A DNA stretch of 33,365 bases from a virus (taxonomy: Duplodnaviria; Caudoviricetes). Both the position numbers and the translations under genes were made by a program. Positions 1-33,365 of the stretch are shown piece after piece (position 1 is the stretch's first letter; every line of letters begins with the position of its first letter). The notes beneath the pieces are model-generated. The model was given only the letters and a program-made list of their open reading frames with translations. It was not told the DNA's origin and did no database searches. The DNA lies in the IMG/VR virus record IMGVR_UViG_3300027769_000086, positions 1-33,365 of that record. One strand, given 5' to 3'.

Positions 1-335
1 TTTAAGATAGAATCAAATTCTGATGTTTTATCTCGCGGGTCTTTATCTTCAGCATCAATCCTTTCCCATTCTGCTTCTACTTTATCAATTCTTTCTTTAT
101 CAATTTGTGAGGCAATATTTCCAAATGTTTGTATAGATTGTGCAACCCCTCCAGCAATTTGACTAAGATTAGCAAACATAACTTCTTCGGACGATCTTGG
201 TAACTGGGCCATTTGACCTGGTTTAAATCCTCCACCCTGAAAGGAAGATGTCTTATAGTCAACAGGAGTTTGAGAAACTTGGTTTGGTGCAACTGGATTT
301 AGGTTTAATAGTTGTTGAATATTAACTTGAGACAT
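1..335 (-). CDS. Putative internal virion protein (gp15-like position), truncated by window edge; MSQVNIQQLLNLNPVAPNQVSQTPVDYKTSSFQGGGFKPGQ...
   Basis: Translated by hand: ATG at 335, 2 nt after the stop of the upstream gene, with an open frame to position 1. It is missing from the ORF track because it has no stop. The gp15 label rests only on its position after a gp14-like gene. Confidence 0.6.
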   Translation of the reverse strand, partial: MSQVNIQQLLNLNPVAPNQVSQTPVDYKTSSFQGGGFKPGQMAQLPRSSEEVMFANLSQIAGGVAQSIQTFGNIASQIDKERIDKVEAEWERIDAEDKDPRDKTSEFDSIL

Positions 336-337
336 TA

Positions 338-1087
338 TTATCTTCCTCCAACCGAACCGCCAGATGTTCGATTTGTATATGCATTATTAGATGAATTCCA
401 ACTGCTTGTAGTTGTACTTGTAGTTGTACTTGGAGTTGTCTGTGGACCCTTACCAAAACCAGTAGCGGCAAATGCAGAACCAATTTGAACAGCACCAGTA
501 ATTAAACCAGCTGTAGCATAACTATCGGTATCTTCAAATAGCGGACCTTGATCATATCCCTCAAGATTAGGCATAAATATATTTTCAGTTTGTTGAGACA
601 TTTGAGATGTAAACTGTCTATTGATATTATCCAACTCAACCTGATAATTTTTCTTAAGTTGGTTGGAATTATTTAAAGCATCTAATGTCTGTGCAATCGC
701 CAAGGATGAATATAAACCACTAGAAGAAGAAATGTTTTTTCCACTAAGGGCATTTAGTAAAGACGCAGAAGCTTGTGTCTGTTGTTTGCTAAGTTGCATT
801 TGCTGAAAAGTTGTGATATCTTTTAAACTTTGTGTAGATTCAAATTGAGTTCTATAAGCAGATTCAGCAATTGCAGAATTTCTTTTTAGTTGTTGAGCAA
901 AGTTATAAGCAGCTTGGAATTGTTCTCTAGAATTAGCAAAGGTTTTATTTGTATTACTTTGAATCCAGTTTCGATAAGCTTGTTCGTTTCGCTGCTTGGC
1001 TGCTGCTGATGCTGCTTGTCCTCCAAAGATAGAACTAAGTCCACTAGCAACCGCAGAACCAACAGCCATCATTGTCATTGGGTCCAT
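338..1087 (-). CDS. Internal virion (ejection) protein, T7 gp14-like
   Basis: N-terminus MDPMTMMAVGSAVASGLSSIFGGQAASAAAKQ.N, Q/A/S-rich helical body and Gly/Ala-rich C-terminus are typical of gp14-like proteins. SD AAGGAG upstream. Confidence 0.65.
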   Translation of the reverse strand: MDPMTMMAVGSAVASGLSSIFGGQAASAAAKQRNEQAYRNWIQSNTNKTFANSREQFQAAYNFAQQLKRNSAIAESAYRTQFESTQSLKDITTFQQMQLSKQQTQASASLLNALSGKNISSSSGLYSSLAIAQTLDALNNSNQLKKNYQVELDNINRQFTSQMSQQTENIFMPNLEGYDQGPLFEDTDSYATAGLITGAVQIGSAFAATGFGKGPQTTPSTTTSTTTSSWNSSNNAYTNRTSGGSVGGR

Positions 1088-1097
1088 GAATTACTCC

Positions 1098-2762
1098 TTA
1101 CCAGCCCCATTGGCTTTTACGATTTTTAGGTTTTTGATTAGTAGCAACAACCCGTGTAGCACCACTAGTTGGAGCGTAGTCACTGGCTCTAAAGTTATTA
1201 GACCAGTCCTTAACTCTTTTTTCCCACTCTTTCTTCTTATAGTCTTCCGTAGCCTTATCAGTATCGGTAGACATGTGGGCTTTATAATACTCTACGGCTG
1301 CTGACAGCACATCCACCCTATCGTCGTGCTTCAAAGCCCCTCGGCCTCTATGCAGTCTTGTTAATTGTATTTGATTATTCTGATCCTTGGCTGCCTTTCG
1401 TGACATGACTAGGCGATGCATAGCCATTACGGGCTCTAAGGTAGATATAATTCTTAATTCTTTTTGACCAGTTACCCTGTATTCCTCGACCCCAACTTGG
1501 TGGGGACAGTTCTTCATTAAGAATGGAATCAATACTTTAGTAAATAAACCATCACCAAAGTTAGACTCTACTCGGACTAAGGGTAATTGATATTCATTTA
1601 CAATCTTAGCAATCTTATTTAAAGTAGCATCGTCATAGCCACCTTGGATACCTAGGAGTTCATGAATAAATATAGTACCACTAAGGACTGAAGATACACA
1701 TAAGCCAGTCTCATCGGCTCCTCGGCCACTAGGGTCTATACTTAGGTGACTATGGTTGTATTTAAGATAATTATTACTAATGTACATAGGTTCTGAGATT
1801 AAATCCCCAGAGATACCAAAGTTAGGCATATCCTTTAGAGGATTCTGTCCTTGCCATACAATCTTATCTGGACCGATCTCTGGATCTAGATCCATGACTA
1901 TTAGATCTCTAAGCTTTAATGGATACCTGTCAGCATCAGCAAGGGAGGTTACCAGCTTGTATTGCAAGGCATAGTGACTAGGGCCGATTTTAGCCCGTCT
2001 GGAGCCAAGCTCATCCTTGTTGAACCGTTCGGGCTGGGTAGCCTCCCCTGGCTCTATATCCAATCCTAGGACCCAAGGAGCCACCTCCTCCATCTCGGCT
2101 GGAATGGATGGATCAGGCATTTCAGCAGGATACTTGATCATGGGGTATGATTCCTTGAGAACATTGTAAACTGAGTCTTGGTAATGGGGGGTACCTAGGA
2201 AAATAACCCTTGAGCCTTTATTTCTAATAGACTCTAATTCTGCTAGTTTCTTAAGTAATGTTTCTTTACCTACTGGAGTTTCATTCTTACCCGCAATCTC
2301 AATGTCGTCTAGAACTACACGGTCAGCGTGTAGACCTGTGATCTGTCCTGTGATACCTCTGGCAGCACAGTTTAGATCCTGTGTAAACTTGGTTCTAACC
2401 GCTAGGTTAAAACCAAGGGCATTGTCTTTATCCTCATCCCGTGGAACCATATACTTGCAATATGGCACCACTGACAGGATCTTTCTAGCCTGGGAAACAA
2501 AGTCTATAGCCTTGCCTTGGGTATTAGATAATACTAGGAAGGTTAGGTTAGGGTCCTTAAGCCATTCCCAGCTGGCTAGACAAGCGGTAATGGTAGACTT
2601 ACCAGTACCTCGTCCTGCAGCTATAATGGCATCTGAGGGACCTTCTTGAATCTCTCGGGCTAGTTCATACTGAATTTTGGTAGGCTCCCCAAGGCCAAGA
2701 TGCTTAAAGCAAAAGTACAAGTGGTTTCTAAAATCATCAATAACTTCTTGGGGAACCTTCAT
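1098..2762 (-). CDS. terL: Terminase large subunit (T7 gp19-like)
   Basis: Walker A AGRGTGKST, Walker B VVLDDIE, GTP motif, and nuclease motifs SIDPSGRGADET, ESNFGDG and HDDRVD. Confidence 0.97.
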   Translation of the reverse strand: MKVPQEVIDDFRNHLYFCFKHLGLGEPTKIQYELAREIQEGPSDAIIAAGRGTGKSTITACLASWEWLKDPNLTFLVLSNTQGKAIDFVSQARKILSVVPYCKYMVPRDEDKDNALGFNLAVRTKFTQDLNCAARGITGQITGLHADRVVLDDIEIAGKNETPVGKETLLKKLAELESIRNKGSRVIFLGTPHYQDSVYNVLKESYPMIKYPAEMPDPSIPAEMEEVAPWVLGLDIEPGEATQPERFNKDELGSRRAKIGPSHYALQYKLVTSLADADRYPLKLRDLIVMDLDPEIGPDKIVWQGQNPLKDMPNFGISGDLISEPMYISNNYLKYNHSHLSIDPSGRGADETGLCVSSVLSGTIFIHELLGIQGGYDDATLNKIAKIVNEYQLPLVRVESNFGDGLFTKVLIPFLMKNCPHQVGVEEYRVTGQKELRIISTLEPVMAMHRLVMSRKAAKDQNNQIQLTRLHRGRGALKHDDRVDVLSAAVEYYKAHMSTDTDKATEDYKKKEWEKRVKDWSNNFRASDYAPTSGATRVVATNQKPKNRKSQWGW

Positions 2763-2983
2763 CAGTATGCTGCTTTCTTAATCTTGAATGGTACGGCATC
2801 CTTCATGGCTGCTTCGACTGCTTCTATAGTTTCGTTAGGAATGGTATTAACCTTATCCTTGTGATCGCTAAGGATACCGCGTACAACGGTGTAAAGTCCT
2901 GGTGTACGGCGGTCTGGATCGTTTAGGTCGCTGATTAGACAGTCTAACAGCTTCTCCTGCATGTCATTTAACTTTTCTTTCAT
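2762..2983 (-). CDS. terS: Terminase small subunit (T7 gp18-like)
   Basis: 73-aa helical protein immediately upstream of TerL with a TGATG overlap. SD AAGGAG. Confidence 0.7.
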   Translation of the reverse strand: MKEKLNDMQEKLLDCLISDLNDPDRRTPGLYTVVRGILSDHKDKVNTIPNETIEAVEAAMKDAVPFKIKKAAY

Positions 2984-2984
2984 A

Positions 2985-3326
2985 TTAATTCTCCTTAATT
3001 AGTGGTGCAATTTCACTGACGTAAGATGGTGGAACACAGTACCAACCCTCAGGAATGGTGACGGGGGCTGCTGATAAATGCCATTCCTGATTCTGTAATG
3101 TATAAATCCAAACCTTACAGTTGGGTCCCAGTCTGATTGGGCTTCCCTCCTGCACCAACACTGTTCTGCTGCCGCATCCATTCATCAATCCTAGAACCAG
3201 CGCGACGAAGACGAGGTATATCCACAGTGGAATCCACAGCCATCCTGCCTTGCTCAATCCTCTTAGAAAGATATTCAAACAATGCGAAAGCAATTGCCAT
3301 AATGATTCTATCAAGCATTGGTTCAT
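2985..3326 (-). CDS. Putative outer-membrane lipoprotein / o-spanin (Rz1-like); start uncertain
   Basis: Hydrophobic stretch ending in lipobox-like LVLGLMNG-C, then a short Pro-containing mature domain (GSRTVLVQEGSPIRLG...IPEGWYCVPP). Overlaps another ORF inside the lysis region. Confidence 0.55.
   Translation of the reverse strand: MNQCLIESLWQLLSHCLNIFLRGLSKAGWLWIPLWIYLVFVALVLGLMNGCGSRTVLVQEGSPIRLGPNCKVWIYTLQNQEWHLSAAPVTIPEGWYCVPPSYVSEIAPLIKEN
3115..3318 (-). CDS. Putative i-spanin (Rz-like) membrane-anchored protein, MLDRIIMAIAFALFEYLSKR...
   Basis: N-terminal hydrophobic helix and charged tail. ATG at 3318 just after the holin-like stop. Overlaps the lipoprotein ORF in another frame. Confidence 0.45.
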   Translation of the reverse strand: MLDRIIMAIAFALFEYLSKRIEQGRMAVDSTVDIPRLRRAGSRIDEWMRQQNSVGAGGKPNQTGTQL

Positions 3327-3517
3327 GGAGCTGGGGTTTCTGCTGAATTCTTAGCATCCTTAGCTAGAACTAGACCAATACCAGCAATGACTGCGGCTAC
3401 GGCTGTAGTAAAGTCAGCAGTGGTAGCTGGATCACCATCAAACATAGCGGTGAGAACACCACCTACTGCAACGAGAATAGCACCAATACCAGCAATAGTT
3501 GTATTACGATTATTCAT
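3323..3517 (-). CDS. Putative holin (2 TM helices)
   Basis: 64 aa with two hydrophobic segments (TTIAGIGAILVAVGGVL; AVAAVIAGIGLVLAKD), located between tail fibre and terminase like T7 gp17.5. Confidence 0.6.
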   Translation of the reverse strand: MNNRNTTIAGIGAILVAVGGVLTAMFDGDPATTADFTTAVAAVIAGIGLVLAKDAKNSAETPAP

Positions 3518-3774
3518 AGTTTTTTCCTTTCGAGTTCAATTACTCTTTGTTTTAAATCATCCAGCATTGCACCATGCTTTGCGTCATTGGATGATACCTG
3601 AATCTGGGCTTTTACCAAATCTTGAACAATTGTTTTTAGTTCTGTTAGATCTTTGTCTGTTTTATCTATAAGTTGGGATCGTTTGCCAATGTCAATAAAG
3701 AAGCCACCAACACCAGCGGCTAAAACAAATAACTGTAGAATTTGTATTAAATCTTGTTTTTTCTCCTGTGGCAT
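3514..3774 (-). CDS. Single-TM coiled-coil membrane protein (lysis-cassette associated)
   Basis: Likely start MPQEKK at 3774 with SD AAGGA (the ORF-track start at 3873 overlaps the fibre gene). TM ILQLFVLAAGVGGFFI followed by heptad-like repeats. Confidence 0.6.
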   Translation of the reverse strand: MPQEKKQDLIQILQLFVLAAGVGGFFIDIGKRSQLIDKTDKDLTELKTIVQDLVKAQIQVSSNDAKHGAMLDDLKQRVIELERKKL

Positions 3775-3791
3775 AGATGTATTCCTTGATT

Positions 3792-6755
3792 TTAAGCACT
3801 GGTATTCCATAGACCCCCGGCATTTACCAATGAAGTAGTTCCATCGGTATTTAAAATAGACATACGAATCCAAAGGTTACTTGGAATTCCTAAACGAGTA
3901 AACTTTACAGCACATTCGTTACGGCCAGCAACAGCTATTTCTTTGGCATTATAAGTGTTAGCACTTATATTATCTATTCCGACACCGTAATCAGTACCTT
4001 GAGGAGATGTAAATAAATCATTTTCTAGGTAAAATGTCCAAGGTCCTAGGTCTTTATCTACATCTACAGCACCAGACCCATTTTCATAAACCAATGGTTG
4101 TCCAGTAATAGGAGCACGGAATACTTTGGCATATCCAATTGCCTTTAATCTTGGTACACTTATACATAGATTTACAACATATTGCCTGTCTCCAGATGTT
4201 CCAGTTTTGTATTCAAAGTGTTCACTTTGAACAAAAACCTTAACATCATTTTTATTTAGTCGAGATCGTGCTCTTTGAATTTCCAGTGGTGTTGCGTTTT
4301 TACGATAAATTTCGGATAACGTACCATTAGATGTGCTTGTTAGTGCATTATTTGGATGCTCATTAAAACCATGTTCAAGTATAATTGCACTAGAAATAGT
4401 TGCTGATCCTGCTTTATTAAACACACTAAATAATTCATCTTTTATTACAACCCTAAATACATATTCATCTCTAGGATCAGGAACAAAGTTAGAAGCAGTA
4501 GAGAATACGTTATTGCTATCTAAATTAAAGTAATGAGTACCAATTGTACCAGATAAAGACCCAGCATTTCCTGTTTTAGTATACCAATTAGGTCGGTATA
4601 ACCAAGGCGAAACATTAGATTTATTTAACTCATCTGGAGTTCCACTAGTAGCAATATCATTTCCATGAGTTATTGTGGTTTCTAGTTCAATTGATCTTAA
4701 TGTATCCGTTGGTCCAACATTTTGAACATACCAATCAATATCGGCTTCATTGTATTTATAGAGACTTGGATTACTGTCCCAAGCTTTACACCAATTTCCC
4801 CAGAACGAGTTGGATTTATAAATACTTCCCATACCCGCTTCAGATAGTGTACTTTGTGTTGTTAAAGTAGCAGGGTACAATAAATCCCCAGAGCCGTTAA
4901 ATCTTACATCTTGTGAAAACGTACTTCCGTTTGGTTCAGTAGTTCCAATATTTGTAATTGGCCAAGTATTACCTCCAGTATTTAAAGTTGTAGTATAACT
5001 TGGGTGAAAAGCCATTGCAAGTTTATTATAATATACCATTTGCTTAGGTATTTTAAACAAACAGTTTTGGGCAAGATCAGATGATTCTAATCTTTTATAT
5101 GAAACATCTTCAATTCCTAGATAATCAGCATTTAGTAAATGTGCCTTGCTTAATCTAGAGTTATAATCCTGGTGTAAATTACTTGATGTAGCTGATAATC
5201 CCGCCCTTGCTCCAGCAAAAGCATAGTCTCTTAGTGCTGTAAGGTATTCATCCCGATAAGTAGGACTTATTGGCGTTGTCATGTTTATTAGATTGATGTT
5301 AGATGTAGTTGTAAATGTAGTTGCAGTGTGCGTAACTGGTATATTACACCAAGCGGTTGTATAGCATTCTGGAACATTCAAATAAAACCCACTAGCTTTA
5401 ATCCCTTTTCCGTAAAGCTTTGAAATCCTTGTTCCATTGTCTACAGAAAAATATGCATTTTGCTTATATAGTAAAGACCCGGATGTGGTAACACCGTGAT
5501 ATTCCAAACTATCTATTGATGTCCACATGCTAGCGTGATAGAGTTCATGTGGCGAATCCCAAAAAGCAATCTTAAAATTAGTTAATGCTTCACTTGTAGT
5601 ACCATCTACAATAGTTGCTGTTGATTCCATATTTCTAGCTAAATTCCAATATAACTGAACTTTAACTGGATTAGCTAAGCTTGCAGCAAAATTATTAATT
5701 TGCGTATTTACATTGTTAAAGAATGCTACAGGATCTTGTTCAGAAGGAATTATTTTTTTTAGGATATGATAAACTGTTGGAGCATGTGTTAAAACATATT
5801 CATTAGATTCATTTTTAAATATATCTAGTGCTGCTGGTGCACTAATTGCTGTTTCACCGTTAGAATAAGATTGATCTGTATTATTTCCTTGTCGATTATA
5901 GAAAGTAAAGTCTTTAAACTTTAAATTATTTGCTCTAATATCTACACTTGGTAGATAATTTTTCCATTTGGAAACTAAACTATCGTATACTAAGATATGT
6001 GTATCTTCAGCATTAGTAATAATTACATCTTGTAAATTATCAATAAGTCCACCGATGGTACCAGCTTCAAACTTAGTTCCATTCCAAACTAGACTATAGC
6101 CATTACTTACTCCAGTAAGATCAAAACGAACAGGACCACCTAAGTTTTCTCCACCTTGAATAACAAATCCATTAGTAACGAAGTTTACTGGGGTCCAATA
6201 CGTTGCATTTGGCGGTGTTTGATTAGTGTGAGCTTGGATGCATTGATAAACTACATTGCTTGATGTAACGTAGTTACCAACAACATAGGCTGTACCTGAG
6301 TTCCATGCTACAACATTAGCCGCTACTGGATAGTAATGATTATTGACTGAACCAACCCATTCTTTTTCTTGACCTAGGAATAATAATTGATACAAAGACC
6401 CATTTAATTGTCCTGCGGTAATCTTAGCTCCATCTACAAACTCAAATAACATCTTGTCATTTGGGGTGCATCTTCTAACTACTACCTGACCAGAAGCTGG
6501 TGCATTGATAAGATTGATTGTTTCTAATTGTACGTTTACAGTATAGTCAATGTCCAAGGTAAGTTTGGTTTCGGCAGCCCCTGCACTTGCTCTTGTGTAG
6601 ACACACAATTGATCTTCTGCTGGGATCTCGCACATTCTTGCAATAGCAGCAAATGAATAAGTAGATCCAACTGAATATACTTTTTCGACTGCCCACTGCC
6701 CAGCATTAGGCGAATAGTAAATAGGCTCACTGGATGAATAGTTATAGCAGGGCAT
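3792..6755 (-). CDS. Tail fibre protein (T7 gp17-like N-terminus, CBM5/12-like module)
   Basis: N-terminal adaptor pattern (DYTV...APASGQVVVRRCTP...FVDGAKITAGQLN...QLLFLGQE) resembles the T7 fibre N-domain. AWNSGTAYVVGNYV...VYQCIQAHT..PP..YW resembles a CBM5/12 chitin-binding module. Follows tail tube B. Confidence 0.85.
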   Translation of the reverse strand: MPCYNYSSSEPIYYSPNAGQWAVEKVYSVGSTYSFAAIARMCEIPAEDQLCVYTRASAGAAETKLTLDIDYTVNVQLETINLINAPASGQVVVRRCTPNDKMLFEFVDGAKITAGQLNGSLYQLLFLGQEKEWVGSVNNHYYPVAANVVAWNSGTAYVVGNYVTSSNVVYQCIQAHTNQTPPNATYWTPVNFVTNGFVIQGGENLGGPVRFDLTGVSNGYSLVWNGTKFEAGTIGGLIDNLQDVIITNAEDTHILVYDSLVSKWKNYLPSVDIRANNLKFKDFTFYNRQGNNTDQSYSNGETAISAPAALDIFKNESNEYVLTHAPTVYHILKKIIPSEQDPVAFFNNVNTQINNFAASLANPVKVQLYWNLARNMESTATIVDGTTSEALTNFKIAFWDSPHELYHASMWTSIDSLEYHGVTTSGSLLYKQNAYFSVDNGTRISKLYGKGIKASGFYLNVPECYTTAWCNIPVTHTATTFTTTSNINLINMTTPISPTYRDEYLTALRDYAFAGARAGLSATSSNLHQDYNSRLSKAHLLNADYLGIEDVSYKRLESSDLAQNCLFKIPKQMVYYNKLAMAFHPSYTTTLNTGGNTWPITNIGTTEPNGSTFSQDVRFNGSGDLLYPATLTTQSTLSEAGMGSIYKSNSFWGNWCKAWDSNPSLYKYNEADIDWYVQNVGPTDTLRSIELETTITHGNDIATSGTPDELNKSNVSPWLYRPNWYTKTGNAGSLSGTIGTHYFNLDSNNVFSTASNFVPDPRDEYVFRVVIKDELFSVFNKAGSATISSAIILEHGFNEHPNNALTSTSNGTLSEIYRKNATPLEIQRARSRLNKNDVKVFVQSEHFEYKTGTSGDRQYVVNLCISVPRLKAIGYAKVFRAPITGQPLVYENGSGAVDVDKDLGPWTFYLENDLFTSPQGTDYGVGIDNISANTYNAKEIAVAGRNECAVKFTRLGIPSNLWIRMSILNTDGTTSLVNAGGLWNTSA

Positions 6756-6764
6756 TGGTTCTCC

Positions 6765-9533
6765 TTATTCAATACTTGTATTCAATCTTCTAAAGTTACA
6801 AGCTAGTTCAATATTTGAAATATTACATGGTGTTGGATATGCAGATTGTATGTAGATCTTGCAAGCTTCCGAGTAAGATAGGATCTTAACTAGGTGCTCA
6901 CCTACGCTGTCGATCTTTAGTTGATCGTTTCTAGATAACAAGCTATTAATATCCGTGGGATAGAATGTAACCTTTTCGTCAATCCTACCTCTTCGGTTTA
7001 CTATGATATCGTAAGAACCTGAATTATAATGTCTAAAGGTTGCCTTCTTGATGTTAAGGACACCTTCATAAACAGTTGATGGATCATCAGAACTACGTTG
7101 AACCTGTTGAGATAATTCAATATTCATTAAATAAGAATGACCTACATATACAGGATTAGCTGTATAATTACCCGTTACAATAACTTGGGTTTTTACAATA
7201 CCACCATCTGTAATAGTATTTAAAGAAACAGGATTAATTTTTATAGTAGTATAAGCTTGTGTACCCCAAGCAGGACCTAAAACCAAGTAATTTATTTCTG
7301 GATCATAGTGTGGCAACAAGAAAGTTGTAGCATTGTTAACTGAAGAATAAGTTGCAGCTGAAGTTGGAAGCAAAGTAAGCCAATCTAACATAGGCGTACT
7401 TACAGATACGGTTTCTAAAGAAGTATAATAGACTACCAGTTTATTTACATTTGGCGTTCCTGAGTAACGTTTAGAAACGGTATAAAGATCTTTTTCATAG
7501 GCTTTCAGACTTAAGATATTATCATTATTAGATAAGATCCACCTATAGTATGCGTTTTGAATGATTTTTTCACCATTGGTTCTAAAGGTAAAGAAGTAAA
7601 CATTATTTGTATCATTTGCATCTACAAACATTATTGAATTGGTTGCAGAGTTAGTTGTAATTGCACCAAAATTTGTTGGGATGTATCCCTTACAGTGAGT
7701 ACTCATATCCATAGAAGTTGAAAATTCATCATTAAATGCACTACCGCTAAGGTACATATACAATCTACCAGAATCCATAAAGAAGATATTATTACCCATC
7801 TTTTGTGGTTCGACAAGTTTGGATGTACTGTAGAACGACGTAGGACGTAGTTCAACATTGAAAGCCGAGATACCAGTATCAATAGAACCACCTCTAATTT
7901 CAAACTGTACTGAACCAGAGCTAGCTACAAACATAATTGTCTGGAATGGGACAATATAGCTTAGTTTGTTATAAGCACCTATGGTTGATTGGATATCAAT
8001 AGGATCTGTTTCTACGATGTTTTGGACATCATCAATCCAGAAATTATAAAAACTATTGGTTCTTGATGCCAATAAGGTACTGTCTGTAGCAATCCATAAT
8101 CTATTTTTCCAGAAGGCTACTGATTGTACCTTTTCTTTTCTTTCTAAAGCTTTAGGACCTGGGTTGCTAAGGGCAGTTCCAGCTCGTCTAGGAAGCAATG
8201 GCATATGCTTTACGCGCCACTTGCCATCTGTAGCTGTGTCTTTGTAAATGATAATTGGGAATCGTCTATGGTCAAATACCGAATTAGCTTCTTCTGTTCT
8301 TAATCTTTCAAAATATGGATTTTTACCATACCTTGTAGCTCTATAGAAAGATGGGGGGAAAGTTAGGTAAGGATTCCTAGCATAGTAAACCTTGCCAAAT
8401 CCATTATATGTTGTTTGACCATCTCTATCTACTTTTGGAAGTGGAGAAGATTGGTGGTAATGGTCTTTACCAAAGTCTATACTTCCACCAACAATTGGTA
8501 TAATTCTAGGATTATCATAATAATGGTTAATCATTCTTTGTGCTTTATATCCATTAGCATCTTGAACATCAGCTTGAACTTCTGTAGCAGGATACTGAGG
8601 GATTAGACTAAAATCATTTAAACTTTGTCCTCTTTCTTCCTCTTCCTGTGTTTGTGAATTAACATAGAATTCAATGTCATCCCTAACGTTTTTCCAATAT
8701 AAAGTAAGTTGATTAATATCATCTTCATAACTTGGATTTGGAGAACTCGGAGCAACAGTTACTTTATAGTTGACTACATCTCCAGAATGAATATATTCAT
8801 TTGTAGCTTGAGATGAAATCCAACTATTGGCAGCAACTAATTCTTTGGAACCGTTGTCAGGTAGGTAATCCAATGGAATTAGTTTATTCCACAATAACAA
8901 TCCAACATCAAGATCAATGGATCCAAATGTATCTTTAATTGACGTAGGAGCTAGTGAATAGGTTTGATTAGCTACTCTATATGTAGCTGTTACGTTTTTA
9001 TTACCAAATGTCAAATACTCAAATACACTGCGTGTAAAGCCACTTGTGTTTCCAACAACACCAGCTACAATATCAACGGTTTCTTCAATCCATTCAGTTG
9101 GTTCAATCCTAAATACCGTAATAAATGTATTTAAATTAATTGTAACAGCAGAACCACCTTGTGGTGTATATGTATATACTTTTGTTACACTTGGATCAAA
9201 AGTATAAGCTGCTCTGTTGATAATAATACAATAACGATTATATCCATCAATATCTAAATAATGGAAATAAAGATTATCTGGGTTAAAATTAGTAGACTCC
9301 CCAGTTAAAAAGGTAGTTGGGGGGTCTACATAATTTAGTGGCAAGTAGGAACCTTGTGGAGCTCCATTCTTTGTATACGCAATTTGTGTCATTGGAGGTC
9401 GCTTTTCGACAGACTTCTCAAGTGATACCAAGCAGTTGTCTAGATTCTCCGCTTCACTAATTAAGCGTTTTGTTGGTGCTTGGCGGCCTACGCCACCACT
9501 CAGGGTATTAATTGGAAGTCTTGTAAAAGCCAT
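6765..9533 (-). CDS. Tail tubular protein B / nozzle (T7 gp12-like)
   Basis: Starts INTLSGGVGRQAP...VEKRPP, with FWKNRLW, SRTNSFYNFW and ETDPID motifs of gp12 homologues. TAATG-coupled to gp11. Confidence 0.92.
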   Translation of the reverse strand: MAFTRLPINTLSGGVGRQAPTKRLISEAENLDNCLVSLEKSVEKRPPMTQIAYTKNGAPQGSYLPLNYVDPPTTFLTGESTNFNPDNLYFHYLDIDGYNRYCIIINRAAYTFDPSVTKVYTYTPQGGSAVTINLNTFITVFRIEPTEWIEETVDIVAGVVGNTSGFTRSVFEYLTFGNKNVTATYRVANQTYSLAPTSIKDTFGSIDLDVGLLLWNKLIPLDYLPDNGSKELVAANSWISSQATNEYIHSGDVVNYKVTVAPSSPNPSYEDDINQLTLYWKNVRDDIEFYVNSQTQEEEERGQSLNDFSLIPQYPATEVQADVQDANGYKAQRMINHYYDNPRIIPIVGGSIDFGKDHYHQSSPLPKVDRDGQTTYNGFGKVYYARNPYLTFPPSFYRATRYGKNPYFERLRTEEANSVFDHRRFPIIIYKDTATDGKWRVKHMPLLPRRAGTALSNPGPKALERKEKVQSVAFWKNRLWIATDSTLLASRTNSFYNFWIDDVQNIVETDPIDIQSTIGAYNKLSYIVPFQTIMFVASSGSVQFEIRGGSIDTGISAFNVELRPTSFYSTSKLVEPQKMGNNIFFMDSGRLYMYLSGSAFNDEFSTSMDMSTHCKGYIPTNFGAITTNSATNSIMFVDANDTNNVYFFTFRTNGEKIIQNAYYRWILSNNDNILSLKAYEKDLYTVSKRYSGTPNVNKLVVYYTSLETVSVSTPMLDWLTLLPTSAATYSSVNNATTFLLPHYDPEINYLVLGPAWGTQAYTTIKINPVSLNTITDGGIVKTQVIVTGNYTANPVYVGHSYLMNIELSQQVQRSSDDPSTVYEGVLNIKKATFRHYNSGSYDIIVNRRGRIDEKVTFYPTDINSLLSRNDQLKIDSVGEHLVKILSYSEACKIYIQSAYPTPCNISNIELACNFRRLNTSIE

Positions 9534-10198
9534 TAGAACCTCGTTCTTGTAAAGTATGGATCATTACTTAGGATACCTCTGCGGTCTACGGCTGCTCTTG
9601 TGCCATAATCTCCCAATAGTATTGATCTATTTTTCTTGAAAATGTCCGCTGCGCGTCCACGGGCTATATGATATTGTTCTCGTACAGCAAGTCTCTTGTC
9701 TACATCCAAATCACCTTGAGTGATGAGTTGGTATTCTCTTGCTGCCGATTCCATGATACCTCGTTGCAAAGCCGAGTCAATATCGTCCCAACCATAATAA
9801 GAAGCAGCGTTACCTAGGGTAACGATAACTTCAATATCCAACTCCTTATCAAACACATCTGTCTGCTTTGTTATATTGAAAAGCACAGGTCCGCTATTTG
9901 TGGACTTTAATGTAGTTTGGATCACCTCCCCCGTCGTAGGATCAAATAGGGGTTCTACGACCTGAGCATAACAAGCATTGGACGGTAAGATAATCTTACC
10001 ATTGACATCTGGAGTGATGGTTGTAATGTATCTGTTGTTTGCAATACCTCTCATTACCATTGCCTTGATTGTTTGATTTAAAATGAACTGGGCAACACTG
10101 GTATCTACCCCAGCATCAGCCGTTAAATCAGAAATCAAGTGCTCTCCCGAGGACAACAGCATATGATTAATAGCATCAGTATAACTGTATAGTCCCAT
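9533..10198 (-). CDS. Tail tubular protein A / adaptor (T7 gp11-like)
   Basis: DAINHMLLSSGE N-terminal motif, PDVNGKIILP, AAREYQ; 221 aa; lies between capsid and gp12. Confidence 0.9.
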   Translation of the reverse strand: MGLYSYTDAINHMLLSSGEHLISDLTADAGVDTSVAQFILNQTIKAMVMRGIANNRYITTITPDVNGKIILPSNACYAQVVEPLFDPTTGEVIQTTLKSTNSGPVLFNITKQTDVFDKELDIEVIVTLGNAASYYGWDDIDSALQRGIMESAAREYQLITQGDLDVDKRLAVREQYHIARGRAADIFKKNRSILLGDYGTRAAVDRRGILSNDPYFTRTRF

Positions 10199-10383
10199 TA
10201 CTTAGTTCCTTTCTTCCCGTAGGGAACCAGCTTGTTAAGAAATTCTTGGCGTTTCTGGCAACCACAACCTTCTGTTTTTTTGAAACCAAGTTTGTTTGCC
10301 ACCTTAGCTACCGTATCGCCAAGACCTGTAGACCGTGAAGGATTCACGGTAGATGAATTTGAAATTGGATTAAATGGTTTCAT
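10198..10383 (-). CDS. Small basic protein with GLGDTVAK...CGCxKRQExLN motif (61 aa)
   Basis: Likely start ATG at 10383 with SD AAGGAG, just after the terminator. The ORF-track start at 10443 runs through the terminator. Confidence 0.75.
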   Translation of the reverse strand: MKPFNPISNSSTVNPSRSTGLGDTVAKVANKLGFKKTEGCGCQKRQEFLNKLVPYGKKGTK

Positions 10384-10396
10384 AACTCTCCTTGCG

Positions 10397-10433
10397 AAAA
10401 AAATACCTAGGGGATCTTTCGACCCCCTAGGTA
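10397..10433 (-). terminator. Rho-independent terminator after the major capsid gene (T-phi position)
   Basis: Minus strand TACCTAGGGGGTC-GAAA-GATCCCCTAGGTA-TTTTTTT: 13-bp stem with one G-U pair, GNRA loop and U7 tract. Confidence 0.93.
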
Positions 10434-10466
10434 CAAATACCAAAATGTGATTAGCTAACGCTAAGA

Positions 10467-11873
10467 TTAATTAGTCTCAAGACCCTGAATTGCGCCGCAG
10501 AGTTCTGGACGAAGAATACCAGCACCAGCCATGATGGAGCTTACAGTGAAGAATGTACCTCTACGGACATCCTTGACTGTTTCAACCTTCATACCCTGTA
10601 AACGCAATGAACATACGGCTGAGCGTTGCCAAATAAGAGCCTTAATTGGAGCAAAGTCATCGTTTAGTGTGTGAGCAGTAGAAACGCTAGCACCAGAAAT
10701 ATTGTCTTTAGTAAATGCACCAGCGTTGCTAGTTGGATCCCAGTTCTCTTGTTTGCTGGCATTCCAGTCAAAGTTATACTTTTGATCACCAAGTGATGCA
10801 AGAATACCAACCTTATCAGCAACGTTGCTAATTAAACCAGTGCTAGCAAAGGTTGGAGCACGATCAACATTGCTATTAGCACCAGACTTAACAACATAAC
10901 CTTGTAGTTGTTGTAAGTGATTGCTCTTAACAATCTTAATACCCATGTACTCAAGGCTTTCGGTAATGCCGAACATACCTTGTGTAAGTGGAGCACCAAG
11001 ACCACCAGCTTCGGCTACGCCACCGAAGAATGGACGACCAGCACCACCGACAAGGCCAGTAGCATCACGGGCAATACCAAGTGCACGGATGTCATGGAAG
11101 GCTTGTGGAGTAACGGCGCAGTATACTTCACCTAGGGTTGCGTCAATTTCAGAAAGACGAACCATATAACGCTCTAGATAATCAAGAAGAAGAAGTGCAG
11201 CATCAGTACGTTGAGTCTGATTTGAAGCACGATTTCCAAGGTGATTAAATGCGGCGTTTGGTGGAAGTGTAGCAGTACCACCAGCTGCGGCTGGACGATT
11301 CATACCAGTGTAATCAGTATTAAATGGATTACGATTTGGTAAGAATGCGGCTTGAGCAATCATGCAAGCAATTTGCTTGTCACGAATGTAGCTGAGTTGA
11401 AGACCAGCTTGACGGGCTAATTCAGCTCTGTAGTCCCATTGGGTAAGCATGAGGTGAATATCGTCAAGTTCAAAGAAAGCAGCCATTGGGCGTTGGTCGA
11501 GAGAAATGTCGAACCAACCTGGAGTTGAAATACCAGTGTTACCTAGTAGTTCTTCACCAGCTTGCCAAATGCCTTTGTGACCAACGGTTCCTGTAATTGG
11601 GAAACGCTTGGTTGTACCTGATTCAATGGTTTCAGTAGTAACCATTGGCTCAAACATGTTGTATTGATCATAAGCATTGATTACTTCACCTGACCAAATA
11701 GGAAGCCAGTATGATGGATCAGTAGCGCCTGAAACCGAAGGAATGCTATTTCCGCTAGCAGCTTGACCACCTTTAGGCCAGCCACCATGACCATCCATAT
11801 TTCCAGCATTGCCTACGTTAATAGTAGGATAACCTGAATCAATTGGGAATAAATTATTAATGTTCTCTGGCAT
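10467..11873 (-). CDS. Major capsid protein (T7 gp10-like)
   Basis: WLPIWSGEVINAY, ETIESGTTKRFPITG, DYRAELARQAGLQL and C-terminal GAGILRPELCG match gp10-type capsids. Follows the scaffold gene and has a strong SD. Confidence 0.95.
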   Translation of the reverse strand: MPENINNLFPIDSGYPTINVGNAGNMDGHGGWPKGGQAASGNSIPSVSGATDPSYWLPIWSGEVINAYDQYNMFEPMVTTETIESGTTKRFPITGTVGHKGIWQAGEELLGNTGISTPGWFDISLDQRPMAAFFELDDIHLMLTQWDYRAELARQAGLQLSYIRDKQIACMIAQAAFLPNRNPFNTDYTGMNRPAAAGGTATLPPNAAFNHLGNRASNQTQRTDAALLLLDYLERYMVRLSEIDATLGEVYCAVTPQAFHDIRALGIARDATGLVGGAGRPFFGGVAEAGGLGAPLTQGMFGITESLEYMGIKIVKSNHLQQLQGYVVKSGANSNVDRAPTFASTGLISNVADKVGILASLGDQKYNFDWNASKQENWDPTSNAGAFTKDNISGASVSTAHTLNDDFAPIKALIWQRSAVCSLRLQGMKVETVKDVRRGTFFTVSSIMAGAGILRPELCGAIQGLETN

Positions 11874-11877
11874 GTTT

Positions 11878-11995
11878 GTTTCTCCTTATATAGAAACTCT
11901 CTATTTATTTTAAACTTTAAACGAAGGAGAAACCTTTAATTGTTCCGTGTCCTAGTAAGAAATATAAATAAAATTTTCTTACAGGATTATACGGA
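11878..11995 (-). promoter_or_regulatory. Structured 5' leader of the capsid gene (long hairpin plus anti-SD/SD helix)
   Basis: Hairpin 11944-11995 (TCCGT/ACGGA, TCCT/AGGA, GTAAGAAA/TTTCTTAC) and a perfect 10-bp inverted repeat, 11878-11887 with 11924-11933, that covers the SD. Confidence 0.55.
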
Positions 11996-11996
11996 G

Positions 11997-12926
11997 TTAA
12001 CGATTTCTATAACCATACTTTGATGTATTAACAACCAATGCTTCTACTGCTTGGCGATATTTTGCATCTAAACGAAATCTTGGATCTCGTAAAGCAGCTT
12101 GTTGTTCAGCTTGGTTTTTAAACACCTGTACGGATTGTGGAACCTGTGAGGGGTTGACCCGATTATCCATTGGCTTGGGTTCCTGTGAAGGGGCCTTTGG
12201 TGGGTTTTGTTGCTCAAAGCGTGCCCTGAGTCCTAGGAGGACATTCTTATAGGCATTAGTCTGGAGAGCACGATTAGTTGCTGCAACCTCTTCAGCTGTT
12301 AGATTATCCTGGGCCCATTTAAACATGCGCTTAAGGTTGTCATTGCCTCCGACAACCGACGCAGCATCGTCCCAAGATTGCTTAGCTAAAGCCTTGCGGC
12401 CCTTAATCATCTGCTCAATGATTACCTCATCAGCACCCATCTTTGCTTGGATCTCTTTGCGAGTAGCCGCACTTACGGCACCCGTTGAGTCAATTTCCTT
12501 GCCCCAACGAAGCCAATCTTCTGCGCTAACCCGAGCCGTAGATCCAGGCTGAGGAGTAGGTGGTGGTGTAATCTTGAGATCTTCAGGGATACCTGATAGA
12601 TCCTCGACTGGCTCAGGCTTGGCCTGAGCAACTGGCGGTGAGTCCTGATAATTAGGATTGGTCACGCCGTTTTGATTGTATTGCTTCTTTAAGGAAGCGA
12701 TTTCCTGTCTTGCCTGAGTGAATCCCTTACGAGCTTCTACTAGGCTATTGAACCAATCATCAGCTGATTTGAAGTTACTTGGGATCTTTTGTCCCTGGTC
12801 CTGAACGTACTTCATGAACATTGCACGCTCATGGACTGTTTGTGGATCTTCAGTTTGAACTGGTGTGGCTAGTTGTGGCTGAGTCTCGACAGGCTGAGAT
12901 TGTTCAGCATTATTAATTTCTGGCAT
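11997..12926 (-). CDS. Capsid assembly scaffolding protein (T7 gp9-like)
   Basis: VVGGNDNLKRMFKWAQDNLT and C-terminal FKNQAEQQAALRDPRFRLDAKYRQAVE are gp9 hallmarks; directly upstream of MCP. Confidence 0.92.
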   Translation of the reverse strand: MPEINNAEQSQPVETQPQLATPVQTEDPQTVHERAMFMKYVQDQGQKIPSNFKSADDWFNSLVEARKGFTQARQEIASLKKQYNQNGVTNPNYQDSPPVAQAKPEPVEDLSGIPEDLKITPPPTPQPGSTARVSAEDWLRWGKEIDSTGAVSAATRKEIQAKMGADEVIIEQMIKGRKALAKQSWDDAASVVGGNDNLKRMFKWAQDNLTAEEVAATNRALQTNAYKNVLLGLRARFEQQNPPKAPSQEPKPMDNRVNPSQVPQSVQVFKNQAEQQAALRDPRFRLDAKYRQAVEALVVNTSKYGYRNR

Positions 12927-12953
12927 TTAAATATCTCTCCTTTAGATTGTTCG

Positions 12954-13070
12954 TTACTTAGAACGAGTCTTAGGTTTCTTAGGTTGAATTGGTTTTTTAG
13001 AATCTGGTTTAGGACCAGTACGAGTCTTTACATATTCCATGTCTGTCTTGCAAGGTTTACCCATTTTCAT
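12954..13070 (-). CDS. Lys/Pro-rich microprotein, 38 aa: MKMGKPCKTDMEYVKTRTGPKPDSKKPIQPKKPKTRSK
   Basis: Translated by hand. ATGA overlap with the stop of the upstream ORF; fills the gap before the scaffold SD. Confidence 0.65.
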   Translation of the reverse strand: MKMGKPCKTDMEYVKTRTGPKPDSKKPIQPKKPKTRSK

Positions 13071-13249
13071 TTCTTCTTCATCTTCTTTCCTGGGTCTTTT
13101 TTCTTAGCTGCTCTTTTCTTTTTCTTTGGCATTGGCTTTTCTTCTGGCATTGGCATCTGGGCACCTAGACCCATTTGTGATTCCATCATACCAGGACCAT
13201 AGCCAGTTGGCATACCCATTCCCATACCCGTCATTGGCATTCTAGACAT
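13067..13249 (-). CDS. Met/Gly-rich, Lys-tailed small protein (60 aa)
   Basis: ORF track; SD GAGG; tightly packed with its neighbours. Confidence 0.75.
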   Translation of the reverse strand: MSRMPMTGMGMGMPTGYGPGMMESQMGLGAQMPMPEEKPMPKKKKRAAKKKDPGKKMKKK

Positions 13250-13256
13250 GCTTACC

Positions 13257-13649
13257 TCACTTTTTTAATTTATAAAATATAACACGACCGGATTTATGAA
13301 TGTTTGATTCAACAGCAGATAATGTTCCGCTAGTTGAATCAACCTGACCACCCTCAAGATAGTCTAAAAGACCACCATTAGTATTGGTTGATGTTGTAAC
13401 AAGGGTATACGTTGTTGCTGCTGGAGTATTAGCAGCGGATATAAGTATTGTTGAAGCTCCTGCTGAATTTAATACAGTAATTGCACCAAGGTCTTTAGGG
13501 GTTGTATTAAGTAACTGAGCAAGTTTAGTTGTAGAAGTATCAGATAAACCAGTACTGCAAAGAAGACGACCGGTTTTAGTTACATCTGTAGTGTCGATAT
13601 AAACTTGATACGCTAAAGCATAAGCTTGTTGAATTGTAATTGCTGGCAT
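13257..13649 (-). CDS. Hypothetical Thr-rich protein (130 aa), probably structural
   Basis: ORF track; SD AAAGGA; composition typical of beta-rich virion proteins. Confidence 0.7.
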   Translation of the reverse strand: MPAITIQQAYALAYQVYIDTTDVTKTGRLLCSTGLSDTSTTKLAQLLNTTPKDLGAITVLNSAGASTILISAANTPAATTYTLVTTSTNTNGGLLDYLEGGQVDSTSGTLSAVESNIHKSGRVIFYKLKK

Positions 13650-13660
13650 AGTTTATTCCT

Positions 13661-16600
13661 TTATTGTAGTATTTTTGTTTTAAATTTTGATAGAACACGT
13701 TTAGCTTGGATGTTATTAGCATCACATTGTAAATCGTATTCAAAGAGATATGGCTCAATATCAACTGGATCTAAAGATACAGTTACTAAATTTAAATCAG
13801 CACCGCTTACTGGATCCAGTGTATAGTTTAGTTGACGGGAATAACTTAGTACCCACGGTGGAACAAAATAACTTGCTGAAACTTCAGCTGCAATATAATC
13901 CATTAAAAGAGAACCTAAAGCCAGTGCTCCTTGTTGTGAGTAATAACGATAAGTTAAGATATCATCTGTAGTATCATACCAAGTTGCTTCATATCCAGTA
14001 ATATTATTTAACATGTTTGTAATGCTAGTAATATTTCCCATATTAATGTAAACAGAATTTTTAGCAGCATTATTTACAGTGTTAGGAGCAATGTTAAAAC
14101 TAAGGGCTTGAGCTGGAGATGATGGAGTATACAATCCACCTCGATACGTTAAGTTGTTTTGTACAAAAATCTCAGAAGCTCTATTAAAAGTTCCTCTTGC
14201 ATTTTTATCTCCAATAAAAGTATTTTCCTCTAATTCTGTATTTAATGTTACTCCATTAGCTGTACCTTTAGATGCTATATCAGTTCGTGTGACTTTAGTT
14301 GGAGTGTAGAAACAAACTACAATTTGTTCTCTTGTAAATCCACTAACAATAGCGGCATTTATAATAGGTGTTAGTGCATCAAAACCAAAATTACTACCTG
14401 TTCTTCCGGTGGATTGAGCACCTATTTCTGCTAATTCATCTGCATAATAGCTCCATGTATTGAATCCATTATAAGAAAAATTTGGATTGGCTAGTTCCCA
14501 AATGCCGGTTTCAATCATAATAACTAATTTTGGAGTAACAGATGCAACAGCATTAAACAAAGAACTACTTGTTTGTCGTTCATATATTGCTTTAAAAAAT
14601 TCCGCATATAAACCAGCTCTATTTCCAGAGACATAACCAGCATCGTTTTGATAAGCAGCATCGCCAGAGCGATAGGCATAGGTTGTGTCTAACTTACTAA
14701 AGGCAATTCCATGTTGGTTATTTGCATCAATACCAAAATGAGTTGTAAGTAACATATCTCCCTGCGTAGGGGCTTGATCCGGTAAAGTTACATCTCGTCC
14801 TAAAAAACCTAAATGAAATTCTTTAACATCCCAGTTAGCATTAACAGCACTCCAATTCACATTAAGAATATTGTTTTTTCTTTGAATTGTTCGTCTTTGG
14901 GTATTTGGAACAACTGGATTTGTGTTTGTTATAAGAGAAGGAGTAAGGTCAGTATATGCATTAGCGGTAACTGTTTTATACGCAGCAGTTAGTCTCATTC
15001 CACTAGTTGAACTTATGTTATCTCCAGAATACTTATCTATTGTATAGGAATTTACACAATATTTAAAATTATTTGATTTAAATATACCTAAAGAAGCATC
15101 TTTTTCAGCATTGGTTAAGAAGCCACTATTAGCTGCATTTTGCAATGAACCATCAGTAGTAATAGATGTAAAAAACTTTCCTAAGTTTGGTTTAATAACA
15201 ATTCCACGAAGTCTATATTTAGTATATCCAGTGTTTGTTAGTTTAGATGTATCTGATGATGATAATCTAAAAAATCCACAAGGTGCAATAGTAGAAAGAC
15301 TTTTTGGAAATCCTAATAACTGAGATCCACTTGGGCCATCAATCGTTACTGAAGATTGGGCTATACTAAAATCAATTAAATCCCATGCATTTGTCGATAA
15401 AAATGTTGGACGATTGCCCCATTGAAACAAATAAGGCAAACCTACTTGCCAACTAGAAACACTTGGATCTGTTGTCGTAGCTAGTCCAAATTTCTTATCT
15501 ACCACATTTGTTATAAAAGTATTTGCTCCTGTAAGTGGAGCTAAAGTCATAGGATTTGCCCATGATGACCTAAAAACAACATATGAACCAACTCTAAATC
15601 CATCTACATTTTTCCAAGCAGTATAACTAGTAATTGCACTATTATTCGCTGCAATGCTTAAACTTCTAATAGTAATTATTTCATTTACTGTTAAAAGTCT
15701 AGCTAGAATTGTTTTAGAACCAAAACGAGAAGCCAGTGCTGTATCATATTCTTGTGTTGCTGGTGTTCCGGTAGCTTTAGTAGCCCATTGCTGTTCATTA
15801 ACTACTAAAGCATTGCTACTAAGCCGAAAAGCAAAGACATTACCGCCGGAACTTCTATAATAAACTTCTTGAAGTTTTCCTGCTGCAAGTAAAGCTTTAG
15901 CAGCATTAATATCCATTCCAACCGTTAAACCAGCAGGAACATATCCGTATGTAGTTGCATCTGGAAATATTTCTTCAATTGTATTAGTAGTAGGATTAAC
16001 ATAAGCAATTCCAATAGTAAATATAGCATCTTGATTAATGTACCAGGAATTTTCTCTATCCCAGTATCTTTGCGGTTGTTCTGGAGTAGCTGTAAATGTT
16101 GATTTAAAAGTTTCAGTAGAACTTAATGCTTCATCCCTAACAGCATTTGAGTAAGAACTTTGAAGACCATCGGAAAGTAAATGTAAAAATTTTAATCCTT
16201 TTGAAGAAGCAGTAACTGATGGGTTATTTGGATCCTGTGCTGCATAAAACCATAGACTTGAATTAGGTAAGGTAATTAATCCACCTGTATCAAACGCATC
16301 AAAGTATGGATAAGTAAGAGAATTATCTCCAGATATGGGATAAAATCCAGTATTAGAATTAGCAGTAGTTCCAGTAGAAACTAAATTTTGAATATAATAG
16401 TAGTAACTATCGTATACAGTACTACAACCTGTTAAAAATCCTCCAACACCAGTAGTATTGGCAGTAAACCAAGTACCAGAATTCCATCTATCAAAGTTAG
16501 GAATTTTATTACAAGTATATGCAAATTGAACACCAGTAGCATATAATGGGCGCGGAGTTCTTGTTGCTGATCCTTTAATAATTGCCTTGGCAATCCCGTC

Positions 16601-16813
16601 AACTAATCCACCTGTATAGTGGTATGCATCTGGATTTGCTGCATGTGTATCTTGTGTTGGTTCATATCCACTAACAGCAGAACACAGAAAAACAACATCA
16701 GTTCTACCAGAAGTTCCATCAAACAAAAATTCTTTTAATTTTTCATATGTATTTTTCTTATCTGGATACACGTAACCAGAACATAAAACTCCACTAGGTC
16801 TTGTAAAAGGCAT
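13661..16813 (-). CDS. Large hypothetical protein (1050 aa), possibly a virion appendage with a degenerate SGNH-like fold
   Basis: Long AT-rich ORF with SD AAGGAG; T/S/N/G-rich. The function is inferred only. Confidence 0.7.
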   Translation of the reverse strand: MPFTRPSGVLCSGYVYPDKKNTYEKLKEFLFDGTSGRTDVVFLCSAVSGYEPTQDTHAANPDAYHYTGGLVDGIAKAIIKGSATRTPRPLYATGVQFAYTCNKIPNFDRWNSGTWFTANTTGVGGFLTGCSTVYDSYYYYIQNLVSTGTTANSNTGFYPISGDNSLTYPYFDAFDTGGLITLPNSSLWFYAAQDPNNPSVTASSKGLKFLHLLSDGLQSSYSNAVRDEALSSTETFKSTFTATPEQPQRYWDRENSWYINQDAIFTIGIAYVNPTTNTIEEIFPDATTYGYVPAGLTVGMDINAAKALLAAGKLQEVYYRSSGGNVFAFRLSSNALVVNEQQWATKATGTPATQEYDTALASRFGSKTILARLLTVNEIITIRSLSIAANNSAITSYTAWKNVDGFRVGSYVVFRSSWANPMTLAPLTGANTFITNVVDKKFGLATTTDPSVSSWQVGLPYLFQWGNRPTFLSTNAWDLIDFSIAQSSVTIDGPSGSQLLGFPKSLSTIAPCGFFRLSSSDTSKLTNTGYTKYRLRGIVIKPNLGKFFTSITTDGSLQNAANSGFLTNAEKDASLGIFKSNNFKYCVNSYTIDKYSGDNISSTSGMRLTAAYKTVTANAYTDLTPSLITNTNPVVPNTQRRTIQRKNNILNVNWSAVNANWDVKEFHLGFLGRDVTLPDQAPTQGDMLLTTHFGIDANNQHGIAFSKLDTTYAYRSGDAAYQNDAGYVSGNRAGLYAEFFKAIYERQTSSSLFNAVASVTPKLVIMIETGIWELANPNFSYNGFNTWSYYADELAEIGAQSTGRTGSNFGFDALTPIINAAIVSGFTREQIVVCFYTPTKVTRTDIASKGTANGVTLNTELEENTFIGDKNARGTFNRASEIFVQNNLTYRGGLYTPSSPAQALSFNIAPNTVNNAAKNSVYINMGNITSITNMLNNITGYEATWYDTTDDILTYRYYSQQGALALGSLLMDYIAAEVSASYFVPPWVLSYSRQLNYTLDPVSGADLNLVTVSLDPVDIEPYLFEYDLQCDANNIQAKRVLSKFKTKILQ

Positions 16814-16837
16814 TAGATAAGCTCCTTAGTTTAATAT

Positions 16838-16909
16838 TTATTTTTTACCTCCACATCCACATGACATCTTGGGTTTCTTCTTAGAAGACATTTTCTTTTT
16901 CTTTGCCAT
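16838..16909 (-). CDS. Lys-rich microprotein, 23 aa: MAKKKKMSSKKKPKMSCGCGGKK
   Basis: Translated by hand; SD AAAGGA directly upstream of ATG 16909; TAA at 16838. Confidence 0.65.
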   Translation of the reverse strand: MAKKKKMSSKKKPKMSCGCGGKK

Positions 16910-16943
16910 TATTCCTTTCCTTTCTTCTTGGATACCCAAGATT

Positions 16944-16978
16944 AAAAAACTAGGGACGGTTGTTAAACCATCCCCAGT
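16944..16978 (-). terminator. Rho-independent terminator inside the microprotein cluster
   Basis: Minus strand ACTGGGGATGGTT-TAAC-AACCGTCCCTAGT-TTTTT: 13-bp stem with two G-U pairs plus a U tract, 3 nt after a stop codon. Confidence 0.85.
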
Positions 16979-16981
16979 GTA

Positions 16982-17047
16982 TTAGCACTTCTTGCCAGAC
17001 TTTGGCATTTTCTTGCCGCCAGCTTTCTTAGTTGGTTTCTTCTTCAT
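16982..17047 (-). CDS. Lys-rich microprotein, 21 aa: MKKKPTKKAGGKKMPKSGKKC
   Basis: Translated by hand; consensus SD AGGAGG 8 nt upstream of the ATG; followed by a terminator. Confidence 0.72.
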   Translation of the reverse strand: MKKKPTKKAGGKKMPKSGKKC

Positions 17048-17089
17048 AGTCGTATCCTCCTGTCCGAATCAATGATTCTAACTCCTAGG

Positions 17090-17263
17090 TTATTTGTTGA
17101 AACCCTTAAGGGTCTTGGCTAGGTTGCATTGACGTTTGGTTTGGGTAGTTAGTTTACCACCCTTGCAATATGAAGATATAGATTTACCAGCAGCCTTGGC
17201 TTTTTTAGTCAATGCTCCCGGTCTTTTAATAGCACCCTTAATCCAATTTTTCTTACTTGTCAT
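17090..17263 (-). CDS. Small basic protein, 57 aa: MTSKKNWIKGAIKRPGALTKKAKAAGKSISSYCKGGKLTTQTKRQCNLAKTLKGFNK
   Basis: Translated by hand; SD AAGGA. The WIxxAIKxPGAL...LAxTL pattern resembles a small basic protein type I recall from environmental phages (not checked). Confidence 0.78.
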   Translation of the reverse strand: MTSKKNWIKGAIKRPGALTKKAKAAGKSISSYCKGGKLTTQTKRQCNLAKTLKGFNK

Positions 17264-17273
17264 GATAATTTCC

Positions 17274-17927
17274 TTACGGTGGAGCCATTTCTGAAACTAT
17301 ACTAACAATAAAAGAATCTAGTATAGTATTTGAATCTGTAACATTCTTTACTGTAACTGTTGCAGAGGCATCAACTATACCAAAAGCATAAGCATAAAAT
17401 GTAACCAAAGCATTATTATTGACAACTACAGTTTGTCCACTGGTTGTTAGTGTAGTTTCTTGTCCTGAAACTCCAATTATTAGTGTAGTTTGATCTGATG
17501 CATTAAACGCTCCTAGTGGATTCCAAGTTATTTCTAGTGTAATTGGGGCACCAATGCCAGTAATAGTTTGAGTATTTGTACTTCCATCAACAATACCAAT
17601 AATATTCGTCCAATTAACAGGATTTGGAGTTACACCAACTAATGGTATTACAGGGAATCCATATTTTTTGAATTTAATATTATCAATTCTTGTATTTGGA
17701 TTAAAACAACCGGACTTAATTAAACAACCTTTGACAAGTTCTTTGGCTTTGTTAAAAGCATTTGCTTCTGTAGTATCTGAAAACTTACCACCATATACAT
17801 GTTTGTTAAATACAACGGTAACAGTATGGGTAGTATTATTAAGTTCGTCTGTTTCACTTGTATAATAATACTCTACAAAGTCCACACCTTTAATTGGAAT
17901 ATTAGCAGCAATTCCCTTTATAGCCAT
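17274..17927 (-). CDS. Hypothetical protein (217 aa) with a beta-rich, possibly Ig-like C-terminal half
   Basis: ORF track; starts 1 nt after the upstream stop; T/V/I-rich alternating pattern. Confidence 0.7.
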   Translation of the reverse strand: MAIKGIAANIPIKGVDFVEYYYTSETDELNNTTHTVTVVFNKHVYGGKFSDTTEANAFNKAKELVKGCLIKSGCFNPNTRIDNIKFKKYGFPVIPLVGVTPNPVNWTNIIGIVDGSTNTQTITGIGAPITLEITWNPLGAFNASDQTTLIIGVSGQETTLTTSGQTVVVNNNALVTFYAYAFGIVDASATVTVKNVTDSNTILDSFIVSIVSEMAPP

Positions 17928-17928
17928 A

Positions 17929-19263
17929 TTACCCCCAGTTTGAAACTAAAATAGAAAGATCTGGTGCATCCACAATACCATTGCCATTTAGATCAGCTGG
18001 ATTATTGCCGAATGAGATTTGACCCCAGTTGCTAAGAATGATAGAAAGATCTTCGGAACCTACGGAACCGTTGTTATTAAGATCTCCTAAACGAGTTGAA
18101 CCAGTAATTACAGCAGCATAATGATTTCCATTTACTCGCATTCCTGGTGTATTTGATCCATAGATTTCAGTTCTTTGGATACTAGTCAATCCTTGCAATT
18201 GAGGAACAGTAGTTACTTGTGTAGTATTAAATAAACCAACTACATCAAAGTTTAAATTAACAAGTGTTTCTGGTTGAGTAACCATAAAATTACCACCTAG
18301 AAATCCATAGATAAACAGCAATCCTGTTCCATCTTGTGGTGGAATAACCTCATTAGTTCCAGAGAGATCACAACAAATACTATCTGGTTCGTTATTGGCT
18401 CCTGGAAATCCAGAAGCTCCATCCCATACATTTGGATTATTGTTTACAAGATCAATTCCAGTAAGTCGTAAATGGTTTGGATTCCAAGTAAAAGCAATAT
18501 CTGCGACCACATATCTTTGAGCAAAGGTTTGGGGAGAAACTTGCAAAGGAATTGAAATAGAATCTCCAAGTCCTACCTGTGTTTCTGGAGCAATACAAGA
18601 TAGATCAAGCTTCCATGTATTGGCTGTAGATCCTGTTACAGTTCGATTTACCAATCCTCCAGTTACATCGGTTGCTGGGTTAAGATACCCATAGACCTTG
18701 GTAAAGGCCGTGGGATATCCTGGAATTTGAATAGATGGGAGAATCTGAATCTGGGTGGTTTGTTGAATGAAATTGGAAATGCACTTCATATTGATCTTGT
18801 GCATACTGTTTCCCCAGCCGTTTGTATATTCAGATGCAGTTAATGCAATGCATTGATATGCTGGATATGTACCATTCCATGTTGCACTCTTCTGAATACG
18901 GAACATGGCATTCCCATCAGTAAGTGAATCATTTACTCCATTGGCAACTGAAGATGGCGATAAGGTTGGAGTTGTCTGGCTGATTCTTGCATCCAGTGCA
19001 GGAAAACTAGAAACATACTCAAACTTGGTTGGATCCCAAGATACAATTACATCTGCATATTCTAATCGTTGCTCGGCCCCTTCGCCACCAATTACAAGAT
19101 TAAAACTAAATGGTTCATTATAAGCAACTAAGTTATTCTGACCAACGGTACTTGAATGAATATCTCCAATTTTTACTCTAATTTTGGTATTTGGGTCATT
19201 GTTTACCTGAGCAAAGATGCTAGTACAAATCAAGAGAGATAATAAATAACTAATTAACTTCAT
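17929..19263 (-). CDS. Secreted protein: signal peptide, two cohesin-like domains and a C-terminal dockerin-like domain
   Basis: Signal peptide MKLISYLLSLLICTSIFA; duplicated domain (QRLEYADVIVSWDP / QRYVVADIAFTWNP); twin Ca-binding loops GDLNNNGSVGSEDLSIILSNWG and ADLNGNGIVDAPDLSILVSNWG. Confidence 0.8.
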   Translation of the reverse strand: MKLISYLLSLLICTSIFAQVNNDPNTKIRVKIGDIHSSTVGQNNLVAYNEPFSFNLVIGGEGAEQRLEYADVIVSWDPTKFEYVSSFPALDARISQTTPTLSPSSVANGVNDSLTDGNAMFRIQKSATWNGTYPAYQCIALTASEYTNGWGNSMHKINMKCISNFIQQTTQIQILPSIQIPGYPTAFTKVYGYLNPATDVTGGLVNRTVTGSTANTWKLDLSCIAPETQVGLGDSISIPLQVSPQTFAQRYVVADIAFTWNPNHLRLTGIDLVNNNPNVWDGASGFPGANNEPDSICCDLSGTNEVIPPQDGTGLLFIYGFLGGNFMVTQPETLVNLNFDVVGLFNTTQVTTVPQLQGLTSIQRTEIYGSNTPGMRVNGNHYAAVITGSTRLGDLNNNGSVGSEDLSIILSNWGQISFGNNPADLNGNGIVDAPDLSILVSNWG

Positions 19264-19272
19264 ATATTCTCC

Positions 19273-20733
19273 TTATTCAAAGTATCCTATGATTGTAATT
19301 TGTCCACGGAATTCTAATGAAGCGGTAGCAGCACCGTTTAATTGCTTTAGGATTATATGAAAATAAGTACCTGGGAAAACAACCAAGGGACCATTATCAA
19401 AATCAATATCAAAACCTTCACTAGATGTACCTATTGGTGCTGCTGCTAAGAAATTAGAAATACCTAATGGGATTCTTTTAGGTGAAACAGTTGTTGTTGA
19501 ATCTGTTGTAGCCAGTGAAACAGCAGAAGAACCTACCCCACAAGCCCAAAAAAACATTGTTGTATTAGCAGTAGCTGCTCCAGTAACTAACATCTTTGAA
19601 ACTCTAATTCCAGTAATATACAATGTCTTTGCTGGGATAGTAGTTGATCCAGCTGGATTAAGATATGCAAATAAAGCCCAATCTGTTTCATTGGTTGCAG
19701 TAGCAGCAAATCTATACTGACCACCTAATGTTGTATATCCTGCTGCTGTATTACTCAGTGTAGCTAATACGGGAGCTGTGCTATTTACCCAGTTTGCGGT
19801 TTGCCCTGGTGCAGTACCTGGTTGATTCTGATAAGATCCACCACCAGCACCACATAAAACATGAGGCCAAGTTTTGGTTGAGTTTTGATCACCAAGTGAA
19901 ACATTTATAAATCCAATATGAATTTGTCGTCCAGCCGAAGCAATTCCTGAATTCCTTACTCTATACATAAGTGTTTGAGATGTTGCAGAGGTTGGTGTTG
20001 GTTGGTTTCCTGGGCAATCTATGCTTGCAACTAAGGTATCATTAATCCAGAATCGACATACATCATTGTGTATAACTACTAAGAAATGATTTTCTTCTGC
20101 GGGGTCGTATAAACCAACGCCATCTTTACTTGGAATGTTGGTTGTATTAATTGTTACTTCTGTTTCGGTTCCGTTATAATTGATTACAGCTCTTAAAACT
20201 CCTGCATCGTTTCTTCTAAAGAATACTCCATCGGTTGGAACTGAGTTTGTAGCTGGAGATGAACCAATACCCCATTCTGATATTGCATTTTCAGCGGTGT
20301 GATTAGCTTCTTTTAACCAAGTGTCAAAATAAACCGGATAAGTTCCAAACAATGTAAATGTTCTTCGACTAAACACATAGACATAAGTTCCTGCTGTTGT
20401 TGTCAAACCCTGATTTAAAATCAAATGATTATTGGACTGAGCTGTTCCCATAGTAGATGTAGGAATATTGAACATATGGGCTTGTGTATTTCCACCTTCA
20501 AAGGATAGATTAAAAATACTCTGATCTACACCAACTCTTACTCTGTAGTCGTCTGATATTTCCATAGGAAGAACTGTTCTTGTTCCTAGTACCACACCAG
20601 AATCTATTTCTGAACTGACCTGTACAAAGCCAGCATTCTCTTCTACTTGAGGAGTAACAACATTTAATTCATATGTTGCTGTTACATTTGCTTTTCCTGC
20701 TGAGCTGCCACCGCCTTGAATATTAATTGCCAT
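19273..20733 (-). CDS. Hypothetical structural protein (486 aa), beta-sandwich/lectin-like
   Basis: ORF track; SD AAGGAG; DGVFFR...CRFWINDTLVASI resembles a ConA/LamG-like core (inference). Confidence 0.65.
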   Translation of the reverse strand: MAINIQGGGSSAGKANVTATYELNVVTPQVEENAGFVQVSSEIDSGVVLGTRTVLPMEISDDYRVRVGVDQSIFNLSFEGGNTQAHMFNIPTSTMGTAQSNNHLILNQGLTTTAGTYVYVFSRRTFTLFGTYPVYFDTWLKEANHTAENAISEWGIGSSPATNSVPTDGVFFRRNDAGVLRAVINYNGTETEVTINTTNIPSKDGVGLYDPAEENHFLVVIHNDVCRFWINDTLVASIDCPGNQPTPTSATSQTLMYRVRNSGIASAGRQIHIGFINVSLGDQNSTKTWPHVLCGAGGGSYQNQPGTAPGQTANWVNSTAPVLATLSNTAAGYTTLGGQYRFAATATNETDWALFAYLNPAGSTTIPAKTLYITGIRVSKMLVTGAATANTTMFFWACGVGSSAVSLATTDSTTTVSPKRIPLGISNFLAAAPIGTSSEGFDIDFDNGPLVVFPGTYFHIILKQLNGAATASLEFRGQITIIGYFE

Positions 20734-20743
20734 TTAACTCTCC

Positions 20744-21907
20744 TTATACTTCATAAGCTATTATATCGTAAATACCAAATGTTCCATTAGGAGCATAGGC
20801 TTTAATAACAAAACCAGCACCTGGTGTTAACTTTGTAACTATACAGTTAATGTTTTCCAATATAAAATCGGTTATTGAATGTCCATGTGATTGGGTTGGA
20901 TTGCAACGTATCTGTATATTTGATGTAGAAGTTACCCATGTTTGGCCTGTAACTATTGTTTCAGTTGTGGTTTCATTTGAATTGTTTCCAAAGTCAATAG
21001 AAGTATTTACAGAATTTGATGCACCAATTCCACCTGGAAATTGGTTTTTCCATAATCCACTTAGGTTATCATAAGTTAATACCTGACCATCTTGTGGGCC
21101 ACTGATTAATACATCGTGTAGTTCATATAGTTCTTGTCCATTTGTAATGTGAACATAGATGGATCCTGCCCCACCCCCAGCCTTCTTTACTAACCAACCT
21201 ACATGAACTCCGTGGGCTGGTTGAGTTGGCCTAGTTGTTGTTATTTCTCCAGCTGTCTCTGATAACCAAAGCATGGAACCTTCTGCTCCTGCTAGGGAGC
21301 TGGTACTAATACCCTTTAGGTAGCCTTGGGTTATGATGAAACCTTCTGAATTGATGCCAATATTTTCTGCGGCTATGCCCATTGTAGGGGCTGCTGTGGC
21401 TTCTGAGCTTGCGTCTGCTAGTCCTACAGTAATGTTTGCGGCTCCGTGTGAACCCGTGACATACATTACTTGACCTTTGATGATAGTGACCCCCGTGTTA
21501 TTCCTGATCTTCTTGTACATTGCTTGCCCTAGAGCAAGATTGATGTTTGCGTTTAGCCCAAGTAACAGGGTGGAATACTCTGAATCCCACAGTAATCTAC
21601 CCTGAGCCATTGTTGTACTTGCTGGGGTTAGATTAAAATTAAGTTCATCTAAGGTTAGGCTTTTTGGCAAGGTGCTTACCTTTGCCTCGACATCGGCTAG
21701 TCTAACAAATATAGAAGAAATATTATCTTGATTTTTTTGTACCTTTTCTTGGATGTATATGAACAATCCATTAAAGGATGTAAGGGTGTTTTCGTGCTTT
21801 CCTACTTGTATTTCTATTGCCTCAAGTTCTGCTTGCTGAGCAAGGAATAGTGGTGTTGTCTTGGCTTCAGCAAGTCGCCTAGCAACAGCTGATTGCTTTC
21901 TGTCCAT
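20744..21907 (-). CDS. Fibre-like structural protein (387 aa)
   Basis: N-terminal coiled coil. ELHDVLISGPQDGQVLTYD..SGLWKN resembles NLQDVIITNAEDTHILVYD..VSKWKN of the tail fibre. Confidence 0.65.
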   Translation of the reverse strand: MDRKQSAVARRLAEAKTTPLFLAQQAELEAIEIQVGKHENTLTSFNGLFIYIQEKVQKNQDNISSIFVRLADVEAKVSTLPKSLTLDELNFNLTPASTTMAQGRLLWDSEYSTLLLGLNANINLALGQAMYKKIRNNTGVTIIKGQVMYVTGSHGAANITVGLADASSEATAAPTMGIAAENIGINSEGFIITQGYLKGISTSSLAGAEGSMLWLSETAGEITTTRPTQPAHGVHVGWLVKKAGGGAGSIYVHITNGQELYELHDVLISGPQDGQVLTYDNLSGLWKNQFPGGIGASNSVNTSIDFGNNSNETTTETIVTGQTWVTSTSNIQIRCNPTQSHGHSITDFILENINCIVTKLTPGAGFVIKAYAPNGTFGIYDIIAYEV

Positions 21908-22206
21908 TATCCCTTACACTTTCTACCCTTGGGACAAGAGGCTTTAGAACCACTAGGTCCTGCCCAAAGATTCTTACAGGCCCAGTATCTAGCACTTAGT
22001 TTATTATCCGCAGAGTCGCAGTTATGCCGTGCTTTGAAAGACTTACGAGCTTCCGAACTATAATTGTGACCATAACCTTTTGCTCCAAAGTGTATGATTT
22101 TTTCTTGTCCATTGGCACAAGCTTTGACCATTTTTTTCTTGCCAGCCGAAGTAGAGGCTCTTGGTTTATTACAGGGCATTGATTTTTTATCGGGTCTTTT
22201 AGCCAT
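21907..22206 (-). CDS. Small basic Cys-containing protein (99 aa) with HFGAKGY...FKARHNC...ARYWAC motif
   Basis: ORF track; SD AGGAGG; overlaps the portal stop. Function unknown. Confidence 0.8.
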   Translation of the reverse strand: MAKRPDKKSMPCNKPRASTSAGKKKMVKACANGQEKIIHFGAKGYGHNYSSEARKSFKARHNCDSADNKLSARYWACKNLWAGPSGSKASCPKGRKCKG

Positions 22207-23803
22207 TGGGTTGTCCTCCTAGCATCTGCATTGCTTGCTGACTGAGTTCTGGTGGGATGTTTGCACCACCAGTATTCATTAGATCTTGTTGAGCAGCACC
22301 GCCCATAGCCTGAGCAGCAGCACCAGCAAACATCTTCTGCATTTCCATTTGTTGTTGGGCTTTTGCCATTTCCATCTTTTCTTTGCGTAGTTCTTCTGCA
22401 CTACGGACCCAGTTGTTGGCATCAAAACCCATAGCCGTGATCAGGGCTCTAGCATAAGACTCCCACTTGAAGGAAGAAGCAGCTTCTGGTGGAAGATTGC
22501 GAACCATCTCACCCATCTGGAGCAATTTGGTGATGTCTGATTCACGGCTAAGGGATTGAAGACCCGTAAGGATTTCGATATTGAGGATGCCATTCTCCTC
22601 GTCAAACTGATCTGCCATGCGCTGATCAATCTCATTGTTTTCAATCATTAGGTAGATTGTTCTACGAATAATGGGAACCATGAAGTCTCTGGCAATTGCA
22701 GAGAAGGTACCACCTAGGATTGTTTCTAACTCGTTGCCTACGGCTCTTACGGCTGTGGCTGTGACACGATCTCCTGTAGGCATGGCTGCTGTCTGTAATA
22801 GGAAACCTTGACCTACTTCTTTACGCATTGCATCTACGGCTGTGCTACAAGCCTGTAGCTGTGGATTGATTGTCTCACCTGGGGTAATGACAAACACATC
22901 CTGCTTCCTAGCACCAACCCATTGACCATTTTGCGCGCCTGAAAGATCATCAATCTCGGTAATACCAGCTGGATCTACACCCATAAAGAACGTTGAACCC
23001 GCTGCCATACCTTGAATCATGGCACGACTATAGGATTCTAGTGTTCTGATATCTGAATAAATATCTTCGACATGGCCTCGGCCATAGTCTTCGCCAGCAA
23101 CACTAGCCCAGCGCAAAATAACATAAGGAAGAACAGAATAGAAACCTTTGTCGATAATTTCTCCTTCAAGTTCTTTGTGGACTTCCCAGAGGTTTTCTTC
23201 GTTTTGGAAGACTCGGATATATACTGTTTTAAAACCTGTTTGTTTTTCCTCGCCCGAAAGGAAGTCATAGGCACTGGCTGGCTCCTCGTTACTAGGGGAA
23301 ATGAATTCAAGATAGATGAATTCCTTTACCGAGCCGTTTACATCACGCCGAACTACAAACTGATCTAAACGAATTACTCGAAAAGAATAATCATTTTCCA
23401 TTACGATTAGCACATCTCCAACTACAATGAGATGCTGCATTGCAAGATAGGAAATCTCACGAAGATTGTTTGAAATAAGTTTTCTATAGACCTGAAAAGA
23501 CAACTTGCTTAGATACTCTGCAATCTCTGGGGTTGGTTCTCGACCATTCCTAAGTCCAAATGTAAAGAACGGAGTATCGTTTAGCGGAATAAGAACACTG
23601 AGGATCTTGCTGGCAAGGGATGTAACGCCTCGGGATTGAACTGAAGAATAAGTCTGAAAGAGATTATCTTCTCCAGTCAGGCTTTGATAAGGCAGTAACG
23701 TAGGTACTGTTAGTGCTGAACAAGCCCTAGCTTTGTTCAACTTGGACTCTCTCTTTGCATTGAGGGTCCACCAGCGATCTTTAATGGTCTTTTCAGCGTT
23801 CAT
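22199..23803 (-). CDS. Portal / head-tail connector (T7 gp8-like)
   Basis: SRGVTSLASKIL..LIP...PFF, VVRRDVNG, GEDYGRGHVE, DRVTATAVR..ELE..LGG.FS and EILTGLQSLSR. Confidence 0.97.
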   Translation of the reverse strand: MNAEKTIKDRWWTLNAKRESKLNKARACSALTVPTLLPYQSLTGEDNLFQTYSSVQSRGVTSLASKILSVLIPLNDTPFFTFGLRNGREPTPEIAEYLSKLSFQVYRKLISNNLREISYLAMQHLIVVGDVLIVMENDYSFRVIRLDQFVVRRDVNGSVKEFIYLEFISPSNEEPASAYDFLSGEEKQTGFKTVYIRVFQNEENLWEVHKELEGEIIDKGFYSVLPYVILRWASVAGEDYGRGHVEDIYSDIRTLESYSRAMIQGMAAGSTFFMGVDPAGITEIDDLSGAQNGQWVGARKQDVFVITPGETINPQLQACSTAVDAMRKEVGQGFLLQTAAMPTGDRVTATAVRAVGNELETILGGTFSAIARDFMVPIIRRTIYLMIENNEIDQRMADQFDEENGILNIEILTGLQSLSRESDITKLLQMGEMVRNLPPEAASSFKWESYARALITAMGFDANNWVRSAEELRKEKMEMAKAQQQMEMQKMFAGAAAQAMGGAAQQDLMNTGGANIPPELSQQAMQMLGGQPNG

Positions 23804-23812
23804 TGTCTCTCC

Positions 23813-24163
23813 TTATAGTGGTCTATCTAGATCTTCGTAACCAGGTCTTTCAATGGTAGGCATGGCAAGATTAAAGCCACCACCAAACTCACTGCTTTCT
23901 TTGGTAGTCTGGCCTTGCATTTCTTGAAAGACTGCAGCTTCTTGTTGTTCTTGTTCTTGAAGCATGGTTTCTTTTTCTGCCGCAGCTTCTCGTCTACGGA
24001 TAAGTTCATCTTGTCGTTCTCGTTCTCTCTCTTGACGCATACGATCTTCAGCTTCCCTTTGATATTGCTGTTGCATACGCATCTGTCTTTCCATCATTTG
24101 TTCTTGTCTTCTCATTTCCTGTTCGAAATTGACTTGTGGAAATCCACCACCCTTTTTAGGCAT
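23813..24163 (-). CDS. Q/E/R-rich coiled-coil protein upstream of the portal (gp6.7/7.3 position)
   Basis: Likely start MPKKGGG at 24163 with SD GGAGG. Confidence 0.7.
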   Translation of the reverse strand: MPKKGGGFPQVNFEQEMRRQEQMMERQMRMQQQYQREAEDRMRQERERERQDELIRRREAAAEKETMLQEQEQQEAAVFQEMQGQTTKESSEFGGGFNLAMPTIERPGYEDLDRPL

Positions 24164-24164
24164 A

Positions 24165-24338
24165 TTAACCTCCCTTTTCTTGCTGTTCACATAAAGATTT
24201 TAGTTTGGCCAAAACCTCTAATTGACCAGCCTTAAAGCCGCGTTCATAGTCCTTTAGCTTTAGGTCGTTTGGACTTAGGGTTATGGTCTTCTCCAGATAC
24301 TGGATCAGTTCCCTCCGAATGTACAGGTTCTCTTTCAT
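24165..24338 (-). CDS. Hypothetical protein, 57 aa: MKENLYIRRELIQYLEKTITLSPNDLKLKDYERGFKAGQLEVLAKLKSLCEQQEKGG
   Basis: Translated by hand (below the ORF-track cutoff); ends 1 nt before the next ATG. The ELIxYLE...FKAGQxEV pattern resembles small pre-portal proteins of T7-like phages (from recall). Confidence 0.7.
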   Translation of the reverse strand: MKENLYIRRELIQYLEKTITLSPNDLKLKDYERGFKAGQLEVLAKLKSLCEQQEKGG

Positions 24339-24447
24339 TCTTCTTATCCATTTCTATTTTGTGGATATACGCTAAACAAAAAGAAAGGTCAGGGTCCTTG
24401 ATGGACCCCGCCTTCCACTTTCGCAGTAATAAGTCAAGCTTGTTCAT
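24244..24447 (-). CDS. Hypothetical protein (67 aa)
   Basis: ORF track; overlaps both neighbours. Confidence 0.5.
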   Translation of the reverse strand: MNKLDLLLRKWKAGSIKDPDLSFCLAYIHKIEMDKKNEREPVHSEGTDPVSGEDHNPKSKRPKAKGL

Positions 24448-24661
24448 TTGATTTTACCATGATGTTAAGGTGGAACTCTTTCTCACCTGGTTCTATTTTA
24501 TTCTCTATTAATTGCTCTTTTAGATTATCTAAAAAGATTCCAACCATCGTCATGTTATTAAAACCGACATTCAATGTACAGTTCTTTAGCTTAACTAGTT
24601 TCATAGTTTCGGCTAACGCCTGATCCATATCATATTCGGATTCAATATACATTGTTGACAT
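24434..24661 (-). CDS. Hypothetical protein (75 aa), MSTMYIESEY...
   Basis: Likely start at 24661 with SD AAGGAG just after the RNR stop. Confidence 0.7.
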   Translation of the reverse strand: MSTMYIESEYDMDQALAETMKLVKLKNCTLNVGFNNMTMVGIFLDNLKEQLIENKIEPGEKEFHLNIMVKSNEQA

Positions 24662-24672
24662 TGAAAAACTCC

Positions 24673-26589
24673 TTATGTAATTTCGCAGCCATTGGCTGTA
24701 CATGCTAGCGCACGGGCATTAGTAGTACCATCTTCTGTCTCGTAATTGGACAGGAGATTAAAATTAACGTTAGTTGGCATAGCATCGTTCAGCTTATTGT
24801 ACTGTTCTTCGGTGATTGCTTCGAATGGTGCTTGCTGATATACATGGTTATCCTTCGGCAAGAAAGAAATGCCAGATACCATGTCCCAGTGCTTCCATAA
24901 CCAACCACCAATATGCATAAAGTCGTTGTCAGTATAGTTTACAGTAATGCTTGGCTTGTGATCGCAATACCATGCTTGGTATGCTAGCCATAGATTAAGA
25001 TGTCCAATTGCATTGATTTGTTCTTCAGTAATGCCAAAGTCAGCCTTGATTGGGAATGAGAAGATCAGGGTATGATCAGGCTTCATTACACAAGGCTCGC
25101 TTGGGACACCAGAATCAATCATGAACTTAGCCATAGGTGAGTTCTTATCCATTCTAATTCGACGGATATAGAACTTGCTATAGCGTGGATGTAGACCAGA
25201 TGCAGTTCCTGCTACACAGGAAGTGGTACCTTCTGGCTTAATACAGGTAATAGACTTGGATGGATTGATACCAAGATATCCAGCCCACTTTTCATTGACC
25301 TTACGAGCAACAAATTTAAGAGCACCAAGTAGTTTCTGTAGTTCTTCTGGACCATTGCCACCATTTGTTAGATTGTTATCGAAGATGCCAGTCATTGATA
25401 CACCAAGCAAACGCTCTTCTTCACAGTTGTTCTTGAAAGAAGTATTGTTGTTTGATGCAAAGTAGGTAAAGTTAGTTAACGCACTTTGTAAAGTACCAAG
25501 GATTGTTGCAAGACGAATCTTATCAATCAGCTGTGGTGCCTGATCATCAGGACGTACCGCAATGGTTGATAGATTGCAGAATTGATTTGGCCTGAGGATA
25601 ATCTCAGAGCATGGATTGGTTCCAAACTCAAACTCTGTAACTCGTCCAGCACGCTTGGCAATCATACGCATAGCCTCTCTGTTGCAAATACCACGCTCGC
25701 CTGAGCGGGAATTGTACAACGAAGACCACTCGTGCATAAAGGAACCCATGTCTGGCTTGGATTCATATACAGCCGAGTTATTAGCCAAGGCTCTATGACC
25801 TTCCTTTTCCCACCAGGGGCCACTCTTGGCGTGTGCCATCTCGTAATCAGATAGGTCCGACAAACTAATCAGAGCCGAGCGGCGTACACCACCCGAGATG
25901 ATTGAGTCGGCAATCTGACAAACAAGATCATGTACTTCAATTGGCTTGAGCTTGCGGCCCCGAGCCTCGTAGAATACATTTGCAGTGAACTTAATAAGTC
26001 TGATAAACGGCTCAGGTCCAGAGGCTCGACCACCAAAGGTCTTTAGTCTGGCTCCTGAGGGACGGATTTGGCTAGTATCTACAGTTAGGTGATGACCATT
26101 GTATAGGTGGTCAATGAATTGCCTATAGGCATTTGCCCATCCTTCCCGAGAATCTTCTACAACAATAGATCTATCTGTTTTGACAATTGTATCATGGATA
26201 GTAGGGAGTTGTTGAACATTCTTCTTTTCGACCGAGAACCCAACACCAGTACCACAAGCTAGGGTATACAGAATATTGGATAGATCCTGGGTTGATTGGA
26301 CGGCTACATAGCAGCAGTTATAAGCAGCTACGTCATCCTTATCCAAAGCGGGTCCAGCGGTCATTAGTGCTCGCATTGACCCGAAGATCTGACGATTCTT
26401 CATCATTTCACGGGCAGCACCAATCTCTTTCATTTCTTCTAGGGGAACCTTGGATGTGATATCTAACCGCTTGATTAGATAATCAAAGTAACGATCCACG
26501 GCCTCTTCCCAAGTCTCTCTACGATTCTGATCTGGTAGCCAGCGACAATACTTATCCACTGCTACAAAATCTTCAAATACTTTGCTCAT
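24673..26589 (-). CDS. nrdJ: Class II (adenosylcobalamin-dependent) ribonucleotide reductase, monomeric RTPR-type
   Basis: RRETWEE, YNC, GTGVGFSVE, KTFGGRASGPEP, GGVRRSALI, TNPCSEI, FCNL, TCIKPEGT, CDHKPS, YQQAPFE and C-terminal LACTANGCEI. No NrdB gene nearby. Confidence 0.93.
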   Translation of the reverse strand: MSKVFEDFVAVDKYCRWLPDQNRRETWEEAVDRYFDYLIKRLDITSKVPLEEMKEIGAAREMMKNRQIFGSMRALMTAGPALDKDDVAAYNCCYVAVQSTQDLSNILYTLACGTGVGFSVEKKNVQQLPTIHDTIVKTDRSIVVEDSREGWANAYRQFIDHLYNGHHLTVDTSQIRPSGARLKTFGGRASGPEPFIRLIKFTANVFYEARGRKLKPIEVHDLVCQIADSIISGGVRRSALISLSDLSDYEMAHAKSGPWWEKEGHRALANNSAVYESKPDMGSFMHEWSSLYNSRSGERGICNREAMRMIAKRAGRVTEFEFGTNPCSEIILRPNQFCNLSTIAVRPDDQAPQLIDKIRLATILGTLQSALTNFTYFASNNNTSFKNNCEEERLLGVSMTGIFDNNLTNGGNGPEELQKLLGALKFVARKVNEKWAGYLGINPSKSITCIKPEGTTSCVAGTASGLHPRYSKFYIRRIRMDKNSPMAKFMIDSGVPSEPCVMKPDHTLIFSFPIKADFGITEEQINAIGHLNLWLAYQAWYCDHKPSITVNYTDNDFMHIGGWLWKHWDMVSGISFLPKDNHVYQQAPFEAITEEQYNKLNDAMPTNVNFNLLSNYETEDGTTNARALACTANGCEIT

Positions 26590-27385
26590 TGATTACTCCC
26601 TTGTCTAAATCCAAAATGTTTCTAACTCCGTGGTTATTTGGACACCACAGGTTGATTGTATTACTTTCCTTGTCATAATCGCCATGACGAAGGATACGAA
26701 CGCACCTAGCTTGGGCTAGGGCAAAATCTTTACGGAACATATCAAGAGGACGCTTTTCCTCGGGTCGTTTAGCCCAATCTTCATCCTGATACATTGCCAT
26801 AATCCCTGAATCCCATTCTTCAGGGGGATGGTTTTCTAGGAATTTCTTAGCCTTGGCAGGACCTACCTTCCAAAGACCCCAGATATTATCCGTGGTATCT
26901 CCAGTCATCCACTGTTGGTAGAAATACTTATCGGCCTCTTCGCCAGACACCAGGACTGGTTCTGATTCCTTGTCTGGATTCCAGTGCCACCCAGGAATCT
27001 GTCTGAGATCCTTGTCTACTGTTATGCCCACGGCCTGACCTGACGACACCAGCATTCCAATAAGATCGTCTGCTTCCAGGTTGTTGACACACCTTACCGT
27101 TGTATTTTCTACATCGTAGATAGTCTCTAGTGCAACAGACATTGACTCTGGCGACTTGAAATCCTCCCTGTGTTTCTTGTAAGCAGGCCAAAACATTCTC
27201 CTATAGTTGTTGGTTCGTGGACAAGACATGGCAATGTAGATTGTATCTACACCCTGCGGCGTCCAGTTCTTAATGTCTTGATTGATACGACCTGGTAGGT
27301 CTTCTATGCCCTCGGCATCTGCCCAGAAGGCAGCCCTATAGGCAATGATATCTCCATCAAGAATCGCTGTTGTCGGCATCATCAT
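26573..27385 (-). CDS. 5'-3' exonuclease (T7 gp6-like)
   Basis: ILDGDIIAY, NYRR...YK, LEADDLIG, VDKDLRQIPG, GDTTDN..G..KVGP. Likely start at the Met run from 27385 (SD GAGGA). Confidence 0.92.
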   Translation of the reverse strand: MMMPTTAILDGDIIAYRAAFWADAEGIEDLPGRINQDIKNWTPQGVDTIYIAMSCPRTNNYRRMFWPAYKKHREDFKSPESMSVALETIYDVENTTVRCVNNLEADDLIGMLVSSGQAVGITVDKDLRQIPGWHWNPDKESEPVLVSGEEADKYFYQQWMTGDTTDNIWGLWKVGPAKAKKFLENHPPEEWDSGIMAMYQDEDWAKRPEEKRPLDMFRKDFALAQARCVRILRHGDYDKESNTINLWCPNNHGVRNILDLDKGVINEQSI

Positions 27386-28016
27386 TGTATTCCTCAAGTT
27401 CAAGATAACCAAGATCTAGCCAATATTCCAAAGCATTCTTTACAATATATTCTAGATCCTGTAGATCTCCATCGTTTTGAATAATAATATCAAATGGTTC
27501 TTCCGCATCTGCTTGCTTGCTTGGAATTAATAGATTAGTCTCAATCTGATTAGCCATGACTTCGCTTTCATGGTTTCTCCAAGAAGCTGTATGTTCTTCT
27601 AATTTTCTGATACCCTGTGACAAGAACAGTTGGGTTGCAACAAGCTCACGGCCAAACGCAAGTTCATTCATATACCGTACATCATCTTGAATAATGACAT
27701 ACTCATAGTTGGTTTTCTTGGCTGCTTTGTTGTCGATTTCCTTAATCATGTATTCTTGGATTGCTTCATAGGCTTTAGTTACCCAGAAATCTGGATCTTC
27801 TGCTCGTTTTGTAGCACCAATGTTTTGACAGAAATCTCGATAAGCTGAAGAGTCACCTTCTTTTGTAATGCCTTGTGCTGCAGCTAGTTTCTTAATACCA
27901 TCTGCAAACGGAAGCATTACGGGAATGTAGCCAAGATCAAATGCATGCTTGGCAATTAAATGGGCAAGGGTGGTTTTACCCACCCTACCCTTACCACTAA
28001 TCTGAATAATTCTCAT
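27357..28016 (-). CDS. Deoxynucleoside monophosphate kinase (P-loop)
   Basis: ISGKGRVGKTT P-loop, FADGIK, DPDFWV, DDVRYMNE, HESE and IIQNDG are motifs of phage dNMP kinases. Confidence 0.85.
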   Translation of the reverse strand: MRIIQISGKGRVGKTTLAHLIAKHAFDLGYIPVMLPFADGIKKLAAAQGITKEGDSSAYRDFCQNIGATKRAEDPDFWVTKAYEAIQEYMIKEIDNKAAKKTNYEYVIIQDDVRYMNELAFGRELVATQLFLSQGIRKLEEHTASWRNHESEVMANQIETNLLIPSKQADAEEPFDIIIQNDGDLQDLEYIVKNALEYWLDLGYLELEEYNDDADNSDS

Positions 28017-28152
28017 TATGAATCTCCTGCCAGTGACGGATAATATAACCTAGTCCTATTTCACCACGATTGTAGTCTACCACCACAGGATGATTGGGAT
28101 TAGAAGCTATAAACTCGTTTACTTGGCGCATAAAGTACACTGATTCAGTCAT
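27997..28152 (-). CDS. Hypothetical protein, 51 aa: MTESVYFMRQVNEFIASNPNHPVVVDYNRGEIGLGYIIRHWQEIHNENYSD
   Basis: Translated by hand; ATGA overlap with the HNH stop; fills the gap before the kinase. Confidence 0.6.
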   Translation of the reverse strand: MTESVYFMRQVNEFIASNPNHPVVVDYNRGEIGLGYIIRHWQEIHNENYSD

Positions 28153-28370
28153 TTCTTGGCTCTATTCTTAGACTTGCTTACAACCCGGAGGTTCTTTGGG
28201 GAGTTGTTACGGGGATTGCCATCTATATGGTCAATGTCCTTGCCATCTCCCTTCTTGACCCGACCGGTTCTAGTAGCCTTGCGGCGTACCTTGTTCCGAT
28301 GGGCTCGGTCCTTCTTAGATTTTTCAGATGATTGAAACTTAGCGTACTCGTCTTTATAATCTCTAGCCAT
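28149..28370 (-). CDS. Small HNH endonuclease-like protein
   Basis: DIDHIDGNPRNNSPKNLRVVSKSKN (HNN variant); TAATG-coupled to the polymerase. Confidence 0.85.
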   Translation of the reverse strand: MARDYKDEYAKFQSSEKSKKDRAHRNKVRRKATRTGRVKKGDGKDIDHIDGNPRNNSPKNLRVVSKSKNRAKK

Positions 28371-30094
28371 TAGTGTGTCTCCGACCAGTTGTTACCTACT
28401 TTGAATTCTGCTTCGATCTTGCAATTGCTGCGTAGTAATTCACCAGCAGTAGTTGCAGATTCGCAGAGGATCTTACCGACTTTGTTAGCTACATCAGGAT
28501 GACATTCTACTTGTAGTTCGTCATGCACCGAGGCAACCCAGTTAAACTTATCTTGACCAATCTCCATCCGTAGTCTTTGATCTGCAACACAGGCCCAAGC
28601 CTTGGCAATGTGAGCCCCAGAGGATTGAAGCAAGGTATTGAGAGCAGCATGTTCCTTACGGACATAGACAGGACGCCAGTTGAATGGCTTGACATAGCCT
28701 TTGTCCAAGGTATCAAATCGACAATTCTCAATCAACTTTTTGAGTCCAGGGATATTGCTTAGTAGTTTGTTCTTGGTTTGCTTTGCCTTGTAGACAGAAG
28801 CACCAATTGTCTTTGCAAACTTCTCATCACCACCGCCATACAGGAAGCAATAGATACCAGTCTTGGCTGTATTCCTAGAGTCCAGTTCCATAGCCTTCTG
28901 GTTGTGAGTGTGGATATCACCTTCACAGACTTCCTTGGCATATGCACCATTGTCAAATGGATACAGATAATGTGCAAGCATTCTTAGCTCTAGACCCTTG
29001 AGATCGGAGCCAACCAATACCCAACCATCTCTTGGGATAAACAATGCTCGTGCTCTAGAATCAGAGTGAACTTGTTGAATGTTGGGTTCACGACTTGACA
29101 TACGACCAGTCACAGCACCAAGGGTATTGATGTATGCATGGATACGCTTGTCACGACTTATCTTGGCACGGCTTACCCAATCAGAAACCTGAGACATTAA
29201 CTTTACAAGATCGAAATACTTGCACAAAGTCTTTGCTTCAGGGTATTCTAGGTCAGATAGAACTGCATGGTCAACCTTGGGGTTCCCCTTGTCGGTTGTG
29301 CTTGGCTCCCAGCCATACTTTTCTTGGAGTCGTTCTGCAATTTGTTGTCGAGAACCTGGATTGAAGACTTCGACTTTATCCTTGAGTCGCTTTCCTGTTT
29401 TCTCAGAATGTCTAACAATGATTTTGTCTGGAAAGATTCGTCGCATTTCGTCTTCGATTTGTGATTTCTCAATCAGTAACTCCATTTCTAATGCTTCGGC
29501 TTTGTCTAGGTCAAAGCTAAAGCCAGCTTCGACCTGACGCTTGATCATATCTGCAACGACATGTTCCATTCTGACAGCACGACTATACTGAACCATGTAG
29601 TTTTGCTGAGAAAAGTGATCCCATATCCTTGCAGTTACAACGGAATCCTGTAGACAATACTTTCCCATCTCTGCCGTATAGTTGTCCCAGCCACCTTGAT
29701 AATCAATCTTACTGTGACCTAGGTGCTGACCCCAAGCCATCAGTGAATGTGATTGATCTACAGTTGGTGGGTTGTCACCATACATAAGACGAGAAAGAAT
29801 CAAGGTATCCATTACTTGTTCTGGTTTCTTATCTAAGGAACCATGCAGTCTTTCGATCAACGGAATGTCAAAGGCATAGATGTTATGACCAATGATCAAG
29901 TCTGCATCACGAAGCATTTGGATACCATCGCTTAGGTTATCCTGCTCAAACAGCAAGAGTTCCTTTGTGTCAATGTTGTAGATTGACATACACCAAATCT
30001 TTGTAGCCTCTGGTAAATAGGTATCCTTCTTACCAGCAACTACTTCATTAAGGCCATTAGCCTCAATATCAAACGCTAATTTGATCGTATCTAT
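28370..30094 (-). CDS. Family A DNA polymerase (T7 gp5-like); true N-terminus extends upstream of the first ATG (29989), putative AUA start at 30094
   Basis: ExoI LAFDIEANGL (in frame, upstream of 29989), ExoII GHNIYAFDIP, ExoIII YCLQD, motif A DLKGLELR, motif B AKTGIYCFLYGG, motif C VHDE. The start coordinate is an inference. Confidence 0.93.
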   Translation of the reverse strand: MDTIKLAFDIEANGLNEVVAGKKDTYLPEATKIWCMSIYNIDTKELLLFEQDNLSDGIQMLRDADLIIGHNIYAFDIPLIERLHGSLDKKPEQVMDTLILSRLMYGDNPPTVDQSHSLMAWGQHLGHSKIDYQGGWDNYTAEMGKYCLQDSVVTARIWDHFSQQNYMVQYSRAVRMEHVVADMIKRQVEAGFSFDLDKAEALEMELLIEKSQIEDEMRRIFPDKIIVRHSEKTGKRLKDKVEVFNPGSRQQIAERLQEKYGWEPSTTDKGNPKVDHAVLSDLEYPEAKTLCKYFDLVKLMSQVSDWVSRAKISRDKRIHAYINTLGAVTGRMSSREPNIQQVHSDSRARALFIPRDGWVLVGSDLKGLELRMLAHYLYPFDNGAYAKEVCEGDIHTHNQKAMELDSRNTAKTGIYCFLYGGGDEKFAKTIGASVYKAKQTKNKLLSNIPGLKKLIENCRFDTLDKGYVKPFNWRPVYVRKEHAALNTLLQSSGAHIAKAWACVADQRLRMEIGQDKFNWVASVHDELQVECHPDVANKVGKILCESATTAGELLRSNCKIEAEFKVGNNWSETH

Positions 30095-31787
30095 AAAGCA
30101 CCTCTCCTTCGGGGGTAATTACAAACGGTACATCCATAAGCTTGGATGTCTGGTCGTTGTAGAACAGAGCCGTAGCAATGCCTCTACGACCACCCTTACG
30201 ATTCTTAAGGACTCGTACATTGGTTGTGTTGGCAGTTGCTGGGTCTGGGTGCTGGGCGTTGCGCTCAAGTGCAAAGACATTATCTGCAATCTGAGCAAGA
30301 GAACCTGAGCCACGAAGATCATTAAGGTTGATTCGATCACCCTCGTCTACGTTCTTATCAGTTTTCTTGATATGAGCAATGACATGGAGTGTGACACCAG
30401 TTCGCTCTACCAGTTCCCTTAGCTTCTTCATTACGGAGTCAAGCACTAGTCGTTCGTCGTTTCCAAAGTCACTACCAGAAGATAGGAGCATATTACCAAG
30501 CAGAGTAATATGATCAAGAAAGATGACTTTACAATCAAGACCAACAGCCATATACTCAAGGCGATTGATGATATTAGAAATGTTAGCGTTGCCAATGTGA
30601 TCATAAAGGTACAAAGGCTTGCTGGAAATATACGTCTTTGCTTCGGCATACTCCTCCTCGGTTAGATTATCCTCTACCATGTCAACGATAGGTTTGTTGT
30701 TGGACTTCCGCAGTTCATTGAGTTGACGCTGAGACATGATCTTACGGACTGGCTTACCAATCTTAGATGAGATCAAATCATCTACAGTCTGCTCAGGTGA
30801 TTCTTCTAGGAATACAGCACCTACAGCACGATTATGATTAAGATGATCTGAGATTAGTTCACGGATAATTGTAGACTTACCATGACCAGTGGCACTAGTC
30901 CATAGGTTAAGTCGGCCAGAGTCCTGACCAATCATGAATGTAGTTAGCGAATCCCACGGGTACTCGTATACCTGTACGGATGAATTCTCATTCTCAGATA
31001 CGACCTGACTGACATGAAGAATACTATCGGGAGAGTACGTCTTGGCATTCCAGTAGGCTTGCAGGAGTTGTGCAGCCTCGGCATTGACAAGCATCTCATT
31101 TGGATCCTTGCGAGACAGGGACATGATCTTGACCTTACCTGGTGGCAGTATTTCAGCCACGTCCCGTGCTGCCTTCTGCCCTGGATCGTCCATGTCGAAA
31201 CAAATGACGATGGTTTCGAACGAGGAAAGATAATCATACTGATCCTTTACACAGCGTACAGCTGAATTGACTCCGTTGGGGATGGAGACAACTGGGTACT
31301 TATTGTCAAAGAGTTGGGCCATAGTGAGACAGTCAATGGCTCCCTCGGTAATGAGAATCCTCTTGCCACCACTAGGAAACAAGTTCTGACCATAGAACTG
31401 GAGGTTTGATGTGTCTCCGATCCATGCGAACTTCTTGCCGTCGTATCGAATATGTTGAGCCTGTAGTGTACCATCCGTACTGTAGAAGTTCTCAACCTCT
31501 GCTCCGTTGGCAGTGGTTGCATATCCATATTGTCTAGCAGTCTTCTCGTTAATTCGTCGGTGTGGTAGAGCCTGGATCTCACCACTACGAAACTTCTCTG
31601 TGGCATATACTGGTGTTTCCTCTACGATTGTTTCCATTGGTTTGTTACCTCTTACATAAAATTCACAAGCATAGCAGTAGCTATGTCCGTCATCATAGAC
31701 GGCTAGGTTGTTTCCTGACGTGTCATTGCCTTGCGCTGCACACTTAGGGCAACGCTTACGACTTACTACTTTGGATTCTGTTTCCAT
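30069..31787 (-). CDS. Primase-helicase (T7 gp4-like)
   Basis: Zn ribbon CPKC...CYAC, TOPRIM ITEGAID and CFDMDDPG, KDPNE, Walker A ATGHGKST, FLDHI, DLRGSGSLAQ, LKNR. Confidence 0.97.
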   Translation of the reverse strand: METESKVVSRKRCPKCAAQGNDTSGNNLAVYDDGHSYCYACEFYVRGNKPMETIVEETPVYATEKFRSGEIQALPHRRINEKTARQYGYATTANGAEVENFYSTDGTLQAQHIRYDGKKFAWIGDTSNLQFYGQNLFPSGGKRILITEGAIDCLTMAQLFDNKYPVVSIPNGVNSAVRCVKDQYDYLSSFETIVICFDMDDPGQKAARDVAEILPPGKVKIMSLSRKDPNEMLVNAEAAQLLQAYWNAKTYSPDSILHVSQVVSENENSSVQVYEYPWDSLTTFMIGQDSGRLNLWTSATGHGKSTIIRELISDHLNHNRAVGAVFLEESPEQTVDDLISSKIGKPVRKIMSQRQLNELRKSNNKPIVDMVEDNLTEEEYAEAKTYISSKPLYLYDHIGNANISNIINRLEYMAVGLDCKVIFLDHITLLGNMLLSSGSDFGNDERLVLDSVMKKLRELVERTGVTLHVIAHIKKTDKNVDEGDRINLNDLRGSGSLAQIADNVFALERNAQHPDPATANTTNVRVLKNRKGGRRGIATALFYNDQTSKLMDVPFVITPEGEVLYRYDQISV

Positions 31788-31827
31788 ATTCTTCCTATAT
31801 TAGAGTTTGAATGCAGGATTTAAACAA

Positions 31828-31900
31828 TGCCCCCAGCAGGGATCGAACCTGCGACCAACCGATTAAAAGTCGGTTGCTCTACCAGCTGAGCTATAAGGGC
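31828..31900 (-). tRNA. tRNA-Lys(UUU), CCA not encoded
   Basis: Cloverleaf GCCCTTA/TGGGGGC, D arm GCTC/GAGC, anticodon arm ACCGA-CTTTTAA-TCGGT, T arm GCAGG-TTCGATC-CCTGC; 73 nt. Confidence 0.95.
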
Positions 31901-31903
31901 GTA

Positions 31904-31974
31904 CTCAGGTGCTTGGATTCGAACCAAGACAAAGAGGACCAAAATCTCTGGTGCTACCATTACACCACACCTGA
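31904..31974 (-). tRNA. tRNA-Gln(UUG), CCA not encoded
   Basis: TCAGGTG/CACCTGA-G (U1-A72, G73), anticodon arm AGAGA-TTTTGGT-CCTCT with an A31-C39 mismatch, T arm CTTGG-TTCGAAT-CCAAG; 71 nt. Confidence 0.9.
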
Positions 31975-31975
31975 A

Positions 31976-32057
31976 TAGCTTCGGGGGGACTTGAACCCCC
32001 ACGCCTTGCGGCTACGGATTTTAAGTCCGCTGCGTATGCCGATTCCGCCACGAAGCC
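31976..32057 (-). tRNA. tRNA-Leu(UAA), CCA not encoded
   Basis: GGCTTCG/CGAAGCT-A, anticodon arm GCGGA-CTTAAAA-TCCGT, long variable arm GCC-GCAA-GGC, T arm GGGGG-TTCAAGT-CCCCC; 82 nt. Confidence 0.93.
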
Positions 32058-32064
32058 AATAGAC

Positions 32065-32124
32065 TCACTTGTAATGAGTCTTGAAATAGTTGTTCCAGTA
32101 ATCTGCCTCTTCAGCCATATCCAT
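32065..32124 (-). CDS. Possible 19-aa micro-ORF MDMAEEADYWNNYFKTHYK
   Basis: ATG 2 nt after the upstream stop, weak SD AAGGA, ends 7 nt before tRNA-Leu. Confidence 0.3.
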   Translation of the reverse strand: MDMAEEADYWNNYFKTHYK

Positions 32125-32126
32125 GC

Positions 32127-32351
32127 TTACTCGTCCTTTCCCTTACCCCAGCCTAGGTAGAATGTCTTGGTATCCTTGCAGTTCTCAAGCATCTCCCTTA
32201 GCGTGGTATTCTCTTGATCCAGTAATCGAATGTAAACGAGACACTTACGGTGTAGTTCTTTGGCTGTAAACCCAGAGTGGTATTCACTACTGGACGAAGT
32301 GTCAATCGCGTTTTCCAAAAGTTTAATGAGTTCATTTGAGTTCATTCTCAA
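32127..32351 (-). CDS. Hypothetical protein (74 aa)
   Basis: ORF track; overlaps the upstream gene; same strand as all phage genes. Confidence 0.7.
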   Translation of the reverse strand: MRMNSNELIKLLENAIDTSSSSEYHSGFTAKELHRKCLVYIRLLDQENTTLREMLENCKDTKTFYLGWGKGKDE

Positions 32352-32742
32352 TTTCCTTTAGTTGCTTAACAGCATTCTTATTGATTGAACCGCTGGTCTT
32401 AATTAGATGCTTAAGATGAATACGCTTGATGTATGGATCTAGAGTTTGCATCTTACCATCAATGTCCCACATAGTGCTAGTCAGGTCGCATACACGACTG
32501 TCTAGCTTGCTATGTGAATCACAAAGATCGTCATACTTCTTCTTCATTAGTTCATTACGCCATCTTGACGCACGATCAGAAGCATCTTCTGAATTACGAA
32601 TTCTATTATGCAATGCATCGTTATTATTAATGATGTCATTCTGCATTTGTTTGATTAACTTACTGTGGTTCCAAGCCATAGCGATGAATACACAAACACT
32701 AATAAAACTTGCAACGGAAATAATTAGATTGAAATCTTCCAT
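32332..32742 (-). CDS. Hypothetical membrane-anchored coiled-coil protein (136 aa)
   Basis: N-terminal TM LIISVASFISVCVFIAMAW followed by heptad-like repeats; SD AGGAG. Confidence 0.75.
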   Translation of the reverse strand: MEDFNLIISVASFISVCVFIAMAWNHSKLIKQMQNDIINNNDALHNRIRNSEDASDRASRWRNELMKKKYDDLCDSHSKLDSRVCDLTSTMWDIDGKMQTLDPYIKRIHLKHLIKTSGSINKNAVKQLKEIENELK

Positions 32743-32744
32743 AC

Positions 32745-32996
32745 TTAATCTCCTGTTCTAAAACGTACTTTGAAATAACCTGACTCAGTGGGTTCCGTTA
32801 ATAGTTCACGGATAACACCCCACTCAGAATCAGCACCTACCTGTAGGAATGGACCACCTTCGTAATCTAGATATTCTAGATCAGGCCATCCACCGCCACG
32901 ATAAAACTTTGACTTACCTTCAATTGTAAACCAACCACCACCATGATCGGTGATGTACCTTGGTTCACCATAACGACTATTAATCTTCTTGATCAC
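32745..32996 (-). CDS. Hypothetical protein (about 83 aa), Gly/aromatic-rich
   Basis: Likely GTG start at 32996 with SD AGGAG (the ORF track starts at 33035). Confidence 0.65.
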   Translation of the reverse strand: MIKKINSRYGEPRYITDHGGGWFTIEGKSKFYRGGGWPDLEYLDYEGGPFLQVGADSEWGVIRELLTEPTESGYFKVRFRTGD

Positions 32997-33204
32997 GCCA
33001 ACTCCTACCCTGAAGCACTGTGTATGCTTCTTCAATTAGTTTAGCCAGTTCTTCTGCATTGCCCCGCTTAGTTTGGGGATTATAATAACCATCCCAATCG
33101 GCAAGAAGCATTGAAACATTTCCAATACGCTGCTCAAGAACCATTATCTGTGCTTGTAGAAATTCATTTTCCTGAGCACAACGAGACAAAGGATCATCGC
33201 TCAC
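32980..33204 (-). CDS. Hypothetical protein (74 aa), MSDDPLSRCAQENE...
   Basis: GTG at 33204 overlaps the upstream TGA (GTGA), with SD AAGGAGG. Confidence 0.72.
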   Translation of the reverse strand: MSDDPLSRCAQENEFLQAQIMVLEQRIGNVSMLLADWDGYYNPQTKRGNAEELAKLIEEAYTVLQGRSWRDQED

Positions 33205-33365
33205 TTGCAGTCCTCCTTGAAGCAGTCCCATCCCTTTTGCTTTGCGATCTCTTTGGGATATCTTGCAAGAGGAGAGTCTGCTAGAATAATTTCTGAACAG
33301 GGATTCGTACCAAATTTATTTGATGTATCACGACGATCCTCCTCAAGCACGATGATCCGTGCTTC
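33201..33365 (-). CDS. C-terminal fragment of a hypothetical protein: ...EARIIVLEEDRRDTSNKFGTNPCSEIILADSPLARYPKEIAKQKGWDCFKEDCK
   Basis: Translated by hand; open frame from the window edge to TGA at 33201-33203, coupled to the next gene. Confidence 0.7.
   Translation of the reverse strand, partial: EARIIVLEEDRRDTSNKFGTNPCSEIILADSPLARYPKEIAKQKGWDCFKEDCK

Follow-up and report, generated by a model that had tools for sequence, protein, structure and literature searches.

Probable AUA initiation of a DNA polymerase gene inside the overlapping primase-helicase gene of T7-like phages

A polymerase frame without a canonical start codon

The locus studied here raises the question of where translation of a replicative DNA polymerase begins when its reading frame offers no canonical start codon ahead of its first conserved motif. 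In the window (i.e., the whole 33,365-nucleotide stretch of viral DNA that was analysed), the gene for a T7 gp4-like primase-helicase (30069..31787, minus strand; 572 aa, stop TGA 30071-30069) has a tail that overlaps the start region of a gene for a T7 gp5-like family A polymerase (28370..30094, minus strand; 574 aa if ATA is the start). The former has Pfam matches to DnaB_C, Toprim_2 and Helic-prim_T7_N, and the helicase of a relative (G001) belongs to PHROG 239; the latter carries a PolA domain (PF00476, E 2.8e-51), has T7 DNA polymerase as its top solved-structure match and shows about 40% identity to polymerases of pelagiphages. On the minus strand the polymerase frame runs open from 30118 to 28370, with an in-frame TAA (30119..30121) as its upstream boundary. 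As the initial annotation had also stated, no canonical start lies in this frame before the DxE motif: the earliest ATG, GTG or TTG is the ATG at 29987..29989, presumably an internal Met, 27 codons past the Asp (GAT 30070-30068) of GAT ATT GAG (30062..30070, minus strand). We take this DxE to be the ExoI-type motif of the 3'-5' exonuclease domain.

Upstream of the motif, the helicase frame at 30110-30090 reads GAA GGA GAG GTG CTT TAT AGA. Its Glu-Gly-Glu-Val codons form a conserved Shine-Dalgarno (SD)-like element, GAAGGAGAGGTG (30099..30110), which is followed by CTT-T (30095..30098), a candidate +1 slip site, and then, in the polymerase frame, by the proposed start ATA (30092..30094) and by ACG (30086..30088), all on the minus strand. 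Counted from the DxE Asp, ATA is codon -8 and ACG codon -6. The helicase TGA overlaps polymerase TTT GAT, and with ATA as the start the polymerase gene would overlap the final 26 nt of the primase-helicase gene.

The missing canonical start is genuine and does not stem from misassembly. In runs X8 and X9, which come from other studies and are not listed as candidate sources of this DNA, contigs span the junction with 0 differences; contigs of runs X1, X2 and X7, which may be the source of the window DNA, likewise match it with 0 differences, identity being judged here on assembled contigs. No indel was listed. The junction is also present as a contig in RNA run X1, a library that may contain DNA. 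The start codon is also absent in six further junction types of the window's clade and in L010. An assembly or sequencing error that removed an ATG, for which we found no evidence, has next to no chance of explaining a junction shared by contigs of several runs and studies, especially as independently assembled relatives share this state with synonymous differences nearby.

The stretch upstream of ATG 29989 is very probably translated, as had been supposed at the outset, because it is under purifying selection and contains the invariant DxE motif. Specifically, codons +2 to +26 of the eight startless types contain 15 variable codons with synonymous changes only and one with an amino-acid change; D9 and E11 of the window polymerase (P0001) are invariant across 84 aligned homologues, and the motif lies inside the first 11 residues in 111 of 120 homologues. 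HMMER alignments to T7 polymerase start downstream of the motif, and its equivalence to particular T7 polymerase residues is our assumption. Translation from ATG 29989 (or, in some relatives, from GTG/TTG at +9/+18) would instead give a polymerase without ExoI. It is the earliest canonical start, and gene callers often begin there and lose the motif: database entries are called in this way, and 12 of the 15 members listed for a database cluster are shortened to 539-557 aa. With selection acting on the codons upstream, invariant D9 and E11, and a weak SD only, we nevertheless regard this start as very unlikely.

Start codons and constraint across related phages

We compared the junction across 54 types from related phages, 28 types of the window's group (the in-group) and 21 out-group types being used for change counts; numerous types are nearly identical, and recombination affects the region, its helicase and polymerase trees being in disagreement. 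Codon -6 is ATG in 37 types, ACG in 15, ATC in one and ATT in one. The comparison points to an ancestral polymerase start at an ATG that precedes the DxE Asp by six codons, where the window has ACG; since the ancestral start appears to be the homologue of ACG 30088, the start would have moved. The initial annotation had overlooked this ATG, and with it the move, while its proposal of a non-AUG start at ATA is the reading that the comparison supports best. It had also named a plain ATG in all close relatives as grounds for abandoning that proposal. We found the ancestral ATG to be absent in 17 of the 54 types, ten of which have no ATG, GTG or TTG at codons -9 to -1; the other seven carry ATG, TTG or GTG at -5 to -2 and could start there instead. 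The best tree requires six changes to account for loss of the ATG, no fewer than three of which are forced by well-supported branches, and loss in a single clade was rejected (p-AU 1.9e-8), indicating that it was not a single event. A distant second clade (L237 and L306) has the same SD with ATC at -8; a search for further relatives of L306 returned only L306 itself.

The two candidate codons differ in how they vary. Within the in-group, parsimony gives 0 changes at the T of ATA/ATC and four at the T/C of ATG/ACG, a site where the helicase codon toggles synonymously between TAT and TAC in a neutral-like manner. As background, none of 21 other in-group Tyr sites is invariant (mean about 5 changes), and 8 of 124 two-fold NNY sites are, such that the -8 invariance, which concerns one site, has a probability of ~0.065 by the NNY background. 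In the out-group, the T at -6 shows 0 changes (background 1/95) and the -8 site three. Constraint is reversed between the two groups, the in-group fixing -8 and the SD, and the out-group fixing -6. The third positions of the SD codons underwent 0, 0, 1 and 2 changes among the 28 in-group types, although GGA accounts for 20% of the codons used for Gly and GTG for 8% of those used for Val.

The full SD is present in 17/17 types that lack the ancestral ATG, each of which combines it with ATA or ATC at -8, while the eight types with ACA or ACC at -8 all retain ATG and have no full SD. All eight in-group types without a nearby canonical start have ATA, not ATC, at -8. A pairwise test relating the SD to loss of the ATG comprised three independent pairs, too few to reach significance. 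In the protein cluster P0037, which falls within the in-group, a canonical start is called for 8 of the 15 members listed, eight residues ahead of the Asp; a search for DNA of this lineage gave 0 matches, and P0037 is known as protein only. An exchange of ATA for a canonical codon at 30092-30094, which had been put forward as a sign of non-AUG initiation, is consistent with this series of ATC, ATA and, at the protein level, a canonical start.

Probable initiation at ATA and its alternatives

Pairing of GAAGGAGAGGTG with the anti-SD was the strongest among the window start sites tested (-11.2 kcal/mol, next best -10.2), on the assumption of the E. coli anti-SD, which may not match the host's. 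Across the ATG genes of five genomes, the SD core lies 5-10 nt from the start in 99 of 112 cases and 13 nt or more in five. From the SD core it is 7 or 9 nt to ATA, 13 or 15 nt to ACG and 16 or 18 nt to ATC, so that the spacing of ATA 30094 is indeed like that of other genes, as first proposed. On these sequence comparisons, the polymerase probably initiates at AUA 30094-30092 behind an SD inside the helicase gene. Three features of SD-directed AUA/AUC/AUU starts of the infC/ccpN type are present at the locus. A near-cognate codon stands in frame, and no canonical start intervenes between it and the first conserved motif; the SD is strong (on the assumed E. coli anti-SD) and spaced as in ordinary genes; and in relatives the SD and the codon are conserved at the nucleotide level, or the codon gives way to a canonical start.

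A non-AUG start might lie instead at ACG 30088, the homologue of the ancestral ATG, or at ATC 30085, served by the same SD at long spacing or by re-initiation after the helicase stop. Codon -6 is the start in 37/54 types and in 81/120 database homologues, its states ATG, ACG, ATC and ATT are each one change at most from ATG, the T at -6 is retained in L237 and L306, and L006 and L009 have ATG at -5. Several out-group types keep GAGGT at long spacing with ATG alone as start, and the -6 position is therefore workable at that distance; an N-terminal Met from ACG has been reported in E. coli (10.1101/063800). Against this, spacings of 13-18 nt occur in just 5/112 genes, the ATG/ACG site toggles as if neutral while the -8 site is invariant, and AYG at -6 is imposed anyway by the helicase Tyr/His-Asp/Glu codons. 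ACG also belongs to the weakest class of starts in E. coli (0.1-1%; 10.1101/063800), and AUG to ACG severely reduced synthesis of T7 0.3 (cited in PMC5499595). Taken together, we consider initiation at either codon unlikely; the ACG is more likely to be an internal Thr codon here.

The initial annotation had offered a second option, a prfB-like, SD-stimulated +1 frameshift at CUU-U (30098-30095). The layout it described was confirmed: 3 nt separate the SD from the shift codon that follows it (AAGGAGAG-GTG-CTT), the spacing given for +1 shifts (PMC5009743), and the slip lands in the polymerase frame, which would yield a primase-helicase-polymerase fusion of 564 + 574 = 1138 aa. CTT-T is present in 8/8 in-group types without a canonical start, window-lineage types in this state all retain SD-GUG-CUU-UAU-AGA, and polyproteins of this kind exist, as in apicoplast PolA (PMC10201439). 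The other two hallmarks of prfB-type sites, a conserved CUU-U and an A-site stop, are both lacking, however. The A-site codon is UAU, rightly seen from the start as a weakness, and TAT stands there in 28/28 in-group types. Nor was the SD-NNN-CTT-T arrangement found to be conserved in relatives: the Leu codon changes freely (8 parsimony changes among 28 in-group types), the 17 ATG-less types have CTTT (10), CTAT (4), CTGT (2) or CTCT (1), and CTT-T occurs in 25/51 types overall. L237 and L306 have CTG-T and still no canonical start at codons -9 to -1, whereas CTT, the commonest Leu codon (32%), is also found in 15 ATG-bearing types. An ordinary ATG is retained in 37/54 types, and in three relatives the helicase and polymerase genes lie apart, the polymerase having its own SD and ATG. 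No single open frame for primase-helicase-polymerase was found, with separate frames or a stop in 54/54 types, and among 4872 long candidates no long protein exceeded 29% identity (weak evidence). We thus hold the shift to be distinctly improbable, also in the narrower form in which some helicase ribosomes of the window's lineage slip +1 to make the 1138-aa, Prex-like polyprotein beside free helicase.

A +1 shift at the helicase stop (GUU-UGA) would join the whole helicase to the DxE Asp; an A-site stop follows NUU in all overlapping types, and the slip reaches this Asp. Yet an SD 3 nt ahead of the site is missing, GUU and AUU differ from the efficient CUU-U site (PMC5009743), the TGA arises automatically from polymerase TTT GAY, and the L306 helicase ends in CAT-TAA five codons earlier while its polymerase still has no canonical start. 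Such a shift is extremely unlikely.

Several other explanations were rejected. Initiator tRNAs are marked by an unpaired 1:72 and three G-C pairs in the anticodon stem; the tRNA-Ile(UAU) of G001, G003 and G004, considered as a phage initiator for AUA, is elongator-like, its acceptor end being paired and its anticodon stem mixed, and the window tRNAs are Lys, Gln and Leu only. A conserved hairpin over the start (window z = -1.1; folds varying among relatives; weak consensus, -3.3 kcal/mol) was rejected as the cause of the invariant T at -8. Sigma-70-like matches numbered 11 against 10.1 expected, which gives no case for a promoter of the polymerase's own. Against translational bypass to the Ile codon stand the absence of a stop at a take-off site and the lack of conservation of the Ile upstream, and for transcriptional slippage a long conserved homopolymer is absent. 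The Arg codon beside ATA is uninformative on translation of codon -7, because several other Arg sites also have CGC as their majority codon. When 218 shared frames were crudely screened, an alternative start made of a near-cognate codon with an SD appeared mainly at the polymerase gene; the screen would miss cases and therefore says little on a generally relaxed host. For the host question, a search of genome_contigs for a relative found none.

Known systems and biological meaning

Under AUA initiation, the strong SD in the helicase tail would set AUA 30094-30092 in the ribosomal P site, and fMet-tRNA would initiate there to give a 574-aa proofreading polymerase with the N-terminus M-D-T-I-K-L-A-F-D-I-E. 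The start may have shifted from codon -6 to -8 once helicase tail codons made a strong, well-spaced SD, after which helicase TAT to TAC (polymerase ATG to ACG) would have been nearly free. More speculatively, ribosomes ending the helicase 23 nt downstream might re-initiate and aid the polymerase start (translational coupling), and a weak start might hold the polymerase scarce relative to the helicase.

The proposed mechanism would be a known one in a new setting. E. coli infC and pcnB start with AUU, S. aureus infC, ccpN and citZ with AUA and cvfC1 with AUU (PMC13009471, PMC5499595), and the window gene shares with these a near-cognate Ile codon, a strong SD, conservation in relatives and an expectation of lower initiation. 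Unlike them, it encodes a phage replicative polymerase, its SD and proposed start codon are embedded in the gene before it, and initiation has apparently moved two codons from an AUG that many relatives retain. Reported efficiencies differ: AUA/AUU starts behind strong SDs reach about 10-30% of AUG in S. aureus (PMC13009471) and AUA competes well with AUG in E. coli extract (PMC5499595), whereas AUA/AUC initiation was only 1-2% of AUG in E. coli (10.1101/063800), a figure that makes it odd that an AUG two codons downstream, where there is one, should matter so little.

The prfB (release factor 2) site resembles the window in its SD 3 nt before CUU-U and its in-frame landing, and differs in that the window has no A-site stop, an unconserved slip site and homologues that mostly have their own ATG. 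Apicoplast Prex has the domain order of the hypothetical window fusion but is one open frame and belongs to a different PolA cluster (PMC10201439).

The window shares its T7-like primase-helicase and family A polymerase with T7 (gp4/gp5) and pelagiphage HTVC019P, and one complete relative also encodes a single-subunit RNA polymerase and is bounded by direct terminal repeats. In HTVC019P, by contrast, primase and polymerase are parted by two small genes and the polymerase is annotated from TTG; here, unlike in T7 and HTVC019P, the genes overlap, the start is non-canonical and genomes are ~69 kb. The internal AUU of T4 gene 26 is a natural non-AUG start in a phage and makes a minor, shorter isoform, whereas the window's non-AUG start would give the only full-length product.

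Wherever gene callers remove the DxE motif, PolA surveys would misclassify these polymerases as lacking proofreading. If AUA initiation holds, AUA or AUC serves as the start of the replicative polymerase in a widespread freshwater T7-like phage group, and the comparison would have caught a start-site move, in which constraint leaves an ancestral AUG for the Ile codon that lies two codons before it, once the tail of the overlapping gene makes a good SD. The natural allelic series of AUG, ACG, AUC and AUA, with and without the SD, would then bear on when bacterial ribosomes accept non-AUG starts and on whether an SD in a good position can prevail over an AUG close by.

Polymerase reading frame upstream of the first ATG

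The window is a 33.4-kb, 49% complete fragment of a freshwater phage in which the minus strand carries every gene. Among its products are capsid, portal, nozzle and terminase proteins of T7-like type, a primase-helicase (31787-30069, minus strand) and a family A polymerase. We numbered polymerase codons with the DIE motif's Asp (30070-30068) as 0, so that ATA 30094 is codon -8, ACG 30088 is -6, ATC 30085 is -5 and ATG 29989 is +27. Upstream of ATG 29989 the polymerase frame runs open for 43 codons, none of them ATG, GTG or TTG, to a closing TAA (30121-30119). The helicase-polymerase junction is identical in contigs of sequencing runs X8 and X9, from studies not flagged as possible sources of the window (contigs of X1, X2 and X7 match too, but are perhaps that source), and no indel is listed there in the matching contigs. 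This check, resting on assembled contigs rather than raw reads, confirms the initial annotation's claim that the polymerase lacks a canonical start upstream of its DxE motif.

From its substitution pattern, the start-less stretch is very probably translated. In the eight junction types (i.e., distinct junction sequences) of the window's group that have no canonical start ahead of the motif, codons +2 to +26 include 15 variable codons with synonymous changes only and one with a residue change, and third positions account for 16 of 19 variable columns. This pattern, together with the invariance of the motif's Asp and Glu across 84 aligned homologues, makes a truncated polymerase highly improbable. 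The motif lies at most 11 residues from the N-terminus in 111 of 120 database homologues; it would correspond to ExoI of T7 and Klenow, and HMMER alignments of the polymerase to T7 start just past it. In polymerase clusters P0023, P0034, P0070 and P0080, starts were called at -3, -2, +9, +17, +18 or +27, often losing the motif.

Junction diversity among relatives

From 323 loci (many being one contig fetched twice), the helicase tail motif was found in 309, yielding 54 junction types; 14 loci were left out, nine without the junction and five representing two contigs. Of the 54 types, 51 share the window's exact gene overlap. Codons -8 and -6 each take their second letter from a synonymous site in the helicase tail, and these two sites can thus be judged against others of their kind. 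In the other three types the polymerase has its own Shine-Dalgarno-like sequence (SD) and ATG downstream of the helicase stop; at these loci (L103, L120 and L123), where the overlap is resolved, both synonymous sites are C (TAC and CAC), which is what release from the overlap would predict.

At codon -6, 37 types have ATG and 15 have ACG, with ATC and ATT in one type each. ATG at -6 is therefore the ancestral start, and the window's ACG reflects a TAT to TAC change that is silent in the helicase. Codons -9 to -1 contain no ATG, GTG or TTG at all in ten types, while seven others lacking the -6 ATG carry one at -5, -3 or -2. The best tree implies six changes for loss of this ATG, with no fewer than three placed on branches of good support; grouping all losses in one clade was rejected (p-AU 1.9e-8). 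Helicase and polymerase trees disagree (nine and six changes), and on these comparisons recombination contributes to the distribution of ATG loss. Loci L025 and L224 have near-identical helicase genes but different polymerase genes, with ACG at -6 in one and ATG in the other, a mismatch we attribute to recombination close to the junction. At L306 (1520-1545) the helicase stops at CAT-TAA, five codons early; its polymerase frame has ATC at -8, ATT at -6 and a first canonical start only at +27.

Choice of the start codon

Constraint at the two synonymous sites was tallied in 28 of the 30 in-group types (the window's own group; helicase sequence was too short in the other two). All 28 have T at the -8 site, with no changes, whereas at the -6 site 15 have T and 13 have C, with four changes. 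None of 21 other invariant Tyr sites was fixed (mean about 5 changes); among comparable two-fold sites, 8 of 124 were. The -8 invariance concerns one site and would be expected at about 0.065 by the background rate. Among 21 out-group types the situation was reversed, with no changes at -6 and three at -8 (background: 1 of 95 sites fixed). The SD, within helicase codons GAA, GGA, GAG and GTG (30110-30099), showed 0, 0, 1 and 2 in-group changes, respectively, even though GGA and GTG are infrequently used. In 17/17 types without the -6 ATG, which appears dispensable, the full SD is present together with ATA or ATC at -8, while that ATG was retained in 8/8 types with ACA or ACC at -8 (a paired test had three independent pairs, too few to reach significance). 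The two left-out contigs, with ATC/ATG and ACC/ATG at -8/-6, both fit this pattern.

The SD analysis assumed the E. coli anti-SD, which may not be the host's. Across five genomes, 99 of 112 genes with a clear SD have 5-10 nt between its core and the ATG, and 5 have at least 13; the distance is 7 or 9 nt for ATA, 13 or 15 for ACG and 16 or 18 for ATC. A start at ACG or ATC is thus unlikely, and the -6 site of ACG toggles; several out-group types with GAGGT at long spacing nevertheless have ATG alone, meaning that -6 can work at such distances and that ACG stays in contention. For 8 of the 15 listed members of cluster P0037, which is nested in the in-group, the called canonical start falls precisely at -8. 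The same SD, with Ile codons at -8 and -6, recurs in a distant clade that includes L237, L306 and, from its protein, P0157. The polymerase probably starts at AUA 30094, and the SD-driven initiation there proposed in the initial annotation is supported by the conserved SD and ATA/ATC, their spacing and the P0037 starts.

The alternative proposed alongside it, a prfB-like +1 shift at CUU-U (30098-30095), appears very unlikely. According to PMC5009743, prfB requires CUU-U, an A-site stop and, 3 nt upstream, an SD; of these the window has CUU-U and the SD, but its A-site codon is UAU. CTT-T occurs in all eight in-group types without a canonical start; however, CTT is the commonest Leu codon, CTT-T is also found in 15 ATG-bearing types and in only 10 of 17 without the -6 ATG, the Leu codon changed eight times in the in-group, and L237 and L306 have CTG-T without a canonical start nearby. 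A search of 4872 long candidates, which is weak evidence, found no long protein above 29% identity. A +1 shift at the helicase stop (GUU-UGA) is extremely improbable, as it has no SD and is impossible in L306 given its early stop.

Near-neutral toggling of a nearby AUG is hard to reconcile with AUA and AUC initiating at 1-2% of AUG in E. coli (10.1101/063800), unless the register is set by the SD, AUA is readily accepted in the host, or the demand for polymerase is low. Higher values have been published: non-AUG starts of S. aureus ccpN, citZ and cvfC1 reach about 10-30% of AUG (PMC13009471), and one E. coli extract study found AUA equal to AUG (PMC5499595).

Phage context and proposed initiation

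Complete relatives are about 69 kb; one of them encodes a T7-like RNA polymerase and has direct terminal repeats. The window carries tRNA genes Lys(UUU), Gln(UUG) and Leu(UAA) (31828-32058, minus strand), and relatives G001-G004 also carry Arg(UCU) and Ile(UAU). Every one of these tRNAs reads a codon ending in A, which in phages of 37-40% G+C hints at a host richer in G+C. At L075 (793-866), near the relatives' tRNA-Ile(UAU) position, ARAGORN called a tRNA whose anticodon loop (TAAA) has 8 bases. Possible readings are a Leu(UAA)-like gene carrying one additional base, a tRNA in decay or a reader of four-base codons; this phage retains ATG at -6. Possible clues to the host come from a 444-aa protein (17929-19263) that has a dockerin type I domain at its C-terminus and from a tail fibre (3792-6755) bearing a CBM5/12 module. 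A small HNH endonuclease gene (28149-28370) immediately follows the polymerase, and a B12-dependent (class II) ribonucleotide reductase lies at 24673-26589 (all four on the minus strand).

We propose that an SD-anchored 30S subunit would initiate at AUA, giving a 574-aa proofreading polymerase; ribosomes finishing the helicase 23 nt downstream might also re-initiate there. In E. coli, re-initiation is affected by SD sequences and IF3 (PMC2268962). The weak AUA start may be a selected brake or merely tolerated.

Bacterial AUA, AUC or AUU starts are known in infC, pcnB, ccpN, citZ and cvfC1. T4 gene 26 reportedly has a natural AUU start, and the pelagiphage HTVC019P polymerase is annotated from TTG (L340:3004), another weak start on a T7-like polymerase. 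The literature searched (mostly titles and abstract openings, with few subscription papers) yielded neither a non-AUG phage DNA polymerase start nor this junction. The proposed mechanism is already known; here it would act in an essential phage gene, with the apparent start-site move visible among relatives.
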